IMG/VR virus record: IMGVR_UViG_3300010354_000057
Location: 1 to 64,000 of that record
DNA: 64,000 bases
Source: a virus
Direction: 5' to 3' (one strand)
Shown: piece by piece, positions 1 through 64,000 of the stretch
How positions within the stretch are numbered: position 1 is the stretch's first letter
Layout: the number at the start of each line of letters is the position of its first letter
Program-made: the position numbers and the translations under genes
The notes under the pieces: generated by a model
What the model was told of the DNA's origin: nothing
What the model saw: the letters and a program-made list of their open reading frames with translations, nothing else
Databases searched by the model: none

Positions 1-330
1 TATTCAATGGTTACAGCGAATAGGTTCTGGTCTCAAATTTTTGGTATCGCTTTTAGTAATAAGCGTTGGCTCCATTTCTTTATGTTGTTTGTACCTGTTA
101 TGGGTCTTTGGACATCTAGTATTGGAATTATTGGACTGGCTCTTAACCTTAGAGCATACGATTTCGTTTCACAGGAAATTCGTGCAGCAGAAGATCCAGA
201 GTTTGAGACTTTCTACACAAAAAACATCCTTCTAAATGAAGGACTTCGTGCTTGGATGGCTCCAGTTGATCAACCTCACGAGAACTTTGTATTCCCTGAG
301 GAAGTCTTGCCTAGAGGTAACGCTCTATGA
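1..330 (+). CDS. psbD: Photosystem II D2 protein, 3' part (runs off window start)
   Basis: [44 protein letters not shown] is the D2 C-terminus. Confidence 0.98.
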
Positions 331-337
331 TACAGTG

Positions 338-360
338 GGAGGGGAAACCCTCCTTTTTTT
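338..360 (+). terminator. Intrinsic terminator after psbD
   Basis: GGAGGG-GAAA-CCCTCC hairpin followed by T7. Confidence 0.9.
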
Positions 361-378
361 ATACATATAAAAAATAGT

Positions 379-1965
379 TTGTGTATGAATATTTTAAGTA
401 TAAGAGATCATTCTTCTTTATCTACTTCTCAATTCGATTGGGATGGGCATGATTCCTCAATATCTTTAATTTCTGATGGAAAAATAAAATATTTTTTAAA
501 AGAAGAAAGATATTCTAAAATAAAAAGAGATGGGTGTTTAAAAAGTAGTTTTAGTAAGTTTATTGAAAATGTTGATGATCATATAGATTATTATTTTATG
601 ATTTGCAAAGAAAATCCAAAAAAATATCAAGATATAATTAAAAGAAAATATAGTAATGCAAAATTAATTGCACCTAAAATTGATGAGCATCATTTATATC
701 ATGCTTCAGTAGCATTTTATAATAGTGGATTTGAAAAATCTTTAGTGATTGTTATAGATTCTAGTAGTCCAGTTAGTGAGACTGTGTATATATGTGAGTA
801 TCCATCAACATTTAAAGAAGTTTATATAGCTGTAAATGATAATCCAATAATACCTGAATCTCAGAGTTTATGTCGCATATATGATAGTACAACAAGATTG
901 ATAGGATTGCCTTCTTTGGAGAATGGAAAGACTATGGGACTATCTTCTTATGGAAATAGAATTCCACGTTCTCCAAATTTATTTGAAAATCATACTTTTC
1001 CTACTACTGCAACTGAGGGTGTATGGGAAATCGGTGGTGCTAGATATCATAGGGAATTAGTATCACAAATATCAAAAGAACTACCAGATAAAGTTGAAAT
1101 AACTAAAAAAAATTATAAATTTTATGCAGATTACTGCAAAGAAATTCAAGTGCAGACACAAGATGCCGTTTCTAAATTAGTAAAAAAGCAAGTTCAAGAT
1201 ACTGGCATAAAAAATATTTGTATCAGTGGTGGGTATGGTATGAATGTTGTATCTAACTACAACTTGGTAAAAACTTTTCCTGATTTAAATTTTTATTTTG
1301 AACCATTATGTGATGATGGTGGAATATCTATCGGTTCTGGAATGTATTATTATCGAAAAATTACTGGTGATAAGACTATACATAAAATAAAAACCACTTC
1401 AATTCATGGATTTAAACATGATCTCAGTAATTACAAAGGTATGAGTGTAAATATATCTGATATAGCAAAATTATTATATGGAAATAAATCTATTGCAATT
1501 TATTCTGGTCTTGCTGAGAGTGGGCAACGTGCTTTAGGTAATAGATCTATATTATTCAATGCATTGAATAAAGATGCTAAGGATATCGTTAACGCTATAA
1601 AAAAAAGAGAGTGGTATAGACCATTTGCTGCAGTTGTATTAGAGGAAGATGCTAATTTTTATTTTGATATGATTGGTTTGAAAGAAAGTCCTTATATGAC
1701 AGTTTGTTTTCCTGTCAAATCTGATTTAATTCCAGGAGTTACTCATGTTGATAATACCTGTAGAGTTCAAACTGTTTCTTCTGGATATCTGTATGAACTT
1801 CTTTTAGAATTTAAAAAGTTAAGTGGACATGGAATTTTACTTAATACCAGCTTTAACCTTGCTGGAGAACCATTAGTGGAAACACCAGAAGACGCATTTA
1901 AAACATTAAAAAATTCTTCATTAGATTACCTTTGGTTTGAGGAGACCAAACAGTTGTTTTTATAA
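379..1965 (+). CDS. Carbamoyltransferase, NodU/CmcH family (fused N and C domains)
   Basis: HDSS..EERYSKIK, EHHLYHA, GKTMGLSSYG, SGGYGMNV, DDGG, RALGNRS, REWYRPFA, HVDNTCRVQT, LNTSFN motifs. Confidence 0.92.
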   Translation: MCMNILSIRDHSSLSTSQFDWDGHDSSISLISDGKIKYFLKEERYSKIKRDGCLKSSFSKFIENVDDHIDYYFMICKENPKKYQDIIKRKYSNAKLIAPKIDEHHLYHASVAFYNSGFEKSLVIVIDSSSPVSETVYICEYPSTFKEVYIAVNDNPIIPESQSLCRIYDSTTRLIGLPSLENGKTMGLSSYGNRIPRSPNLFENHTFPTTATEGVWEIGGARYHRELVSQISKELPDKVEITKKNYKFYADYCKEIQVQTQDAVSKLVKKQVQDTGIKNICISGGYGMNVVSNYNLVKTFPDLNFYFEPLCDDGGISIGSGMYYYRKITGDKTIHKIKTTSIHGFKHDLSNYKGMSVNISDIAKLLYGNKSIAIYSGLAESGQRALGNRSILFNALNKDAKDIVNAIKKREWYRPFAAVVLEEDANFYFDMIGLKESPYMTVCFPVKSDLIPGVTHVDNTCRVQTVSSGYLYELLLEFKKLSGHGILLNTSFNLAGEPLVETPEDAFKTLKNSSLDYLWFEETKQLFL

Positions 1966-1970
1966 TTAAT

Positions 1971-2687
1971 ATGGAAGAAAATAATATAGTCATATTAGAG
2001 AATGTTTTTGGTGAAGAATTGGTAGAACTTTTATATATTAGTTGTAAAAAACAATTTACTTATAATGTTCTTCATAATGATGATATACTTGTAACTAATT
2101 GTATTTTAGATTGTCACGGACTAGCACTGTCATCTAATGTAGTATTTCCATATTATGAAAATCATTGGAATATATTTTGTATGACTTTGAAAAAAATAAT
2201 GTATGATTATTGTGATAAAGTTGGATTTGATAAAAAACATCTAGTTCCACATTCTTGTTGGGGGGAGAGGTCTAATCAAACGATTAAAAAATATAAAAGA
2301 ATGCATAAAGAAGAATTGAAAAAAAATTGTGATGAATGGTTAGAAGATTACTTACAAATTAATAATTTGAATAAAATGAGAATGATTTATTATTTAAAAA
2401 ATCCAGATCCAAAATATGGAACGACTTTATTAATAAAAGATAAATTCGTTTCTATTCCTGGAAAAGAAAATTCTTTATGTATAGTTACCTGTGGAGATAA
2501 TAAATTTTCTAATAAATTTCCAGTAGATACTGATAATAAATATAATTTAATTTTTGATTGGTATATTCACCCACCAGAGTCTAAAAATATGCCTACCTGG
2601 TTTTTACCAACTTTAGATTATAAAAATAATTACAGGGAACAAATATCAAATTGGTGGTATAAAAAAACAACAACGACATATGATTAA
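1971..2687 (+). CDS. Hypothetical protein, divergent member of the 46318/48785 2OG-oxygenase-like family
   Basis: Shares W..F, CW.ER, IYYL.NP...YGT and PG.ENSL segments with 46318 and 48785 but lacks their HxH. Confidence 0.55.
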   Translation: MEENNIVILENVFGEELVELLYISCKKQFTYNVLHNDDILVTNCILDCHGLALSSNVVFPYYENHWNIFCMTLKKIMYDYCDKVGFDKKHLVPHSCWGERSNQTIKKYKRMHKEELKKNCDEWLEDYLQINNLNKMRMIYYLKNPDPKYGTTLLIKDKFVSIPGKENSLCIVTCGDNKFSNKFPVDTDNKYNLIFDWYIHPPESKNMPTWFLPTLDYKNNYREQISNWWYKKTTTTYD

Positions 2688-2814
2688 CACTGAAACTCCT
2701 TATAAATTGGCGGAAATTATTAGAGATACATGGCCTCAACTTTACAGACCAATTAAACTGTCGTATAATAAATCAGACACTGATAAAATAAATGGCAAAA
2801 GAAACTTACGGTAA
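2680..2814 (+). CDS. Small cyanophage-type hypothetical protein (44 aa), not in the ORF track
   Basis: Hand translation MINTETPYKLAEIIRDTWPQLYRP...; fills the gap between flanking ORFs. Confidence 0.6.
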   Translation: MINTETPYKLAEIIRDTWPQLYRPIKLSYNKSDTDKINGKRNLR

Positions 2815-3088
2815 CCAGTTCCGTTCTGGTGAAAAAAATATCGATGATCTGCATAAATCTTTAATTAACGATCTTGCTAGTAAATCTAGAGAAGAATATA
2901 AATTTAATTATGTTATGAGAGATGTTTTTGAAATGATGCGAAGTTTGGGATGGACTGGTGATGATACTTTTGAAATTCAAGTTGCTGGAACTTTACCTAA
3001 AGATAAGTTTATTGTAATTAAAAATACTAATCTCATTCCTAAACAAAAATCATTACCTCAAAGTGATTTAAAGGAAATTAAAATTTAA
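2792..3088 (+). CDS. Hypothetical protein
   Basis: ORF in co-oriented gene run. Confidence 0.6.
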   Translation: MAKETYGNQFRSGEKNIDDLHKSLINDLASKSREEYKFNYVMRDVFEMMRSLGWTGDDTFEIQVAGTLPKDKFIVIKNTNLIPKQKSLPQSDLKEIKI

Positions 3089-3123
3089 AATATATAATAT
3101 AAAGTAATATAACGTAAAGTAAA

Positions 3124-3360
3124 ATGAAGTTTACAGTTTATTCTAAAAATGGGTGTCCATATTGCGAAAAGATCAAAGATGTGCTAAGGTTATCCAACCT
3201 AGATCATGTCGTTTATGTTCTTGATGAGCACTTTACAAGAGAGCAATTTTATCAAGAATTTGGAATTGGATCTACATTTCCTCAAGTAATTATGGACGAT
3301 AAACATTTAGGTGGATGCATTGATACTGTTAAGTATTTAAAGGAGAACAACGTTATTTAA
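3124..3360 (+). CDS. nrdC: Glutaredoxin
   Basis: CPYC active site, TFPQV, GG motif. Confidence 0.93.
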   Translation: MKFTVYSKNGCPYCEKIKDVLRLSNLDHVVYVLDEHFTREQFYQEFGIGSTFPQVIMDDKHLGGCIDTVKYLKENNVI

Positions 3361-3719
3361 TGGAAGACGCACTTTTTGACATCTATTCTGATATTGAACT
3401 TGCAATAGATCTTGCTTTTGAAGGAAGATTTGTTTTAAAGTTTTATGATTATTTGAAAGTAAAAAGTGTTAGGAGGAGGGAAGTTGAACTTTTTATTGAG
3501 AGTGCAACTGCTAGTAATATTAATAGTGTTGTTATAGATTTGGATGACTACCTTGAAGGTGGATCTGATGAAATGCATAAACAACTTCGTGAAGCTTATG
3601 GGCACATTCCCAAACCTCAAGCAAGAAAAATTAGAAATTACCTTTACGGTATTTTAGAAGACGCTTGGAGATATAGTCATGATAAGAGACCAGGAAGGAG
3701 GAAAAAGGAAACTAAATAA
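3360..3719 (+). CDS. Conserved cyanophage hypothetical protein
   Basis: Y.EGG....QLREAYGHIPKPQARKIR motif typical of cyanomyoviruses. Confidence 0.75.
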   Translation: MEDALFDIYSDIELAIDLAFEGRFVLKFYDYLKVKSVRRREVELFIESATASNINSVVIDLDDYLEGGSDEMHKQLREAYGHIPKPQARKIRNYLYGILEDAWRYSHDKRPGRRKKETK

Positions 3720-3891
3720 TCAAGAACCCAACATTAATCGTGGGTTTGAATTGATGTTACGACAACATAATAGGAGGGAGAAAAAACCACAACCAAAGAC
3801 ATTTCAAATAATGTTTGGTAAAATGGTTTCTCTCTTCAAACGAGAGTTCCATTTTTATTTTGAGATAGGTCTTGATATAAAGAAAAAGTAA
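3679..3891 (+). CDS. Hypothetical protein (start may be ATG 3754)
   Basis: ORF; start uncertain because of overlap. Confidence 0.55.
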   Translation: MIRDQEGGKRKLNNQEPNINRGFELMLRQHNRREKKPQPKTFQIMFGKMVSLFKREFHFYFEIGLDIKKK

Positions 3892-3908
3892 CTCTCGGGA
3901 GAAAAACG

Positions 3909-4136
3909 ATGTTAGCAGTAGCACTCACCTTAGGAACATTAATTTCTATCATGTTCTTTTTTGTAGGTGGCATTGTTGGGTGGATGGCAAAACAATATGT
4001 AATTGAAAAAAATTACGTTGCATATACACATCCAGAAATGTTTGACGAAAATGGAAATGTAATTCCCGACGAAATTTTAGCAGTGAGATTTGAAAATGAC
4101 TACGACTACGACAACGAAGAAGACGACGAAGAGTAA
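3909..4136 (+). CDS. Small membrane protein
   Basis: N-terminal TM helix, HPEMFDENGN motif, acidic tail; GGAG RBS. Confidence 0.75.
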   Translation: MLAVALTLGTLISIMFFFVGGIVGWMAKQYVIEKNYVAYTHPEMFDENGNVIPDEILAVRFENDYDYDNEEDDEE

Positions 4137-4677
4137 GACCAATACTCAACAACAAATTCCAGAACTTCAAGCAAATCCATTTCAATATGAAATTTTGGAT
4201 TTGGTTAATAAGCAAAGATCTAATGCTGGAAAAGTTGAAGTTCTAAAGAAATACAGAAATGATGCACTTGTAGCAATTTTAATCTGGAACTTTGATGAGT
4301 CTATTATTTCATTACTTCCACCTGGAGAAGTTCCATATGCTCGTGTAGACGAACAATCTTCTTTTAACGATACTCTTTCTGGATCTATTGATAAGGGTAA
4401 TAAAGTTATGGGAAGAACTGACGAATTTATCAGAGATAGGCATACTTCCATTCGTAAAGAGTGGGAAAATTTCTATAACTATTTGCAAGGTGGTAATCCT
4501 TCTTTAACTTCTCTTCGTAGAGAAACTATGTTTATTCAAATGCTTGAAGGACTGCATCCTCTTGAAGCAGAGATTATGGTTCTTGTAAAAGATAAATTAT
4601 TATCCACAAAATATAAATTAACGCAACAAATTGTTGCTGATGCTTACCCCGATATTCAGTGGGGAGGTAGATCTTGA
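4090..4677 (+). CDS. Conserved T4-like hypothetical protein
   Basis: WNFDES..LP.GEVPY..RRETMFIQMLEGLHP.EAE. Confidence 0.8.
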   Translation: MKMTTTTTTKKTTKSKTNTQQQIPELQANPFQYEILDLVNKQRSNAGKVEVLKKYRNDALVAILIWNFDESIISLLPPGEVPYARVDEQSSFNDTLSGSIDKGNKVMGRTDEFIRDRHTSIRKEWENFYNYLQGGNPSLTSLRRETMFIQMLEGLHPLEAEIMVLVKDKLLSTKYKLTQQIVADAYPDIQWGGRS

Positions 4678-4934
4678 CACTTCAGTTTATTCACCAAAAT
4701 TGTAATCCAGAGTTAGCAAAAGATAGAAGTTTACCTTATAGTGCTTATTTGGTGGAGTATGAAAATGAAGGTGAAATTTCATATGATATAGTTAATAGTC
4801 AAAAAAAGGTAGAAATTTTTGATTATTATTGGGACAAATATCGTGAAGGATTAAAATCATTCAAACAAACTGAGGGAAGAGTTAATCCTAAGTTGTGGGG
4901 AGAAAAACCTAAGGAGGCGAAAAAGAAGAAATGA
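4674..4934 (+). CDS. Conserved cyanophage hypothetical protein
   Basis: IFDYYWDKY..GRVNPKLW. Confidence 0.7.
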   Translation: MTLQFIHQNCNPELAKDRSLPYSAYLVEYENEGEISYDIVNSQKKVEIFDYYWDKYREGLKSFKQTEGRVNPKLWGEKPKEAKKKK

Positions 4935-5143
4935 GTGCAGGATTTGGGGCAGAAAAAATTAAAAATGGTAAAGCAGTTGTTTTAATTGATGATGATGAAG
5001 TGAAAAAACTTCTTAAGCAATATAAGAAGATTAAAAAATATATGAAATCTCCTTTATATACTGTAAAGACAATAGATGGAACTGAGAAATTAGTTTCTGA
5101 ATTACTAGAAGAATACTCTGATGAGGAAAATAAATTAGATTAA
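4931..5143 (+). CDS. Hypothetical protein
   Basis: ORF overlapping upstream stop (ATGA). Confidence 0.6.
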   Translation: MSAGFGAEKIKNGKAVVLIDDDEVKKLLKQYKKIKKYMKSPLYTVKTIDGTEKLVSELLEEYSDEENKLD

Positions 5144-5154
5144 ATTAAAGATAA

Positions 5155-5481
5155 ATGGGAAAGCATTATTTACTAAATTTGTACGGATGCTCGTTTGTCC
5201 TTTTGGATAACGAGCGTTGTCTTATTGACTTATTAGAGTGTGCAGCAATAGCAAGCGGTGCAACAGTGGTTCAGACTATTTCAAAAAAGTTTGATCCACA
5301 AGGAGTTACTGTGATTTGTTTGCTTTCTGAAAGTCATATTAGCATCCATACTTGGCCAGAGGAAGGTAAGGCAGCAGTGGATGTATATACCTGTGGAGAT
5401 TGTAATCCAAAGATTGGGTGTGATATGATTATCCATCAACTCTTTGCTACTAATCACACCTTAAGTTATATTGAGCGTTAA
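5155..5481 (+). CDS. speD: S-adenosylmethionine decarboxylase proenzyme
   Basis: GKH, F.PQGVT, LSESHISIHTWPE, DVYTCG. Confidence 0.95.
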   Translation: MGKHYLLNLYGCSFVLLDNERCLIDLLECAAIASGATVVQTISKKFDPQGVTVICLLSESHISIHTWPEEGKAAVDVYTCGDCNPKIGCDMIIHQLFATNHTLSYIER

Positions 5482-5508
5482 CTAAATACACTATATCTGG
5501 AGAAATAT

Positions 5509-5826
5509 ATGCTCTCTACTCAATACCGTCTTCGCCTTGAAGCAATCTGTGAACGAATTGTACAAGGAGAATCTGTAGAGTTAAGTGATATGATTTGGGC
5601 AGAGAAACTTGCTAAGTCAAATAGATCTGCTGCGACTATTTTAAGACAAGCACGTAGACGTGCTGCTAATCCTGATATGAAAGAAGATAGTCTAGATGCT
5701 TTCATGAATGCGTTGGATCTTGGTGATCCAGATCCTTCTAATCATAGGACTAGATTTAATGGTGCGGATGATATCATCGATTTTTTTACAGGAGATAAGC
5801 CAGAAGATTGGCGACAGAGAGATTAA
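5509..5826 (+). CDS. Conserved cyanophage hypothetical protein
   Basis: MLSTQYRLRLE.IC..I..LGDPDPSNH; GGAG RBS. Confidence 0.75.
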   Translation: MLSTQYRLRLEAICERIVQGESVELSDMIWAEKLAKSNRSAATILRQARRRAANPDMKEDSLDAFMNALDLGDPDPSNHRTRFNGADDIIDFFTGDKPEDWRQRD

Positions 5827-5830
5827 TAAT

Positions 5831-5846
5831 TGTATTATATTTTACA
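5831..5846. promoter_or_regulatory. NtcA-type binding site
   Basis: TGTA-TTATATTT-TACA matches TGTA-N8-TACA, just upstream of a promoter and riboswitch-like leader. Confidence 0.65.
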
Positions 5847-5853
5847 AAAATAG

Positions 5854-5882
5854 TTGACTATATATCGTAATGGATTTAAAAT
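5854..5882 (+). promoter_or_regulatory. Sigma70-type promoter
   Basis: TTGACT-N17-TAAAAT. Confidence 0.75.
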
Positions 5883-5887
5883 GATCC

Positions 5888-6107
5888 AACGTTCATCTGG
5901 TCAACCAGACGGAAGTAAGCCGACTCGGAACGGAACGTTCATCTATGGAAGCACTATTTCTAACGTGTTTACAAGCAAATTTTCTTATTGCGAGAGTTAA
6001 TTTGCATCAGGCATTAACCATTCAGCAAAAGAATGATATTGTCTGGGAGATTAAACAAGTTACGAAAAAAGGATGTTTCATAGACGCAAAAGCCGACTGA
6101 AGGAACG
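5888..6107 (+). ncRNA. Tandem glutamine-riboswitch-like aptamers (glnA / Downstream-peptide RNA family)
   Basis: Two units CGTTCATCT..AGACG(G/C)AA..AGCCGACT..GGAACG, each with CGTTC/GAACG P1 pairing, upstream of a YRG peptide. Confidence 0.72.
5945..6100 (+). CDS. 51-aa ORF embedded in the second aptamer (MEALFLTCLQ...GCFIDAKAD)
   Basis: Hand translation; open frame from ATG 5945 to TGA 6100. Confidence 0.55.
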   Translation: MEALFLTCLQANFLIARVNLHQALTIQQKNDIVWEIKQVTKKGCFIDAKAD

Positions 6108-6140
6108 CTCTTTAACTTAAAAAACTAAGGAGAAAACCTA

Positions 6141-6302
6141 ATGTCTAAAGTTGTATATCGTGGTGTCGAATATGACACTACAGATCGTCCCAATCAAACA
6201 TTTAAAATTGAACCACATGTAGAAATCTATCGTGGATCAATGTTTTATGTTGATGAAAATGGAAATAAACTGTCTATGGAAAAAACCAGGAGGCAGAAAT
6301 GA
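6141..6302 (+). CDS. DUF4278-like small protein with two YRG motifs (53 aa)
   Basis: MSKVVYRGVEYDT...EIYRGSMF; AAGGAG RBS at 6127-6132. Confidence 0.8.
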   Translation: MSKVVYRGVEYDTTDRPNQTFKIEPHVEIYRGSMFYVDENGNKLSMEKTRRQK

Positions 6303-6400
6303 ATACATATTTTGTTCGCTATTTAAAGAAAAAAGCAAAGAAAGAAAATCTTCTTAAAATTGCACAACTGAATATGGCAAAGCAACCTCAAGTTGCTTGA
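6299..6400 (+). CDS. Small basic peptide (33 aa, MNTYFVRYLKKKAKKENLLKIAQLNMAKQPQVA)
   Basis: ATGA overlap with the upstream ORF, AGGAGG RBS, ends just before a terminator. Confidence 0.65.
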   Translation: MNTYFVRYLKKKAKKENLLKIAQLNMAKQPQVA

Positions 6401-6405
6401 TCAAC

Positions 6406-6432
6406 GGGGGGATTGACTTCCCCCCTTTTTTT
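6406..6432 (+). terminator. Intrinsic terminator
   Basis: GGGGGGA-TTGACT-TCCCCCC followed by T7. Confidence 0.88.
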
Positions 6433-6441
6433 GTGTAAAAT
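6413..6441 (+). promoter_or_regulatory. Sigma70-type promoter overlapping the terminator
   Basis: TTGACT (hairpin loop)-N17-TAAAAT. Confidence 0.7.
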
Positions 6442-6447
6442 TAAAGG

Positions 6448-6630
6448 GTGAACATAATTTTTATGGATAGAGAAAGAATAAAATTGATTGTAGAAAATCT
6501 TGAAATTTTATTGGATCAATTGAAAGAAGAAATCTATTCCGATGGAGAAGAAACTTATCATATTGAAAGTTTTTCTTCTCCAGATATTGATTATGATGAA
6601 GTTTTTGATGAAGATGGATACTCTGATTGA
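6448..6630 (+). CDS. Conserved small acidic protein (likely start ATG 6463)
   Basis: MDRERIKLIV.NLE.L...LKEEIYSD..DYDEVF. Confidence 0.7.
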   Translation: MNIIFMDRERIKLIVENLEILLDQLKEEIYSDGEETYHIESFSSPDIDYDEVFDEDGYSD

Positions 6631-6640
6631 GGAATAAAAA

Positions 6641-7357
6641 ATGAAACCTATTGTTAAACTAATTTCTGTTACTCAAGGTGCAGGAGAACTGGCAGGAAAA
6701 TCTGCACAAGAAGTGATTACTTATACTGCGCGTGTAAGTAATCCTAATAACCAACTAAAGTTTGAAACTGCTGCAGGACTTCTTCGGTATTGTATTAAAC
6801 AAAACCATTGGTCTATCTTTGAACAAGCAGATATGACCCTTGAAATTAATACAACTAGAGGACTGGCAGCTCAAGTGCTTCGTCACAGGTCCTTCGTATT
6901 TCAAGAATTTTCACAACGATATGCGGATACAAAACTTTTGACCGAACTTCCTGAAGTTCCTGAACTTCGCAGGCAGGATGAGAAGAACCGTCAGAACTCA
7001 ACTAATGATCTTGATGATCATACCCGAGAAAAGTTTGAGGGAATGATTGAGCAGCACTTTGAGGAAGCACAACGTCTGTATGACAAGATGCTTGAGAAGG
7101 GTGTGGCAAAGGAATGTGCAAGATTTGTACTTCCCTTGGCAACCCCAACAAGAATTTATATGAAAGGCTCTGTAAGGTCATGGATTCATTACATCGATCT
7201 TAGGTCTGCTCACGGCACTCAGAAAGAGCATATGGACATTGCAGAGGCAGCACGATGCGTCTTTATTTGTCAGTTCCCTGATATTGCTAAAGCACTTGGA
7301 TGGGAACCAGAGAATTGTCCAGAATGTTCTGATGCACCTTCTATTACTATCGAATAA
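6641..7357 (+). CDS. thyX: Flavin-dependent thymidylate synthase
   Basis: HWSIFE, RHRSFVFQEFSQRY, RSWIHY..R, TQKEH. Confidence 0.97.
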   Translation: MKPIVKLISVTQGAGELAGKSAQEVITYTARVSNPNNQLKFETAAGLLRYCIKQNHWSIFEQADMTLEINTTRGLAAQVLRHRSFVFQEFSQRYADTKLLTELPEVPELRRQDEKNRQNSTNDLDDHTREKFEGMIEQHFEEAQRLYDKMLEKGVAKECARFVLPLATPTRIYMKGSVRSWIHYIDLRSAHGTQKEHMDIAEAARCVFICQFPDIAKALGWEPENCPECSDAPSITIE

Positions 7358-7383
7358 ATATTTTTAAAATTAAAGTGTGATCT

Positions 7384-7626
7384 ATGGCAATTTATCCTAT
7401 TATTCATGTTGAGACTGGAGAAAAGAAAGTTATTGAAATGAGTGTCAACGACATTATGCAATGGTATAAAGACAATCCAGAATGGAAAAGAGATTGGTCT
7501 GAAGGATGTGCCTCTGCTGGTGAAGTTGGTGAATGGAAAGATCAATTGATTAAAAAACACCCTGGTTGGAATGAGGTATTGGAAAAAGCATCTAAGGCAC
7601 CAAAGTCACTAGTTAAAAAAATTTAA
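7384..7626 (+). CDS. Conserved cyanophage hypothetical protein
   Basis: MAIYP....TGEKK..W.RDWS.GCA..GW.EVL. Confidence 0.75.
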   Translation: MAIYPIIHVETGEKKVIEMSVNDIMQWYKDNPEWKRDWSEGCASAGEVGEWKDQLIKKHPGWNEVLEKASKAPKSLVKKI

Positions 7627-7627
7627 T

Positions 7628-8191
7628 ATGCATGAACTCGTTAAGGTTGGGTATGATGATGTAATTACATTAATTTTAAAACAAAATATTGTAGCATTAT
7701 TTCAAGGAAAGTCTGAAGGTGGACCTAGAGCTTTGGGTAATAGGTCCATATTATTTGATCCAAGAAATTCTGAGGCAAAAAATATTGTTAATACAGTAAA
7801 ACAGAGGGAGTGGTATAGACCTTTTGCTGGAACAATTTTGTTTGAGTATGTTCATGAATGGTTTGATCTACGTGGATTAAAAGAAACTCCTTTTATGATG
7901 TATGCGGTAAATGTTTTAGAAGATAAAAAAGATCTTATTCCTGGAATTATACACGTAGATGGAACGTGCAGAATTCAAACTGTAACTGAAGAACAAAACT
8001 ATCACTATTATAATTTGATAAAATGTTTCTATGAAAAAACTGGAGTTCCAATTTTATTCAACACATCATTCAATCTTGGTGGAGAGACATTAGTTTATAC
8101 TGAAACTGATGGTATTGAAACGTTGCAAAATTCTATGATAGAGTATATGTATCTTCCTGAAAAGAAAAAAATTATAATGGTGAGAAATTAA
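7628..8191 (+). CDS. Carbamoyltransferase C-terminal domain, standalone
   Basis: E.GPRALGNRSILFDP, REWYRPFA, HVDGTCRIQTV, FNTSFN. Confidence 0.9.
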   Translation: MHELVKVGYDDVITLILKQNIVALFQGKSEGGPRALGNRSILFDPRNSEAKNIVNTVKQREWYRPFAGTILFEYVHEWFDLRGLKETPFMMYAVNVLEDKKDLIPGIIHVDGTCRIQTVTEEQNYHYYNLIKCFYEKTGVPILFNTSFNLGGETLVYTETDGIETLQNSMIEYMYLPEKKKIIMVRN

Positions 8192-9277
8192 ATGTATATT
8201 TTGGGAATTAATCTATCACATCACGCTTCTATATGCCTCTTAAAGGATGGTGAAATTGTTTTTTATTTGGAAAATGATCGTTTAAGTAAATTAAAAGAAA
8301 GACAATTTTCTTTAGAAGATGAAATCCTTTGCTTAGAAAAAATATTACCTTATACGAATTATATTGACCATATTGTTTTTGCTTCATTTGGAAAGAATAG
8401 ATATTGTGCTATTCCAGATGAATTGATTATTAATCATATTATACGACACATGAATGTTTATCGTATAGAATATGGTAAAATACATTTTGAATTGGAACAT
8501 CATTTATATCATGCAACTAATGCGTTTTATTCATCTAATTTTGAAGAATCTGCAGCATTAGTTCTTGATGGTGGTGGTGTTACATATAATGATTATATCG
8601 ATCTTCGTGAATCTGAAAGTATGTATTATTTTTCAGGAAGCACATATACTACAATAAAAAAACATTATACTTCCAGAGACATTTATTTTAATGATCTCCC
8701 TGAAAAACATAATGAACAAACTGTGTTTTCTTCTTCATTAAGTTGTGGATGGATTTTTAATACATTATGTCATTTAAATGCTGTAGGTGAACCAGGAAAA
8801 GTGATGGGAATGTCATCATATGGAAATTCTACTGACATTAATTCTGGTGATTGGTTTTCTTATGATGAAGTAACTGATACTTGGTATACAAATAACGAAG
8901 AAATTTTAAAGTGTTATAGAAAGTACTCCATAGATCCTAATGTAGATCCAATGGTTGATGACAGGAAGAATAAATTTGAGTTTGAAAACGCTGCAAATGT
9001 TGCTAAGAAAGCACAAGAAGAAACTAAAGACCACACAATAAGGTTGATAAAACAATTGTTGGGAATGTGTAATACTAAAAATATTGTTTTATCTGGGGGA
9101 TATTTTTTAAATTGTGTTAATAACTATGAGTATTTGAAAGAATTTCCAGATGTAAATTTTTATGTGGATCCCATTTCTCATGATGGGGGAATTGCAATAG
9201 GAGCAGCAAAACATTTGTGGCATTGTGTGATGGGTAATCGTGAACGATACTCACTTAAAACATTATACCTTGGTTAA
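8192..9277 (+). CDS. Carbamoyltransferase N-terminal domain, standalone
   Basis: ILGIN.SH.AS, EHHLYHA, LDGGG, GKVMGMSSYG, SGGYFLNCV.N, DGG.AIGAA. Confidence 0.9.
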   Translation: MYILGINLSHHASICLLKDGEIVFYLENDRLSKLKERQFSLEDEILCLEKILPYTNYIDHIVFASFGKNRYCAIPDELIINHIIRHMNVYRIEYGKIHFELEHHLYHATNAFYSSNFEESAALVLDGGGVTYNDYIDLRESESMYYFSGSTYTTIKKHYTSRDIYFNDLPEKHNEQTVFSSSLSCGWIFNTLCHLNAVGEPGKVMGMSSYGNSTDINSGDWFSYDEVTDTWYTNNEEILKCYRKYSIDPNVDPMVDDRKNKFEFENAANVAKKAQEETKDHTIRLIKQLLGMCNTKNIVLSGGYFLNCVNNYEYLKEFPDVNFYVDPISHDGGIAIGAAKHLWHCVMGNRERYSLKTLYLG

Positions 9278-9303
9278 TAAATACCTTTACTTAGCATAAC
9301 TTT

Positions 9304-10059
9304 ATGGCAAGAAAAAGAAGAAATCCAGATCAACCAATTGGTGTTGGTATGACTACTAAGCAAATGAAAAGGAAAAAACCAATCAATTGGGATTTACTTT
9401 TAGACATTGATCCCCTTACTGATAATCAAAAGAAATTATTTGAATCATATGATGAAGGCAAAAATTTAGTTGCTTATGGTGCTGCGGGAACTGGAAAAAC
9501 TTTTATTACTTTATATAATGCTTTAAGAGATGTTTTAGATGAAAACTCTCCTTATGAAAAAATTTATATTGTAAGGTCTCTCGTTGCAACGAGAGAGATT
9601 GGGTTCCTTCCTGGAGATCATGAAGATAAGTCTTCTCTTTATCAAATTCCTTATAAGAACATGGTTAAGTACATGTTCCAAATGCCAACGGATGCAGACT
9701 TTGAAATGCTTTACGGTAATTTGAAAACTCAAGGTACAGTTAGTTTTTGGTCTACGTCATTTATTCGTGGTACAACTTTAGATAAAGCAATTATTATCGT
9801 TGATGAATTTCAAAACTTGAATTTTCATGAACTTGATAGTATAATTACTCGTGTGGGTGAAGATACCAAAATTTGTTTCTGTGGTGATGCTACTCAGTCT
9901 GATCTTGTAAAAACAAATGAAAGAAATGGAATTATTGACTTCTTAAAAATTTTAAGAGTTATGCCTTCTTTTGATCTTATTGAATTTGGTGTCGAGGATA
10001 TCGTCCGTTCTGGTCTCTGTAAAGAGTATATTATTGCTAAAACACAATTGGGACTTTAA
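9304..10059 (+). CDS. phoH: PhoH family ATPase
   Basis: GAAGTGKT, REIGFLPG, SFIRG.T, DEFQN, GD..QSDL, DIVRSGL. Confidence 0.97.
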   Translation: MARKRRNPDQPIGVGMTTKQMKRKKPINWDLLLDIDPLTDNQKKLFESYDEGKNLVAYGAAGTGKTFITLYNALRDVLDENSPYEKIYIVRSLVATREIGFLPGDHEDKSSLYQIPYKNMVKYMFQMPTDADFEMLYGNLKTQGTVSFWSTSFIRGTTLDKAIIIVDEFQNLNFHELDSIITRVGEDTKICFCGDATQSDLVKTNERNGIIDFLKILRVMPSFDLIEFGVEDIVRSGLCKEYIIAKTQLGL

Positions 10060-10533
10060 ATGACTGATGATGAGTTTAAAAATTTATCACAATTATACGC
10101 AAAGAAAAAATTAGCAGAAGAGGAAATCGTTGTTTTCAATGCTTTTAAAGAGCAAGTTCCAATGCTTTCCTTTGATGAATATGTTGAGTGGGTAAAACAA
10201 TTTGAAGATTTTTATACCGTCATATGTCTCAGTTCTGGTGGTGAAGATGAACATATTCAATATCATTTAGAAAACGATTATCTGGATCTAGTTAAAATTT
10301 ATCAAGAGTATCATAACTCTGATAAAAACACTTTAAGAGAAGAACTGTCAGAAATTATATCTGCTGCTACTTCTTTTTACGAATACAGAGCAAATCAATT
10401 GTTTTTAGATAAAATAAGAAACAGATTAAATGGTATGAGTGAAAAAACTATTGATGAAGCAATGTCTCATTATCTTAATAAGAGAGTTAAGTGGTTTGAT
10501 CTAAGAGACAAATTATTAAATAAATTGAATTAA
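10060..10533 (+). CDS. Hypothetical protein, paralog of 55265..55762
   Basis: Shared LS..YA, VF.AF.E, SF.EY..WVKQ, ICL...G, DY..LV..Y, EYR. Confidence 0.65.
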   Translation: MTDDEFKNLSQLYAKKKLAEEEIVVFNAFKEQVPMLSFDEYVEWVKQFEDFYTVICLSSGGEDEHIQYHLENDYLDLVKIYQEYHNSDKNTLREELSEIISAATSFYEYRANQLFLDKIRNRLNGMSEKTIDEAMSHYLNKRVKWFDLRDKLLNKLN

Positions 10534-10539
10534 TTTTTT

Positions 10540-11220
10540 ATGTTTACACACGTTGATTTAAATCTCCCTAATCTTCAAAGAGAAACAATCGATGGAGTTA
10601 GGTATTATAAAGTTCCAGATAATGGTGAAATTTTAAAACTCTTTTCTATTACTTCAGTTACTAGTCATAAAAATCGTCAGTTTTTTGCTGATTGGCGTAA
10701 AAAAATTGGTGAAGAAAAGGCAGATAAAATTACAAGACAAGCAACTAGTCGTGGTACTGATATGCACAGTCTTGTTGAAAATTATCTTTATAACATTCCA
10801 GAACTTCCTCAAGTTCAACCTTTGTCAGAATTCTTATTTAAAATTGCACGTCCAGAATTAGATAAGATAAATAATATTCATGCACTAGAAAGTTCTCTAT
10901 ACAGTAAAGTTTTAGGCATTGCTGGAACAGTAGATTGTATTGCTGAATATAATGGAGAACTTGCAATCATAGATTTTAAAACGTCTAAAAAACCAAAACC
11001 AGTAGAATGGATTGAACATTATTTTGTTCAGTGTATGGCATATGGATGTATGCTCTACGAACTAACTGGTATTAGTATTAAAAAACTTGTAATTATTATG
11101 TCTTGCGAAAATGGAGAATGTGTTGTTTATGAAGAATATGACAAATCAAAGTACATTAAACTTCTCACCGAGTATATTAGAGAGTTTGTTCAATTCAAAC
11201 TTGGGGAATATGGAGACTAG
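10540..11220 (+). CDS. Exonuclease, PD-(D/E)XK family
   Basis: SITSV, RGT.MH, AGTVDCIAE, IIDFKTS, Q..AY; located between phoH and gp33. Confidence 0.9.
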   Translation: MFTHVDLNLPNLQRETIDGVRYYKVPDNGEILKLFSITSVTSHKNRQFFADWRKKIGEEKADKITRQATSRGTDMHSLVENYLYNIPELPQVQPLSEFLFKIARPELDKINNIHALESSLYSKVLGIAGTVDCIAEYNGELAIIDFKTSKKPKPVEWIEHYFVQCMAYGCMLYELTGISIKKLVIIMSCENGECVVYEEYDKSKYIKLLTEYIREFVQFKLGEYGD

Positions 11221-11479
11221 AATAGAAAACGAATTTGAAAAGGTATTAGAAACTAAGTTTTTTTGTCCGTCTAAATTCGCACAAGAAATCGAAAAAATAG
11301 TTCAGACAAATCTTGATATGAACTATATTGATGCTATAATTTATTTTTGTGAAAAGAATAATATTGATCTTGAATCAGTACCTAAATTAATTTCAAAACC
11401 TTTAAAGGAAAAAATTAAGTATGATGCTATTGAATTAAATTTTTTGAAGCGTACCTCTAGAGCAAAATTAATATTTTAA
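11210..11479 (+). CDS. gp33: Late promoter transcription accessory protein gp33
   Basis: F..EIE.IV..MNYIDAI..FCE.N.ID.ES..KLISKPLKEKIK.DA.ELNFL. Confidence 0.9.
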   Translation: METRIENEFEKVLETKFFCPSKFAQEIEKIVQTNLDMNYIDAIIYFCEKNNIDLESVPKLISKPLKEKIKYDAIELNFLKRTSRAKLIF

Positions 11480-11480
11480 A

Positions 11481-11516
11481 CCATTTTTCCCCGAAAAAAT
11501 TTCGCGGGGAAAATTT
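11481..11516. repeat. 36-bp A-tract palindromic element, copy A
   Basis: CCATTTTT-ccc-CGAAAAAATTTC-gCG-ggg-AAAATTT; second copy at 34987. Confidence 0.6.
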
Positions 11517-11532
11517 ATTTTGTAGGGTTTTT

Positions 11533-12123
11533 ATGACACCATTTGACGTTTATAAGACATATCTATCACTGAAAAATCATTTTACAAAGGATAAGTATGA
11601 TTATCATAAGTATTGTGGTAAAGTAAAAGCACAATTGCAGTCTTTTTATAAAAGAAAAGACCGATATTGGTTTGAAAGATTGTCAAGACAAAAAGGTGAT
11701 AAAGAAATAATAGATTTTTTTGTTTCAAATTTTGTTTTGTGTGATGATCCACAGACTCTTTGGATTGGTGATATGATTAAAGATGGTGAAGATAGATATC
11801 TTAAATGGATAAAAAAGCAACAGTCATTGAGTTATTTTTTTCGGCAAGAGGTAGAAAGTATTTTTAATAAAAATAATTTTGATGATATGTTTGAAATAAA
11901 AAATAATTCACACCCACAATTGATTAAAGAATATTTTCAGGGTAATCTATCATTAGAAACTGTAGTAATATTAAATAAAATATTTAATTTTTTGAATACA
12001 TTTGATAGAAAAATGAAAGATCCTGTATGGGAATTTGTTTCTATGAGAATAAAAAAATATGATTGCTTTCTAAATATTGATATATTTAAGTATAAAAAAA
12101 TTTTAAAGGAGTGTGTATTATGA
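11533..12123 (+). CDS. gp59: Helicase loader gp59
   Basis: Y..YL.LKNHF...YDY.KY.GK..F..RKDRY.F; synteny gp33-gp59-gp32. Confidence 0.92.
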   Translation: MTPFDVYKTYLSLKNHFTKDKYDYHKYCGKVKAQLQSFYKRKDRYWFERLSRQKGDKEIIDFFVSNFVLCDDPQTLWIGDMIKDGEDRYLKWIKKQQSLSYFFRQEVESIFNKNNFDDMFEIKNNSHPQLIKEYFQGNLSLETVVILNKIFNFLNTFDRKMKDPVWEFVSMRIKKYDCFLNIDIFKYKKILKECVL

Positions 12124-12455
12124 GTTTTTTTGAATCTGAAGTAGTTCGTTCTGAGATGGCAGAAATAACAGAACTACAGGAAGAACTTTATAACAGTGTA
12201 TTTAAATTTTACCAAATGGATGATAATGGTAAAATGGGTCATGTTAATCTCCTGCAAAGACTTTTAGATAAGCAAAAAATATTGTATACTCGCCTCTCTT
12301 TGTCTGATGATCCAGAGGCAAAAAAGATGAAAGAGAATATTTCAAAATCTGCTACAATGATGGGTCTTCCACCCAATGTTGATATGAATGTCATTTTTTC
12401 TAACATGCAGCAACTTATCGAAAAAATGAAAGAGCATATCAGCAATAACACTTGA
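12120..12455 (+). CDS. DUF1825-like conserved protein
   Basis: MSFFESEVV..E...Y.RL.LSDDP.A. Confidence 0.8.
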   Translation: MSFFESEVVRSEMAEITELQEELYNSVFKFYQMDDNGKMGHVNLLQRLLDKQKILYTRLSLSDDPEAKKMKENISKSATMMGLPPNVDMNVIFSNMQQLIEKMKEHISNNT

Positions 12456-12480
12456 CGAACCAGGGCATCTGCATTACACT
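12452..12480 (+). promoter_or_regulatory. Sigma70-type promoter for gp32
   Basis: TTGACG-N17-TACACT. Confidence 0.7.
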
Positions 12481-12551
12481 AGGTAAGTGCCCACCGCAGA
12501 TGCCCTTAAGGGCACCCAAAGGCCAAATCTAACGTAATACGAGGTAATCTA

Positions 12552-13499
12552 ATGTCTTTCTCAGATCTTAAAAAGCAATCTTCTCTTGGTTCTCTGACAC
12601 AAAAACTTGTGAAAGAGATGGAGAAGATGAACACTTCTTCTGGTGGTGCTGATGAGCGTCTCTGGAAACCTGAAATGGATAAAACTGGTAACGGTTATGC
12701 AGTTATCCGTTTCCTTCCTGCTCCAGAAGGAGAAGATCTTCCTTGGGTAAAAATGTATGCTCATGGGTTCCAAGGTCCTGGTGGTTGGTATATTGAAAAC
12801 TCACTAACTACTATTGGACAAAAGGATCCAGTGTCCGAATATAATCGTGGATTGTGGAATAGTGGCAACGAAAAGGACAAAGAAACTGTTCGTAAGCAAA
12901 AGCGTAAACTGTCTTACTATTCTAACATTTATATTGTAAAGGATCCTGCTAATCCTTCTAATGAAGGTAAAGTATTCCTCTTCAAATATGGTGCAAAAAT
13001 CTTTGATAAAGTTATGGCAGCAATGCAACCTGAATTTGAAGATGAAACTCCTATCAATCCCTTTGATTTCTGGCAAGGTGCAAACTTTAAATTGAAGATC
13101 CGCAAGGTTGATGGATACTGGAATTATGATAAGTCAGAATTCGATCGTCAAGCACCTCTTCTTGAAGATGATGATGCAATGGAAGCAATTTGGAAAAAGG
13201 AATATTCTTTAACTCAATTGATTTCTCCTTCCGAATTCAAAACATACGAAGAACTTGAAAATCGTCTTAAGTATGTTCTTGGGCAGAAAGGAACTCCTCG
13301 TTATCAAGATCCAGATGAACATGCTGTAGAAGAGGATAACGATCGTGGTTCTTATACTCCTAACTTTGAAAACCGTCGCCAAACTTCAGAACTTCCTGAA
13401 AGTCTTAGTAAAGAATTGAATTCTCTTAATACTAGTTCTTATGATGAGGAAGAAGAAGATGATGCTATGAGTTACTTCCAGCGACTTGCTGAAAGTTGA
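12552..13499 (+). CDS. gp32: Single-stranded DNA-binding protein gp32
   Basis: D.R.WKP..DK.GNG.AVIRFLP, GWYIENS.TT, NPFDFW.GANFKLK, acidic tail. Confidence 0.97.
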   Translation: MSFSDLKKQSSLGSLTQKLVKEMEKMNTSSGGADERLWKPEMDKTGNGYAVIRFLPAPEGEDLPWVKMYAHGFQGPGGWYIENSLTTIGQKDPVSEYNRGLWNSGNEKDKETVRKQKRKLSYYSNIYIVKDPANPSNEGKVFLFKYGAKIFDKVMAAMQPEFEDETPINPFDFWQGANFKLKIRKVDGYWNYDKSEFDRQAPLLEDDDAMEAIWKKEYSLTQLISPSEFKTYEELENRLKYVLGQKGTPRYQDPDEHAVEEDNDRGSYTPNFENRRQTSELPESLSKELNSLNTSSYDEEEEDDAMSYFQRLAES

Positions 13500-15842
13500 T
13501 TATTCATAAAATCTAGGGTTATCACCTTTCTTTAAGGTTCTGGACACGTATTGTTCAGAACCTTCTTTGTATGACATTAATTTTTCTATGTCATCAAATA
13601 TAATATTTAAGTACCTTGGTTTGAGTAAATAAATTTGTCTTTTTTTATTTTCTATCTTCAATTCATATTCATAGTTTGTTATTGGAATAGAACAATCGTA
13701 ACCTGGTATTTCTACATCTATACCTAATCCATTATCTCTGTATATTATTCCCTTTGTTACTTTTTTGTACCAATTAAATCCATTAAATCTCCATTTTGTC
13801 CCTTTACTTTCATAGATTTCTCCAACTTGAGGTTCGTAAATATTCCCAGGGGGGCCTATTGATACTGATGGTTGAGATGTGTATCCACTTCCTTTTTCAG
13901 TAATAACAATTTGTTCTATTCCTCCTTGGAAAATCTTTGCATATCCTTCTGCTTTAATTGGAGTTGGTGGACTTGAAAATACAATAATTGGATTAGATCT
14001 GTAGTTATAACCAGGATCTGTAACTACAACTTCAGATACCTCTCCATTGTTTACTACTGCATATCCAACTGCTGTTCTTGCTGGGATTGGTGGTTGTATT
14101 GTGACTGTCGGTGGGGATGCATATCCCCCTCCAGGATTTGTAACTACTATTTGTACAATTCTTTCAGATCCTATGACAGCATATCCTCTTGCAGTTAAAT
14201 CGATGTTATAATTATATACTTTTCTATTTTGTGCTCCAGAAATAAACAGTCTTGTTTTATCCGAATTTATATAAAGATCTGTTATTGCATTATCTTGTGT
14301 TGAAGCATTTAATTGTGTTACTAGAGTAGCACTACTTACTGTCCATGGAGATGTCAAATTAAAAACATATGCTTTGTCAGTTGTGTTACCTGCTGCATAT
14401 AATTGAGTTCCATCATCACTAAATGAAAATCCTAGAAACCAATCTTCTCCAGTTAAACTGAATAAGTTTACAACATCAACTTCTACGGCAGATTTGGTTG
14501 CAATGTTCCATGCAGTACTCAACGAATACTTTCTTATAGAATCTGGATTATTTGCATCCAAGATAAACATAAATTTTCCATTGTCCTGAAGTCTTATTCC
14601 TGATGGTGCAGGAACAGAAACACTAGTTACAAAAGTTGCTGTACTAATATTCCATGCAGTTGATAAATTGTATGATGCTACTCTATATCCAGATGCGGTT
14701 AATCCAGAAACATACATTACTCTACCATCTGGTTTAAATTCAACACCAGTAGCATATGTAAAGTTTATTCCTGTAGTTAATGTGTACGATCTTACAAAAG
14801 TTCCTGATGTAATATCCCATGGAGTAGACAAACTATACTGTTCTATTTTTCCTTGAGTATATCCTAGATCTCCATGTGCGGTGAATAAGTAAGAACCATC
14901 AGCGGAAACGTACATTCCTTCTAAACCCTCGCCAGTTGTGAATGATGATTGATTTAAGAATGCTGCATTCCCTACAATATTTTCTGGTGTTGAAAATGTA
15001 ACTGTTGGTACAAACGTATATCCTGCTCCACCACTTTGGATACCAACACTGGTGACTGATCCACCTATTCCTATAACAGCATTTACAACTGGTGGAACTG
15101 TTGGTGGTGGATTTGAAAATGTAACCGTTGGTTGTGCAGTATATCCTTTGCCTTTATTTGTAATTGTAATTATTCCTACTTCTCTTTCTCCTGGAATTAT
15201 AGATAAGTTTGCTATTGCTGTAGCAGTAACTACTTGATCTGGATTTGAGAAATTAACTCCTGGTGCAATTGTGTAACCAGTTCCAACTTCATTTATTGTT
15301 ACTGATAGGATTTGTGTATTTGAAACTGTAACAGTTCCCGTTGCATTTTTTCCAGGTATTGGTTTTGGTAGGACCACATTGGTATTAGGTTCTACCAAAT
15401 ATTGTGGGGCATTATAAAAAAGTTCATCAACTATTAGTCCAGGTTTTACAATAGTTACTTTATCTGTTGACTTATATTCTATTGTTTCGTAGTGATGTAT
15501 TCCATTATATAAGTTATCATATGATCCATATTTTGAAAGTAAATATTTGTCTAGTTGATCCTGTGATTTCGGCCATTCATCATACACATTCATGATATTA
15601 TTTGACATTAAAACAACCCAATCTAAATTTTCATCTCCATAAAATTCGTAAGCAACATTATCAGGTCTATCGTCACCAACAATATTGTATTTTTCAAAGA
15701 ACGATATATTATTAAAAATGTCCTCTCTTACCTTTGCTCTCAAAAATAAGTTTTTTACTTCAATGTAATCATTAGTAGAACGATTATCTTTTAATCTACT
15801 TACGTAGTCTAAATTTGGAACTTTTGAAAAATAGTTTGACAT
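13500..15842 (-). CDS. gp53: Baseplate wedge protein gp53 with a large internal insertion
   Basis: N-terminal YF..P..VKNLF.R..DRPD.VA..YG..LDWVVL.SN..HHYET and C-terminal TNYEYE..EN.KRQIYLLKP.Y flank about 550 aa of repeats. Confidence 0.88.
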   Translation of the reverse strand: MSNYFSKVPNLDYVSRLKDNRSTNDYIEVKNLFLRAKVREDIFNNISFFEKYNIVGDDRPDNVAYEFYGDENLDWVVLMSNNIMNVYDEWPKSQDQLDKYLLSKYGSYDNLYNGIHHYETIEYKSTDKVTIVKPGLIVDELFYNAPQYLVEPNTNVVLPKPIPGKNATGTVTVSNTQILSVTINEVGTGYTIAPGVNFSNPDQVVTATAIANLSIIPGEREVGIITITNKGKGYTAQPTVTFSNPPPTVPPVVNAVIGIGGSVTSVGIQSGGAGYTFVPTVTFSTPENIVGNAAFLNQSSFTTGEGLEGMYVSADGSYLFTAHGDLGYTQGKIEQYSLSTPWDITSGTFVRSYTLTTGINFTYATGVEFKPDGRVMYVSGLTASGYRVASYNLSTAWNISTATFVTSVSVPAPSGIRLQDNGKFMFILDANNPDSIRKYSLSTAWNIATKSAVEVDVVNLFSLTGEDWFLGFSFSDDGTQLYAAGNTTDKAYVFNLTSPWTVSSATLVTQLNASTQDNAITDLYINSDKTRLFISGAQNRKVYNYNIDLTARGYAVIGSERIVQIVVTNPGGGYASPPTVTIQPPIPARTAVGYAVVNNGEVSEVVVTDPGYNYRSNPIIVFSSPPTPIKAEGYAKIFQGGIEQIVITEKGSGYTSQPSVSIGPPGNIYEPQVGEIYESKGTKWRFNGFNWYKKVTKGIIYRDNGLGIDVEIPGYDCSIPITNYEYELKIENKKRQIYLLKPRYLNIIFDDIEKLMSYKEGSEQYVSRTLKKGDNPRFYE

Positions 15843-15844
15843 TT

Positions 15845-17203
15845 TTAGTAACCTATTGATTTAGTATCTGATGGATATTCGTCTTCATATACTGGCTCAA
15901 GTTCCATAAATTGCATTTGAAGACCATATGAAACCATAGTTCCGTCTTCATCAAATGCCATATAACTTCCTTCTGGAGTGTAATCTACATTAAAAGATTG
16001 TAAAGCGCATTTTTTAATTAAGTTTAGTCCAGGGTGAGGTGTTGACCCATTATCACCATTCCCTTTAAAAACATATTCAATTTGAAATACATGTGGTGCT
16101 TTTAGAAATAAATTTGCTTCACTTCTTTGGACTGCCATTCCTTGTTTAAAAAATCTTATTATTGCTTTAATTTCTTCTGCTTCATCTTTATTTCGTGCTG
16201 ATAATTTAAACGCAAAATTAAAAGGTCTTAATGAGGGACCTTCAAAAAGTAATTCAGTATTTGGGTTTAAAATTGCACCATATAATCTTGATTGTAAATT
16301 GCTAGTGCCAGTGGCTTGTTCAGTAAAGTATGTTGCTATTACGGATTTAATTGAATCATTTACTTGTTGATTTTGTGTAATACCTTGTGCAGTATTAAAT
16401 GCCTGATTAAATGCTTCTTGAACTCCTCCAGTAATTCCTTCCAAAGCAATTCCAGCAGTCATTAATTGAAATGCGTTCATGGTATCTTCATTCCATTTCA
16501 CTGCATTGCTATCTGAAATTTGTGATTGAATTGGTAATTTTACTGTCCCTAAAGTGCTTTTTGAAAATGATCTATCTTCAAATCCAATGCCTGTGGATTT
16601 TATTGCTCTAGTACCATATTCTAGTATTGAAAATTTCACATAATCGTGTTTTTGTTGACCAACTGATTTTGGATACACCCAGTTTCCATAGTCTCCTCTT
16701 TTACCTGCTTTTCCAGCAACACTGAATGAATTTATTTGATTTGGGTTTAATCCAGAAAATCCGCCTCCTCCACCAGTAGATCCATTTTCACCATCACCAG
16801 TATTAGTAGATCCACCAGAAGATTGTTCTGGTTGTGCTGGCGCTTGATTTCCTACCCAAGTATTATATGGTTTAAAACTATTTGAACTTAAAAACCCTTG
16901 TTTTTGATCTTGTGGTAATTTATTAATTATTGCTGTTGTATTCTTAGTAAACGTTTCTGAATTTTGATTTAGAAATGCTCCTATCGAAGTATTATCAGAT
17001 CCAACAGTTGTCGTAGCGTCTAAAGGAGACCAAGAATTATTTGTAGCATTCCAAGTAGCAACAACACTTCCATTTTGATCTACTATATTTGGTGCTGAAT
17101 TTGGGTTTTGTGGATTTATTTGTACACCAAATCTACCCGTTCCAGTTCCAGTTTTAACTGGGAACAGTGTAGTTTGACTGGTAGGTGTATTTTGTATGGG
17201 CAC
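15845..17203 (-). CDS. gp48: Baseplate tail-tube cap gp48
   Basis: LP....D.N.V.W, NPN.ELLF.GP.LR.F.F.FK, IIRFFK..M, C.L....VDY.P.G, F.ELEP. Confidence 0.88.
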   Translation of the reverse strand: MPIQNTPTSQTTLFPVKTGTGTGRFGVQINPQNPNSAPNIVDQNGSVVATWNATNNSWSPLDATTTVGSDNTSIGAFLNQNSETFTKNTTAIINKLPQDQKQGFLSSNSFKPYNTWVGNQAPAQPEQSSGGSTNTGDGENGSTGGGGGFSGLNPNQINSFSVAGKAGKRGDYGNWVYPKSVGQQKHDYVKFSILEYGTRAIKSTGIGFEDRSFSKSTLGTVKLPIQSQISDSNAVKWNEDTMNAFQLMTAGIALEGITGGVQEAFNQAFNTAQGITQNQQVNDSIKSVIATYFTEQATGTSNLQSRLYGAILNPNTELLFEGPSLRPFNFAFKLSARNKDEAEEIKAIIRFFKQGMAVQRSEANLFLKAPHVFQIEYVFKGNGDNGSTPHPGLNLIKKCALQSFNVDYTPEGSYMAFDEDGTMVSYGLQMQFMELEPVYEDEYPSDTKSIGY

Positions 17204-17236
17204 TATTAGTCTTCCTTTTTCAAGAAGAGGTTGTAT

Positions 17237-17593
17237 TTATTTAGTAATGAATTTGGCGTATTGAATATTTTGTAAATCGTTTAATTCATTATTTCTTACA
17301 TGGTGTAATTGTCCAACAACTTCTATCCAAGTATAGTTTCTTTGCTCTCTCCAATGATAATTATATCCTTTAAATCCCCATCGTTGAACTTCTAAACATG
17401 TAATTAATGGGTGTTGGTCATATGTTATATCTGGAGTTTTTGGTCTATAAACAAAAGTATAATGCTTTCCTGGAGTTGGAATTAAATCAATTTCTTTTAA
17501 TGCATCCATGATGTAAATCATCAAGTCTTCTGGATCAGTTACTCTTTTGATTTTTGATTTTAATAATTTAATTCTGTTTATTTGTTTTGCCAT
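17237..17593 (-). CDS. gp2: DNA end protector gp2-like
   Basis: G..YTF.Y.PKT...YDQHPL, GF.G.N.HW; synteny between gp4 and gp48. Confidence 0.7.
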   Translation of the reverse strand: MAKQINRIKLLKSKIKRVTDPEDLMIYIMDALKEIDLIPTPGKHYTFVYRPKTPDITYDQHPLITCLEVQRWGFKGYNYHWREQRNYTWIEVVGQLHHVRNNELNDLQNIQYAKFITK

Positions 17594-18036
17594 TAATTAA
17601 TACCTAGATCGTCTTCGGTAATAATTTTGAATTCTAATAATCTATCCTCACACCATTCTTTTGCTGCTTTCCATTTTGCTTTATTGACTTCATATGTTTT
17701 TGCTTCGTAAATAAAACTTTTTGTCACTCTTGATTTTTTTATTGGAGGTAATGTTTGTCTTTTGGGTTTAACTTCTATGACATAAGTTTTTATTGAACCA
17801 GATTTATCCTTCATTTTGACTATAAAATCTGGGTAATATCTATGAATTCTTTTATCTATTGGTGATATGTATGGAATGAAAAATTCTTCACTTGCCCATT
17901 CAAGAATGTTTTCATTTACATCACACCACTTACAAAATTTTCTTTCCCAACTACTTCTACAAATTATATTGTTGGGATTTCCCTTATATTTGTCTGGATT
18001 TGATGGGTGATATTTACTTTTTATACTTTCTCCCAT
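17593..18036 (-). CDS. gp4: Head completion nuclease gp4
   Basis: P.NP.KY.G, RSSWE..FC.WCD, W.SEE..IPY.SP, RY.PDF, EVKP, N.AKW.AA. Confidence 0.93.
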   Translation of the reverse strand: MGESIKSKYHPSNPDKYKGNPNNIICRSSWERKFCKWCDVNENILEWASEEFFIPYISPIDKRIHRYYPDFIVKMKDKSGSIKTYVIEVKPKRQTLPPIKKSRVTKSFIYEAKTYEVNKAKWKAAKEWCEDRLLEFKIITEDDLGIN

Positions 18037-18068
18037 TATCTTGACTACATATAATATAATAGTAATCT

Positions 18069-18076
18069 TATTTATA
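18069..18076 (-). promoter_or_regulatory. T4-type late promoter for the gp4-gp2-gp48-gp53 operon
   Basis: TATAAATA on the minus strand, about 30 nt upstream of the gp4 start. Confidence 0.7.
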
Positions 18077-18077
18077 G

Positions 18078-18869
18078 ATGGTCGCTCCAAAGACAGTAGC
18101 ACAATTAAAAACAAACATCTTACGACCAGCACTAACTTCTCATTACTCTGTAAAATTTGATGTTCCTAGGGCAGCGAGTAGTTTTATAACTGAAAATTCT
18201 GGTGTATCTTTAGATGTCGATTTTTTTGAAGTTTCTTGTTGTGAAGCATCTTTGCCTGGATCATCTCTTGCAACTTTAGATATAATGAATGATTATACTG
18301 GCATTAATGAAAAACATGCTTATAGAAGACTGTATGATGATAGAGCAGATTTTACTTTTTATGTAAATTATAATTATGTTCCCATAAGATTTTTTGAATC
18401 GTGGATGAAATATATTATAGGTGAAAGATTTTCCGATGGAGTTGATAAGAGAACATTTACTTCCAGACCAACTTGGCCAGATAATTATTGTACCGACCAA
18501 ATACAAATAATTAAATATGAAAGAGACTATGGTGCTCAATTGAGATATACTTTTATGAAAGCATTTCCTGTTAGTATAAATTCTATACCAGTTTCTTACG
18601 AAGCTTCTAACCTACTAAAAGTTACAGTATCATTTGTTTATAGTAGATATTATGTAAATCGTTTTAGTGATGTTCCAGAGCAAAGTACCATAGAACAACC
18701 AGCACCAGTAACTACACAACCATTAACTGCAAATACACCATTCACCACTCAGAATATATTGACTAACGAGTATTATAATAATTTTGGGCAAAACTCTCAG
18801 AACGCTACTAATTTTGCTGACTTTACAAATGGAACAGTTGGCGGTCCATTTGGTCAAGCAATAGGTTAA
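18078..18869 (+). CDS. Tail tube-like protein (gp19/gp54 fold)
   Basis: C..ASLPG.S, Y.R.YD...FTFYV, FFE.W...I, Y.F..AFP.SI, KVTV.F.Y. Confidence 0.78.
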   Translation: MVAPKTVAQLKTNILRPALTSHYSVKFDVPRAASSFITENSGVSLDVDFFEVSCCEASLPGSSLATLDIMNDYTGINEKHAYRRLYDDRADFTFYVNYNYVPIRFFESWMKYIIGERFSDGVDKRTFTSRPTWPDNYCTDQIQIIKYERDYGAQLRYTFMKAFPVSINSIPVSYEASNLLKVTVSFVYSRYYVNRFSDVPEQSTIEQPAPVTTQPLTANTPFTTQNILTNEYYNNFGQNSQNATNFADFTNGTVGGPFGQAIG

Positions 18870-18903
18870 TAAATAAAACGACATCTGAATTGTATAGCAG
18901 ATT

Positions 18904-19623
18904 ATGCCTTTACCAAAAATATCTACTCCAACATATGAACTAGAATTACCATCAACTGGTCAAACAATTGAGTATAGACCTTTTCTTGTAAGAGAAGAAA
19001 AACTGTTAGTTATTGCTTTAGAGACTGAAGATTCTAAACAAATAACTAATGCTATAAAAAATGTAATTAAAAATTGTATTTTAACTAAAAATATAAAAGT
19101 TGAAACTCTTCCAACATTTGATATTGAATATTTGTTTTTAAATATTCGTGGTAAATCCGTTGGGGAAGAAGTTGATGTTAATATTATTTGTCCAGATGAT
19201 GAACAAACTACTGTTCAAGTAAAGATTAATATTGATGATATTAAAGTTCAAAAAAATCCTGATCATAGTAAACAAATTAAAGTTGACGATACTCTTGCTA
19301 TTGAAATGAAGTATCCATCATTGGATCAATTTATTAAGAGTAATTTTGATTTTACTAATGATAATAATATGGAACAGTCTTTTGATTTGGTTGCTTCATG
19401 TGTGGAAAAAATTTATACTGAAGAAGAAATATGGACATCTGCAGATGTTACTAAAAAAGAGATTGTAGATTTTCTTGAGCAAATGAACTCTTCTCAATTT
19501 AAAAATATTGAGAAATTTTTTGAAACTATGCCAAAACTTTCACATGAAATTAAAGTTAAAAATCCAAATACTAAAGTTGAAAGCACTGTAATTTTAGAAG
19601 GGTTATCAAGTTTTTTCGTGTAG
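18904..19623 (+). CDS. gp26: Baseplate hub subunit gp26
   Basis: MPLPKI.TP.YEL.LPSTG..YRPFLV.EEK, FDIEYLFL.IR.KSVGE, FF.TMPKL. Confidence 0.93.
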   Translation: MPLPKISTPTYELELPSTGQTIEYRPFLVREEKLLVIALETEDSKQITNAIKNVIKNCILTKNIKVETLPTFDIEYLFLNIRGKSVGEEVDVNIICPDDEQTTVQVKINIDDIKVQKNPDHSKQIKVDDTLAIEMKYPSLDQFIKSNFDFTNDNNMEQSFDLVASCVEKIYTEEEIWTSADVTKKEIVDFLEQMNSSQFKNIEKFFETMPKLSHEIKVKNPNTKVESTVILEGLSSFFV

Positions 19624-19625
19624 CA

Positions 19626-19808
19626 ATGGTCCATATGGACCTTGAAAACTATTTTAAGTTAAACTTCGCCTTAATGCAGTACCATAAATACTCATTGATG
19701 GAGATTGAAAGTATGTTGCCTTGGGAAAGAGACATTTATGTTGCTCTACTCCAAAATCATTTAGAAGAAGAAAAACTTAAGCAACAACAACAAAATGGCG
19801 TCAAATAA
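19626..19808 (+). CDS. gp51: Baseplate hub assembly catalyst gp51
   Basis: NF.LMQ.HKYSL.EIE.M.PWER.IY..LL. Confidence 0.92.
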   Translation: MVHMDLENYFKLNFALMQYHKYSLMEIESMLPWERDIYVALLQNHLEEEKLKQQQQNGVK

Positions 19809-22254
19809 ACCAAAGTTTATCGATAAATTTTGGCCAGTATCTACGATCGTATCAAGTAGAACTGGGCAATATAAAAGAATACTTGCTCAACGAATGGAGA
19901 GGAACAAGTATTTAATCGAGAATACTTATGGTGTAAAGGCAGATAGAGTTGTAGATACTTTCATTAAAGCATATTTGGCATCGGATAAAGATTATCCTGC
20001 ACCAATTGAAGTTGTTCAAAATCCACAATCACAAAAAGATTTTGATTTATATAATCAATATATTTTGTTTTTGTGGGAATATTATGTAAAAGATAAAAGT
20101 AAAAAACCAAAACCAGGTAGAGAAAAACCACCACCAAATACTCCAGGTTCGGGTACTGATCAAACACCTTCAAACGATCCTACATCATTAACTTTATATG
20201 AAGGTAAAAAAGAACAAGATTTAGTTGATGAAGAGATAGATGAGAGGATATTAAAACTTCTTGGACTTCAAGATGTATTTGACATTGATTATGGCACTTA
20301 TCTTACTCTTTTAAAAGAGAAGATGATGGCTGCTAGAATGACATCTACTAGCATTCCAACAGAGGAAATTGAGTTATTAACTAATGAATATAAGAGAGTA
20401 AAGGGTAAGGTTGGTAGATTTAAAGTAAAATCTAGAAAGTTAAATGCTGACAATATAAGAGCAACTGGACCAATAAGAATTTCAAAAGATCAATTTTTTC
20501 TTGCTGGAAAGGTATCAGTACCTGATGTAAAGGGAACTGACGAAAAACAACCAGCAGAAATTAGTGACTTCAAAAAAGATATACAAATAATTAGATCTAG
20601 TCTTGAAAATATTTCTGCACTTTTGACTGATCAAAATAAAATACTTCAAAAAAATTATGAGACGCAGAGACTTCAAAGAGAAAATAGGAAAAGAAAAGAT
20701 AAAGAAGATAAATTAGAAGGTGTTAAATCTGCGTTAAAAAATGTAGCACAAAAAATAGTTGCACCATTTCAAAGCATCTTAGATAAAATTATTAATTTTA
20801 TTGCTAATGTTTTACTGGGTAGATTTTTTATAAAATTAATGGATTGGTTAGCAAATCCAGAAAACTTTGCTAAAGTAAAAAATATTTTTAGATTTCTTAA
20901 AGACTGGTGGCCTGCTTTACTAGGTGCATATTTGTTATTTGGGAATGGTATTGGTAGATTTGCTGTAAAGATAACTGCATCACTAATAAAGTTTGGATTT
21001 AAATTAACTAAAAAAGTTCTTCCACAATTATTAAAGTTCTTAAAAAGTCCTTTGGGGATAGGACTTGGTTTATTTACTGCTGGTGCTACAATTCCGATGA
21101 TGTTCCCTGAAACTGTAGATGAACAGGAAAGAAAAACTGCAGTTAAACCAGGTGGTAATAAAGAAAAACTTGAACAACTGAAACAACAAAAACAGAATTT
21201 GAATTTGTTTGAAAAAATGCAGGGGAAAGGATCTGAAATTGATGAACAAATTTATTTTCTAGAGACTGGAAAAACTAAGTCTTATGCTAGTGGTGGTTTA
21301 ATAACTAGACAAAAAAATGATGGATTTTATACACAACCAATTAACGTTAAAGATATAGGTTTTGCTGGTGGCGGTGCAATTGATCGTGGTACTGGTGTCC
21401 AAGTAACTGGTGCTGGAAAAGATACTCAATTAATTGCTGCACAACCAGGTGAAGTGGTTATGAATAAACCAACTGTTGATGCTTTAGGAAAGGACTTTTT
21501 CTTAAATTTAAATTCTAGATTTGGTGGTGCTAGAGCAAACATGCCAAGAATGTATAATAATGTTCAATTGGCTGCTGATGGAGGTGTTGTTGGTGCCGAT
21601 AAAAAATCAAATCCATCTTATAGAAAAAATGAATCTCTGCTAAAAAAGCAGAAGGCAAAAGAAACAATGTTACCATTTACTATGAAAAATTCTTTAGTGA
21701 ATTTTAATGGCAATAACACTAGTAAAGGTGGTGGAACTACAATTTTTAATCAAGAATATAATAATAAAACAACTACTCCCAAAAAATTAACTCCAATGCA
21801 GCAGTGGGCTAAAAACTTCCCACAACTAGCGAAGAAAGTAAAACCTGGTCAATCTGGATATGATGAAATTCAGGCAGTTATAAATCCAAAACTTGATGTA
21901 ACGAATGCTTTCTCTCCTTTGTTTATGCCATTATTTAAAAATGTTATACAAAATTCTTTTGGAAGCACTATAAATGGTTTAAACTTTGGAGATCAGCAAA
22001 CTAATATTACTCTTGAAGAGAATAAAAAACATAATTTTATACCAGCAAAACAAAATGTTTATATACCACCATCACCATCAACTAATAGATCACCGAATGT
22101 TATCAGTCTTCCTCCACTAAAGAAGGGGTCTGGTGGTAATAATTCTGGATCTGCTAAAAGTGGTGGTAGAGATATTCCTCCATTCTCTGCCTTCCAAAAT
22201 ACTGCTAGTAGAAAAATTAATATCCAAATTTATGGAATAATAGGAGTAGAGTAA
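19795..22254 (+). CDS. Large tail-associated protein (tape-measure-like)
   Basis: Coiled-coil plus hydrophobic segments, GG..G.G.DT..QPGE.VM motif; position after gp51. Confidence 0.6.
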   Translation: MASNKPKFIDKFWPVSTIVSSRTGQYKRILAQRMERNKYLIENTYGVKADRVVDTFIKAYLASDKDYPAPIEVVQNPQSQKDFDLYNQYILFLWEYYVKDKSKKPKPGREKPPPNTPGSGTDQTPSNDPTSLTLYEGKKEQDLVDEEIDERILKLLGLQDVFDIDYGTYLTLLKEKMMAARMTSTSIPTEEIELLTNEYKRVKGKVGRFKVKSRKLNADNIRATGPIRISKDQFFLAGKVSVPDVKGTDEKQPAEISDFKKDIQIIRSSLENISALLTDQNKILQKNYETQRLQRENRKRKDKEDKLEGVKSALKNVAQKIVAPFQSILDKIINFIANVLLGRFFIKLMDWLANPENFAKVKNIFRFLKDWWPALLGAYLLFGNGIGRFAVKITASLIKFGFKLTKKVLPQLLKFLKSPLGIGLGLFTAGATIPMMFPETVDEQERKTAVKPGGNKEKLEQLKQQKQNLNLFEKMQGKGSEIDEQIYFLETGKTKSYASGGLITRQKNDGFYTQPINVKDIGFAGGGAIDRGTGVQVTGAGKDTQLIAAQPGEVVMNKPTVDALGKDFFLNLNSRFGGARANMPRMYNNVQLAADGGVVGADKKSNPSYRKNESLLKKQKAKETMLPFTMKNSLVNFNGNNTSKGGGTTIFNQEYNNKTTTPKKLTPMQQWAKNFPQLAKKVKPGQSGYDEIQAVINPKLDVTNAFSPLFMPLFKNVIQNSFGSTINGLNFGDQQTNITLEENKKHNFIPAKQNVYIPPSPSTNRSPNVISLPPLKKGSGGNNSGSAKSGGRDIPPFSAFQNTASRKINIQIYGIIGVE

Positions 22255-22255
22255 G

Positions 22256-25200
22256 ATGAACATAAATTCTAAAAAACTTCTACCTCCATCTAAGAATAGT
22301 GATAGTCAGAGAATAAGTGCTGATAAATTTTTAGTACCAGTTAAAAATATACAATATAAAAATATTGTAAAATTATCTGAAAATAAAGAAGATCAAAAAC
22401 AAAAAATTGGTAAAGGTGGATTAAAAGATGATTTACTTTCTATAAAAGAATCTGTTCTTTCTATAGAGAAAGTATTATCTAAAACGATACAATTACAAAA
22501 AGATCAAGCAATAAAAGATAGAATACAAAAAGAAAATCAGAGAAGAACTGAAAAGGAAGAAAAATCTGAGAAGAAAAAAGATTATGGATTTAAGATATTA
22601 AAAAATATACCAAAACCAAAACTTGGCATTATTGATTGGATAAAGAGATTTGTTTTGAACATGTTTTTGGGTTATCTTGCTGTAAGAATAATAGATTATT
22701 TGCCAACTTTAATATCAATAGCAAGTAAAATAACACCAGTAATAAATTTTATTGGTTGGATGGGTAAAAATTTAATAAAAGGTTTGATAGATTTTATTGA
22801 TTGGGGATATAAAGCATATGATGCTACCCGAGGATTTGTAAAACAATTAGGTGGTGCTGGAGCAGAAAAAGTATTTGATGATTTCTCTAAAAATTTAAAT
22901 GAAGTTCTCAATTATACAATAGTTGCTGCTCTTGGTATTGCCGCTCTTGCTAATAAAGTGCAAGACAAACATCCAAATGGTAAAGGAACTAATAGGCAGC
23001 AATCTAGAGATCCTCGTACTAACAAACCAATACCAGTAAACAAAAAAGGAAGATATTCTTTCTATAAGAGTGGTGGTGCTTATCATCAAGAGGTTTTCAA
23101 AAAAACTGATTGGTCTGATGCCCAATATAATGCAAACCAAAATAAAATAATGCGAAGATACGCCGAAAGATATGGGCGTGATGCAGCAGTTGATAAATTT
23201 GGTAAAGAAAGTGTTAAAGATCTTGGTGGAAAATATGGAAGATCTAAACTATCAAACGTTGCAAGAGCGGGTGCTGTTAAATTAGTTGGTAAATCTGGTG
23301 CAAAAACAGTATTAAAATTTGTCAGACCTCTTTTAAAAAGACTTCCATTTATTGGAGCACTTATTGATTTTGGAATTTCAGTTGCTCTTGGTGAACCTTT
23401 GGGTAGGGCAGCATTCTCTGCAATAGGTGCTGCTCTTTTAGGTACAATTGGTACTGGATTTGGTGGTCCTGTTGGTGCAGTTCTTGGTGGACTTGCTGGA
23501 GATTGGGCAGGTGGTAAACTTTATGATATTTTATTTAAAGGTAAAAAAGATCAAGGAAAACAAAAAGTTAAAGGTAAAGCACAAGGCGGTGCGGTTACTC
23601 CTACCAGAGGTGGGACTGCTGTTGGTGGATCTGTTGGTAGGACATTAAAAGTAACAAGGAACACACCAAAACCACCCAAATTACAAGCACCTAAATCTGA
23701 TCCTGGTAAAAATATTGGTGGTGAAAGAGTAATTGATAAGGTATTTCCTAAAGAAAATCCAAATGCAATGGATCAAATTAGTCCTCTTAGATCTTTAAAA
23801 ACCACATCAAGTATGTTGAAAAGTGGGCAATCTACATTGTTAAGTCAAACTATGGCCGTTGGTGTTGATCTTGCTATGGGTCAAAAACCAACTAAAGCAT
23901 TTTATTCTAAGTATGGTAAAGCATTTGGTGCTTTCATACAAGAATTAGTTGATACTAATATGGAAGTGACAACCCAAGATACAGCAAGATCTATTCTTGC
24001 TATGGCTAGTGGTGGTGTTGTTCCTTCTAATTTACCTTCTAGAGGACCAAACTTCGGAGCAAAAGTTGGTGAAATATTATCAAATACATTTTCTAATTTA
24101 GTTGACAAACAATCAGCATCTATTCTTAATGCTTTGAGGGAAGAATCTAATAAGAAACCTATTTCGGGTCCAGATAAAAGTGATCCTACATTAGAAGATG
24201 ATGAAGATGGTGGTGGTGGCGGTATGACCGAAGGTACATGGGGACCTTTGCTAGATCTTATTGCTGGAAAAGAATCTGGTGGTAATTATGAGGCAATGTA
24301 TCCAAGCACCAAACTTCCTGGTGCTACCAAAATGACAATTGCTGAAGTTGCCAGAAGAGCAACAGGTGCTGTTGGTAAGTATCAACAACTTCCACAATAT
24401 CTTGTTAACAGGGCTAGGGCAGCTGGACTGGATCCAAATAAAGATCTCTATAGTCCAGAAAATCAAGAAAAGATTATTATTAATGTTAATATTAAGGGAA
24501 GAGGTGGTCAAAAATGGTTGGATAATAAAATAAGTGATGAAGAATTTATGCAAGGATTGTCACAAGAGTTTGCATCTTTACCAAACGCACAAGGTAAATT
24601 TTATTATCCTGGACAAAGAAGTTCAATGACTGCTGCAAAAGTAAAAGCTGCTCTTGCTAAAGTTAAGAAAGGTGGATATTCTCAAGCAGAACTAGCATCT
24701 GGTAAAGGTGGTGGTACTGATACTGGAAGTTACACGCAACTTTCAAATAACCCAGATGCTAAAAGAGGGTCAAAACTTGCTGGAGAACTTGGTAGATTTT
24801 TGGATAAAAAAGGTTTAGGTAATTGGGGATCTGGTGTGCATCAACACCCAGAACACCCTCCATGGCCAAGAGAAAGTGGTCATAGTCCTGGATCTTTACA
24901 TTATGCATCTAAAGGAGCAAGAGCAATTGATATTGGTGGATATGGAAGAAGTCGTGGTTACTCTGATCAAGAGCAAATTCTTGCAGGGATTGCTCAATTT
25001 AATAAGATGAAGGGTGTAAAACCAGTTCAACTACTTAAGGATGGATATCCTGGTCATGATAATCATGTTCACGTTGCTTATAAGCATGGTGGATTGGTAA
25101 CAAAACCAACACATGCTTTAATTGGTGAAACTGGAAAACCTGAAATGGTATTAGATCCAGATACAACTAAAACAATGAATAAAGAATATCCTGGAATGTT

Positions 25201-25417
25201 AGCAAAATTAAATGCTGCAAAAAATAAAAAACAAATATCTGATGTTTTAAATTCATACGCTTCTTATGAAAATAATGATAATAATGTTACTTTAGTTTTA
25301 GTTCCAATAGAAAAAGTTGTAAATAATACTATAACTAAACAATCTCCACCAGGACCACCAAGATTTGGTAGTACCTTTTCTTCTGATGCATTAAACATCG
25401 AAACTTTACTAGCATGA
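22256..25417 (+). CDS. Tail-associated protein with lysozyme-like and M15-like Zn-peptidase domains
   Basis: LLDLIAGKES.GNY..AVGKYQ..NQEK..LSQEFASLP; H...SLHY..RAIDI..HDNHVHVA. Confidence 0.75.
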   Translation: MNINSKKLLPPSKNSDSQRISADKFLVPVKNIQYKNIVKLSENKEDQKQKIGKGGLKDDLLSIKESVLSIEKVLSKTIQLQKDQAIKDRIQKENQRRTEKEEKSEKKKDYGFKILKNIPKPKLGIIDWIKRFVLNMFLGYLAVRIIDYLPTLISIASKITPVINFIGWMGKNLIKGLIDFIDWGYKAYDATRGFVKQLGGAGAEKVFDDFSKNLNEVLNYTIVAALGIAALANKVQDKHPNGKGTNRQQSRDPRTNKPIPVNKKGRYSFYKSGGAYHQEVFKKTDWSDAQYNANQNKIMRRYAERYGRDAAVDKFGKESVKDLGGKYGRSKLSNVARAGAVKLVGKSGAKTVLKFVRPLLKRLPFIGALIDFGISVALGEPLGRAAFSAIGAALLGTIGTGFGGPVGAVLGGLAGDWAGGKLYDILFKGKKDQGKQKVKGKAQGGAVTPTRGGTAVGGSVGRTLKVTRNTPKPPKLQAPKSDPGKNIGGERVIDKVFPKENPNAMDQISPLRSLKTTSSMLKSGQSTLLSQTMAVGVDLAMGQKPTKAFYSKYGKAFGAFIQELVDTNMEVTTQDTARSILAMASGGVVPSNLPSRGPNFGAKVGEILSNTFSNLVDKQSASILNALREESNKKPISGPDKSDPTLEDDEDGGGGGMTEGTWGPLLDLIAGKESGGNYEAMYPSTKLPGATKMTIAEVARRATGAVGKYQQLPQYLVNRARAAGLDPNKDLYSPENQEKIIINVNIKGRGGQKWLDNKISDEEFMQGLSQEFASLPNAQGKFYYPGQRSSMTAAKVKAALAKVKKGGYSQAELASGKGGGTDTGSYTQLSNNPDAKRGSKLAGELGRFLDKKGLGNWGSGVHQHPEHPPWPRESGHSPGSLHYASKGARAIDIGGYGRSRGYSDQEQILAGIAQFNKMKGVKPVQLLKDGYPGHDNHVHVAYKHGGLVTKPTHALIGETGKPEMVLDPDTTKTMNKEYPGMLAKLNAAKNKKQISDVLNSYASYENNDNNVTLVLVPIEKVVNNTITKQSPPGPPRFGSTFSSDALNIETLLA

Positions 25418-26718
25418 GCACTCCAAATATTGCTGCAAATCCAGCAAACATTTCAATATTTAAAATATACTCTAATATAAATGGTAATTCTTCTGATGTA
25501 AAAGGTGGAGTTGTAAATTTATCTTATTATGAAAGCGTACTTGAAAATACTGTTAGAGTTACCGCTACAATCGTAGATACTGGGAACTCTGGTGAAGGAT
25601 CTAATACATCTAATGTATTACAATTATTACAATTATCTGGTTTTGAAAGAGTTGAACTTGAATTTATTGATAATCAACCAGAAGAAAATAAAATTAGATT
25701 TACTGGGGATAAATCTCTTTACATATCGAAGATAAGAAATATATTTTCCCACACACAGAAGACTGCTTTTACTATAGATCTCGTTACAAAAGAGTTTTTA
25801 ATCAACGAGCAAGAAAGCAGTCTTGTATATAAAAGATACGATGGAGAAATATCTAGTTCGGTCAAGAAAATAGTAAAAGATTATTTAAAAAGCAGTAAAA
25901 CAGTTTTTACTGATACTACTATTAACAAATATAATTTTATTGGTGATGCAAAAAAACCAATGAGATTATGTACTGAAATGGCAAGATTTTGTATACCAGA
26001 TGGTGTCCCTAATGCAAAAGGAAAGGTTGCTGGATATTTATTTTTTGAAACATATGATGGATATAATTTTAAGTCGATTGATAAGTTATTTGATTCTAAA
26101 AGAGGATATAAATCATACATTTATAATATGAATACTGGTCTTCCTTCTGGATACACTGGGAAGATATTGGAATATTATGCTGATAAAACGATAGATGTTC
26201 AAAAAAGAATGGTTGTTGGTGGATATGGAACTAAACTTGAAGGTTTTGATCCTTACACAGACAGATTTGGATATGCATTAGTTGATTCTGAAAAACAACC
26301 ACAATTAGGTGGAAAAACAATGCCAAAATTGGCATCTGGTTTTAGTGGACCATCTAGAAAATCTATAAGAAGATTGGATGTTGGACAATTGCCAGATGGA
26401 TCATCAAGTCAAGAACAATTAAAAGGTGCATTTGTTCAAAATTTAGACGCTGGTAATGTCATTGCACAATCTGCAATGAGATATAATCAATTATTTACTT
26501 TAGTGATGACAATAACTATTGCTGGTGATATTTCAATCAGAGCTGGAGATTTAATATACTGTGATTTCCCTGGAACTACACCAAAGGATAATCCTCAACC
26601 AGATAAGGAAATAAGTGGTATATATATGATATCCGATGTTTGCCATTTTATAGAACCAAAAAGAACATTTACAAAGATGAATCTGGTTCGCGGATCATTT
26701 GGAAGAACACCAAAATAA
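25414..26718 (+). CDS. Baseplate hub protein (gp27-like)
   Basis: YYES.L, YLFFET.DG.NFKSID.L, I.GD..I.AG..I, SG.Y.I..V.H. Confidence 0.75.
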   Translation: MSTPNIAANPANISIFKIYSNINGNSSDVKGGVVNLSYYESVLENTVRVTATIVDTGNSGEGSNTSNVLQLLQLSGFERVELEFIDNQPEENKIRFTGDKSLYISKIRNIFSHTQKTAFTIDLVTKEFLINEQESSLVYKRYDGEISSSVKKIVKDYLKSSKTVFTDTTINKYNFIGDAKKPMRLCTEMARFCIPDGVPNAKGKVAGYLFFETYDGYNFKSIDKLFDSKRGYKSYIYNMNTGLPSGYTGKILEYYADKTIDVQKRMVVGGYGTKLEGFDPYTDRFGYALVDSEKQPQLGGKTMPKLASGFSGPSRKSIRRLDVGQLPDGSSSQEQLKGAFVQNLDAGNVIAQSAMRYNQLFTLVMTITIAGDISIRAGDLIYCDFPGTTPKDNPQPDKEISGIYMISDVCHFIEPKRTFTKMNLVRGSFGRTPK

Positions 26719-26730
26719 AGGTTTAATCCT

Positions 26731-26943
26731 ATGGATAATATTAACAATCACATAGAACACGATAAAAAATTGCTTGATGATCCAACTATTTCTTCACAAG
26801 CAAGAAGACATACACAGGAGGAATTAACCTCTTTAGAAAAATATAAGGAACGTCATCCAGAAGATGACCACGATCCAACTGCTCTAGAACTTTATTGTGA
26901 TGAAAATCCAGAAGCTCTTGAATGTAGGATTTACGAAAACTGA
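26731..26943 (+). CDS. cp12: CP12 Calvin-cycle inhibitor (phage type)
   Basis: HDPT.LELYCDENPEA.ECRIY; only the C-terminal Cys pair. Confidence 0.93.
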   Translation: MDNINNHIEHDKKLLDDPTISSQARRHTQEELTSLEKYKERHPEDDHDPTALELYCDENPEALECRIYEN

Positions 26944-29303
26944 TGGAATTTACTGGATCTCTTTTTGATACTAATGCCCATGTTAATTACTGGGAAGGTA
27001 TTGTAGTTGATAGAAATGAATGGCCAAGAACAGATAACCCAATAAAAGATGCTAAAGAACTTAATAATTGGGGTTATCGTGTCAAGGTAAGAATACAAGG
27101 AATTCATCCTGCAGATAAAAATATATTACCAGATTCTAAATTACCATGGATAGAACTTCCTGGAAGTTTTTTTGGTAGTGGGCATAGAGGAACTGGATTA
27201 ACACCAGGCGTTACTCAGGGATCAATTGTCTGGGGAATTTGGGCAGTACCTTCACTTAAAAAAACTCCAATCATTCTTGGAGTAAAACAAAATAATGAGC
27301 AGACTAATTTAAAGAGGAAGCAAGAGGGTGGATTTGATCCTTTCAGTGGATTTAGTGATACTGATACTGTTCCAGGTTATTCTGTTCCATTAGTTGAAGG
27401 AAATCCATTAGAGGGAATTGCTTTTGGTAATTACTGGAACCAGTCTGATGCTGGTAAAATGGAGGAATATACTTTTGGTATAGATTCTCCCAAACCATGT
27501 ACAACAACTCCTTTGTCAGAAATACAACTTACCATACAATCTTTGATACAAAAAATTGAAAAGGTGCAGAGGCAGTTATCTACATGGAAAAACGCTGCAC
27601 AAAGTTGGATTTCCGACAAGCAAGCCTATATTAATAACTTAATTGAACAAGCAGCAAAAAAAGTTGCTGAAGGTATTAGGTGGTTAATGGAAACCATCAG
27701 AAAATATGTGATGGAATATGTGCAAGATAAGATTAAAAAGTTATACTTTTTAATTAACCCTTCTGATAGAGATAAGGCAAAAACTGCTCAAGATAAAGTA
27801 GTTGAATTAATAACATGTCTATTCAATAAGATTATTAATGGTTTATTGGGAATAGTATTGGGTTTATTGAAAAATGCTGTAGGTAAATTTATTAATGTTC
27901 CTCAATGTGTTGTTGAAAATATTATGTCTTCACTGTTAGGAAATCTTTTTGGATTTTTAGGTGGAGCAATAGACAATATATTAAGTTCTATATCATCTTT
28001 AGTTGGTAGTGCTATTAGTGTTGCTGAGGGTATTCTTGGATTAATCAAATCTATTCTTGGATTTTTCTCATGCGATGATCAGAATGAATGCCCAGAAACA
28101 ACACAATGGAATTTATGGGATGGTGGAAAACCCGCTACAACTTTTGATTTAGAATCTATATTTAATGAGGCAAAAAATATTGCTTCTAGTGTTCAAAATA
28201 TTGTAGATCCAGATAATTTTACTTTTGATTTTAGTGGTTTATTCTCTCAACTTTCAAGTGGAGTTAATAGTTGCTTTACTGGACCTGTTTTGTGTGGTCC
28301 ACCCAGAGTAGAATTTTTTGGTGGTGGTGGAAAAGGTGCTACTGCAAATGCAATAGTGAGTGCTGCTGGTGAGATATTAGGTGTTGATGTTATCACTCCT
28401 GGATCTGGATACACTAAAGCACCTTTTGTGAATATTGTTGATGACTGTGGTAAAGGAAAAGGTGCTGTTGTAAAAGCTGTTATTGGAACTCCTGCTGGAG
28501 GTTCTGGTGATGGGACTGGTGATGGTGGTGGAACTGGAGGAAATGGTACTGGTACGGGTACTGGAACTGGTACTGGAACTGGAGGAACTGGTGCTGGTAC
28601 TGGTACTGGAACTGATGGGACGGGAACTGGGGTAGGGGCAACTACCACAACAGATGGAACATTTGGTGTTATTGCTGTAATTGTTGAAGAACCTGGTTTC
28701 GATTATATTAGTTCTCCTGATGGAGACTTGGGTGGTGATGGTAGAATATGGGCTACATCGGACCAAACAATAGTTAGAAGAAGTGATGGTACTTATGACG
28801 AACCATATAATACTGCTGATGAAATATTATATTTAACTGACGGTGATTTAGTGAGCACCCCAGAAGATAGAAGTGGAATTAATTTATTAACTGGCGGTAG
28901 AGGGGGTGTTGGTGATGAAGGTGATTTTGTTATTCGCAAATTTCCTAGTAGTACTATAGGGGAATATCCAGTTTTTCTTTATCTTTGTGGTGTTGATGTA
29001 GTTAGGTCTGGTATTAATTATTCACCAACAGATAAAATTATAATTGAACCTAATATTAATGGTGCTATTCTTCAACCTGTTTGGGGTCCTTTTGGGGTAT
29101 TAGAAAAAGTAAATGTCCTATCTCCTGGAATAGGATTTACAGAGAGACCACAAATATATGTTGAAAGTGATACTGGATATAATGCTCAACTTAATCCAGT
29201 ATTCTGTGTAAATAGAGTAGGTGATGATACTGTTGGATCTTTACCACCAGATCTTACTCCAGATAAAATAGTAAAAGTTGTAGACTGTGTTGGAATAGTT
29301 TAA
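26943..29303 (+). CDS. gp5: Baseplate hub/spike gp5-like protein
   Basis: W.G.V, R.KVRI.G.H, LPW, P.ILG OB-fold N-terminus. Confidence 0.8.
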   Translation: MEFTGSLFDTNAHVNYWEGIVVDRNEWPRTDNPIKDAKELNNWGYRVKVRIQGIHPADKNILPDSKLPWIELPGSFFGSGHRGTGLTPGVTQGSIVWGIWAVPSLKKTPIILGVKQNNEQTNLKRKQEGGFDPFSGFSDTDTVPGYSVPLVEGNPLEGIAFGNYWNQSDAGKMEEYTFGIDSPKPCTTTPLSEIQLTIQSLIQKIEKVQRQLSTWKNAAQSWISDKQAYINNLIEQAAKKVAEGIRWLMETIRKYVMEYVQDKIKKLYFLINPSDRDKAKTAQDKVVELITCLFNKIINGLLGIVLGLLKNAVGKFINVPQCVVENIMSSLLGNLFGFLGGAIDNILSSISSLVGSAISVAEGILGLIKSILGFFSCDDQNECPETTQWNLWDGGKPATTFDLESIFNEAKNIASSVQNIVDPDNFTFDFSGLFSQLSSGVNSCFTGPVLCGPPRVEFFGGGGKGATANAIVSAAGEILGVDVITPGSGYTKAPFVNIVDDCGKGKGAVVKAVIGTPAGGSGDGTGDGGGTGGNGTGTGTGTGTGTGGTGAGTGTGTDGTGTGVGATTTTDGTFGVIAVIVEEPGFDYISSPDGDLGGDGRIWATSDQTIVRRSDGTYDEPYNTADEILYLTDGDLVSTPEDRSGINLLTGGRGGVGDEGDFVIRKFPSSTIGEYPVFLYLCGVDVVRSGINYSPTDKIIIEPNINGAILQPVWGPFGVLEKVNVLSPGIGFTERPQIYVESDTGYNAQLNPVFCVNRVGDDTVGSLPPDLTPDKIVKVVDCVGIV
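28495..28660 (+). repeat. Gly-Thr low-complexity repeat inside gp5
   Basis: Degenerate GGNACN hexamer tandem array. Confidence 0.85.
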
Positions 29304-29881
29304 TGGCAAAACCTAAAACAGAAGCAAGAAGATTTGGCACACATGAAGGTGAAATAAAATTTGGTCATGTTGACATGAATGGTTCAATGTCTGGGGTTCA
29401 ATTAAGAAATGGACCACCAGGACCAGAAGCAGAACATTTTATGCAGTTTTGTTCTACTGGTAAGATGAAAGGTGGAACAATTAATCGTTGCCCAACAGTA
29501 TATCAAATACATTGTGCTGAAAAATCTGTTGATGGGATAGGATTTATATTAAACGTTGCTGATGGTGACATTGTTTTACGTGCTGCCAACGGAAGAATAA
29601 GATTAATAGCAGATAATATTGATCTAAAAGCAAGAGGAAAGAATGGTAAAAATGGTTTTATAAACTTTGATGCCGATGAAAAAGTTGTAATGAGAGCAAA
29701 AAATATAGAAGTAAATGGAACATCAGTTGTTAAATTCTTTTCTTCTGGATTGTGTGAAATCGTTGGTAAAAATACTTTAAATTTTTACGGTGGATTAGTT
29801 GACTGTGCTGATGGTGCAACAACTGGATTAAATTCTAAACATACTTCTGGCTTAGAACTTCAAGAAATGCTTACCTTATAA
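29303..29881 (+). CDS. Baseplate/spike-associated protein
   Basis: Beta-rich GDI.L.A.NGRIRL.A.NI repeats following gp5. Confidence 0.55.
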   Translation: MAKPKTEARRFGTHEGEIKFGHVDMNGSMSGVQLRNGPPGPEAEHFMQFCSTGKMKGGTINRCPTVYQIHCAEKSVDGIGFILNVADGDIVLRAANGRIRLIADNIDLKARGKNGKNGFINFDADEKVVMRAKNIEVNGTSVVKFFSSGLCEIVGKNTLNFYGGLVDCADGATTGLNSKHTSGLELQEMLTL

Positions 29882-29885
29882 AAAT

Positions 29886-30569
29886 ATGAAACTACCAGAC
29901 ATAGAAATAGGAAAAAGATTATTCCTCGGTAAAGGTAATCCAACTCAAGTTTTAGGTGTTGGACCAACTGAGGTAAGAGGATCTGGATATTTGGAGGGTC
30001 CGACTGTAACTGGAGACCCATCACTATTTAAACCACTACCGCAAGAAATGGCCACTGTTATGTGTGGTCCAACTAAGAACCCAGACGTTGTGAAAGTTGG
30101 GACAATACCATTTCTTTCTCTTTTTGTTCAAACTTATGCCAGAATAAAATCGTTTTTAAAAGTTGATTTATTGTTATCAGTGAAATTAATCAAAGCTGAT
30201 ATAATTTATACTAATGTTTTGATGGCAAATACTAAAAATTTTGTAATAGATCATCCATTAAAAGAAGGTAAGAAATTAGTTCATGGATGTCTTGAAGGTC
30301 CAGAACATTCGGTATATGTGAGAGGTAGATTAATTGATAAAAACGTGATAGAATTGCCAGATTATTGGGTTGGTTTAGTTGATGAGAGTACAATAACTGT
30401 ATCATTAACACCAATTTCTGCTGAGCAATCCTTATTTGTTAAAAATATACAAAACAATACTATTACAATTGGTGGATATGATACTGAATTTGGTCCGCTA
30501 CCAATCAATTGTTTTTATCATGTATTTGCTGAAAGAAAAGATGTAAATAAATTAGAAACTGAGATATAA
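29886..30569 (+). CDS. Virion protein with C-terminal K.F.I.HP..CLEGP chaperone-like domain
   Basis: KNFVIDHP..LVHGCLEGPE..RG..LPDYW..LTP..AERKD; paralog of the next ORF. Confidence 0.7.
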   Translation: MKLPDIEIGKRLFLGKGNPTQVLGVGPTEVRGSGYLEGPTVTGDPSLFKPLPQEMATVMCGPTKNPDVVKVGTIPFLSLFVQTYARIKSFLKVDLLLSVKLIKADIIYTNVLMANTKNFVIDHPLKEGKKLVHGCLEGPEHSVYVRGRLIDKNVIELPDYWVGLVDESTITVSLTPISAEQSLFVKNIQNNTITIGGYDTEFGPLPINCFYHVFAERKDVNKLETEI

Positions 30570-30571
30570 TT

Positions 30572-31372
30572 ATGCCAGGATTTCCATTTAAAAATTATGG
30601 TACTTTCACAGGACCAGCAAAAAATTATGTTTTTAATGATAGTGATGCTACTTGGTGGAGTGACATTCCCATTGACACTTCTTTTAAATTAACTGATATT
30701 GGAGTTTTATTTTTTAATAACCAGGCGGATTATGCGTATTTTCACCTCTATGGTGTGTCAACAGCGTTAGTTACATTTGAAAAGAATAGTGGAGACTTAC
30801 CCAATTTACTTGCAAATATTCAAAATACAATATTTAATGGGAATATAATTATCAATGGAACAACAGTAGCGAATGATAATATCGTATGTAATGCTAACGT
30901 TGCCTGTAATGGAGTTTTAAATCTATCTGGAGTTGGAAATGCTGCTTCATACATGACAACTACCAGAACAATTGCACAATCTAAAAAATCTTTTGACATT
31001 CCTCATCCATCAAAAGATGATCATAGACTTAGGTATGTTTGTTTAGAAGGTCCAGCAGCAGAAGTTTATATTAGAGGTAAATTGGAGAATGAGAATGTTA
31101 TATCTTTACCAGAATATTGGACCGACTTAATTGATCAGGAAACAATAGGTGTGTCACTAACACCTATTGGGTATCATCAAGAATTGTTTGTAGAAAAAAT
31201 AGAATGGGGATCTAGAATTATTATTAAAAACAATTCTGGTGGATCTGTAAACTGTTATTATACTGTTACTGCAGAAAGAAAAGATACTCCAAAAAATATT
31301 CCAGAATACAAGGGGTTGACACCTAATGATTATCCAGGAGATAATAGTACATATAATGTAAATGGTTTATAG
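30572..31372 (+). CDS. Virion protein with C-terminal K.F.I.HP..CLEGP chaperone-like domain
   Basis: KSFDIPHP..LRYVCLEGP..RG..LPEYW..LTP..AERKD. Confidence 0.7.
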   Translation: MPGFPFKNYGTFTGPAKNYVFNDSDATWWSDIPIDTSFKLTDIGVLFFNNQADYAYFHLYGVSTALVTFEKNSGDLPNLLANIQNTIFNGNIIINGTTVANDNIVCNANVACNGVLNLSGVGNAASYMTTTRTIAQSKKSFDIPHPSKDDHRLRYVCLEGPAAEVYIRGKLENENVISLPEYWTDLIDQETIGVSLTPIGYHQELFVEKIEWGSRIIIKNNSGGSVNCYYTVTAERKDTPKNIPEYKGLTPNDYPGDNSTYNVNGL

Positions 31373-32049
31373 TGAATAAAGTTCATGAATTGTTTCCCTT
31401 GGTTGTTTATCAGGGGACTATAGATTGTCATAATGAATTTAAAGAGAAACATATAAATTCATTACGTGATTATTGGTTTAATGGATATCAAAATGAAAGT
31501 CCAGAATATTCTGGACGTATATTTGTTCATCATAAAAAAGAATATAAAATGTTTTTTGATGATCTTAAAAAAAATTTAGATCAATATATGGAACATTTGA
31601 ATGTTGACTATAATAAATTGAGTTATCATATAATTAAAGCGTGGGTTGGGTATCACAAAGATGATGAAACACCATCTATTCAACCACATTATCATAATGA
31701 ATCTAACATTAGTTTTGTATATTATTTAAAAACTGATGATACCTCAGATAAACTCTGTATTCAACAGCAAACAAATCGTAATGAAGTTGCTGGTGGATTA
31801 TTTGAAGTTGCCCAACAAAGAAATACTTTGTTGGGATATAACAAATATAATTGCAATTACTACACGATCACACCAACTGAGGGAACGGTTGTAATGTTTC
31901 CGAGTGATGTGTATCATTTCACTCAAAAAACAACCGAAAGAAAAGGTGAAAGAATTGTTATTCCTGGCGACATTAGGATAACTTTAAAAGAAGATAATCC
32001 AGATTATCATCAAGGATCTACACACCCATCTCAGTGGTTGGAACTTTAA
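31372..32049 (+). CDS. Putative 2OG-Fe(II) oxygenase
   Basis: LFP, AW, HYH..SNISFVYY, P.EG.VVMFPS..YH, R.VI. Confidence 0.82.
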   Translation: MNKVHELFPLVVYQGTIDCHNEFKEKHINSLRDYWFNGYQNESPEYSGRIFVHHKKEYKMFFDDLKKNLDQYMEHLNVDYNKLSYHIIKAWVGYHKDDETPSIQPHYHNESNISFVYYLKTDDTSDKLCIQQQTNRNEVAGGLFEVAQQRNTLLGYNKYNCNYYTITPTEGTVVMFPSDVYHFTQKTTERKGERIVIPGDIRITLKEDNPDYHQGSTHPSQWLEL

Positions 32050-32767
32050 CTAAAGTTTCTGGGCAAATTTTTTCATATAACTTTCTTTGTTCAGAAGCCC
32101 ACATCTCGTTTCTTAACATCCAGTCTATTTCATAATCAAATGAAATATGTTCTTTACCAATGTAACGATCTAAATATGATTTGATTAAAGTTTCTCCAAG
32201 AGAAACATCACACCAATCATTATCATGCATTTCTTTTATATGTTCATATAGTTTCATATATTTTTTCATCCAATAACCATTACCATAAGCAAAATAATCA
32301 ACATAAGAATCTCCTGGTTCACATGGACCTGGATGTACTTTCCATGCTGGAATTACCAAATCTTTGTTTTGTTTTATATTGAAATTTTTTGTAGAAAAAT
32401 CGCTTCTACATTTAATAACAATATCATAATCCATTGGATTAAAAAGTCTTAGTCCCAAATAAATGCAATACCATTGTCTCAAAATTCTATAAGACCAATC
32501 TCTTCCATTTATTTCAAGACCATTTAGTTTAAAATCAAATTCTGGTAATGTTTCTTTTTCTCTAAAAATATAATTTTCTGGTTTATACAAATCTATTAAT
32601 TTATTAGTGTCAATGTTTATTGTCCCAGAACCCATGTAAAGTTCTGAATATGTGTATGAACTAATAAAAACATCTGTAGAATATTTTTCAATAATATTTT
32701 TTTTTGTGTTTGGATAGTGTTCTTCCCAATTTCTCATGTAACCAGTTAAAATCAAAGCAACTTTCAT
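32018..32767 (-). CDS. Putative glycosyltransferase-like protein
   Basis: MKVAL.L.G..R, DVFIS, YDIVIK.R.D, D.FAYG, E.L motifs. Confidence 0.55.
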   Translation of the reverse strand: MKVALILTGYMRNWEEHYPNTKKNIIEKYSTDVFISSYTYSELYMGSGTINIDTNKLIDLYKPENYIFREKETLPEFDFKLNGLEINGRDWSYRILRQWYCIYLGLRLFNPMDYDIVIKCRSDFSTKNFNIKQNKDLVIPAWKVHPGPCEPGDSYVDYFAYGNGYWMKKYMKLYEHIKEMHDNDWCDVSLGETLIKSYLDRYIGKEHISFDYEIDWMLRNEMWASEQRKLYEKICPETLVKVPTTEMGV

Positions 32768-32803
32768 ATTAAAAAATAAATAACTTAACAGTACAATATA
32801 GTT

Positions 32804-34003
32804 ATGACCACATTATCAACAGTTGGACAAACAGTTGTTTCTGGATTAACTTCAGAATCTTCAAATAGAACGGAAAGTAATTCTACATTTTCTGTTCCAT
32901 TGGGGATTGCTGGTACTTCTATTAGTCAATATCAATTGCCTGCTAGAGAATTAGATCTTGAAATACTTGAAAATGTTCAACCAATATTAGATCAGATAAA
33001 TTCTAAAAAATCACAAATAGTTGCTATATGTAATCAGGTAATGTCCTCTTACATTCCAGGAATAGCACCTCCATTGTGTGCAGTTGAACCAGATAAATCA
33101 AATTTGGATTCGCCTGTCACATCTGATAAGGGTGAATATCCTGCGGTAATAGGTGGATTTAGTGGTGCTGGAACTCCTAATCCAGGAACACCTCAGATTG
33201 CATATGCTAATGTTAGACCAGATAATATAAGAATATTAAGATATCCTAATCTAGAAAATAGAGTTGCTCCTAATGATAATGCTTTAGAAAACTATAAATT
33301 TCCTGTATTGACATCTCAGAATGCTGGACAAGGAAAGATAGATTCTTTTTTCAAAAATTCAAAGTATAATGATGGCGTTCTTACTTATTACGTCACTAGT
33401 GATTCTGGTAATTGGAGTAGTGAAGATTGGAACAGTAATAGTAATGTAATAGGTCAATATGTAAAAGTTACTGGACCAGGAATTGGTACTGTTGGTGTTC
33501 CTGGTGCCTATGATCATCCATCCAAAACATTTACGCCAGAACCAGAGTATTCTGCTATAGTATCTGGTTTAACTGGTATTACTACTGGAACATTTAATGG
33601 CACTAGCGTTAATTTTAATCCAACAACATTAAAAATGGAATCGACTGGGATATTTCCACTGTTTATTTCTACTCCTGGAACTCTTGTAATTGCTGCTGGT
33701 GCTAACGCTACAACAATAATCAACAATATTAGTACTTTAGAGTCTGAAATTGAAGCATTACGAGTTGGAATTAGTACATGGTTTAGTGAAGTAAATAGTT
33801 TAAAAGAAAGAAGGCATGGGCAACAATTAAGAGTATGGAGTTATAAGAGAGTACAAACTAGAAATAGTAGTGAAAATGTTAATATTGGATTGGGTGTTTC
33901 ATCAGTTGAAAGAGTTGATCCTAGGTTGCCAACAACAATTTACAAATTTGATAGTGAAGATTATAGATTTGATGATACAAGTATAAAATTCGATGCTAAT
34001 TGA
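32804..34003 (+). CDS. Virion structural protein
   Basis: S/T/G-rich, late-promoter-like ATAAATA upstream, FD-repeat C-terminus. Confidence 0.55.
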   Translation: MTTLSTVGQTVVSGLTSESSNRTESNSTFSVPLGIAGTSISQYQLPARELDLEILENVQPILDQINSKKSQIVAICNQVMSSYIPGIAPPLCAVEPDKSNLDSPVTSDKGEYPAVIGGFSGAGTPNPGTPQIAYANVRPDNIRILRYPNLENRVAPNDNALENYKFPVLTSQNAGQGKIDSFFKNSKYNDGVLTYYVTSDSGNWSSEDWNSNSNVIGQYVKVTGPGIGTVGVPGAYDHPSKTFTPEPEYSAIVSGLTGITTGTFNGTSVNFNPTTLKMESTGIFPLFISTPGTLVIAAGANATTIINNISTLESEIEALRVGISTWFSEVNSLKERRHGQQLRVWSYKRVQTRNSSENVNIGLGVSSVERVDPRLPTTIYKFDSEDYRFDDTSIKFDAN

Positions 34004-34034
34004 TAATAAATAATAAGAAAATTATTTTATAATA

Positions 34035-34631
34035 ATGGCAAAATCACTTATTAGCATTGGATCGACATCTAATGATGGAACTGGAGATACACTAAGAGCA
34101 GGGGCGGAAAAAATCAATGCCAATTTTGATGAAATCTACAGTACATTTGGAAATGGAACAACTTTAAGTACGACAGTTGCAAACGCATCATCTTCTTCTT
34201 ATGCGTCTGTTGCTGGAATTGCAACTATTGCACAGGGATTGAGTGGTGTTCCTAATATTACCGCTGGTATTGTAACTACGTCTGGTAATTTGAATGTAGT
34301 TGGAATTATCACTTCATCTGGGGCAACAATTTATAACACAACTACTTTGAGTAATGTAGTTATTAGTGGTGTAAATACTCACAGTGGTGTTTCTAATTTT
34401 ACCACTACTGTTAATTTTAGTGGAACTGCTAATAGTATTAATCAATCAGCAGGAACTGCTGCTATTAATAGATTGGTTGTATCTGGTGTTACTACCTCTG
34501 GTGTTGGTAATACTGCAACACTTGGTACTAACAGCACTATGCAATTCTTCCTTCAAAATGATACAACCCTTAGGGTTGCAGTCAGAGGTAGTGATGGTGT
34601 AACTAGATATGGAACAATCGCACTAGCATAA
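34035..34631 (+). CDS. Fibre/baseplate protein with gp9/gp10-like N-terminal domain
   Basis: I.IG...NDGTGD.LR....KIN.NF.EIY. Confidence 0.78.
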   Translation: MAKSLISIGSTSNDGTGDTLRAGAEKINANFDEIYSTFGNGTTLSTTVANASSSSYASVAGIATIAQGLSGVPNITAGIVTTSGNLNVVGIITSSGATIYNTTTLSNVVISGVNTHSGVSNFTTTVNFSGTANSINQSAGTAAINRLVVSGVTTSGVGNTATLGTNSTMQFFLQNDTTLRVAVRGSDGVTRYGTIALA

Positions 34632-34635
34632 AGAC

Positions 34636-34664
34636 TTGACAGACGGTTTTTGACCATGTATAAT
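34636..34664 (+). promoter_or_regulatory. Consensus sigma70 promoter
   Basis: TTGACA-N17-TATAAT. Confidence 0.85.
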
Positions 34665-34688
34665 GATGAGGTAAACAAAGGTGATGCC

Positions 34689-34889
34689 ATGATTGATTAT
34701 GAAGATGAGTATCTCACACGTTGTGTCGTGGATCCCAGCACTCGTACTTTTTTCATTTACTCCAATTTAGGTACTGAAAAAGTAATTGATTGTGCTAATA
34801 GTAATGAATTCCTGAATGTTCTCAGTTTTGTTCGGAGTATTCTTGGATCAGATACTTTAGTTTACGCCGATCCCCTTGTGAAAGGGTGA
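34689..34889 (+). CDS. Hypothetical protein
   Basis: ORF downstream of promoter; AAAGGTGA RBS. Confidence 0.65.
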   Translation: MIDYEDEYLTRCVVDPSTRTFFIYSNLGTEKVIDCANSNEFLNVLSFVRSILGSDTLVYADPLVKG

Positions 34890-34894
34890 TCTTT

Positions 34895-34965
34895 GCGGGC
34901 ATGGTGTAGCGGTAACATACCATCCTTCCAAGTTGTAGTCACGGGTTCGATCCCCGTTGCCCGCT
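34895..34965 (+). tRNA. tRNA-Gly(TCC)
   Basis: GCGGGCA/TGCCCGC acceptor stem, CTTCCAA anticodon loop, GGTTCGATCC T arm. Confidence 0.9.
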
Positions 34966-34986
34966 TACCAAAATTGGACTTTAATT

Positions 34987-35022
34987 CCATTTTTGGTCGA
35001 AAAAATTTCCCGCCAAAAATTT
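34987..35022. repeat. 36-bp A-tract palindromic element, copy B
   Basis: CCATTTTT-ggt-CGAAAAAATTTC-cCG-cca-AAAATTT. Confidence 0.6.
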
Positions 35023-35038
35023 GCTAAAAACCCTTTTT

Positions 35039-35248
35039 ATGAATCCTTATCAAATTTCGTATAAAAAACTGAAAGAGGAAACTATTAAAACTACACCTGA
35101 AAATGTGAAAGAAGCAAATGAGGGATTATTTAATTGTACAATGACACTTCCCACTGCTGCTAAGCATTGTGGAATGTCCCAAAAAGAAATGAAATTGACA
35201 TTTTACGAATATCTTAAATATAATCCAAAAACATATGTGGGGGAATAA
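35039..35248 (+). CDS. Conserved cyanophage hypothetical protein (possible HTH)
   Basis: KTTPENV.EAN..LF...M.LP.AAKHCGM..KEMK.TF. Confidence 0.7.
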   Translation: MNPYQISYKKLKEETIKTTPENVKEANEGLFNCTMTLPTAAKHCGMSQKEMKLTFYEYLKYNPKTYVGE

Positions 35249-35303
35249 CTAAAGGGATTGAGGATAACTCTCCGCCCCCACCTATATAAAAAAAGAGATT
35301 CTT

Positions 35304-35579
35304 ATGGCGTATAGAATCGATACCACTTATTGTTGGTATACTATTGAGGGTCAGGATACTATTGTTAAAATGTATTTTATCAATGGAGTTCCTTTTACAT
35401 TTGATGAACTCCCATCAATTGCAATTAATGATCCAGAGATACTTTCTATAGCCGATAAAAACACTTCTTTTCAACCAGAAGATTTGTATAGAACATCTTT
35501 TTATTTGATAGATGAGCAAGTGCATCCTTTTTTATTTCCAGTAGATCTAGAAAACCCAGAGGAATTACCAGATGATTGA
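35304..35579 (+). CDS. Conserved cyanophage hypothetical protein
   Basis: YCWY..IVKMYFI..VPFTFDEL..YL..E..HP..F. Confidence 0.7.
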   Translation: MAYRIDTTYCWYTIEGQDTIVKMYFINGVPFTFDELPSIAINDPEILSIADKNTSFQPEDLYRTSFYLIDEQVHPFLFPVDLENPEELPDD

Positions 35580-36060
35580 AGAATTTTGTAGATACTTTGA
35601 AGGTTATTTTAATAACCAAAAACAAGCATTTGCAAATCCAAGTGAATTTGCTCTTATAGAGATTGAACATCATCAAATTTCTAGTAATAAATTTAAAGCA
35701 TCTCAAAAATATAATACTGATCCAAATCCATATAGAAAAACAATTATTGAAGTAATTGAAAAAAAAGATCATCTTCTTTTAAAAAATTATAAAGATAATG
35801 AAGAAATGAATTATCTTTCTGGTTGTGATGTTATCATGAAATATAAAGATGGTAAGTTTTTTGGTAAAAATTCCTGTAAAGAATGTATTGTACCTTGGGG
35901 AGACAAGACTACATATTTAATGACTGAAAGTATTCTTGGTGAAAACCTCTATGAAGTCATTGATCAAGGATTTAATGTAGAAAGTGATGGGCAAATCTGG
36001 GGATCTTTTAATGGATTTTTTAGATTTGATAAAATTAAATCGCTTAAAACTGGGGAGTAA
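35572..36060 (+). CDS. cpeT: CpcT/CpeT-type phycobiliprotein lyase
   Basis: G.FNN..QA..NP..FA, PYR, GCD, C.V, D.G...QIWGS..G.F.F. Confidence 0.85.
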   Translation: MIEEFCRYFEGYFNNQKQAFANPSEFALIEIEHHQISSNKFKASQKYNTDPNPYRKTIIEVIEKKDHLLLKNYKDNEEMNYLSGCDVIMKYKDGKFFGKNSCKECIVPWGDKTTYLMTESILGENLYEVIDQGFNVESDGQIWGSFNGFFRFDKIKSLKTGE

Positions 36061-36072
36061 TCCTCTATTTTC

Positions 36073-36146
36073 GCCTTCGTAGCTCAGTTGGATAGAGCAG
36101 GGCTTTTGTAAAGCTCAGGTCGCAAGTTCAAGTCTTGTCGGGGGCT
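36073..36146 (+). tRNA. tRNA-Thr(TGT)
   Basis: GCCTTCG/CGGGGGC acceptor stem, AGCTCAG D arm, GGGCT-TTTGTAA-AGCTC anticodon arm, GTTCAAGTC T loop. Confidence 0.92.
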
Positions 36147-36166
36147 TTGAGTTTATAACTCTAATA

Positions 36167-37303
36167 ATGAAAAACGAAGTAAATTTTAAATATATTGATG
36201 TATTTGATAATAAAGATGTAACTTATGATTTGGAAAAATATCCAATGAATAAGATTATTCTTAGAGAAGTACAAAAATATTATCCAGATGTTCAAGATTT
36301 AAGTCTTCTTCATGAGCATGTTGAAGGGGGAAAAGTATCTGATTTGATGTCTAAAGTTAGTAAAGATCTAACTAAGACTGAATTTTATGAATATTTTGAT
36401 GATATCGTTAAGCAATATGTGGTATCTCAAATTGATCGTGATGTTTTAATTCAGAAGTTTGGTAACGTTAGGGCAGTTATCCCAAATCAAGATAAAATTG
36501 GTGCTCTTCTTCATTTTCACCAAGGAAGATGGGTTGGTAACGGTCTTGGATTGAGAACTGTCTGGATGGCATTTACTGATTGTTATGAAAGCAATAGTTT
36601 ACAAATTCTTCCCTTAGAGGAGAGTAGAAGAATTACAATCGATGCTGTTAAAGATAATTGGTCGTATGAAAAACTCCAGGAAGAGTGTACAAAATACGCA
36701 TTTCCAGTAACAATTAAACCAGGACAATTCCATCTGTTCACTCAAGAGCATATTCATGGTAATTTTCCCAATCTTACTAATAAAACTAGAATTAGTATTG
36801 ATGTAAGAATTTTGTTGAAAGATGGTCAACCTCATCGTAAATGGCCTGGTGCATATTTCAGGAGACTTGGGGATCTTGATATTAATTCAACACCAGTAGA
36901 AATTAAACCTGGAGAATCTACAGCAACTTATGCTGAGTATGAAGGATTTAAAACAAAAGGAATTGATCTCCATTTCCAAACTCTTACCGTAAGAAACTAT
37001 TGTTCTAGAATGGGATATGTATTCCCTTATCAACATGCTGATAATGAAGGGACGCATCATGCACATTTAGAGCATTTGATTGAACATGGAAATATTGATC
37101 ATCTATTCTTGTTTAGTATTTTTTCACTACCAGATGATCCTCAAAGAAGAAAATATTTGATGGACTTGGCATTAAAAAATAATTGTAAACTTCATTTTGC
37201 AAATGAAGAGTTTGTACTTGACAATGAGAAAATGTTGAGTAAAATAGAGTACTTAAGATCATTTACGAATGATTGGACAAATCCTGTTGATCAAGTTTTA
37301 TGA
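36167..37303 (+). CDS. PhyH/StrG-like 2OG-Fe(II) oxygenase domain (HxG motif) fused to an LIC12192-like C-terminal domain
   Basis: R...P, FHQG.W.GNG, W..FT....NSL, HGN..N.T..TRISID.R; C-terminal Q....RNYC..SIF.LP..HFANE. Confidence 0.7.
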   Translation: MKNEVNFKYIDVFDNKDVTYDLEKYPMNKIILREVQKYYPDVQDLSLLHEHVEGGKVSDLMSKVSKDLTKTEFYEYFDDIVKQYVVSQIDRDVLIQKFGNVRAVIPNQDKIGALLHFHQGRWVGNGLGLRTVWMAFTDCYESNSLQILPLEESRRITIDAVKDNWSYEKLQEECTKYAFPVTIKPGQFHLFTQEHIHGNFPNLTNKTRISIDVRILLKDGQPHRKWPGAYFRRLGDLDINSTPVEIKPGESTATYAEYEGFKTKGIDLHFQTLTVRNYCSRMGYVFPYQHADNEGTHHAHLEHLIEHGNIDHLFLFSIFSLPDDPQRRKYLMDLALKNNCKLHFANEEFVLDNEKMLSKIEYLRSFTNDWTNPVDQVL

Positions 37304-37482
37304 AAATTAATTTGTGGTATTGTAATGATATGAAACAATGGCGTTGGACATTATGTGATGATTCTCGTCCAATTTTAAAACAAGAATCTGGACAAAGACC
37401 AGATCTTAGAGATGCTATGAATGATGTTGCTAATACTGTTGAATACATACTTGACAATAAGGTAAAAACTGTTATAATTTAA
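37300..37482 (+). CDS. Conserved cyanophage hypothetical protein
   Basis: MKINLWY...M.QWRWTL..QESGQ..LR.AM.DVA.TVEY. Confidence 0.7.
   Translation: MKINLWYCNDMKQWRWTLCDDSRPILKQESGQRPDLRDAMNDVANTVEYILDNKVKTVII
37451..37478 (+). promoter_or_regulatory. Sigma70-type promoter
   Basis: TTGACA-N16-TATAAT. Confidence 0.65.
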
Positions 37483-37523
37483 ATGCGATACTAATTCGCG
37501 CAGTGACCCAAAAAGTGTGACTT

Positions 37524-37550
37524 CAAAACCCTCTTTTAGAGGGTTTTGTT
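37524..37550 (+). terminator. Intrinsic terminator (possibly bidirectional)
   Basis: CAAAACCCTCT-TTT-AGAGGGTTTTG. Confidence 0.8.
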
Positions 37551-37613
37551 GTATGGAAATCATGGTTTTTTATCCGAATAAATAAAACATAGTAGAAACC
37601 TAAGAGTAATAAA

Positions 37614-40600
37614 ATGGGTCTTAGCCGCTTAGATAATTTCCTGAAAAATAGTAGAGGAAATACCCTTTATGTTGATCCATCGAGTATAGATGCTACTGAT
37701 AGTATCGAAAATCAAGGCAATTCTCTTGCCCGTCCTTTTAAATCAATCCAAAGAGCACTGATAGAAGCCGCAAGATTTTCCTATCAAAGAGGATTTGATA
37801 ATGATAGATTTGGTAGGACGACTATTATAGTTTATCCAGGTGATCATATTATTGATAATAGACCTGGATGGATACCCATACATGAAGCGCCTGTTAGTGG
37901 CAGTAATTGGAGGCAAAGAAGTGGGGCATTATCTAATAATTTTACTGCTTTTAATTTAGATTCAAATTTTGATGTATTTGATGATGAAAATGATTTATAT
38001 AAGTTCAATAGTGTTTATGGTGGAGTAATTATTCCTCGTGGAACTTCTTTAGTTGGACTAGATCTTAGAAAAACAAAAATAAGACCTAGATTTGTTCCAG
38101 ATCCAACAAATGATAACATTTCTTCAACAGCAATTTTTAGAGTAACTGGATCTTGTTATTTTTATCAATTTACTCTTTTTGATGCTGATCCAGCGGGAAC
38201 GGTTTATAATTCATATAATACTACAAAATTTGTTCCAAACTATTCTCACCATAAAGTTACTGCTTTTGAATATGCTGATGGTGCAAATCCAGTAAAATTT
38301 AATGATACATTTTTAACATATTCTACTGATAGAACGGACTTAGATTTATATTATCAGAAAATTGGATTGGCATATGGTCCATCTAGTGGTAGAGATATTC
38401 AAAATGATTATCCAAGCACTCTCATTGATGTACAAGCAAAGGTTGATGAATTTAGAATTGTTGGATCTAAAGGACAGGATGTTGGAATTACTAGCATTAA
38501 ATCTGGTAATGGTGTTACTGCTACTACGACTATTACCGTAGATCTTGAAGAGGTAATTCCAGGAATAGACGTAGATACTCCCATTAGAATTGAAGGAGTT
38601 CCAGTTTCTGGATATAATGGACAATATGTAATATCTACTGTTGAATCTCCCACTAGAATTACATATAAAACTTCTGTTGCTCCTGTAAATCCTCTTCCAA
38701 CTATTGTTAGTGGATCCCCAACTCTTAATATTGTAGTAGATACAGTTACTTCATCATCACCTTATATCTTTAACTGTTCACTAAGATCAGTTTTTGGTAT
38801 GTGTGGATTACATGCTGATGGAAGCAAAGCAGATGGATTTAAATCCATGGTTGTTGCTCAATTTACTGGTATTGGATTGCAGAAAGATGACAATGCCTTT
38901 GTGAAGTATAATTCTTCTACGGGTGTTTATGAAGATAGTACTGCTGTAACTAATATTCATACTAATTCATCTGCTTTATACAAACCAACATACGAAAGTT
39001 TTCATATTAAAGCATCTAATGATGCTTTCTTACAGTTAGTATCAATTTTTGCTATTGGTTATGCTAATCACTTCTTAGTAGAAAGTGGTGGTGATCATTC
39101 TATTACTAATTCAAACTCTAACTTTGGTGCAAAAGCATTAGTTGCTAGAGGATTTAAGAGAGAATCATTCCCAAGAGATGATACTGGATTTATAACTCAT
39201 ATTATCCCACCAAAAGAAATTGAAAATTCCGATGTAACAATTGAATTTGATGCTATTGATGTTGGAAGGACAGTTGGAATTGCTTCTACGTCTAGATTAT
39301 ATCTTTATAATAGAACTAATCCTAATGATCCCCCAAACCATATTTTAGAGGGATATAGAATAGGTGCTAAAAAAGGTGATAGTCTTCATGTATTAATTAA
39401 TGATGGTAACGGGACTACTCAATCCTTATCTGCTAGAATAGTAATGCCAAATACCCAAAACACGGGTATTTATGAATCAACTTATAGGAAAATAGTTCAT
39501 GTCGGTAGAACTAATGCTGGTATTAATAGTATTGCTGCAGATACATTAACTTTTACCACACCTCACAAATTCATAAATGGTGAAACGATTAGAATTTTTA
39601 GTAGTACTGGTGAACTTCCAGATGGATTGAATCACAATCAAGTTTATTATGCAATTACTAGTGGAGTTAATGCCGATCAAATTCAAATAGCACAAACTTT
39701 TAATGATACTGTTACTGCTGATGCTATTTCTATTAATAATAAAGGTGGAATACTATTAGTAGAGAGTAGAGTATCAGATAAAGTTTCTGGTGATCCTGGA
39801 CACCCAATTCAATTTGATACTAATGTTGGTCAATGGTATTTGACTGTAAGTGGGATATCAACCTTTAATAATTTAACACCAGCAATCGTTGGATTGGGAA
39901 CTACATCACTGGGGAATGCTACATCTAGATCATTTATAAAAAGAAAACCAGATACTAGATCTTTAAGTGATAAAATTTATAAAGCTAGATATGTTATTCC
40001 AAGAGATGCTGTAGTTGTTGCAAGACCACCTCAAGAAGGATTTGTAATTCAAGAATCTAATGATACTATTGGTGGAACATCTGCGGAAATTTTGAAGTAT
40101 AATAGTGTAGATTCTGTATCTTTATCCAATAGTTCTGAATTAAGAAACTATAGATTAATATCTAATGCTATTTGGGATAGTTTAGTAGGTATTGCGACTT
40201 ATACCACAGAAGTTCCCCATGAATTATCTGTTGGATCTTTAGTTGAAATTAAAAATATTAAAACCACGACAAACACTGCTGGAATTGGTAACAGTGGGTT
40301 TAATGGATATTATGAGGTAACTTCTAAACCAACCAGACGATCTTTTACAGTAGGATTAACTACTAATCCTGGAACTTTTATTAGCAATACCTCTTTAAGA
40401 AATCAAAATTTACCTTATTATCGTAGAGCAAGATTTAATAATACTTTTGTAGTCTATAAGACTAAAGAAATTCAAGAATATGTTCCAAATGATAAAGATG
40501 GAATTTATCATTTAACCCTTCTAAGTGTTTCTAATTCACCTAATGTTGTACCTTTTGATGGATTAAAATTTTCTCAACCAATCAAAAATCTTTACCCACA

Positions 40601-43499
40601 ATTAGATAGAGATAACTCAGATTCTGATCCACCAAAAGCAACTTCGTTTGCTCTACCAAATCCTATTGGATTAGTTGAAATTAACAACCCAGAATATAGC
40701 ATTACTAGAGAAACACTAGTAAATCAGTTACATGATTTTGCTGTTGGATTTGGATTAACCGATATTAGATCTTCGTCTGGTGTAGCGCATACTCTGTATA
40801 CAAAATTAGATCATGGACTAAACAGAATTACCACTGTTGGTATTGTTAGTACTGGTGTAAATTATGGTACTGGATCTGGAACAGACCAAACTTTATATAA
40901 TGCTCGTTTAGTTGGATTCGCTGGATCAACTACTGGAAAATTTGCTACCGCTAATGTAAAGATTAATGCTACTGGTAGAATTACTGCTGTTAATATTGTT
41001 GATGGTGGTAGTGCATATGGAATTGGCAATACTTTAGCCGTTGTTGGTATTGCAACAACTACTGGGCATATTGTTGGTGTTGTATCTGTAACTGGAATAT
41101 ACAATAATATTGGAGATTGTATTGCCATAGAAGGTGTACAAGGGGATACATTTAAAACTTATAATAATCTGTATAGAATTACAAGTATAAATGTAGGGCA
41201 AGAAAAACAAATACAGGTTTCTTCATCATCAACAGTTACTGCTGATTATGAATTTGTTGGATCATTCCCGATAACTGGTGTTAATACTAATGGATTAATT
41301 AATGTTAATAGTGATGCTTTGCTTTATACTGCTGCATATGTTTCTGGTAAAACTTTAGGAATTTCATCGATAACATATACCAAAACAACTGGTATTGCTA
41401 GTGTTACTTTTTCTGAACCTCATGGTTATTATGTTGACAATAAAATAAGAATTAGTGGATTTAATGAAGGATTTTATAATGATGATTTTATTGTAAAGAA
41501 AATTCATAGTGTAACGTCTATAGATGTTTTTGTTGGTGTATCTACTATTTCTTTAGGAACGACTTCAACTTCTGGTGCTTATGCTTTTAAACCAGGATTT
41601 GGTGCTCAAGGTGGATTTTTATCGGATAATAATGAAAGAACATCTGGAAGAATAACTCCATATTATGCTGGCATTACAACTACTTTATCTGTAGCATTAA
41701 CTAACCCAAGCACAAATGTCCTTACTGTTGGCAATGCTTTAAGACTTAATCTACAAGTTGGAGATTATTTGATAGTTAATAATGAAATTATGAGGGTGTC
41801 CTCTACTGTTACATCTTCAACACAAATTAATGTTTTCCGTGGTTTATTTGGTAGTTCTAAAGAAAGTCACTCTGTAAATTCTGTTATAAGAAGAATTAAA
41901 TTCTTACCAATTGAATTTAGAAGAAATTCAATTCTTCGTGCATCTGGACATACATTTGAATACCTTGGATTTGGTCCTGGTAACTATTCCACAGCGTTAC
42001 CAGAAAGACAGGATAGAAAATTCACCGATACTGAAAGAATACTTTCTCAGGCAGTTAGTGATGACGGTGGTGCTCCAATCTACACAGGAATGGATGATCG
42101 TGGTAATAATTATACTGTTAATGCCGTTACTAATTCGTCAACAGGTCAAGAACTTCTAGTAAATACTCCAATTCCTTCTGTAAGAGGTGAAGATCTAACT
42201 TCTGATACAACTTCTATTGGATTTGATGTTCAATCTACTTCAGAATTGACGATTGAAAGATCTTTAAAGGTTGAAGGTGGAACTTCTGGGACAATAATTT
42301 CCGAATTTAATGGACCTGTTATATTCAATAATAAATTATCGTCTAATTCTGATGAAGGAATTGAGGCAAACTCTTTATTCCTTCAGGGTGATGCTACTAT
42401 TTCTAGAAGATATACTGTGGGTGTATCTCAACCATCTCTTGCAGGTATCCCAGGAGATATTGTATTCTATTCTGATCCACATCCAGGTGGCACCATTGGA
42501 TGGGTATATACTGTAGAAAATGATTGGAAAGAATTTGCACCAATTAAGAATAATAATGGTCATTTTGTAGGTATCTTTAGTGGAACATTTATTGGTGATG
42601 GATCTAATCTTAGTAGTGTTTCTGATATTTGGGTATTTGATGGGGTTGGTATTTCAACCACTGCAAATGTTGGTATTGAAACTACCTCAGCAAAACCAGG
42701 ATATTCTTTATATGCTTCTGGTCCAGTATTATTTGAAAATAACGTAGAGTTTAGATCGCAATCACTTCTCTGGAATATCACTAATGGTTTCTTAGTTAAT
42801 ACTGGTATTACCACATTTAATCAACAATTAAATGCTAATACATTCAGAACAGTAGGTGTTGCTACGTTCCAAAATGATGTTATTGTAACTACAAACCCAG
42901 CGACAACTGGTGATACCGCAGGAAATTATTTAAAATTTGTACAAACTGATACTAATATAAACGCTTCTTATTTCTACGGTGGTATTCTTTGGGATGGTAA
43001 TGATTCTGGGAATAATGGGACCAGGGGATATATTAGAGGTGAATCTGAGGGAACATCTGGACAATTTGCTATAACTTTTGCCACGCAAGGATCTGGTGCA
43101 AGTAATCCTCAAGAGAGATTAAGACTTGATAGTGCTGGTGATGTAAATGTTATTAATAACTTAAACGTTGGTGTTAATATTGTTGCTGCAGGTGAAATAA
43201 CCGCTAATTCTGATGAAAGAATAAAAACCAATATTAAGACAATTGACAATGCACTCGACAAAGTTCTACAACTTCGTGGAGTTGAGTATGATCGTACAGA
43301 TATTGACAAGCATCAAATTGGTGTTATTGCACAAGAAGTTGAAAAAGTCTTCCCAGATCTAGTCCTAGATGGTGAGAAAAAGTCTGTTGCTTATGGTAAC
43401 ATGGTGGCAGTTCTTATTGAGGCAATCAAAGAGCAACAAAAGCAAATTGATGCTCAATCCAAGCAAATTGAAGAACTGATCAAAAGACTTGACGGTTAA
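37614..43499 (+). CDS. Large tail fibre/virion protein with C-terminal peptidase S74 chaperone domain
   Basis: MGLSRLDNFLK..LYVDP..RPFK.IQRA N-terminus; SDERIK.NI..I..AL..V..LRGV.Y..IGVIAQEVE plus coiled coil. Confidence 0.88.
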   Translation: MGLSRLDNFLKNSRGNTLYVDPSSIDATDSIENQGNSLARPFKSIQRALIEAARFSYQRGFDNDRFGRTTIIVYPGDHIIDNRPGWIPIHEAPVSGSNWRQRSGALSNNFTAFNLDSNFDVFDDENDLYKFNSVYGGVIIPRGTSLVGLDLRKTKIRPRFVPDPTNDNISSTAIFRVTGSCYFYQFTLFDADPAGTVYNSYNTTKFVPNYSHHKVTAFEYADGANPVKFNDTFLTYSTDRTDLDLYYQKIGLAYGPSSGRDIQNDYPSTLIDVQAKVDEFRIVGSKGQDVGITSIKSGNGVTATTTITVDLEEVIPGIDVDTPIRIEGVPVSGYNGQYVISTVESPTRITYKTSVAPVNPLPTIVSGSPTLNIVVDTVTSSSPYIFNCSLRSVFGMCGLHADGSKADGFKSMVVAQFTGIGLQKDDNAFVKYNSSTGVYEDSTAVTNIHTNSSALYKPTYESFHIKASNDAFLQLVSIFAIGYANHFLVESGGDHSITNSNSNFGAKALVARGFKRESFPRDDTGFITHIIPPKEIENSDVTIEFDAIDVGRTVGIASTSRLYLYNRTNPNDPPNHILEGYRIGAKKGDSLHVLINDGNGTTQSLSARIVMPNTQNTGIYESTYRKIVHVGRTNAGINSIAADTLTFTTPHKFINGETIRIFSSTGELPDGLNHNQVYYAITSGVNADQIQIAQTFNDTVTADAISINNKGGILLVESRVSDKVSGDPGHPIQFDTNVGQWYLTVSGISTFNNLTPAIVGLGTTSLGNATSRSFIKRKPDTRSLSDKIYKARYVIPRDAVVVARPPQEGFVIQESNDTIGGTSAEILKYNSVDSVSLSNSSELRNYRLISNAIWDSLVGIATYTTEVPHELSVGSLVEIKNIKTTTNTAGIGNSGFNGYYEVTSKPTRRSFTVGLTTNPGTFISNTSLRNQNLPYYRRARFNNTFVVYKTKEIQEYVPNDKDGIYHLTLLSVSNSPNVVPFDGLKFSQPIKNLYPQLDRDNSDSDPPKATSFALPNPIGLVEINNPEYSITRETLVNQLHDFAVGFGLTDIRSSSGVAHTLYTKLDHGLNRITTVGIVSTGVNYGTGSGTDQTLYNARLVGFAGSTTGKFATANVKINATGRITAVNIVDGGSAYGIGNTLAVVGIATTTGHIVGVVSVTGIYNNIGDCIAIEGVQGDTFKTYNNLYRITSINVGQEKQIQVSSSSTVTADYEFVGSFPITGVNTNGLINVNSDALLYTAAYVSGKTLGISSITYTKTTGIASVTFSEPHGYYVDNKIRISGFNEGFYNDDFIVKKIHSVTSIDVFVGVSTISLGTTSTSGAYAFKPGFGAQGGFLSDNNERTSGRITPYYAGITTTLSVALTNPSTNVLTVGNALRLNLQVGDYLIVNNEIMRVSSTVTSSTQINVFRGLFGSSKESHSVNSVIRRIKFLPIEFRRNSILRASGHTFEYLGFGPGNYSTALPERQDRKFTDTERILSQAVSDDGGAPIYTGMDDRGNNYTVNAVTNSSTGQELLVNTPIPSVRGEDLTSDTTSIGFDVQSTSELTIERSLKVEGGTSGTIISEFNGPVIFNNKLSSNSDEGIEANSLFLQGDATISRRYTVGVSQPSLAGIPGDIVFYSDPHPGGTIGWVYTVENDWKEFAPIKNNNGHFVGIFSGTFIGDGSNLSSVSDIWVFDGVGISTTANVGIETTSAKPGYSLYASGPVLFENNVEFRSQSLLWNITNGFLVNTGITTFNQQLNANTFRTVGVATFQNDVIVTTNPATTGDTAGNYLKFVQTDTNINASYFYGGILWDGNDSGNNGTRGYIRGESEGTSGQFAITFATQGSGASNPQERLRLDSAGDVNVINNLNVGVNIVAAGEITANSDERIKTNIKTIDNALDKVLQLRGVEYDRTDIDKHQIGVIAQEVEKVFPDLVLDGEKKSVAYGNMVAVLIEAIKEQQKQIDAQSKQIEELIKRLDG

Positions 43500-43500
43500 T

Positions 43501-43560
43501 TGACCAGTTGATAAACTGTCACAAGGGGTCCCCCAGGACCCCTTCTTTTTGCTGTATAAT
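43501..43560 (+). promoter_or_regulatory. Inverted-repeat motif, hairpin and -10 box upstream of the helicase
   Basis: CAGTT-gata-AACTG-TCAC; AAGGGGTCC/GGACCCCTT hairpin plus T run; TATAAT at 43555. Confidence 0.6.
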
Positions 43561-43573
43561 AATTCTATCGTCA

Positions 43574-44815
43574 ATGAGTTCCATGTTCCAACTTCGCCCC
43601 CATCAGAAATCTGCTCTTGAGGCGATGCTGCTTCATGCCAAAGGAATTGTCGTTGCTCCGACTGGTGCAGGCAAGAGTATCATTGCTATCTATGATACCA
43701 TCCGTCAGTTTGCTCTAGGCAATCAGACTGTGGTAGTCGTTGCTCCTAGGTTGCTGCTTGCTCAGCAGTTGTGCTCTGAGTTTATGGAGCACATCACTGA
43801 CGCCTCTGTGATGCATGTTCACTCTGCTAAGGATTGTCATTACTTTGCTACAACTAAACCTTCTGAGATTGGTGACTGGTGTGAAAATACTCAGGGTAAC
43901 AAACTGATCTTCACTACCTATAACTCTCTTCAGCGTGTCGTTGATGCAGGTATTCATGTTAATGCTATCTATTTTGACGAAGCACACAATTCTGTTAAAA
44001 AGTCATTTTTTGATGGCACACGCATTCTATCTAAGTATGCTGATCGTTGCTATTTCTTTACTGCAACTCCGAAGTATTCTGCTACTCCGAAGAAACCAGG
44101 AATGAATGATCAGGAAGTATATGGTAAGATCATTTTCAATGTTCCTGCCCCTGAACTGATTGCTAACGGTTCTATTCTCCCTCCTAAGATTAATGCTATG
44201 AACATTGGTTTTGTCCGTGATAAGGATCAGAACCCTGCTGAAAGGGATTGTATGACCCTTCTGGACACGATCCTCAATGAGGATCATATGGACAAAGTTC
44301 TTGTCGCTGCACCCAACACTCAGGTTTTGATCCGTATGATTGCTGAGACTGACTTTATGACAGAAGTTCAGTCTTATGGATATGATGTTCTCTGGATTAC
44401 CGCTAAGTATGGTGCGTTCATCAACAACACTAAAATCAGTCGTGAAGAGTTCTTTAACAAAATTTCTGATTTTGGCAAAGATCCCAACAAAAAGTTCATT
44501 GTCCTTCATTACTCCATCCTTAGCGAAGGTATTTCTGTGCCTGGTCTTACTTCTCTTGTTATGATGCGTCAGATGAATGTGATTGAAATGTGTCAGTCTA
44601 TTGGTCGTGTCATCCGTCTCCATCTGGATGATATTAAAGGCATTCAGAATGGACAAATCAAAGCAGGTGATCTGGATGCCTATACCAAGTCTTTTGGTTT
44701 GATCCATGTCCCTGTTTACAGCAACACTGGCATCTCTACTGTGCGTCGCCTGCAATCTGTGGTTGACACCGTGTTTGTTGAAGGTCAACCTGCTATCTCG
44801 GTAATCAAAAAATGA
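43574..44815 (+). CDS. Superfamily 2 DEAH helicase
   Basis: LRPHQ, PTGAGKS, TTYNS, DEAH, TATP, LSEGI, Q.IGRVIR. Confidence 0.92.
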   Translation: MSSMFQLRPHQKSALEAMLLHAKGIVVAPTGAGKSIIAIYDTIRQFALGNQTVVVVAPRLLLAQQLCSEFMEHITDASVMHVHSAKDCHYFATTKPSEIGDWCENTQGNKLIFTTYNSLQRVVDAGIHVNAIYFDEAHNSVKKSFFDGTRILSKYADRCYFFTATPKYSATPKKPGMNDQEVYGKIIFNVPAPELIANGSILPPKINAMNIGFVRDKDQNPAERDCMTLLDTILNEDHMDKVLVAAPNTQVLIRMIAETDFMTEVQSYGYDVLWITAKYGAFINNTKISREEFFNKISDFGKDPNKKFIVLHYSILSEGISVPGLTSLVMMRQMNVIEMCQSIGRVIRLHLDDIKGIQNGQIKAGDLDAYTKSFGLIHVPVYSNTGISTVRRLQSVVDTVFVEGQPAISVIKK

Positions 44816-45255
44816 GATATGAGTTTATAAAGCAGGGTTTCCTGGAATGTGTTGGATTGACCTGGGAAGACATTGATCTACAGATACAAAATGAAGTTCA
44901 AAGGAGAAAATGTAGAGTTATTGGTGAGAGTTATGAAGATGTGACATATCTTCTTTTAGATAATCAAAGATTTCAACCCAATATTACAAAAGTTCATCGA
45001 GAGATGATTGAAAAATATAATCTCAATGTTTTACACATATATGCATCGAAAAATTATAAAGGGAAAACCTTTGGTAGGCACTGCGATAATCAGAATGTTT
45101 TGATAGTTCAATCTATTGGTAAAATGGAATATAAATTTGATGATGATCAAATTATTTGTTTGCAACCTGGAGATGGTTTGTATATTCCTAAAGGTATGTA
45201 TCATGACCCTATATCAAGTGAACCTAGGGTCACATTAAGTTTTTCTTGGAGTTAA
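44812..45255 (+). CDS. Cupin/JmjC-like oxygenase
   Basis: H.Y, FGRHCD, L.PGD.LYIP.G.YH, R.TLSF. Confidence 0.8.
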   Translation: MRYEFIKQGFLECVGLTWEDIDLQIQNEVQRRKCRVIGESYEDVTYLLLDNQRFQPNITKVHREMIEKYNLNVLHIYASKNYKGKTFGRHCDNQNVLIVQSIGKMEYKFDDDQIICLQPGDGLYIPKGMYHDPISSEPRVTLSFSWS

Positions 45256-45257
45256 TT

Positions 45258-45431
45258 ATGATTGAAGGATTTGTCACTAAAGATGGGTATGCTGCTGTTC
45301 CTTTCGGAAAACAACTTATGGTTATTTACGATGGACAGCAGTTGAAAGTATGTAGAACTGAAAGTTCTGCTCGTAAATTCATTAAACAACACTCATCTCA
45401 ACCAAAATCAGGCACTGTTTTCGTTAAATGA
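45258..45431 (+). CDS. Hypothetical protein
   Basis: Small ORF in a tightly packed run. Confidence 0.6.
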   Translation: MIEGFVTKDGYAAVPFGKQLMVIYDGQQLKVCRTESSARKFIKQHSSQPKSGTVFVK

Positions 45432-45637
45432 TTATGAAGAAAGAAAAGACCAAGTTTATCTGTGTTTCTCCCCTTACAAACAAAGCAAAAATTCATTTTC
45501 ATCTTGACATGGATAATCTTCATTCTTGTCGCGTAAAAGATGAAAAAGATGGTAGAATGTATCTTGAATCTTTGAATAAAAAACATTATTTTTGGATGGA
45601 TAAGAAAAATGATTCAAATTGGAGGATTGAAAAATGA
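45428..45637 (+). CDS. Conserved cyanophage hypothetical protein
   Basis: V.P...AK..F...M..LHSC.V..L.S.N...FW. Confidence 0.65.
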   Translation: MIMKKEKTKFICVSPLTNKAKIHFHLDMDNLHSCRVKDEKDGRMYLESLNKKHYFWMDKKNDSNWRIEK

Positions 45638-45843
45638 AAATTAGAGCTACCCCAGACACATTAGTTACAATTACCGTAGATAAAGAAGGATTGGAAACTA
45701 TGATTAATGCTGCATCTGCAGCGATTACATCTATTAATGAATGGAATATGGGTGATGAGTATGATACTGATGTAACCCCATATCATGAACTTTTAGAAGC
45801 ACTTAGGGAAAAATATAAAAATGTTTATGGAGAACTTTCATAA
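45634..45843 (+). CDS. Hypothetical protein
   Basis: ATGA-coupled ORF. Confidence 0.55.
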   Translation: MKIRATPDTLVTITVDKEGLETMINAASAAITSINEWNMGDEYDTDVTPYHELLEALREKYKNVYGELS

Positions 45844-46321
45844 AAACTTTTTTATCCACAATGATGAAGTATTAATTTATTTCTGTGCTTTGGTGGATAC
45901 TCTTCAAAAAGCATCAAAAAAATATCGTGATGTAACTAATCATTGTTTGTCTCCTAATTGCTTTGCCTCAAATAATCTTATAGAATTACTCAAAGATTAT
46001 TTGTTTGTAGACAATATCAACTTGATTTTGGAAGAATGTCAAAATCACCTTCCAGATCAAGTTGATTATTTCTATATGCATATGATAGACTATAAAAATG
46101 GTGGTGATATGCTTATCCATAAACATGATCATAATGAAGACTATTCTTTCATTTTATATCTTAACGATTGTGATGATGGGCATACTATTTTATACCTAGA
46201 TAGACCTATTAGAATTAAACCAGAACGGGGAAAAATATTAATTTTTTCTTCAGATGTTTATCATTCGGCAACATTTTCAAAGAATAAAAAGATATTAGTC
46301 GGGGGTTTAAAAATAAAATGA
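45821..46321 (+). CDS. Putative 2OG-Fe(II) oxygenase
   Basis: HKHD..EDYSFILYLN..G.T, P..GK.LIF....YH, K.IL. Confidence 0.8.
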   Translation: MFMENFHKNFFIHNDEVLIYFCALVDTLQKASKKYRDVTNHCLSPNCFASNNLIELLKDYLFVDNINLILEECQNHLPDQVDYFYMHMIDYKNGGDMLIHKHDHNEDYSFILYLNDCDDGHTILYLDRPIRIKPERGKILIFSSDVYHSATFSKNKKILVGGLKIK

Positions 46322-46941
46322 AAAGAAAGTATCCCCCAGACAATAGAAAATATACTACGATGAGTTATTTTGGTAAAACATTGTATCATGCATATAATGT
46401 TTTGTCCGAAGAAGATAGGATTGGATTGTTGGAAGAAATAAATGATGAAATAGATAAAAATTCATCTGGAGAGTACAATATTGTTGAGGCAACTAGCACT
46501 TTATCAACAAGGAAAATTAAAAATCACAAATGCTGGTTTAATTTTTTCCGAATGGTTAAAGAGCATCTAGTACAATACTCTAAGATAACTAATAACCCAA
46601 ATGTACAGACTTTAAAAGTTGCTGAATATTGGGCTAAAAGAATGAAAGATAATATCAGTGATGAAGATTATCATAATGAAATGTACATATATTATGGTAA
46701 TCTTCATTCACATAATAATCTTGATCTTGGATTAATATATTATCTACAAAATCCATCTAGAATTTATGGAACTATTATAGAAGAAGATGGGGTTGAATTT
46801 ATAGTTCCTGGAGATCAAAATTCTTTGATTATTCATCATCCAGATATTAATCATGAGGCAGTTCTTCCACACCCATCATTTCTTAAAGATACTTGTAGGT
46901 GTGTTTTAATTGTTGATTTTAAATATCCCAAGAATATCTAA
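46318..46941 (+). CDS. Putative 2OG-Fe(II) oxygenase-like protein, paralog of 48785
   Basis: HSH..LIYYLQNP..GT, PG..NSLI.H..NH.A, R.V..VDF. Confidence 0.65.
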   Translation: MKRKYPPDNRKYTTMSYFGKTLYHAYNVLSEEDRIGLLEEINDEIDKNSSGEYNIVEATSTLSTRKIKNHKCWFNFFRMVKEHLVQYSKITNNPNVQTLKVAEYWAKRMKDNISDEDYHNEMYIYYGNLHSHNNLDLGLIYYLQNPSRIYGTIIEEDGVEFIVPGDQNSLIIHHPDINHEAVLPHPSFLKDTCRCVLIVDFKYPKNI

Positions 46942-46965
46942 ATAAATTTAATTACGAGAATTTTT

Positions 46966-47130
46966 ATGGGTGATACTGATAAGTGGAACAGAGGATTAGA
47001 TTTGTTTATTGAAAGTGTTCATAAACCAGACCATGAACTTAGGCAATGTGCCCACAATCAAAAGTGTTATAATGAACTCATGGCAGTTCGTGAGAATGTG
47101 CTAGAATATTTAAAAACTCTGAGACGGTAA
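46966..47130 (+). CDS. Small conserved cyanophage/cyanobacterial protein (54 aa), not in the ORF track
   Basis: Hand translation KWNRGLDLFIESVHKPDHELRQCAHNQKCYNELM. Confidence 0.7.
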   Translation: MGDTDKWNRGLDLFIESVHKPDHELRQCAHNQKCYNELMAVRENVLEYLKTLRR

Positions 47131-47132
47131 AT

Positions 47133-47669
47133 ATGAAAAATTATTTTGAATCATTTACTATTCCATATTGGCAATCTAAAATAACTAATTGGGAAGAAAA
47201 GAAAAAATCTTTATTATCATTATATTATAATAACAAACACAATATGCATGGAGGCGAAGAACAATATACTGATTACAATCATAAAAACAATTATCAATCT
47301 CAGGTTCAAGCAATTTTATTAGATGATCTTTATTCGGCACGTAAAGCATTGAATTTAGAACAACACCCACTTAGAGTGACTACGGCATGGTTTCAATTGT
47401 ATGAACAATATCATCATCACCCTATTCACAATCATGGTGTGAATGGATTCAGTTCAGTTTGTTATATAGAGTATGATAAAAATGAACATGAACCAACAAG
47501 GTTTGTGTGTCCTTTTAATAGTTACATTAATAATGATATGATTGAATTTATTCCAAGTGATATTGAAGAAGGATCTATAGTATTTTTCCCTAGTAATGTT
47601 CCACATTATGTTGCTCCCAATAAGTCTTTAAAACCTAGATTAATTCTATCATTCAACATATCATATTAA
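47133..47669 (+). CDS. Putative 2OG-Fe(II) oxygenase
   Basis: AWFQ.Y, HNHG..FSSVCY, EEG.IVFFPS...H.V.P, R.ILSFN. Confidence 0.85.
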   Translation: MKNYFESFTIPYWQSKITNWEEKKKSLLSLYYNNKHNMHGGEEQYTDYNHKNNYQSQVQAILLDDLYSARKALNLEQHPLRVTTAWFQLYEQYHHHPIHNHGVNGFSSVCYIEYDKNEHEPTRFVCPFNSYINNDMIEFIPSDIEEGSIVFFPSNVPHYVAPNKSLKPRLILSFNISY

Positions 47670-47670
47670 A

Positions 47671-47922
47671 ATGTATCAAGAACAATACTTATTTTACTTG
47701 CTTATATTTTCATTTGTTGCATATTTAATTGTAACAGATGAAAGTGTTGCAAGATTTTTTTTATTATATCTTAAAATAATAAGAGTTAATATAGAAAGAC
47801 TTTTTTGGATGATTAGATTTCATCCACTGGTAACAACAAATAAAATTACCCAGTGGTTTATGATGCGTAAATATATGAAGGAGGTCGAAAAAATGCAAAA
47901 AGATTTATTTAAAAATGATTAG
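47671..47922 (+). CDS. Hypothetical membrane protein
   Basis: N-terminal hydrophobic segment. Confidence 0.6.
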   Translation: MYQEQYLFYLLIFSFVAYLIVTDESVARFFLLYLKIIRVNIERLFWMIRFHPLVTTNKITQWFMMRKYMKEVEKMQKDLFKND

Positions 47923-48736
47923 AATACCTCACGAAGTTCAATTACACATAACACATTCTTGCAATCTAACTTGTGAAGGGTGTACGCATTATAGTAATCA
48001 TGGTCATTCTGGAATGCTTTCTTTAGAGGAAGGTTCTAAATGGATGGATCTTTGGAATAAAAGAATAATTCCAGAAAGATTTACTATTCTTGGTGGAGAA
48101 CCAGCTTTAAATAAAGATCTTACTAAGTTTATATACCTTGCTAAAGAAAAATGGCCTAATTCCTATTTGGAATTAATTTCTAATGGATTTCATTTGCATC
48201 GTCATCCAGATTTACCTAAAGCATTGATTGATACTCAAACCGTTATAGGTATATCCGTTCACACTAGAGAACATCCAGAGTATATTGAAAAATTCAAACC
48301 TGTTTATAAATTAGCTAAAAAATGGTTATTGATGGGTGTTAAAGTTGAAATGAGGCATTCTTCACTAGATTGGTTGAGGCAGTATCAGGGATATGGCGAT
48401 AAAATGTTACCATATGAAGATAATAATCCAGAGTCTAGTTGGAAGAATTGTGTTTCTAGGGCATGTATTCAATTACATGAAGGTAAAATTTGGAAATGTC
48501 CTGCTCTAGCATATTTACCAATGCAAGCAGAGAAGTTTAATCTTTCCGAAAAGTGGGATCCATATCTAAAATATAAACCTTTATTACCAGAGTGTTCTGA
48601 TGAAGAATTAATAGAGTTTTTTAATCGCAAATCGGAAAGTTACTGTAGTATGTGTCCAGCAGAAAAGGAACATTTTAAACCATCTGCTGATCCTTTATTA
48701 CCCGTTAGTTATTGGAAAAAACAATACGATACTTGA
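47915..48736 (+). CDS. Radical SAM enzyme with C-terminal Cys-rich domain
   Basis: CNLTCEGC, GGEP, SNG, C...C..KCP..C..CP. Confidence 0.9.
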   Translation: MIRIPHEVQLHITHSCNLTCEGCTHYSNHGHSGMLSLEEGSKWMDLWNKRIIPERFTILGGEPALNKDLTKFIYLAKEKWPNSYLELISNGFHLHRHPDLPKALIDTQTVIGISVHTREHPEYIEKFKPVYKLAKKWLLMGVKVEMRHSSLDWLRQYQGYGDKMLPYEDNNPESSWKNCVSRACIQLHEGKIWKCPALAYLPMQAEKFNLSEKWDPYLKYKPLLPECSDEELIEFFNRKSESYCSMCPAEKEHFKPSADPLLPVSYWKKQYDT

Positions 48737-48784
48737 TAAATAGGTCGTAAAATATTATAATCATTGAATATAGGATTTTAAAAA

Positions 48785-49423
48785 ATGGCGAAAAAAAAGC
48801 AAAAGAGAATATATCCACCAGATCCAAGAACTATTACTACAATGAATTACTTTGGTAGAACATTGTATCATGCGTATAATGTTCTTTCCGAAGAAGATGT
48901 TAAAGGATTAATTGAAGAGATAAATGATGAATTAACTATTAATCCAGATAATAAAGATGGATATATAGAAGCCACTAACGGATTAGCTAAAAGAAAAATA
49001 AAAAATAAACAATGTTGGTATAATTTTTTTAAAATGGTTAAATCACATTTAAACAATTATGCTGAAATTACAAATAATCCTAGTATAAAAACATTAAAAG
49101 TAGCTTCTTATTGGGCAAAAAGAATGTATAAAGATGTGACAGATGATCAATATGAAGAGCAAATGTATATTAATTACGGTAATTTACATGCTCATACTAA
49201 TTTAGACTTGGGTATAATTTATTATTTACAAAATCCATCAAGAATATATGGAACACTAATTGAAGATAAGGGCAGAGAATTTATTGTTCCAGGAGATGAA
49301 AATTCTATGATTATTCATCATTCTGATATGAATCACGCTGCAGTCTTGCCACCACCTGTTATTACAAAAGATTCTCCTAGAGTTACAATAATTGTAGATT
49401 TTAAATATGCACATAAATTTTAA
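48785..49423 (+). CDS. Putative 2OG-Fe(II) oxygenase-like protein, paralog of 46318
   Basis: YPPD.R..TTM.YFG.TLYHAYNVLSEED, HAH, IYYLQNPSRIYGT, NHAA, RV. Confidence 0.65.
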   Translation: MAKKKQKRIYPPDPRTITTMNYFGRTLYHAYNVLSEEDVKGLIEEINDELTINPDNKDGYIEATNGLAKRKIKNKQCWYNFFKMVKSHLNNYAEITNNPSIKTLKVASYWAKRMYKDVTDDQYEEQMYINYGNLHAHTNLDLGIIYYLQNPSRIYGTLIEDKGREFIVPGDENSMIIHHSDMNHAAVLPPPVITKDSPRVTIIVDFKYAHKF

Positions 49424-49426
49424 AAA

Positions 49427-49837
49427 ATGATAGATAAAAAAAAATTAGAAACTATTATTACTAAAATTAATAATAGATGTAATCCATACGAATATGAAAG
49501 TTTTGATGATTTATTGGATGAAATTGAAGAAACCTCTACTGGGCGGGCAACATTTTTTACTGAACAAGAAGTTGAATGGGTTCAATCTAATCCAAAGATA
49601 GAACTGAACATATTAAAAATGTGTCAAAAAATTTGGGATTATAAACTCAAAACAGTAAATACTGATAGTGCAACACTTTCTTCTATATTACATTCTTTAG
49701 ATTTAGTTTGTAATAATAAACAGTTTCCTCCTGCTAAAAATATTGAATTTTTAGCAAGTGAAAAATCAGTCTTAATTAGAGAAACTATAGAAGAAACTTT
49801 ATTGATGTTAGATTTAAGTATTATACCTTATAGATGA
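49427..49837 (+). CDS. Hypothetical protein, tandem paralog of 49834
   Basis: KI..RCNP..Y..F.DLL, TF.T..E..W, DLS..PY. Confidence 0.65.
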   Translation: MIDKKKLETIITKINNRCNPYEYESFDDLLDEIEETSTGRATFFTEQEVEWVQSNPKIELNILKMCQKIWDYKLKTVNTDSATLSSILHSLDLVCNNKQFPPAKNIEFLASEKSVLIRETIEETLLMLDLSIIPYR

Positions 49838-50271
49838 TGAATAAAATAGTTTTCTATAAAAAATTAAGATCTATAATACAAAAAATTATTCATAGATGTA
49901 ATCCCTCAGACTATGATACTTTTGAGGATTTGTTACTTGATATTAATGGTAGTGTTTTTGATGAAGATCATGGATCTACTTTTTTGACTGATGATGAAAT
50001 TAATTGGATAAATTCTGATATTGAAATAAAGGAAAATATAATTGAATTGTGTTTAATTCACGCTCAAGAAAATAAAAATAATATTGATGGGACAATAGAA
50101 TCATTATTAACGGAATTGGATTTGATATATCAACCAGAAGCAAAAATTTTAAATATATCATTTGATTTTAAAAATCTTTCATACTTAAAAGAGCACACTA
50201 TGGAATTATCTGATTTAATTGAATCACAATTATTAATGAACGATTTAAGTGTATTACCTTATAAAAAATAA
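49834..50271 (+). CDS. Hypothetical protein, tandem paralog of 49427
   Basis: Same motifs as 49427. Confidence 0.65.
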   Translation: MMNKIVFYKKLRSIIQKIIHRCNPSDYDTFEDLLLDINGSVFDEDHGSTFLTDDEINWINSDIEIKENIIELCLIHAQENKNNIDGTIESLLTELDLIYQPEAKILNISFDFKNLSYLKEHTMELSDLIESQLLMNDLSVLPYKK

Positions 50272-50291
50272 GGACACTTTATAAAGTGTCC
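50272..50291. promoter_or_regulatory. Perfect 20-bp palindrome upstream of the RNA ligase promoter
   Basis: GGACACTTTATAAAGTGTCC; TTGCAG-N17-TATTAT follows. Confidence 0.7.
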
Positions 50292-50350
50292 ACTTTATAT
50301 TGCAGAAAGTTCAAATCTTTGATATTATAATCTCATAACAATTTTTTACC

Positions 50351-51526
50351 ATGTTTCGTTATCAATTCCCACAAATTAATAGTATTGATGATGTAATTCC
50401 TTATATTGAAGGTAGGAATGAATATAAGGTATCAGTTAAAGATTGGTATACTGTCATTAACTATATGGTTGCCTTTGAAGATACATTTCAATGGGACAGT
50501 GGTGATCCAGTAGGATCTTCTATTCGTAGGGAATGTAGGGGGATGATCTTTAATTCTGAAACTGGAAAGATTATCTCTCACCCATACCATAAGTTTTTTA
50601 ATGTTGGTGAAAAGGAAGAAACTCAAATTAATAAAATTAATCTATATGAACCTCATGTAGTTTTAGAAAAACTTGATGGGTCTATGATCCGTCCAATTCC
50701 AACACCAGAAGGGTTTAGGTTAGGTACTAAAGCAGGTATCACTGATGTTGCTATGAGTGCTGAGGTTTTTATTGCTGATAAACCACAGTATTTTGATTTT
50801 ATTCATTCAATGTTTGATGGTGGAATGACACCTATTTTTGAATGGTGCTCTCGTAAGAATAGAATTGTTATTGATTATCCAGAAGATCAACTTATTCTTA
50901 CTGCAATACGCAATACTGTGATGGGTGTATATTTGACATATGAAAATATGGTAGAATTGTCTGAACACTGGAATATCCCAGTGGTAAAGGCAGTTGATGG
51001 TCTTGCTGTTCAAGACATTAATCTTTTTGTAAAGCAAGTTAGGGAGTGGGATGATGGTGAAGGGATCGTTCTCAGATTTAATGATGGTCACATGGTCAAA
51101 GTTAAAGCGGATGACTATGTTGTTCGGCACAGATCAAAAGAGGCTATTAGTCAAGAGAAGAATGTTATTCAGGCAGTTCTGGATGATGTAGTAGATGATC
51201 TTATTCCTTTGTTGGATGAAAAAGATTCAAATAGATTGAAAGAATATCAACGTGCTTTTTGGGATGGTGTTCACCATACTGTGATGGACATGAATGATCT
51301 TTATAATGGTGGAAATCTTATGTATCCAGATAAAAAAGAATTTGCTGTTAATTTTGTACAAAAGATGATCCTTCCTATTCATGCACCTATCATGTATGCT
51401 ATTAGGGGAGGCAAACCAACTATTGAAGTCATTAAAGAAATGATCCGTAAATCTCTTAGCTCACAGACTAAAATTGATGAAAATCGTTGGTTGTGGGGAA
51501 ATTTGGATTGGAATTATTATGCCTGA
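50351..51526 (+). CDS. rnlA: RNA ligase 1 (T4 RnlA family)
   Basis: RECRG.IF, P.HKFFN.GE, EKLDGS, FE.....NRIV..Y, EG.V, K.K...Y. Confidence 0.92.
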   Translation: MFRYQFPQINSIDDVIPYIEGRNEYKVSVKDWYTVINYMVAFEDTFQWDSGDPVGSSIRRECRGMIFNSETGKIISHPYHKFFNVGEKEETQINKINLYEPHVVLEKLDGSMIRPIPTPEGFRLGTKAGITDVAMSAEVFIADKPQYFDFIHSMFDGGMTPIFEWCSRKNRIVIDYPEDQLILTAIRNTVMGVYLTYENMVELSEHWNIPVVKAVDGLAVQDINLFVKQVREWDDGEGIVLRFNDGHMVKVKADDYVVRHRSKEAISQEKNVIQAVLDDVVDDLIPLLDEKDSNRLKEYQRAFWDGVHHTVMDMNDLYNGGNLMYPDKKEFAVNFVQKMILPIHAPIMYAIRGGKPTIEVIKEMIRKSLSSQTKIDENRWLWGNLDWNYYA

Positions 51527-51995
51527 ACTTGTAATGCTCTGTGGAATTCCAACTTCTGGAAAATCTACATATGTTAAAAAACTCAAGAAGATTGACTACT
51601 GGAAGGATGCAGTCGTTCTCTCTACTGATAACTACATTGAAGAATATGCAAAACGTGTCGGACAAACTTATAATGAAGTCTTTGATGATGTAATTCCTGA
51701 TGCAACCAGAGAACTTGAACTTCAACTGATCATGGCGAAGGACAAGGGAAAGGACATCATTTGGGATCAGACAAACTTATCAGTCAAGACCCGAAAGAAA
51801 AAACTTTCTAAACTTCCTTCCTTTTATGCCAGAGGTGTGGTATACTTTGAAGTATCCCTAGAGGAGGCACTGGAACGAAACAAACATCGTGAAGGAAAGT
51901 TCATTCCTGAAAGTATTTTGAAACGAATGTGGCATCAATTTGAAATTCCTACTCGCAATGAGGACTTTGATTATGTTGAAAAAGTTGAAAGTTAA
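51519..51995 (+). CDS. Polynucleotide 5'-kinase-like P-loop protein
   Basis: GIPTSGKST, STD, DQTN....R, RN..R..IP. Confidence 0.85.
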   Translation: MPELVMLCGIPTSGKSTYVKKLKKIDYWKDAVVLSTDNYIEEYAKRVGQTYNEVFDDVIPDATRELELQLIMAKDKGKDIIWDQTNLSVKTRKKKLSKLPSFYARGVVYFEVSLEEALERNKHREGKFIPESILKRMWHQFEIPTRNEDFDYVEKVES

Positions 51996-52203
51996 AGAAC
52001 AATACAACCATCACTTTGAATATCAAAACGACATTGATCGGATTGTGAAGATTTTTGCCGATCGTGGTTATGAGATTTCTCATACTGATGCTGTTCACGC
52101 TTGGGAGCAATACTCTGATAGCATGGCAGCAGGTTGGATGTGTTTAGGTGATGATGAAGAAGTCTTTCAAGACGCTTTTTATTATTTTGAGGAAGTTCAA
52201 TGA
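51975..52203 (+). CDS. Hypothetical protein
   Basis: D..RIV..W..YS...AAGW. Confidence 0.6.
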
Positions 52204-52646
52204 CTAAACCTGATTGTTACATCTTTGACTTAGATGGAACTATTTGTGATGTTCGTCATCGCCGCCAATACGTTGCAACAAAACCAAGAAATTGGGATGC
52301 CTGGAACGCTGGTCTTGTAAATGATAAACCTCACAAAAGTGTTCTTGGAATTGTTCAGTCACTTACTTATTATTATCCTGTAATTATTGTAAGTGGTCGC
52401 TCTGATGATTATCGTGAGAAAACTGAAGAATGGTTGAAAAAAAATGAAGTTGAATACAACAAACTCTACATGAGAAAATATAAAGATCATCGTGATGATT
52501 CAGTTGTGAAGGCGGAAATTGCTGATGAAATTGAAAAAGAATATAATATCCTAGGTGTCTTTGATGATCGCCAACGTGTTGTAAATATGTGGATTGAACG
52601 TGGTGTTTGGGTATTTGATGTTGGTCAAGGAAAAGGAAATTTTTAA
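52200..52646 (+). CDS. HAD-family polynucleotide 3'-phosphatase (PseT C-terminal domain-like)
   Basis: FDLDGT, SGR, L.MR...D.R.D..VK, FDDR..VV.MW. Confidence 0.9.
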   Translation: MTKPDCYIFDLDGTICDVRHRRQYVATKPRNWDAWNAGLVNDKPHKSVLGIVQSLTYYYPVIIVSGRSDDYREKTEEWLKKNEVEYNKLYMRKYKDHRDDSVVKAEIADEIEKEYNILGVFDDRQRVVNMWIERGVWVFDVGQGKGNF

Positions 52647-52648
52647 TC

Positions 52649-53200
52649 ATGTCCTTTATAAAATTAAAAAATAAATTCTTTATTGGACATTATGATGTAA
52701 TTTCTGGTAAGTATCAGTATGGTTTAAATACTTCTGATGGATTTTTTGGGATAAAGTATTCATATATTGATCTTTCAAATTATGATGATCTAATTGAAGT
52801 AGTTCCAGAATGTTATAGAGATAGATGTGCTATTTCTTTGATGAATTTAAATTGTAAAGTTCCACCTCATACTGATAGTGGAATTGAGGCAATTATTAAT
52901 TTCTATGTTAAGAGTGATAATTGTAAAACTCATTTTTATGAGTTTAAAAATTCAACTCCTAAAACATTTAAATTACCAACACAAAAAGATGGATCTATAT
53001 TTGATGAAGATGATTTACATGAAACTGGTAGTTTTATATCCGAAGATGGTGATGCTTATTTACTAGATGTATCAAAACCACATTCAGTAACTCCACTTCA
53101 CTCTGGACCTGTAAATAGAAAAGCAATATGCCTTCAACTGTTATATACTACTTTTGATGAAGCAAAACAAATGTTAGAACAATCTAATCAAATTTTATGA
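52649..53200 (+). CDS. Cupin/2OG oxygenase-like protein
   Basis: VPPHTD..INFY, LLDV..PHSV, R.AI.L. Confidence 0.7.
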   Translation: MSFIKLKNKFFIGHYDVISGKYQYGLNTSDGFFGIKYSYIDLSNYDDLIEVVPECYRDRCAISLMNLNCKVPPHTDSGIEAIINFYVKSDNCKTHFYEFKNSTPKTFKLPTQKDGSIFDEDDLHETGSFISEDGDAYLLDVSKPHSVTPLHSGPVNRKAICLQLLYTTFDEAKQMLEQSNQIL

Positions 53201-54032
53201 ATTGGTTTTTAAATAAATCTTCTGATTCTTTTACAGACATCAGAGGATTTTTTGTATTATGAATATAATTTTTATGTGCTGGACACATACTACAAACTGA
53301 TTCTGATTTTCTATTAAAGAATTCTATAATCTGATCTTGATTGCAATTAGGATCTAAAGGTTTATATTTTAAATAAGGATCCCATTTTTCTGACAACTTA
53401 TATTTCTTTGCCATTAATGGTAAATATGCGAGAGGTGGACACTTCCAAATCATTCCTTCGTGTAATTGGAAACATGTTCCTTCCATAAAACAATTATTCC
53501 AACTTGCTTCAGCATTGTTATCTTCAAATGGTAATATATTTTCACCATATCCTTTGTAAATTTGTGTCCAATACTCGTGGGTTGTATTTACAGACACATT
53601 GATTCCAAGTTCATTTTTCCATTTTAAACATAATTTTAAATTGTCTTTTATCCTATTAATATAATCTTTTGATTTGCTGTGTATAGATAGTGATAGATTT
53701 ATATTATTATCTTTCAGTGCTTCTCCTAAGTTATTATGGGTGTGTAAGAAAAAACCATTAGTGGTTAATTTTATATAAGTATCTCCCCACATTTCTCTCG
53801 ATAGATACAGGAAATCAATCAAATTTTTATGTAATGTTGGTTCTCCACCAAGTAATATAAATTGTTTTGGTTGAATTCTATTATTCCAATTTCCCATCCA
53901 CAATCTACCTTCTTCAAGACTTATCATTCTAGAGTGTCCATGATTGGTAAAGTCAGAACAACTTTCACATGTTAAGTTGCAATTATGGGTGATGTGAAAG
54001 TCTATAATTGGTACACTTACTTTTGAATGCAT
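53184..54032 (-). CDS. Radical SAM enzyme, paralog of 47915
   Basis: CNLTCESC, GGEPTLH, TNG, CFQLHEG.IWKCP.LAYLP, C.MCP. Confidence 0.9.
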   Translation of the reverse strand: MHSKVSVPIIDFHITHNCNLTCESCSDFTNHGHSRMISLEEGRLWMGNWNNRIQPKQFILLGGEPTLHKNLIDFLYLSREMWGDTYIKLTTNGFFLHTHNNLGEALKDNNINLSLSIHSKSKDYINRIKDNLKLCLKWKNELGINVSVNTTHEYWTQIYKGYGENILPFEDNNAEASWNNCFMEGTCFQLHEGMIWKCPPLAYLPLMAKKYKLSEKWDPYLKYKPLDPNCNQDQIIEFFNRKSESVCSMCPAHKNYIHNTKNPLMSVKESEDLFKNQFIKFD

Positions 54033-54072
54033 CTTTATTATGATATAATCAGTATATAGTTAGAATATTAAT

Positions 54073-55275
54073 ATGAATAAACCTCATTGTATAGTTCCTT
54101 GGGTATACTTTTTTGCTGAAGCAAATGGTGATGTTGTTCCATGCTGTGTGAATGATACATTTTTAGGAAATGTTCTAGAACAAGATTACAAAAAAATATG
54201 GAACTCTAGAAAAATGAATAGATTTAGGAGAAGTATGTTAACTCCAGGACCACTTCCAAAATCTTGTCAAATATGTATAGAGAATGAGTTATTAACTAGC
54301 GACTATAACAACACTTATAATCTTAGAGAATACTATAACAATTTTTTTAAAGACACTTTTGATGAAATTCAATATATTACTAACACTGATGGATCTATAA
54401 AGGAAGATAAGATAAAATTTAAATCTTTTGTTTTCAAAGTTAGTAATAAATGTAATTTTCAGTGTAGAATGTGTAATGCTAGTAATAGTTCTTTGATAGC
54501 TGGAGAAGTAATAGAAAATCCAAAATTTTATAGAAAATTTGTTGAGGAAAACATAGATGATTTGGAATTAATAGAATTTATTGGTGGGGAATCATTATTA
54601 ATGAATGAAACTTATGAATTATTGGAATTTTTAATTCAAAGAAATAAACCACATCCATATCTACATTTTAATACAAATATGTCTATTTTAGGTTTGGGTG
54701 GTAAAAATATTTTGGAGTATTTAAATAAATTAAATAAAGATAAGATCGAAATAGTTGCAAGTATAGATGAGATTGACGAGAGATCAGAATATATAAGAAA
54801 AAATTGCAATTGGAAAACAGTAGAAAAAAACTTACAATTAATTTCTAAACAAAGTTTTAAAACTAACACAAATATTGTTGCTAGTTGTTATAATGTGTTT
54901 AGACTTCCAAAAATAATAGAGCGTCTTGTTGAGATTGGATATATAAATCAAAGAAATAATTACCAAAACTTTATGTTTAATCCAGTTATTGGAGATTGTG
55001 ATATTTCATTGTTAAGTAAAAAATTTAGAAAAAAAATAGATGATGAAATTTATGATTTTCTTTTATATTATAATAAAAAATATAATGTTGATGTCACATA
55101 TAAATTTAAAATAATTTTTAGTAAATTAAATCGTGAAGAACCAGAAAATATAGATGATATGAGATTAGAATTTCTAAAAGAAACTTCTAAAAAGGATAAA
55201 ATAAGAGGTGAAAAATTATTAAAAGTAATTCCAGAACTTAGAGATATTATTGAATTAATGAGAAATGGAAACTGA
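54073..55275 (+). CDS. Radical SAM enzyme with N-terminal twitch/SPASM domain
   Basis: C..PW..G.V.PCC..C..C followed by CNFQCRMC, GGE, NTN, SID. Confidence 0.88.
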   Translation: MNKPHCIVPWVYFFAEANGDVVPCCVNDTFLGNVLEQDYKKIWNSRKMNRFRRSMLTPGPLPKSCQICIENELLTSDYNNTYNLREYYNNFFKDTFDEIQYITNTDGSIKEDKIKFKSFVFKVSNKCNFQCRMCNASNSSLIAGEVIENPKFYRKFVEENIDDLELIEFIGGESLLMNETYELLEFLIQRNKPHPYLHFNTNMSILGLGGKNILEYLNKLNKDKIEIVASIDEIDERSEYIRKNCNWKTVEKNLQLISKQSFKTNTNIVASCYNVFRLPKIIERLVEIGYINQRNNYQNFMFNPVIGDCDISLLSKKFRKKIDDEIYDFLLYYNKKYNVDVTYKFKIIFSKLNREEPENIDDMRLEFLKETSKKDKIRGEKLLKVIPELRDIIELMRNGN

Positions 55276-55762
55276 TATTTTATTGGAACTATCTGCGAAA
55301 TATGCGAGATACAATTTTCATAAAGAAGAAGAACCAGTTTTTAAAGCATTCTCTGAAACTTCTTCATTAATGTCCTTTGAAGAATATAAAAAATGGGTTA
55401 AGCAAAAGTTTGAAAATTATTATTCTATTATTTGCTTAATGTGGAAAGGTGATGAAAATAGAATTGAAACACAACTATTAGATGACTATACAAATTTGGT
55501 TGATCTTTATTCTGAAAAAAATGAAAATGTTAATCCAATAATAGGTGAAGATATGAGAAATCTTAAAGATCTATTATCATTTGCAATATATTTTTGTGAA
55601 TATAGAATACAGCATATTACATTTGATAAATTTTCTGAAGGAAAAAGTTATCAAGAAATATTATACGATACTCAGTATTTTAGGGAGAAAAAAGATTTAT
55701 GGTTAACCCAATATGATAAAGTAATGGAAAAAATTCATGCCGATCTTACCCATTCAGCATAA
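55265..55762 (+). CDS. Hypothetical protein, paralog of 10060..10533
   Basis: Shared motifs listed for 10060. Confidence 0.65.
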   Translation: METDILLELSAKYARYNFHKEEEPVFKAFSETSSLMSFEEYKKWVKQKFENYYSIICLMWKGDENRIETQLLDDYTNLVDLYSEKNENVNPIIGEDMRNLKDLLSFAIYFCEYRIQHITFDKFSEGKSYQEILYDTQYFREKKDLWLTQYDKVMEKIHADLTHSA

Positions 55763-56256
55763 ATTCTATGGTTACTATCATATTTCAAATCTACACATGT
55801 AAATTTGAAATGTTCTGCAAACTTTAAATGTAAATCATAAGACCAAGGAAAAAAGTCTATTTTTTGACATTCTTTATTTTCATGATCTTGTCTACCTGGA
55901 TTACATCTCCAGTAAATTCTTGATGTTGGTTTTAGTAACTTTACTACAGAACTAATTTCTGATATAATTTTGTCTCCTGGTCCAAAATTAATACTACCAA
56001 GACAAAAAGCAACATCAAATCTTTGATCTGTTTTGAATTTATCTATAGTAACTTTATAATCTGCTTCATCAAATGCGGGATCTATTCCAATTAAATTTTT
56101 AATTTTACTTTTGAATGGATTTGGTCCACAACCAACATCTAAAACCCACTCATCATCCGCAATATTGTTTATTAAATTCCAACCAGAATATAAGTATTGA
56201 TCTAAATTACTGGTCCATTTTGTTGCAAAGTATTCATTCAATTGCTCTTGTTTCAT
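55735..56256 (-). CDS. Class I SAM-dependent methyltransferase-like protein
   Basis: VLDVGCG.N, GIDP, FDVAFCLGSINFG; likely start MKQEQ at 56256. Confidence 0.82.
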   Translation of the reverse strand: MKQEQLNEYFATKWTSNLDQYLYSGWNLINNIADDEWVLDVGCGPNPFKSKIKNLIGIDPAFDEADYKVTIDKFKTDQRFDVAFCLGSINFGPGDKIISEISSVVKLLKPTSRIYWRCNPGRQDHENKECQKIDFFPWSYDLHLKFAEHFKFTCVDLKYDSNHRIYAEWVRSA

Positions 56257-56833
56257 GAAATTACCTAAAAGAATATTTTTTACTGGAGTTCCTGGATCCC
56301 GTTGGAGTGGTATCGCACAGACGCTAGAAATGATGTCTGGTATGAATACCTCTGACCGCACACCTGAGCGTGAATACGTTCATCATAGTTATACTGGACA
56401 CAAAGGAGCGTATTTTGGACCTGGCATGGAGTTTGAACCAATTCTTGATCCAGATTATATTGATCAGGCATGGATTGAACCTCAGGGGTGTAAACTTGTT
56501 AAAAGTCATGAATGGTCTTATTATCTAGGTGAAATCCGTCAGAAGTTTCCAGACGACTGGATAATGATGGTTTATCGTCCTGATATGACTAGTTATGCAT
56601 GGTGGCATGAAGCTGGAGGTTTTCAAATACAATATCCTAATTATTCTCATTATAAAAATAGTAGTGTTATGCTATGTGAAATAATGCAACAAAACTCTTT
56701 TATTTTAAAATTTGGTATGGAAAATAAATGTAGTTGGGAATATTTTAATGAAGAATGGGTGCAGAAAAATTTTAATCAACAGATTATAGTGAATAATGTT
56801 CATAATGACATTTTAGTAACTTTGATAAAATAA
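56255..56833 (+). CDS. P-loop/sulfotransferase-like protein
   Basis: IFFTGVPGSRWS, LVKSH, MVYR topology. Confidence 0.55.
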   Translation: MKLPKRIFFTGVPGSRWSGIAQTLEMMSGMNTSDRTPEREYVHHSYTGHKGAYFGPGMEFEPILDPDYIDQAWIEPQGCKLVKSHEWSYYLGEIRQKFPDDWIMMVYRPDMTSYAWWHEAGGFQIQYPNYSHYKNSSVMLCEIMQQNSFILKFGMENKCSWEYFNEEWVQKNFNQQIIVNNVHNDILVTLIK

Positions 56834-56837
56834 GAAA

Positions 56838-57710
56838 ATGTCTTTAATAGGAATTCATAAATGGACTGACATAAATTGTCCAGAGTATAAAATATTTGAT
56901 ACGAACAAACAGGATGTAGATATTTCTTATTATAACGATCTTGGATATGAAGCATTTGATCCAAATCAAAAAAATGTAATACTTATATTTTTTAAAAGTG
57001 GATCTGGAGGTTTGTTTTTAGGAAATTGTTTATCTCTAAGTGATAATTTTTTATGCAAATACAAGAATATAGATGAGAAATTAAATTTTTTAAAAGAAAG
57101 TATTAAATCACAAGAAGTATTTTGGAATGATATTTACCTTAGTTCAATAGTAGACTATGGTGATGTTGAAAACACTGAAAAATATTCTTTAGTATATGAT
57201 CATAATCCTAAAACCATAAAGTATCATTTTAAACATTGGAAAAATTTAAATGTTATATATTTTAAAAATCCAGATCTTTTTTGTAGAGTAAGAAGAGTTT
57301 TAAAGAATTTTAATGGATATATTTCACATACTAGTTCAGAAAAAATAAAAAAAGTAGAAGTAAAAGAAATACCAAAATCAATTAAACAATATAGATCTCT
57401 TTCTAAAAAAGATCAAAATTTTTTAAAAGAGCTTTATTTTAGTGATGAAAAACTTTATACGTCTTCATTTTTAAATAACAAGAAACTATTTTACGTTTGG
57501 GACACAAATTGGTATTTTTCTGAGGAAGATACTGTAACTCATATTAAAGAACTTTATGATCTTTTTAATTTATCTGGGTTTAATGAATATGCTATAAAAG
57601 AATATTATAAAATATGGATTGAAAAGATAGATGATTTGAGAACTTTGGATTTTAATAGTATTAAACATTTATCCGAAGATCAAAATACATTTGATAGAAG
57701 TATTTTTTAA
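56838..57710 (+). CDS. WDTNWY-family P-loop/sulfotransferase-like protein, copy 1
   Basis: SGSGGLFL.NCL.LS, FWND, YFKNPDLFC..R, WDTNWYFSEEDT, YY..W. Confidence 0.6.
   Translation: MSLIGIHKWTDINCPEYKIFDTNKQDVDISYYNDLGYEAFDPNQKNVILIFFKSGSGGLFLGNCLSLSDNFLCKYKNIDEKLNFLKESIKSQEVFWNDIYLSSIVDYGDVENTEKYSLVYDHNPKTIKYHFKHWKNLNVIYFKNPDLFCRVRRVLKNFNGYISHTSSEKIKKVEVKEIPKSIKQYRSLSKKDQNFLKELYFSDEKLYTSSFLNNKKLFYVWDTNWYFSEEDTVTHIKELYDLFNLSGFNEYAIKEYYKIWIEKIDDLRTLDFNSIKHLSEDQNTFDRSIF
57492..57566 (+). repeat. Identical 75-bp block, copy 1
   Basis: TACGTTTGGGACACAAATTGG...GATCTTTTT, identical at 59484 and 60425. Confidence 0.9.
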
Positions 57711-57711
57711 T

Positions 57712-57787
57712 TTGACACTAAATAGTTTTTTGATTATAATAGATTTGTTATCATGATGATTTGAAATAAATCTTTATTTTATAAATA
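57712..57787 (+). promoter_or_regulatory. Tandem early (sigma70) and late (gp55-type) promoters
   Basis: TTGACA-N17-TATAAT at 57712-57740; TATAAATA at 57780-57787. Confidence 0.78.
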
Positions 57788-57824
57788 ATAATAAATTAAA
57801 GTAGGTTACTACGGAGTTAAAAAA

Positions 57825-58499
57825 ATGCTTTCTGGAAAAGAATTTGTACAAAAAATCAAGAGAGAGAATGCTGAACTTTTTGAACAATCTCGCGTGAATG
57901 TTCGTCGTTTCTTTGCTTCAAACCCAAGCAAGGAGCACATGGTTGAGCATTTCCGTGGCCGCATGGTAAACGAAGCAATGAACATGAAAGCAATCGCTGC
58001 TGAGGTTGCTGCTGCTCCAGCATCTATGGATGTTACCGAACTTGAACTGCTGACTAAGCAAGCACAAGATGAGGCAAAGCACTTCCGTATGGTGAAGGAA
58101 GTTATTGAGCACATTTCTGGTGAGAAAGTAGATGTTGATGCTGCTTTCGCCGCAGAAGCTGCTGCTCCACAAGCAAAAGGTGCTACTCTACTCGATAAGT
58201 ATGGTGCATCTGAGGATCCTGCTGCTCTTGCTGCATATCAACTCGTCGCTGAGGGTCGTGCAGAGGCAGTCTGGAACGAAATGGCAGAGTGTGTAGAAGA
58301 TGAATTCATTTCTTCACGTTATGCTGCTATTGCTAAGGACGAAGGTTTCCACGCTAATATTGGTGGTTGGAAACTTGAGAAACTTGTAGAAGGTGCTGCT
58401 GACCTCCAGGAGCGCATTCTTGCAATGGTTGCTCAAATGCGTTCGGATCTTCTTGAAATCAGCAACAAGAACACCGCTGTTCCTTTTGCTGCTATCTGA
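57825..58499 (+). CDS. Ferritin-like diiron-carboxylate protein
   Basis: E...DEAKH and E...DEGFH paired ExxH motifs; GGAG RBS. Confidence 0.85.
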   Translation: MLSGKEFVQKIKRENAELFEQSRVNVRRFFASNPSKEHMVEHFRGRMVNEAMNMKAIAAEVAAAPASMDVTELELLTKQAQDEAKHFRMVKEVIEHISGEKVDVDAAFAAEAAAPQAKGATLLDKYGASEDPAALAAYQLVAEGRAEAVWNEMAECVEDEFISSRYAAIAKDEGFHANIGGWKLEKLVEGAADLQERILAMVAQMRSDLLEISNKNTAVPFAAI

Positions 58500-58515
58500 T
58501 AGATAAAAATATATT

Positions 58516-58770
58516 ATGAGTACTTTTGAAACAAGGCAACGTAAAGATAAAACTCGCATAATTAAGTGGGTTAGTGCCAGTACAATACTCATCGCAATGG
58601 TGTTTCATGTATTGGGGCTAACCCCTTGGAATAGCATCCTACAATTAATTGGTGCATCTGGTTGGACTTATGTTGGATTTAAATGGAAGGAACGTTCAAT
58701 CATAATGAACTTCCTTCCACAATTTTTTATTATCATACCTGGATTATTTTATTTGTTTTTTATAAAATGA
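58516..58770 (+). CDS. Small membrane protein (DUF6552-like)
   Basis: IKW, PWN, G..GW..VG..W.ER.I..N; three hydrophobic segments. Confidence 0.7.
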   Translation: MSTFETRQRKDKTRIIKWVSASTILIAMVFHVLGLTPWNSILQLIGASGWTYVGFKWKERSIIMNFLPQFFIIIPGLFYLFFIK

Positions 58771-59723
58771 CTAAAGAGGTTGATGAATTAAAAAATTCTT
58801 TAGATTTTAGTAAAATTAGGATAGGTTCACATCGATGGAATGTTCAGTCTGGTAGAGACCTTGAATATATTGAATGGGATAGTCTTCCAGAAGATGTAGA
58901 TGAACAGAGAGATAATCTATCAAGATATTTTTACGATCGTGATTATGAGAATGTTTTACTAATATTTTTTAAAAGTGGTGCTGGTGGATTATTTCTATCA
59001 AATTGTTTAGCATTGAGTGATAGTGTTGGTAGTATTTTTATAGACATAGAAGAAAAAATAAGATTTTTTAATAAGTACCTTGAATCTCAAAAAGTTTTTT
59101 GGAATGATTGTTATATAAACAATACTTCTCCAGAAATTCATCAAAATAACAAAGAATATTTTAGAAAAAAATATCATTTTATTTACGAACATAATCCAAA
59201 ATATATAAAAAGACATTTAAAGTTTTGGAGTAAATGTAACGTAATATACTTTACAAATCCAGATTTATTCTGTAAAATAAGGCAGTTATTAAAAAATATA
59301 GATGGTAATCTAGGATATATTAGTTATGAACATGTTAAACCTGATTTAACTGGGTATTCTGTACCAAAAAGTTTTAAAGACTTTTTTAATCTTCCCAAAG
59401 AAAGACAAGAAATTTTAAAAAATGTCTACAAGAGTGAAGAAAATATAAATTCTTTTTGTTTTTCAAAGAACAAGAAACTATTTTACGTTTGGGACACAAA
59501 TTGGTATTTTTCTGAGGAAGATACTGTAACTCATATTAAAGAACTTTATGATCTTTTTGGATTTAATGATTTTAACGCTGATGTAGTATCTCAGTTTTAT
59601 AGAAAGTGGATTTCTAAATTAGATGAACTTTCCATAAGAGAAATTCCTGATAATATACAAGAGTTACTTAAAAATGAAAAAAATTTTGATAAATCTATAA
59701 CCTCTTTTTGGGACTTATACTAA
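58767..59723 (+). CDS. WDTNWY-family protein, copy 2
   Basis: GSHRWN, SGAGGLFL.NCL.LS, FWND, NPDLFCKIR, WDTNWYFSEEDT. Confidence 0.62.
   Translation: MTKEVDELKNSLDFSKIRIGSHRWNVQSGRDLEYIEWDSLPEDVDEQRDNLSRYFYDRDYENVLLIFFKSGAGGLFLSNCLALSDSVGSIFIDIEEKIRFFNKYLESQKVFWNDCYINNTSPEIHQNNKEYFRKKYHFIYEHNPKYIKRHLKFWSKCNVIYFTNPDLFCKIRQLLKNIDGNLGYISYEHVKPDLTGYSVPKSFKDFFNLPKERQEILKNVYKSEENINSFCFSKNKKLFYVWDTNWYFSEEDTVTHIKELYDLFGFNDFNADVVSQFYRKWISKLDELSIREIPDNIQELLKNEKNFDKSITSFWDLY
59484..59558 (+). repeat. Identical 75-bp block, copy 2
   Basis: Direct comparison with copies 1 and 3. Confidence 0.9.
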
Positions 59724-60664
59724 TGAATAAAAAAATTAATTTAGGATCTCATAGGTGGAATCCTTTGTCAAATAGAAGTCTTGAATACATTAAATGGGAT
59801 AAAGTTCCAGAAGATGTGCAATATCAAAGAAAAAACCTCAAAAGATCTTTTTATGATCGTGATTATGAAAAAGTTATAGTTTTGTTTTTTCAAAGTGGGT
59901 CTGGTGGGTTATTTTTAGCTAATTGTCTATCATTAAGTAATTCTGTTTGTAGTTCATTTGTACACGTAAATGAAAAAATACAATTACTTAATAATTATTT
60001 GAAGAGACAGAAAGGAACTTTTTGGAATGATCTTTATATTAATAATTATTATCCAGAATTATTTCAAGAAGATGGAGAAAATAAAGAAGAGGGAATATGG
60101 CATACTACAGATGGGTACTTCTTTATTCATGAACACGAAGCTAAAAATATACCAATTCATTTAGAATTTTGGAATAATGCTAATATGATATATTTCAAAA
60201 ATCCAGATCTTTTTTGTAAGATTAGGAAACTCCTTAAGAATATTGATGGTAGACTTGGGTATATGAGTTACGAACCACTTAAACAAACTAAAGAACAATA
60301 TCCAATTCCATCGAGTTTTTCTGAATTTTTTAAATTATCTAAAAAAGAACAGGAAGAGTTAAAAGATGTATATAAAAGCGCAGACATATATACATCATCA
60401 TTTTTAAAGAATAAAAAATTATTATACGTTTGGGACACAAATTGGTATTTTTCTGAGGAAGATACTGTAACTCATATTAAAGAACTTTATGATCTTTTTG
60501 GATTTAATGATTTTAATAAAAAGGCAATAATTAACTATTACAATCAGTGGATCGAAAAATTGGATGAATTAAGTTCTAGACCAATACCTAATAATTTGCC
60601 AGAACTGATTGGAAATAAAACTAATTATGATGTTCCTATAAGTAACTTTAAAGATTTAAAATGA
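59723..60664 (+). CDS. WDTNWY-family protein, copy 3
   Basis: GSHRWN, SGSGGLFL.NCL.LS, FWND, NPDLFCKIR, WDTNWYFSEEDT. Confidence 0.62.
   Translation: MNKKINLGSHRWNPLSNRSLEYIKWDKVPEDVQYQRKNLKRSFYDRDYEKVIVLFFQSGSGGLFLANCLSLSNSVCSSFVHVNEKIQLLNNYLKRQKGTFWNDLYINNYYPELFQEDGENKEEGIWHTTDGYFFIHEHEAKNIPIHLEFWNNANMIYFKNPDLFCKIRKLLKNIDGRLGYMSYEPLKQTKEQYPIPSSFSEFFKLSKKEQEELKDVYKSADIYTSSFLKNKKLLYVWDTNWYFSEEDTVTHIKELYDLFGFNDFNKKAIINYYNQWIEKLDELSSRPIPNNLPELIGNKTNYDVPISNFKDLK
60425..60499 (+). repeat. Identical 75-bp block, copy 3
   Basis: Direct comparison with copies 1 and 2. Confidence 0.9.
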
Positions 60665-60689
60665 TTAGTAAAGTATTTTGGTGTTTCAA

Positions 60690-61316
60690 ATGAAAAAAAT
60701 GGTAATTCTTACTGGACCTCAAGGATCTGGTAATCATCTATGGTCTAAGATATTTTCACTACATCCAAATGTATTTGGATGGAAAACTTTACTTGAAAAC
60801 TACTGGGAAGCGCATAGATTTGCTGAACCATTTTGTGAATATTGGAAAGATATAACAAAACTCAAAGATTTTGATTGGTCTACACATGATTATTTTTTTA
60901 CCAGTATTAGTGTTCCTCTGGGAATTAAAGAAACAAAATGGGAACCTAATATTATGAAGTTTTCTAATGAAGTAGAAAATTTGGGCATTAAAACTCAAAT
61001 AGTTGTAGTTGGTAGAGATCAAAATATTCTGAGGCATCAGCAAAATCGCCTTAGAAAGGAGAGTACTCTTCCGCATTTCATGAAACAACTTCCAGAGTTT
61101 CCTAATCCTATATTTTTAAGTTATGAACTTCTTTATCTTTATAAGCAGGATTATTTGAAGTCTTTGGATGTTGGGATTCCAATCGCTTGGGATGATCCAA
61201 GAATTGATGATATATTAACTAATGACCCTAATGATAAGTATGTTCATCATGTGGAAGAGTATTTTTTAGATAGATGTAATAGAACGGGAATTCCATTAAA
61301 ACAGATAAATGAGTAA
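60690..61316 (+). CDS. P-loop/sulfotransferase-like protein, paralog of 63225
   Basis: TGPQGSGNHLWS.IFS.HP.V.GWK.LL..YW, RD.NI...QQ.R.R, SYE. Confidence 0.62.
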   Translation: MKKMVILTGPQGSGNHLWSKIFSLHPNVFGWKTLLENYWEAHRFAEPFCEYWKDITKLKDFDWSTHDYFFTSISVPLGIKETKWEPNIMKFSNEVENLGIKTQIVVVGRDQNILRHQQNRLRKESTLPHFMKQLPEFPNPIFLSYELLYLYKQDYLKSLDVGIPIAWDDPRIDDILTNDPNDKYVHHVEEYFLDRCNRTGIPLKQINE

Positions 61317-62157
61317 TTATGATCTAGATTTATCAAATTATATAAAATTACAACTCATAGAATCTACTGATGATGAGTATATAATTTATAAGCAAAGTGA
61401 AAATTTTTTTCCAGAAGGAAATTTTCACTTTGTTCATAAAAATTATGATAAGATTATTTTGGTTATATATCCCTTTGCTTCTGGTGGAAATTTTTTAATT
61501 AATTGTTTATCGTTGAGTAACGATATTGCATCATCTCTTAAATCTTTATCAGACAAGATTAAATTTTTGGATAGTTCTCTTTCTTCTCAAGAAAAACACT
61601 GGGAAGATTTTCTTATCAATGACAAATTTTTTACTTATAGTGATGTAAAGAGTAAAAAAAAGGAAAAATATTTTTTTATAAAAACGCATTTAGTAAATAA
61701 AATAAAAAATCAGTCTACTAATCTTTCGGATACATCAAATAATATAAATTATCACTTAAAAAATTGGAAAAACTGTAAAAAAATAATATACATAAAAAAC
61801 ACAAGACTATTTTGTAATCTTAGAAGATGTATTTTAAAAAAATCTGTGGAAAATGGATTATACGAAAAAATACCCTTACAAATTGGGGATTATTTTAAAT
61901 TATCGGATGATAAGAAAGAATTATTGAAGAAAATATACAACGATAAAATTCAAAAATATTCTTATTGTGATATTCAATCTAAAATTGAATATTATGTATG
62001 GGATGCTAATTGGTATTTGTCAGAACAAGATACTATTTTTAACATTAGACAATTTTATGATGCTATTGGACTGTCTCAATTTAATGAAAAATATTTAAAA
62101 CATTTTTATAACTCTTGGATGAATACTATCATAAGACTTAGAAAAATTGATTTGTAA
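61309..62157 (+). CDS. WDTNWY-family protein, copy 4
   Basis: ASGGNFLINCLSLS, W.D, IKTH, KNT.LFC.LRR, WDANWY. Confidence 0.6.
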   Translation: MSNYDLDLSNYIKLQLIESTDDEYIIYKQSENFFPEGNFHFVHKNYDKIILVIYPFASGGNFLINCLSLSNDIASSLKSLSDKIKFLDSSLSSQEKHWEDFLINDKFFTYSDVKSKKKEKYFFIKTHLVNKIKNQSTNLSDTSNNINYHLKNWKNCKKIIYIKNTRLFCNLRRCILKKSVENGLYEKIPLQIGDYFKLSDDKKELLKKIYNDKIQKYSYCDIQSKIEYYVWDANWYLSEQDTIFNIRQFYDAIGLSQFNEKYLKHFYNSWMNTIIRLRKIDL

Positions 62158-62159
62158 TT

Positions 62160-62879
62160 ATGTGGCAACCATTCTTCCCTTCACTATATGATTTTAGTTA
62201 TACTAATCATAATGATAGAATAAAAAATTTTTATTCCACATTCAAATTTAAAAATAATAAAAATTCTATTATAGTTATTTTTGATGGAGGATCTGGTGGA
62301 GGATTTCTTGTCAATTGTTTATCTTTAAGTGATAAGATAGGATCTACTATTAATAATAAAATTGATTTTCTTTTAGGGAAATTAGATAATATGGGTGTTG
62401 TTTGGGAAGACTTTCATTTAAATAATATTATTGAAGATGGTAAATATTTTTTTATTTTAGATCACCCCTTTACCTCAAAAGTTCTCAAATATCACCTAAA
62501 AACGTGGAATAGTAAAATAGTAATATTATTTAAAAATACTAATTATTTTTGTAAACTTAGAAGATGTGTTTGGAATGTTAATGGTGAAATATGTTATGAT
62601 GAAGAATATAAAGATGGAATTATTAAAACTGAAAATAAATTAGAGAGATACAATGATAAAAATCAAACATATTCTTTTTGTGATTTAGATAATAAGATTA
62701 ATTTTTATATTTGGGATACTAATTGGTATTTTTCTTTTGAAGAAACTATTTTTAATTTAAATCAATTATATAATTTATTGGAATTGGGGAGTATTGACGA
62801 AAAAGCAATAAAGAAGTATTATAATGTTTGGATAAAAAAAATTAATGATCTAAAAAATATATCTGTAAAACATGGATAA
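62160..62879 (+). CDS. WDTNWY-family protein, copy 5
   Basis: GGSGGGFLVNCLSLS, WEDF, KNT..FCKLRR, WDTNWY. Confidence 0.6.
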   Translation: MWQPFFPSLYDFSYTNHNDRIKNFYSTFKFKNNKNSIIVIFDGGSGGGFLVNCLSLSDKIGSTINNKIDFLLGKLDNMGVVWEDFHLNNIIEDGKYFFILDHPFTSKVLKYHLKTWNSKIVILFKNTNYFCKLRRCVWNVNGEICYDEEYKDGIIKTENKLERYNDKNQTYSFCDLDNKINFYIWDTNWYFSFEETIFNLNQLYNLLELGSIDEKAIKKYYNVWIKKINDLKNISVKHG

Positions 62880-63228
62880 TTATTCAAAATTAATAAATGT
62901 ATCTGAAAGTATAGATGCGACTGAAGAACAATTATTAAAATTGTCTAACCATAAACATTATGGAATAAGATATAGAGTTGCAAAAAATGTAAATACAACA
63001 GAAAGTATTTTGTCTAATCTTGTTGATGACAATACTATATCTGTTAGATACGAAGTTGCTAGAAATAAAAATACAAATCTCAGGGATTTGGTAAAATTAT
63101 TAAAGGATAAAAGTTCTATAGTTGTTATTGCTGCCAAAAATAATTTAGAAGAAAGAACAAAAAAAGAAATAACAACTCCAGATACTATAGGAATAAGAAA
63201 AGTTAAATTAATAACCGAACATTTTTGA
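62872..63228 (+). CDS. LRV/HEAT-like repeat protein
   Basis: Repeats L..L..D....VR..VA.N.NT. Confidence 0.75.
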   Translation: MDNYSKLINVSESIDATEEQLLKLSNHKHYGIRYRVAKNVNTTESILSNLVDDNTISVRYEVARNKNTNLRDLVKLLKDKSSIVVIAAKNNLEERTKKEITTPDTIGIRKVKLITEHF

Positions 63229-63884
63229 AAATGAAAAAACTTTTAATCATCACAGGACCACAAGGATCTGGTAATCATTTCTTTAGTAGAGTATTCAGTA
63301 CACATCCAGAAGTTGGTGGATGGAAAAGTCTTCTTGAAAAGTATTGGGTTCCTAGTGATGAAGAATACTTTGCAAGATACTGGGTTTATCCTGAGGAACT
63401 TACGAAAAAAGATTTTGAAGGATATGATTATTGGTTGGCAAATGTAAGTTGCCCATTCTTTTATGATGGGGTCAGGTATGTCCCAAAGATTAAAGAAGTT
63501 GCAGAGAAAGCACAATCATTTGGAATTGATGTTCAGATTGCAATTATTGTAAGAGATCCGAATATCAATGGTCAGCAGCAACTGAGAGTTCGTGGAGAAA
63601 TTACAATTCCTATTGCACAAGATTACTACTACAATACTCTTATTCCTGCAGGATTTAAAGTTCACTTCCTAGATAATGAGGCGTTTTTCTTACACAGAGG
63701 ACATTATCTCAAATGGGTAAGTGAACTTTTAGATTTCCCTGTGGACTATAACAATCCTGATATTTTTAAGTTTATTACTGAAGATCCTAATAAAAAATAT
63801 GTGAATTATGTTGATGAATATTGGCTTGACAAAGAGGTGTGGGATGGGATAAGATCTAAGAAAGATAGGAATTTACATTCATGA
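63225..63884 (+). CDS. P-loop/sulfotransferase-like protein, paralog of 60690
   Basis: TGPQGSGNHFFS..FS.HP.V.GWK.LL..YW, RD.NI..QQ.R.R. Confidence 0.62.
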   Translation: MKMKKLLIITGPQGSGNHFFSRVFSTHPEVGGWKSLLEKYWVPSDEEYFARYWVYPEELTKKDFEGYDYWLANVSCPFFYDGVRYVPKIKEVAEKAQSFGIDVQIAIIVRDPNINGQQQLRVRGEITIPIAQDYYYNTLIPAGFKVHFLDNEAFFLHRGHYLKWVSELLDFPVDYNNPDIFKFITEDPNKKYVNYVDEYWLDKEVWDGIRSKKDRNLHS

Positions 63885-64000
63885 ATACTAATCCTGAATT
63901 TCCATATGAAAATTTTCCTTACAAATTAGAATATAAAGATGGTAAAGAAAAAAGAGTTTGTTACTTTGAATGTAAAGAACATTTGGATAAATATCTAGTT
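63881..64000 (+). CDS. Conserved cyanophage hypothetical protein, truncated by window end
   Basis: FPYENFPYKLEYK..CYFEC.EHL.KY. Confidence 0.6.
   Translation, partial: MNTNPEFPYENFPYKLEYKDGKEKRVCYFECKEHLDKYLV

Follow-up and report, generated by a model that had tools for sequence, protein, structure and literature searches.

Comparative evidence that a small cyanophage gene is nested in one hairpin of an interlocked, two-junction glutamine riboswitch

Group I introns carry open reading frames in peripheral loops, i.e. a structured RNA can accommodate an entire gene in an apical loop with a long-range closing helix, and the riboswitch leader of Salmonella mgtA contains a short ORF, mgtL. In Mycobacterium tuberculosis, uORFs are described within glycine, cobalamin and YdaO aptamers (bioRxiv 10.1101/2022.06.01.494293, available text). 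Among glutamine-sensing RNAs, the closest system is the glutamine-I leader (RF01739) of Synechocystis gifB, which encodes IF17. Glutamine is proposed to free its Shine-Dalgarno (SD) sequence and so to switch translation on, and the crystal form of glutamine-I contains a long-range linchpin pair, G23-C60, adjoining P1 (both from the accessible part of PMC6212724). Glutamine-II (RF01704, the Downstream-peptide motif) is presented in the available text of PMC6698751 as a pseudoknot formed by a 5' CGUUC and a GGAACG in the loop of a 3' hairpin. Glutamine aptamers also occur in tandem, as two or three units a few nucleotides apart (Ames & Breaker 2011, as relayed by PMC5066625 and PMC9481103). The accessible parts of these two papers give a census of 157 doublets and 4 triplets, and PMC5066625 states that the tandem aptamers are not cooperative in vitro. 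In the literature searched, as far as its available text goes, no account was found of genes housed in glutamine aptamers, though supplements S1/S2 of PMC6212724 and S7 of PMC9964418 may list phage loci; nor was an interlocked doublet described, though the original 2011 paper may contain cross-unit pairing.

The window analyzed here is a 64,000-nt stretch of viral DNA (positions 1 to 64,000 of IMG/VR record IMGVR_UViG_3300010354_000057) from a T4-like cyanophage, in which one of the hairpins of a glutamine-sensing RNA contains a small gene, ORF2. All the features described below are on the + strand. The only Rfam Glutamine match in the window was unit 1 (5888-5936; 37.6 bits, with the threshold at 35), and unit 2, which follows it, gave no match even at E ≤ 10. 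Unit 1 contains the tiny P2 hairpin that had been described before, with 5 bp (TCTGG/CCAGA, 5896-5909); its position comes from the Rfam alignment and the helix covaries. This hairpin is followed by the J2/3 strand CGGAAGUA (5910-5917, also placed by the Rfam alignment), which is the 5' strand of the E-loop and includes the linchpin base G5912, here called X1. The other E-loop strand, GAAG, is found in unit 2 (6099-6102), so that neither unit has both.

Comparison with relatives indicated that the two units are not separate. In all 250 unique two-unit elements, X1 forms a pair with the base directly after P1 of unit 2 (T2), as G:C in 141 and as C:G in 109, with zero mismatches; in the window this pair is G5912-C6108. 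The same cross-unit linchpin is paired in all 71 doublets that lack an ORF (GC 44, CG 27). Compensatory changes likewise assign P3 to a duplex between the units, with its 5' strand at 5918-5925 (AGCCGACU) and its 3' strand at 6091-6098 (AGCCGACU). These changes affect both helix ends and an inner pair, and five of the eight pairs change on both sides. Among the ORF-less doublets, one end pair of P3 is AU in 55, GC in 9, CG in 3, GU in 2 and something else in 2, and the other is UA in 28, GC in 24, AU in 9 and something else in 1. The compensatory changes in the cross-unit P3 break the within-unit hairpins, and the 5-nt P3 strands of phage Syn9 are able to pair only across units. Furthermore, the Rfam model treated the whole doublet of an ORF-less relative (L172) as a single aptamer whose P3 carries a 46-nt insert, and scored it at 42.7 bits, where single units reach 35-37 bits. 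In a tree built from the interior of ORF2, the linchpin class switched at least 10 times, three of them on supported branches, and X1 and T2 always changed together; the corresponding sign test (p = 0.25) is underpowered, with only 3 independent pairs on supported branches. The nested secondary structure was predicted to be better than the side-by-side one by 3.4 kcal/mol. The unconstrained minimum free energy fold (-61.0) differs from the nested fold (-54.3), and energy alone is therefore not decisive. In one triplet (L240), the first unit has no P3 partner.

These comparisons showed, at the level of covariation, that the leader from 5890 to 6108 is one interlocked glutamine riboswitch with two junctions and not a pair of independent aptamers. 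Since both the linchpin and P3 are formed across units, the 5' part of unit 1 and the 3' part of unit 2 together make one complete aptamer of type I (glnA), the outer junction, with P3 as the duplex 5918-5925 : 6091-6098. Judged by the same comparison, unit 1 supplies the 5' strand of P1, P2 and CGGAAGUA, and unit 2 supplies GAAG, the 3' strand of P1 and the linchpin C6108. The P1 strands are invariant across the elements, and their partners are therefore assigned solely from P3 and the linchpin. With this assignment, the CGUUC at 5890-5894 pairs with the GAACG at 6103-6107, directly after the GAAG (together 6099-6107, read from the sequence), giving the P1 of RF01739 with all pairs canonical, and G5912-C6108 corresponds to the linchpin of glutamine-I. 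The composite aptamer could not be scored in the window because of a 172-nt insert. The resemblance to the gifB leader thus comprises the P1 strands, the position of P2, the E-loop strands CGGAAGUA and GAAG, the G-C linchpin, a DUF4278/IF17-like gene downstream and an anti-SD that begins at the linchpin C. Unlike in that leader, the consensus is split over two units, the inter-unit P3 carries a second junction, a protein gene sits in a P2 loop, and Rfam detects only a fragment. The tandem aptamers of the available literature are described as separate and non-cooperative, with no identified benefit, whereas covariation points here to one interlocked fold. As in the tandem glycine riboswitch, two homologous cores form one unit with a single expression platform; yet the glycine domains dock by tertiary contacts, while here the cores share a helix and swap strands (PMC5066625, accessible part).

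At the far end of P3, the same comparison places a circularly permuted, type-II-like inner junction, whose P2 carries ORF2. The inner P1 is modeled as a hairpin (5928-5940) made of GAACG (5928-5932), a GAA loop (5933-5935, the first base of which, G5933, is called T1) and CGUUC (5936-5940); this assignment is inferred from the nested model, all its pairs being invariant. The original prediction had the P1 strands of the two units overlapping. In the register conserved among relatives they are adjacent, at 5928-5932 and 5936-5940 with a 3-nt spacer, and the apparent overlap results from the GAA spacer, which is found in the window only and creates a second GAACG reading. The inner junction strand is CGCAAA (6085-6090), with a glutamine-II-like CGCA core at 6085-6088, as judged against the sequence printed in PMC6698751. 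Its C6087 (X2) faces G5933, and X2:T1 is C:G in 137 of 145 ORF-bearing elements and in 66 of 71 others, i.e. the pair is conserved, without covariation. Thus the inner junction shares with glutamine-II, as the latter appears in the available text, a CGCA strand that follows the first hairpin, as well as a C..G pair adjoining the CGUUC:GAACG helix; unlike glutamine-II, it has neither a pseudoknot nor a flanking P2 helix, and a simple hairpin with a 3-nt loop makes it a circular permutation. We did not assign it, or unit 2, to RF01704: the pseudoknot is missing, and the only match (15.5 bits versus 33) falls on unit 1. Unit 2 could not be classed as a free-standing glutamine-I aptamer either, its J2/3 being CGCAAA and not CGGAAGUA, its within-unit linchpin in the window being C.C, and its own P3 hairpin not being conserved (ends paired in 25/62).

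ORF2 is enclosed by the P2 helix of unit 2. The 5' flank of the insert reads CGTTCA-TCTATG (5936-5947) and its 3' flank CATAGA-CGCAAA (6079-6090), followed by AGCCGACT, GAAG, GAACG and a C up to 6108. The helix is formed by UCUAUG (5942-5947), assigned by pair conservation and covariation, and CAUAGA (6079-6084), which was read from the sequence and is supported by fold prediction and pair conservation. Each of pairs 1-5 is retained in 139-145 of the 145 ORF-bearing elements, and pairs 3-5 covary, pair 3 occurring as UA, CG or UG and pair 4 as AU, CG, UA or UG. When the alignment was slid as a control, the counts fell to 20-55 at pairs 2-5; the control was uninformative at pair 1, because this pair is identical in every element. 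A conserved, covarying long-range helix of 5 bp, as judged from these alignments, is therefore what encloses ORF2. Of the long stem proposed originally, five of six pairs are conserved in relatives, and the additional pairing beyond pair 6 is not; the gap between the 6-nt strands is 131 nt (5948-6078) instead of about 120 nt. Enclosure in P2 was thus borne out, and the notion of a free-standing second aptamer as its host was not, the units being interlocked by covariation. The apical P2 loops are the sole free hairpin loops of the nested fold.

The complete 51-codon ORF that had been noticed in this loop (5945-6100) starts with an ATG at 5945-5947, within the 5' strand of P2 as anticipated, and ends with a TGA at 6098-6100, within the conserved 3' block. 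Its last codons and stop do consist of aptamer core nucleotides, and its C-terminal residues are accordingly dictated by the RNA core. The alignment of homologues that had been recommended as a check revealed codon-level conservation as well as covariation of the long-range stem. An intact ORF2 of 50-55 aa was found in 84 of 85 unique segments, its length varied solely by multiples of 3 among the relatives compared, and the distance between the 5' and 3' halves was 141, 144, 147 or 150 nt in 119/119 entries, counting those with sufficient upstream DNA (4 of 123 entries were cut). Regularity of this order greatly exceeds chance expectation. Over all scans, an ATG-started ORF fills more than 80% of the insertion in 225 of 226 long P2 insertions; in all 226, the AUG lies 9-13 nt past the start of CGTTCA, in or touching the 5' strand of P2. 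A stop codon lies within the junction in 135 of 144 unit-2 ORFs. Median dN/dS values were 0.15 (267 pairs) and 0.28 (217 pairs), with saturated synonymous change. By these sequence criteria ORF2 is a real gene under purifying selection, with its frame kept in relatives, as originally predicted.

ORF2 belongs to family A (phrog_504), found in 310 phage records, and has already been annotated as a CDS in two isolates. The window protein matched the phrog_504 profile with E 1.3e-4 (profile positions 8-52 of 53), and embedded relatives did so with E values from 2.7e-7 down to 5.2e-25. It matches 102 protein clusters, and a single BLAST cluster takes in all 146 unique family members. Two cysteines are invariant across 26 diverse members. 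The protein is homologous to Syn9 gp197 and to a second family with signal-peptide-like N-termini; no significant Pfam family was found for it, and a profile search of PDB sequences gave at best E 0.15 and 0.75. In other phages, the P2 loop of unit 1 holds a gene of 61-73 aa, ORF1 (family B, phrog_6471), so that homologous small genes occupy either P2. Like the M. tuberculosis uORFs (as far as the available text describes them) and mgtL, ORF2 places translation and folding on shared nucleotides. Unlike these, its start and stop are set in defined aptamer strands, and, unlike short uORFs and leader peptides, a conserved family of 49-73 aa lies whole in an aptamer loop in hundreds of phages. It also differs from the group I intron ORFs in that no self-splicing or mobility is seen so far, the RNA being a ligand sensor in a 5' leader.

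ORF-less doublets are frequent: scan 2 yielded 52 among its 73 readable new loci, and scan 3 yielded 37 among 109; the switch therefore does not need ORF2. Conversely, two loci (L066 and L094) have unit 2 with an ORF and no unit 1. Rfam calls unit 1 alone in the window and unit 2 alone in some relatives, and it overlooks the ORF-bearing forms of the doublet. It detected nothing in Syn9, in which both P2 loops hold genes. In cellular genome contigs, one of 120 loci among the matches listed was a real doublet, on a 7-kb contig from the single-cell assembly of an uncultured Prochlorococcus (L360); the others were chance matches, the scan pattern having been too loose.

A sigma-70-like promoter (TTGACT, 17 nt, TAAAAT; 5854-5882; 10/12 consensus matches) precedes the leader and, if used as predicted, would begin the transcript roughly at the first aptamer base; in relatives a TATAAT lies about 10 nt before CGTTCA. 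Further upstream, a candidate GTA-N8-TAC box of the NtcA-type consensus was read at 5832-5845, at a spacing that is not canonical for either -10 candidate. On the other side, the expression platform (6108-6132) comprises the linchpin C6108, an anti-SD (6108-6113) and the SD AAGGAG (6127-6132), with a helix predicted to start directly after P1, from C6108. Of 137 class-A leaders, 124 likewise have the base following P1 paired into the SD. This arrangement is absent from class-B leaders, which are mostly marine (1/107), and no common expression platform was found among them. The gene that follows (6141-6302) encodes a 53-aa YRG-repeat protein that is DUF4278/IF17-like; it comes from the ORF list and is a conserved neighbor, and its profile matches are to phrog_5049 (E 2e-8) and, below the cut-off, to PF14105 (19.9 bits versus 25.3; E 9.7e-4). 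It is followed by a basic ORF of 33 aa from the same list (6299-6400), which overlaps the preceding stop by 4 nt and resembles the C-terminal part of fused variants at other loci, and by a predicted intrinsic terminator (6406-6432) that ends the small operon. In the original prediction, the riboswitch regulated the gene that it encloses. The most plausible target is instead the DUF4278/IF17-like gene, because the linchpin C6108 is the first base of its anti-SD helix, and on sequence grounds we consider it the probable regulated gene.

The explanation that we favor, with little more than even confidence in the whole of it, is a nested riboswitch with ORF2 in the inner P2, in which translation and sensing exclude each other. 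Glutamine would capture C6108 in the linchpin pair with G5912, and this would open the anti-SD/SD helix and allow the DUF4278/IF17-like gene to be translated, in line with the proposal for Synechocystis gifB. Since the AUG is part of the 5' strand of P2, folding of the RNA must bury the start codon, and with the last codons and the stop in the core, a ribosome on ORF2 must unfold the RNA. Initiation on ORF2 would occur only with P2 open, mainly before the 3' strand of P2 has been transcribed; the ribosome would then dismantle P2, P3 and the outer P1 and, at the stop codon, would also cover the anti-SD. Because ORF2 would start only with P2 open and the ribosome would dismantle the fold, translating the embedded gene and sensing the ligand would be mutually exclusive on any single mRNA molecule. 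Sensing of host nitrogen and translation of ORF2 probably compete, then, on one mRNA. The stems of a related class form without ligand, according to the available text of PMC6698751, and the AUG may therefore be buried regardless of glutamine. More tentatively, there could be two glutamine pockets, an outer one of type I and an inner, permuted one resembling type II, which share a helix, with the ribosome as a second effector, making up a reciprocal nitrogen-dependent switch; we doubt this more than we believe it. Early co-transcriptional translation of the embedded genes would then keep the sensor unfolded, and after folding glutamine would bury the embedded start codons and turn on the IF17-like gene.

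We considered the possibility that ORF2 is a passenger of the nested fold, without a regulatory role, inserted at the only tolerant site, the P2 loop, where it shares the promoter and is insulated by the closing helix. That ORF-less doublets are common and otherwise alike, that the nested fold has no free hairpin loops other than the apical ones of P2, and that homologous genes occur in either P2 are consistent with such a view. Yet the AUG is held in or against the 5' strand of P2 in every insertion, the junction nearly always contains the stop of unit-2 ORFs, phage S-SRM01 retained a compensatory P3 change at the cost of its stop codon, and the physical exclusion between ribosome and fold is unavoidable; we therefore regard a mere passenger as rather unlikely. 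If, on the other hand, the ORF were translated just to remodel the RNA, by an attenuation-like mechanism or by coupling, its peptide would be functionless. The stop lies 8 nt before the anti-SD, so that a terminating ribosome would free the SD, and the RNA core dictates the C-terminal residues, as such a leader peptide would predict. The purifying selection on the amino-acid sequence, the two invariant cysteines, the homology to a family with signal-peptide-like N-termini and the length of 49-73 aa, great for such a peptide, make this improbable.

Two readings conflict with the comparative data more directly. The literature view, shared by the original prediction, is that of two independent tandem aptamers, unit 2 being free-standing with a long P2. 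Each unit does own CGUUC and GAACG strands, Rfam calls single units, and reviews, in their available text, class tandem glutamine riboswitches as independent or pseudo-cooperative. Covariation disfavors this: within-unit linchpins pair in only 28/71 and 27/71 of the ORF-less doublets, the ends of a within-unit P3 mini-hairpin pair in 27/71 and 25/62, and both within-unit linchpins of the window are mismatched (G.G and C.C). Unit 1 also has no 3' strand of the E-loop and unit 2 no 5' strand, and in every parsed element a mere 2-4 nt separate the units, which leaves no place for the separate expression platforms of independent tandem riboswitches (PMC9481103, accessible part). We consider independence very improbable. 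The other reading, that the 131-nt insert is an untranslated, structured extension of P2, can draw on the long irregular hairpin into which the insert of the window is predicted to fold. It can hardly be right, given a frame kept in 225 of 226 insertions with indels in multiples of 3, the low dN/dS at saturated synonymous change, and the lack of conserved pairing beyond pair 6.

A large cyanophage protein family (phrog_504, phrog_13397 and phrog_6471, including Syn9 gp196 and gp197) thus resides in riboswitch loops, which explains why the switch escapes Rfam scans of model phages. For tandem glutamine aptamers, known since 2011, covariation now supplies a concrete, testable structure. The nested riboswitch is also a natural system in which ribosome traffic is set against metabolite sensing on shared nucleotides, and the gene downstream of it is a phage homologue of the host factor that inactivates glutamine synthetase. 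If the two-pocket arrangement were true, phages would time their manipulation of host glutamine synthetase by a reciprocal switch.

The region belongs to a T4-like cyanophage with relatives in the Kyanoviridae, and its leader (5890-6108) comprises two glutamine-aptamer-like halves, unit 1 and unit 2. At Rfam curated thresholds, the sole match to the Glutamine (glnA) model RF01739 lies at 5888-5936 (37.6 bits versus 35); the stretch of the putative second aptamer gave no Rfam match, even at E ≤ 10. The ORF listing places a 51-aa ORF (ORF2) at 5945-6100, preceded by a second CGUUCA-UCUAUG copy and followed, in order, by CAUAGA-CGCAAA, an 8-mer, GAAG, GAACG and C, which confirms the original prediction of a complete 51-codon ORF within the long P2 of unit 2. 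Downstream come a strong SD, a 53-aa ORF with YRG repeats (the YRG gene, 6141-6302), a 33-aa ORF and an intrinsic terminator. The YRG protein scored 19.9 bits with DUF4278, under Pfam's 25.3, and matched phrog_5049 (E 2e-8). The basic 33-aa ORF (6299-6400) is similar to the C-terminal half found in longer YRG proteins at other loci, as well as to lone short ORFs standing in for the YRG gene at some loci. Fusion, splitting or reordering of this module seems to have occurred among phages; in gp198 of phage Syn9 it is placed first.

A sigma-70-like promoter (5854-5882) has its predicted transcript start at about the first aptamer base. Just 5' of it lies a GTA-N8-TAC box of the NtcA-type consensus (5832-5845), identical in the isolates DSL-LC02 and DSL-LC03, at a distance from either -10 candidate that differs from the canonical 22 nt. 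Short inverted arms flank the -10 box, which lies in their loop (GGAT..ATCC, 5871-5886); many relatives carry GGGG-TATAAT-..CCCC or a similar repeat. Such a repeat may serve as a binding site for a protein or, in read-through transcripts, fold into a 5' hairpin. The tail of the terminator coincides in part with a second promoter-like site (TTGACT-17 nt-TAAAAT, 6413-6441), which precedes the next small ORF. Two tRNA genes are found in the window (34895-34965 and 36073-36146), and a related contig contains a PhotoRC-II RNA (L123:11262-11350, 64.1 bits).

The same layout occurs in the isolate phages DSL-LC02, S-SRM01 and DSL-LC03, where DNA identity is about 72% and synonymous differences are numerous; ORF2 is annotated in two of the three. 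An IMG/VR scan with a pattern for the 3' half only returned at least 119 contigs, and the 5' half, which was outside the pattern, was present 141, 144, 147 or 150 nt upstream in all 119 listed entries with enough upstream DNA. Codon-level conservation, originally proposed as a check on the ORF, was found: among the matches listed, an intact ORF of 50-55 aa was kept in 84 of 85 unique segments, the exception (L101) having a premature stop, and the median pairwise dN/dS of interior codons was 0.15 in the 50-aa group (267 pairs) and 0.28 in the 51-aa group (217 pairs). Broken copies at L101 and L175 measure 41 and 20 codons. Close relatives of the protein form 102 clusters in the protein database. 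On this comparative evidence, ORF2 is a real gene.

Two more scans, using only the between-unit junction as pattern, brought the collection to 250 unique two-unit elements among the matches listed. Many have a short ordinary hairpin at the ORF2 position, and others also have the unit-1 P2 occupied by a gene. The predicted long-range stem of unit 2 was borne out: among the matches listed, closing pairs 1-5 were kept in 145, 145, 145, 142 and 139 of 145 ORF-bearing elements, with several pair types at pairs 3-5. Sliding the 3' strand by one base lowered pairing at positions 2-5 to 44, 33, 20 and 55 of 145; this control is uninformative for pair 1, since it is U-A in every element. The long P2 of unit 1 behaved similarly (81, 81, 81, 69 and 80 of 81 among the matches listed). 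As judged from pair conservation, the long-range P2 is real.

Among these same listed matches, 225 of 226 long P2 insertions contained an ATG-started ORF occupying more than 80% of the insertion, the ATG lying 9-13 nt past the start of CGTTCA. Of 144 unit-2 ORFs, 135 terminate at a U(G/A)A provided by the conserved junction strand; among the 81 in unit 1, 30 stop at the UAA within GAAGUAAG. The 218 unique embedded proteins fell into two BLAST clusters: family A (146 members, mostly in unit 2), matching phrog_504 or phrog_13397 and present in 310 phage records, and family B (72 members, exclusively in unit 1), whose marine members match phrog_6471. Homology between the two spans a Cys-to-Cys core, with an hhalign probability of 93.3% (E 2.8e-7). 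Both P2 loops of the Syn9 element are occupied, the first by gp196 and the second by gp197; the YRG protein there is gp198, and Rfam gives no Glutamine match at this locus. In the second of the two junction-based scans, 72 of 109 readable new loci had at least one embedded gene.

We considered two arrangements of the doublet: side-by-side aptamers, in line with the original view of a free-standing second aptamer, or a nested fold, in which the unit-1 5' part and the unit-2 3' part form an outer type-I junction, and an inner junction on P3 carries ORF2. The E-loop is divided: its 5' strand, along with the linchpin position, belongs to unit 1, where the 3'-strand GAA is missing, and unit 2 contributes the 3' strand and the base after P1, its own J2/3 being a glutamine-II-like CGCAAA. 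The linchpin adjoining P1 (G23-C60) is described as critical in the available text of Klahn et al. (PMC6212724). In all 250 unique elements among the matches listed, the unit-1 linchpin base was complementary to the base after unit-2 P1 (G:C, class A, in 141, as for G5912 and C6108 of the window; C:G, class B, in 109; no exceptions). Same-unit positions were mismatched in most (G.G and C.C in the window). A tree of the ORF2 interior implied at least 10 class switches, three on supported branches, both positions always changing jointly. The P3 8-mers, after GAAGUA and before GAAG, were complementary across units and co-varied (A-U to C-G at one end, U-A to G-C or A-U at the other, G-C to A-U internally); at some loci and in Syn9 the strands were entirely different yet complementary. 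In S-SRM01 (L002, 1700-1724), the A-U to C-G change converts the ORF2 TGA to GGA and lengthens the protein by five residues, so that RNA pairing was retained at the stop codon's expense.

An alignment of 71 ORF-less doublets points the same way. The nested structure paired 92.1% of cells, the linchpin in 71/71 and the P3 ends in 69/71 and 61/62, and none of 500 shuffles reached any measure; side-by-side folding paired the linchpins in 28/71 and 27/71 and the mini-hairpin ends in 27/71 and 25/62. Mismatches were conserved at two P3 positions (68/71 and 52/63), corresponding to 5920/6096 and 5923/6093 (columns 47/127 and 51/124), mostly C.A and A.C. With ViennaRNA, the nested secondary structure lay 3.4 kcal/mol below the side-by-side one, and the free MFE was a third fold, neither of the two. 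At the ORF-less locus L172, the Rfam model treated all 91 nt of the doublet as a single aptamer whose P3 carries a 46-nt insert, scoring 42.7 bits, above the 35-37 bits of single units; the 99-nt glnA match of S-CREM1 (44.0 bits), tabulated in the accessible part of PMC9964418, looks like the same case. A triplet (L240:6500-6830) has complementary P3 strands in units 2 and 3 and a family-B gene in unit 2; its first unit is the sole part matched by Rfam. Covariation thus favors cross-unit pairing over a free-standing second aptamer, whose J2/3 is CGCAAA and which Rfam does not match. As far as sequence comparison can tell, the two units are interlocked.

All sequence features of a type-I aptamer are present in the outer junction. 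A helix of 6-7 bp is predicted to form between the YRG-gene SD and a stretch beginning at the linchpin base C6108; in class A, 124 of 137 leaders have their post-P1 base paired into the SD. For gifB, Klahn et al. (PMC6212724, available text) postulated that glutamine binding captures the C, melting the inhibitory helix and turning translation on; here, glutamine would likewise capture C6108, melt the SD helix and switch on the YRG gene. The inner junction, a possible second glutamine-binding site, retains counterparts of ligand-contacting bases (the P1 C:G and G:C pairs, the CGCA G and a C..G pair). The ORF2 AUG is paired within P2 and has no clear SD, and initiation would therefore require an open P2, most simply in the interval preceding synthesis of the P2 3' strand. 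A ribosome on ORF2 would have to unwind P2 and P3 together with the outer P1, so that sensing and ORF2 translation would be mutually exclusive on a given molecule. At the stop (6098-6100) its footprint should extend to the anti-SD, and ORF2 translation could open the downstream SD through coupling. Of the original idea of a riboswitch enclosing its own regulated gene, the real ORF in a conserved long-range P2 stands, by dN/dS and pair conservation; the free-standing second aptamer does not, given the cross-unit covariation.

Several observations weigh against this proposal. The P1 strands do not vary, and no covariation was seen at the inner linchpin. Stems of a related class are reported to form without ligand (PMC6698751, in the portion available), so the AUG may be buried constitutively, and tandem glutamine aptamers are described as non-cooperative in vitro in the accessible text of PMC5066625. 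ORF-less doublets are common, unit 2 with an ORF occurs without unit 1 at L066 and L094, and the first unit of the L240 triplet has no P3 partner. The anti-SD arrangement is absent from class-B leaders, where the post-P1 base pairs into the SD in 1 of 107. In class B (e.g. L008, L211 and L316) this base is G and the tail is unlike that of class A, starting with GGAC and running on to UCUCAU in the first freshwater loci examined; several marine leaders have an additional hairpin. By sequence, class-B leaders seem to use an expression platform other than the anti-SD type.

In the literature as available, glutamine-I and glutamine-II riboswitches are already known, as are their association with DUF4278/IF17 genes, their occurrence in cyanophages and their tandem forms; uORFs overlapping aptamers are noted in M. 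tuberculosis (bioRxiv 10.1101/2022.06.01.494293). In those same sources we found no description of aptamer loops that enclose the complete genes of a conserved protein family, nor of a cross-unit nested doublet fold, the 2011 first description of tandem forms lying outside their coverage. The significance of these findings would lie in riboswitch structure and in phage-host nitrogen biology.

Follow-up and report, generated by a model that had tools for sequence, protein, structure and literature searches.

A two-domain Fe(II)/2-oxoglutarate enzyme of T4-like cyanophages with Gly at the place of the iron-binding carboxylate: a possible halogenase

The locus

The window analysed is the whole 64,000 nt stretch of viral DNA (positions 1 to 64,000 of IMG/VR record IMGVR_UViG_3300010354_000057). 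The product of the gene under study, here called the fusion protein, is an auxiliary enzyme with two domains from a T4-like cyanophage. The gene and its neighbours are listed below, all on the + strand.

35195..35224, +, candidate promoter, a perfect sigma-70 consensus TTGACA-18-TATAAT (consensus match only)
36073..36146, +, tRNA-Thr, anticodon TGT (ARAGORN)
36167..37303, +, two-domain fusion ORF (P0001), 378 aa, with 95 homologues
36188..36886, +, N-terminal domain, about residues 8-240, PhyH-fold Fe(II)/2OG oxygenase (Pfam PhyH, TIGR04324 and fold matches)
36908..37300, +, C-terminal domain, residues 248-378, LIC12192/TIGR04323, with the serine-recombinase catalytic-domain fold (TIGR04323, VIA-align)
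37300..37482, +, ORF60 (60 aa, cluster 9), the ATG of which overlaps the stop of the fusion gene (ATGA)
37614..43499, +, tail-fibre gene, 1961 aa, the downstream neighbour (PHROG 529 tail fiber protein, 1105.5 bits)

The preliminary description placed the gene directly after tRNA-Thr and saw a second, LIC12192-type domain fused at the C-terminus. Both points hold, as the tRNA gene ends 20 nt upstream of the fusion ORF and the C-terminal domain matches NCBIfam TIGR04323 with 57.3 bits, marginally above the cut-off of 55 (residues 255-363, model positions 5-115 of 122).

The match at 35195..35224 is a candidate promoter for a run comprising ORF91, a cpeT-like gene (PHROG 488, E 1.3e-37), tRNA-Thr, the fusion gene and ORF60. 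Downstream of this operon, ahead of the fibre gene, come a perfect match to a sigma-70-type promoter and a hairpin of 10 bp, and the fusion gene seems to belong with cpeT and tRNA-Thr rather than with the fibre gene. A T4 late-promoter-like motif, TATAAATA, has two copies in the window, at 18069 and 57780, and none near the fusion gene. ORF60 was found in 18 viral loci and is kept also in phages that lack the fusion gene; its matches in Bellamy and S-SM2 are annotated 'hypothetical protein'. The same phage region includes further 2OG-Fe(II) oxygenase genes, one of them a prolyl-hydroxylase-like 2OG-FeII_Oxy_3. For positions 36000-37600 of the window, no RNA dataset containing the region was found, and one DNA-type run contains 62 % of the sampled words.

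The N-terminal domain

The AF2 model of the fusion protein has a pLDDT of 91.7 and a pTM of 0.89. The N-terminal domain matches Pfam PhyH (PF05721) at E 5e-7 (30.6 bits against a cut-off of 22), and a Pfam scan of the whole protein at E up to 1 returned nothing else. NCBIfam TIGR04324 matches residues 31-215 with 85.3 bits (86.3 on the genome), below its cut-off of 150. NCBIfam gives the families of both domains 'carbohydrate cluster' names, TIGR04324 being the 'sporadic carbohydrate cluster 2OG-Fe(II) oxygenase' and TIGR04323 the 'LIC12192 family sporadic carbohydrate cluster protein'. The match to TIGR01762 (chlorinating enzyme, SyrB2/CmaB type) covers residues 177-209 only, at 16.2 bits and E 0.0048 against a cut-off of 226.3, and this counts against a halogenase. 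A PHROGs search gave no family for the fusion protein, and a literature search returned no paper on, and no published function for, the TIGR04324, TIGR04323 or LIC12192 families.

Fold comparisons point in both directions. VIA-align gave Z scores of 13.3 for PtlH, 12.7 for AviO1, 12.1 for PHYHD1 and 11.3 for PhyH, and for the halogenases 10.7 (SyrB2), 10.2 (CurA Hal), 9.9 (WelO5) and 9.5 (HalB); that the hydroxylases PtlH and AviO1 stand above SyrB2, CurA Hal and WelO5 counts against a halogenase. The best Foldseek matches, the CurA halogenase domain (2.3e-8) and SyrB2 (1e-7), count for one, although PhyH-type hydroxylases lie within about tenfold of these E-values (overall range 1e-8 to 1e-6). 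The VIA-align neighbours include the sugar-acting enzymes AviO1, EvdO1, EvdO2, HygX and KanJ. BFVD returned generic PhyH/2OG folds only, with 9-19 % identity and query-normalised TM-scores of at most 0.39. Both His ligands and the R-x-S 2OG site have been retained in the N-terminal domain, an intact Fe(II)/2-oxoglutarate enzyme of the PhyH fold.

The C-terminal domain

With residues 248-378 as the query, VIA-align found 4bqq (Z 12.1, 123 residues aligned, rmsd 3.1), 3bvp (11.3) and 2rsl (10.0); by name, the serine recombinases matched include TP901-1 (11.3), Bxb1 (10.8), Sin (10.5) and gamma-delta resolvase (10.0). The 12 chains with Z of 8.8-12.1 all belong to serine recombinases or to resolvase-type proteins without a name; after them Z drops to 7.0. 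This LIC12192-type module has the serine-recombinase catalytic fold without a detectable sequence signature of that family, and through the fold the uncharacterised LIC12192/TIGR04323 domain can for the first time be approached structurally.

The fold is common to this domain and the catalytic domain of the serine recombinases, yet they share 6-17 % identity, and the Pfam scan at E up to 1 included no Resolvase match to this domain. Serine recombinases have a characteristic nucleophile-Ser motif, which we compared by strand sequence. As the first strand of the C-terminal domain is Y-A-E-Y-E-G, the motif has no visible counterpart there. The conserved residues of the domain (Q271, Y278, S317 and H343) are also unlike those of the serine recombinases. 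A serine-recombinase function was rejected because the fold is the sole link, there is no family match, and the DNA-binding domain found in serine recombinases is absent from the fusion protein. Protein atlas matches for the domain (scores of 0.76-0.83) are leads only, and include one cluster with Resolvase on 18 % of its members (0.76). A weak sequence match to type II 3-dehydroquinase (E 0.43) was set aside, as the fold search points elsewhere.

The iron and 2OG sites

The following residues, all encoded on the + strand, make up the predicted active site.

36518..36526, +, H118-Q119-G120, the proximal His and the Gly at the place of the carboxylate ligand (invariant in the homologue alignment)
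36743..36745, +, Gln193, four residues before the distal His (covariation with Gly120; HMMER alignments to 2fct and 3gja)
36755..36757, +, His197, the distal iron ligand (aligned to the distal His of PtlH, CytC3 and SyrB2)
36788..36796, +, R208-I209-S210, the R-x-S motif, expected to bind the 2OG C5 carboxylate (conservation; role by the AspH RXS motif)

The strings quoted in the preliminary description were all found, namely HFHQGRWVGNG, HIHGN (H197) and KTRISID (R208/S210). It was also right that the distal His and the 2OG-binding Arg are intact, since H197 and R208 are invariant and align to PtlH, CytC3 and SyrB2. By analogy with the RXS motif of AspH (PMC6817910), R208-x-S210 is expected to bind the C5 carboxylate of 2OG.

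An alignment of 32 homologues (31-97 % identity) shows no variation at H118, Q119, G120, H197, R208 or S210. Of 81 viral copies, 77 have HQG and the other four are 5'-truncated, so that every copy which includes the region (77 of 77) has it; Q193, H197 and R208 are found in 81 of 81. The viral copies with conserved site residues span 41-97 % identity. The conservation of HQG in 77/77 viral copies and 32/32 alignment rows indicates that HxG is neither a chance feature nor an error and that the Asp to Gly substitution is under selection.

The wider family was sampled as 150 representatives of 50 %-identity clusters, of which 113 were usable, i.e. included both His regions. At the Gly120 column, 91 of these have H-x-D and 22 have H-x-G, with no indel between the His and the column. 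This ungapped register (91/113 Asp) bears out the earlier statement that Gly stands in place of Asp. The alignment with TIGR04324 homologues proposed at that time gave H-x-D at the same column in 6/6 of the true, above-cut-off members tested. Judged from these alignments, Gly replaces the carboxylate ligand in a lineage whose relatives retain Asp. R208 is present in 22/22 HxG and 91/91 HxD representatives and S210 in 20/22 and 90/91, while W133, F191, G198, N202 and both His ligands are present in 22/22 HxG and 83-91 of 91 HxD representatives.

Another Asp or Glu completing the triad was ruled out on conservation, there being no clade-specific acidic residue when the 22 HxG representatives were compared with the 91 HxD ones. 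D212 is the only conserved acidic candidate (Asp or Glu in 22/22 HxG), but it is conserved in 83/91 HxD representatives too, and the position of E194 is acidic in only 16/22 HxG representatives. The lack of an acidic residue that could rebuild the triad counts for a halogenase.

Covariation of Gln193 with Gly120

Gln193 is found in 22/22 HxG representatives versus 2/91 HxD representatives, in which the position is mostly occupied by small residues (Ser 28, Pro 15, Asn 14). In HMMER alignments to 2fct and 3gja it falls on the Ser of the F-W-S-x-x-M-H segment of SyrB2 and CytC3. This Ser (Ser231 in SyrB2), four residues before the distal His, reportedly lines the chloride pocket (Blasiak 2006). 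The covariation shows a joint gain of Gln193 and Gly120, although their coupling may be partly phylogenetic: well-supported branches of the tree force only one change plus one independent pair (G/Q). A single HxG clade was rejected by the AU test (p 0.007).

The invariant, co-varying Gln193 could support a halide or could itself occupy the vacated site. In HalA, a second-sphere Asn, together with Ile151, is described as setting halogenation versus hydroxylation (bioRxiv 10.1101/2024.09.19.613983), and the co-evolving polar Gln193, compared with that Asn, counts for a halogenase. However, a long Gln exactly where Asp has been lost may fill the space or even ligate the iron, leaving a halide no room.

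Distribution and gene context of relatives

Among uncultured T4-like cyanophage contigs, a relative is encoded in 258/324 candidate stretches. A tblastn search of 50,697 deposited phage records, a collection that may omit the window's own or very near records, had no hit with an E-value of 1e-5 or less. The usual place of the gene is shortly before the giant tail-fibre gene (cluster 2), which follows it in the window and in 51/80 viral loci. In 15-17 viral loci, an epimerase/dehydratase, a DegT and a B12-radical-SAM gene are found alongside and the fibre gene is absent.

Bacterial relatives are located in or beside polysaccharide genes. The Roseivirga homologue is near genes for an ABC-2/ABC exporter, a sulfotransferase, GDP-mannose 4,6-dehydratase, an epimerase and a GT2, and this locus also includes two weak NodZ/FUT8-like matches that fall below the Pfam cut-off. 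A Poly_export gene adjoins the L083 homologue. The sugar-type neighbourhoods, taken with the sugar-acting structural neighbours, count for a sugar-type substrate and for the halogenase reading.

Halogenation and the alternatives

Replacement of the triad Asp/Glu by Gly or Ala is given as the defining feature of Fe/2OG halogenases in PMC7170919, where a G-to-D change turns DAH into a hydroxylase, and HXG/A serves as a mining filter for nucleotide halogenases (PMC11186838). The fusion protein has Gly at this place, in a conserved HQG, and as Asp is replaced by Gly as in chlorinating enzymes, it may be a virus-borne halogenase. For halogenation, HxG is necessary but not sufficient. AspH is a two-His hydroxylase with no halogenase activity observed in the presence of chloride (PMC6817910; PMC10947486, PMC13168262), and HalA I151N/N224V is a pure hydroxylase despite an intact chloride site (bioRxiv 10.1101/2024.09.19.613983), so that HxG alone is no proof of halogenation. 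The preliminary description weighed a radical halogenase against an oxygenase with altered chemistry, which was the appropriate choice. Its premise has gained strength from the Asp to Gly change in register, and its interpretation is partly supported. We tentatively regard the enzyme as an Fe/2OG halogenase, maybe a sugar-acting one, a reading that is quite possible while falling somewhat short of probable.

In such an enzyme, only two protein histidines would hold the iron and the vacated site would accept a cellular anion, chloride or bromide, stabilised by the Gln193 amide. Decarboxylation of 2OG would lead to a haloferryl species that abstracts hydrogen and then passes the halogen back to a substrate carbon, the substrate being of sugar type (a nucleotide sugar or a precursor of a glycan). 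The domain fused at the C-terminus might bind this substrate or process it further, and the halogen may be cryptic, i.e. displaced in a later step. In its fullest form the proposal is of a widespread cyanophage radical halogenase, forming a new clade, that halogenates (Cl/Br) a sugar-type substrate held, perhaps covalently, on the resolvase-fold domain, which then displaces the halogen, amounting to cryptic halogenation in glycan or nucleotide-sugar tailoring during infection; taken whole, this is unlikely. We know of no halogenated bacterial or viral glycan, which counts against a halogenase, and a literature search (main texts) found none, nor any relevant phage or sugar-linked Fe/2OG halogenase.

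The enzyme may instead oxidise the same sugar-type substrate without halide, as a non-halogenating oxygenase (for instance a hydroxylase, desaturase or epimerase) whose iron site is non-canonical, and we consider this nearly as likely. The iron could be held by the two His and Gln193, or water or a substrate carboxylate could take up the position left free. A Gln that appears where Asp is lost, replacing small residues, is the pattern of a relocated or compensating ligand, and coordination of iron by Gln has precedents in isopenicillin N synthase and methylphosphonate synthase; to our knowledge, however, no native 2OG oxygenase has Gln for the triad carboxylate. Canonical relatives in TIGR04324 are HxD oxygenases of the ordinary kind, encoded in carbohydrate clusters; hydroxylases or oxidases of terpenoid and sugar substrates lead the VIA-align list; and oxidised sugars are common in glycans. 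AspH is an example of a dedicated two-His 2OG hydroxylase (PMC6817910), but the characterised PhyH-fold HxA/HxG enzymes among the matches (SyrB2, CytC3 and CurA Hal) are all halogenases. Repeated loss of Asp, as the AU test implies, would also be hard to explain if the chemistry had stayed the same.

A third reading is that the target is not a sugar but a protein of the phage or the host, such as the giant tail fibre, whose gene lies just downstream. The position of the fibre gene in the window and in 51 of the 80 viral loci would fit this, as would the other 2OG-Fe(II) oxygenase genes of the region, including the prolyl-hydroxylase-like one, and AspH, the best-known two-His enzyme, hydroxylates a protein (PMC6817910). 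We nevertheless consider it improbable, as the bacterial homologues are in polysaccharide clusters without a fibre gene, the 15-17 viral loci with a sugar/nucleotide-type context have no fibre, a promoter match and hairpin separate the operon end from the fibre gene, and both domains belong to NCBIfam 'carbohydrate cluster' families. That the protein is catalytically dead or purely structural, with a 2OG-oxygenase fold but no productive iron binding, would suit the loss of one of the three canonical ligands but is very improbable, given the His ligands, R-x-S, W133, F191, G198 and N202 conserved in HxG and HxD representatives, HQG, Q193, H197 and R208 in every viral copy covering them at 41-97 % identity, and the confident model.

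If the enzyme halogenates, it would be the first Fe/2OG halogenase from a virus, as far as the literature search shows (only flavin-type cyanophage ones were found), and also the first with a link to carbohydrate metabolism. The few enzymes prized for selective C-H functionalisation would then gain a new clade that is easy to mine by its HxG plus Gln. If it does not, it would be a naturally occurring 2OG oxygenase with a two-His (or two-His-one-Gln) site and HxD enzymes as close relatives, and a ready system for asking what, besides loss of the carboxylate, sets hydroxylation versus halogenation. Either way, the many anonymous '2OG-Fe(II) oxygenase' genes of cyanophages include one with an unusual metal site.

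Comparison with known systems

The nearest named families are TIGR04324 and TIGR04323, which the fusion protein joins. Fusions of this type account for 63/91 HxD and 18/22 HxG representatives. In contrast, the true TIGR04324 members tested are stand-alone proteins of 241-269 aa that score 208-276 bits, well above the fusion protein, and they lack its combination of H-x-G and Gln193.

SyrB2, CytC3 and CurA Hal share with the fusion protein the PhyH-type double-stranded beta-helix, the two-His site and a small residue in place of the carboxylate, and the distal-His strand and the T-x-W strand can be aligned. They differ in being only 10-18 % identical, in having HxA rather than HxG and, for SyrB2 and CytC3, in having Ser rather than Gln four residues before the distal His. 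Their substrates are carried on a phosphopantetheinyl carrier protein, whereas the fusion protein has a resolvase-fold domain and a carbohydrate context.

HalA and BesD have HxG and, as described in the HalA preprint, a second-sphere amide (Asn224) needed for halogen rebound, comparable to Gly120 and Gln193. However, they belong to another fold subfamily (HalB, Z 9.5) and act on free amino acids, and Asn224 of HalA follows the distal His (H209), whereas Gln193 precedes it.

AspH, the human aspartate/asparagine beta-hydroxylase, resembles the fusion protein in its two-His iron site and its R-x-S motif for 2OG, but it appears to be of another sequence family, has a protein substrate and a TPR partner domain, and hydroxylates. 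It is absent from the sequence and fold match lists of the fusion protein, and as a link between the two the two-His feature stands alone.

The only halogenases so far described from cyanophages, according to PMC3037559, PMC2984593 and PMC10452541, are VirX1/PrnA-like. These are flavin-dependent, act on aromatic substrates, and are unrelated to the fusion protein in fold and mechanism.

The fusion gene and its surroundings

The window is part of a viral record (88,108 bases; estimated completeness 42%) from a T4-like cyanophage. At the DNA level, its closest deposited relatives are the Synechococcus phages Bellamy and S-SM2, with similarity confined to the tRNA-Thr, the 60-aa ORF and the beginning of the tail-fibre gene. 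The features relevant here are as follows.

31372-32049 (+), second 2OG-Fe(II) oxygenase gene, unrelated to the fusion gene (PHROG 81, E 1.7e-28)
34636-34664 (+), sigma-70 consensus match, 12/12 (consensus match only)
34895-34965 (+), tRNA-Gly(TCC), 1.2 kb before the fusion gene
35195..35224 (+), sigma-70 consensus match TTGACA-18-TATAAT, ahead of ORF91, cpeT, tRNA-Thr and the fusion gene (consensus match only)
35572-36060 (+), CpeT-like antenna-protein gene, directly upstream of tRNA-Thr (PHROG 488, E 1.3e-37)
36073..36146, tRNA-Thr(TGT), ending 20 nt before the fusion-gene start
36167..37303 (+), fusion-gene ORF, open frame of 378 aa
36518..36526 (+), H118-Q119-G120 of the fusion gene
from 36743 (+), Q193-E-H-I-H197-G-N ... 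T-R208-I-S210 of the fusion gene
37300..37482, 60-aa ORF, its start overlapping the fusion-gene stop (ATGA)
37451..37478 (+), sigma-70 consensus match in the final part of the 60-aa ORF, before the tail-fibre gene (consensus match only)
37525..37547 (+), perfect 10-bp hairpin (loop of 3 nt) in the gap separating the tail-fibre gene from the 60-aa ORF

From the CpeT-like gene the phage can be recognised as a cyanophage, and the islet as auxiliary rather than structural. The islet has two tRNA genes, since tRNA-Gly(TCC) joins tRNA-Thr. Baseplate and fibre genes are close to the fusion gene, and the ORF of 1961 aa downstream of it encodes a tail-fibre protein. The three sigma-70 matches (TTGACA, 16-18 nt spacer, TATAAT) are perfect, on the coding strand and within 3 kb. 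The hairpin was not counted by the terminator scan because its T-run belongs to the stem. Together with the consensus matches at 35195..35224 and 37451..37478, it argues that the adjacency of fusion and fibre genes need not imply co-expression. The G+C content of 36001-38000 (0.328) resembles that of the surroundings (window range about 0.25-0.38). In the whole window, TATAAATA occurs only twice, at 18069 (-) and 57780 (+), versus 13.4 +/- 3.6 copies expected from shuffles, and is considered strongly depleted because 100/100 shuffles contained at least 2 copies.

The preliminary description proposed a phage halogenase fusion with HxG in place of HxD/E, and the motif strings it quoted are all present in the ORF, at 36518..36526 and from 36743. 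PhyH (Pfam) was matched with E 5e-7 (30.6 bits, cut-off 22), and no PHROGs family was found for the fusion protein. Among NCBIfam models, TIGR04324 ('sporadic carbohydrate cluster 2OG-Fe(II) oxygenase') matched residues 31-215 with 85.3 bits, under its cut-off of 150, TIGR04323 ('LIC12192 family') matched residues 255-363 with 57.3 bits, barely over its cut-off of 55, and the match to TIGR01762 ('chlorinating enzyme') was negligible (16.2 bits versus 226.3). The fusion protein is not a member of TIGR01762, nor of TIGR04324, since both the score test and HxD fail.

Glycine at the position of the triad aspartate

The profile of A1, an alignment of 32 homologues, was compared with 1.84 billion cluster representatives, giving 1568 matches at E <=1e-3, of which the best 150 were used. 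When 245 proteins were aligned to the family HMM and the G120 column was read, 126 carried H-x-G/A (113 HQG, 11 HTG, 1 HNG and 1 HQA), 92 carried H-x-D and 27 had no coverage; the spacing from the His to this column was free of indels, bar one sequence with an inserted residue. Among the 150 representatives listed, which stand for 50%-identity clusters and were used to cut redundancy, 37 fragments were left out and the 113 with both His regions divide into 91 H-x-D and 22 H-x-G. Six stand-alone proteins, true members of TIGR04324 because they score 208-276 bits, read HSD, HSD, HGD, HSD, HAD and HSD. In PtlH, which is nearest in sequence among solved structures (E 0.0018), F-H-Q-D-G-F-Y is aligned to F-H-Q-G-R-W-V of the fusion protein. 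The placement of Gly at the triad Asp position is thus borne out by the register of the family HMM, the TIGR04324 members and PtlH, and H-x-D in the same column of all these sets shows that the family was ancestrally a normal 2-His-1-Asp oxygenase, with Asp replaced by Gly in the phage lineage.

The replacement is maintained. Every one of the 32 A1 sequences, including those as low as 31% identity, keeps Gly120, as do 77/77 viral copies covering the region (4 of the 81 copies are 5'-truncated). It is also kept in 10/10 bacterial genome loci covering the region, a count that leans towards HxG because the search patterns were drawn from the HxG clade.

Co-variation of Gln193 with Gly120

A position-by-position comparison of the 22 HxG and 91 HxD representatives among the 150 listed identified Gln193, 4 residues before the distal His, as the strongest correlate of Gly120 (22/22 HxG versus 2/91 HxD). 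The HxD representatives have Ser (28), Pro (15), Asn (14) or mostly other small residues at this position. Another Asp or Glu completing the triad, which the preliminary description held would count against its proposal, finds no support: the comparison revealed no HxG-specific conserved Asp/Glu, conservation of D212 extends to both sets, and only 16/22 HxG sequences have an acidic residue at E194. Gln193 itself might complete the triad in place of Asp/Glu. Gln ligands occur in IPNS and MPnS. When SyrB2 and CytC3 are aligned by HMMER, without gaps and with the distal His as anchor, Gln193 coincides with the Ser of their F-W-S-x-x-M-H; in SyrB2 this is Ser231, which reportedly lines the chloride pocket in the structure of that enzyme.

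In a quick maximum-likelihood tree of 104 N-terminal domains, which has long branches and was built with the trait columns removed, the HxG rows all fall in one half, mixed with 19 HxD rows. A single HxG clade was rejected by the AU test (p 0.007), and the free tree requires 9 changes. Repeated coupled switching of Gly and Gln is suggested rather than demonstrated, because well-supported branches force only 1 change and carry only one independent pair.

Folds of the two domains

The AF2 model of the fusion protein, built with A1, is of high confidence (pLDDT 91.7, pTM 0.89), and the lowest-confidence stretch of its N-terminal domain is the Gly-rich loop 121-130 (mean 76). The best Foldseek PDB matches, the CurA halogenase domain (2.3e-8), ThoJ (5.3e-8), SyrB2 (1e-7) and PtlH (2.7e-7), span about one order of magnitude. 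VIA-align scores were 13.3 for PtlH and 12.7 for both AviO1 and EvdMO1, and lower for SyrB2 (10.7), CurA Hal (10.2), WelO5 (9.9) and HalB (9.5). The modelled fold cannot tell a halogenase from a hydroxylase. Sugar-acting structural neighbours include AviO1, EvdO1, EvdO2, HygX and KanJ.

The C-terminal domain (residues 248-378), modelled alone with pLDDT 82.8, resembles the catalytic domains of serine recombinases and hardly anything else. Top-ranked is phiC31 integrase (Z 12.1 over 123 residues, rmsd 3.1), followed by TP901-1 (11.3), Bxb1 (10.8), Sin (10.5) and gamma-delta resolvase (10.0); 12 chains have Z of at least 8, with a gap to 7.0 thereafter, and recombinase matches were also seen with the whole model. 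However, identity to serine recombinases is 6-17% and Pfam finds no Resolvase domain in the fusion protein, and a recombinase was rejected as the match is one of fold only. The first strand is Y-A-E-Y-E-G, and Q271, Y278, S317 and H343 are invariant in A1. We read the domain, from its model, as a resolvase-fold module with a different ligand or chemistry. The TIGR04324- and TIGR04323-type families probably cooperate, since they are found both fused and as separate proteins.

Distribution and genomic contexts

The fusion protein was not found among deposited phages. In IMG/VR a relative is encoded in 258 of 324 candidate stretches; 80 loci were fetched, and their ORFs were clustered with those of the window. 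In the first context, that of the window and 51/80 loci, a tail-fibre gene comes next after the fusion gene or is separated from it by one to three small ORFs, and many loci that lack it stop before its position. Protein identity in this context is 57-97%. Further 2OG oxygenases (2OG-FeII_Oxy_5, Oxy_3) are found upstream, homologues of the 31372-32049 oxygenase in viral loci matching 2OG-FeII_Oxy_5 (Pfam), and 9 of these cyanophage loci have a sulfotransferase-like gene upstream.

In the second context (L018, L029, L030, L035, L048, L059 and L061 among others), the fusion gene is flanked by genes for a B12-binding radical-SAM protein (15 loci) and GTP cyclohydrolase I (17 loci), with an NAD-dependent epimerase/dehydratase, a DegT-type aminotransferase fragment, PTPS/QueD and a phosphoribosyltransferase nearby. 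Sugar-tailoring genes are here mixed with deazapurine-type genes (15-17 viral loci).

A Roseivirga homologue (37% identity, HQG) has as neighbours ABC-2/ABC exporter genes, a sulfotransferase, GDP-mannose 4,6-dehydratase, an epimerase, a GT2, a GDSL protein and two genes with weak NodZ/FUT8-like matches, under Pfam cut-offs. A polysaccharide export gene adjoins the Kiloniellaceae homologue. Planctomycetota loci were less informative. From these viral and bacterial contexts, a sugar or glycan is therefore the best-supported guess for the substrate. A protein substrate, e.g. the tail fibre, is unlikely; this estimate is separate from, and compatible with, those for the chemistry.

Sulfotransferase-family genes lie near the fusion gene in both the Roseivirga polysaccharide cluster and cyanophages (L082:3820-4638 (-), L034:4115-4705 (+)). 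Directly upstream of the fusion gene in a single Planctomycetota locus lies another gene of the PhyH family (L085:7003-7923 (+), E 6.5e-18).

Halogenation or another chemistry

The 2OG-oxygenase scaffold, with two His ligands and an R-x-S 2OG site, is intact, and is accompanied by Gly120 for Asp, a co-varying Gln beside the vacated position, the resolvase-fold fusion, a carbohydrate-type context and strong conservation. The headline chemistry is close to a coin toss. We slightly favour reading the fusion protein as a halogenase, possibly a cryptic one, in which a halide would fill the vacated coordination site of the iron. It has Gly for the carboxylate, the sole sequence criterion for Fe/2OG halogenases. 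The available text of PMC7170919 gives Gly/Ala at this position as their defining trait and states that reversion makes DAH a hydroxylase, and that of PMC11186838 treats the carboxylate-less motif as the standard mining filter. All characterised HxA enzymes of PhyH fold met in the sequence and fold searches are halogenases. In HalA, given D144G, the second-sphere amide Asn224 and Ile151 are described as necessary and sufficient for halogen rebound (bioRxiv 10.1101/2024.09.19.613983, available part), and Gln193 arising with Gly120 would, by analogy, fit this logic.

A non-halogenating two-His oxygenase with Gln, water or a substrate carboxylate at the vacated site is a nearly as likely reading, and several points speak against halide. 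AspH, in the accessible portion of PMC6817910, hydroxylates with two His ligands and showed no halogenase activity with chloride, and HalA I151N/N224V is reported in part of the same bioRxiv study to be purely a hydroxylase though its chloride site is intact. The change from a small residue to Gln193 exactly upon loss of Asp looks like space-filling or ligand relocation, and a literature search found no report of a halogenated glycan and none on this family. The remaining probability goes to some other chemistry, and, with Gly120 kept throughout the viral copies, a dead protein is very improbable.

Comparison with known cyanophage enzymes

The family is abundant and easy to test, and the sequence evidence is clean. 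In the available parts of PMC3037559, PMC2984593 and PMC10452541, the cyanophage halogenases described are flavin-dependent, of PrnA/VirX1 type. Their treatment of cyanophage 2OG-Fe(II) oxygenases and PhyH-domain proteins stays general, casting these as consumers of 2OG or as enzymes of repair. In our assessment, what is new about this virus-borne, carboxylate-less Fe/2OG enzyme is its clade, the co-varying Gln and the fusion partner.
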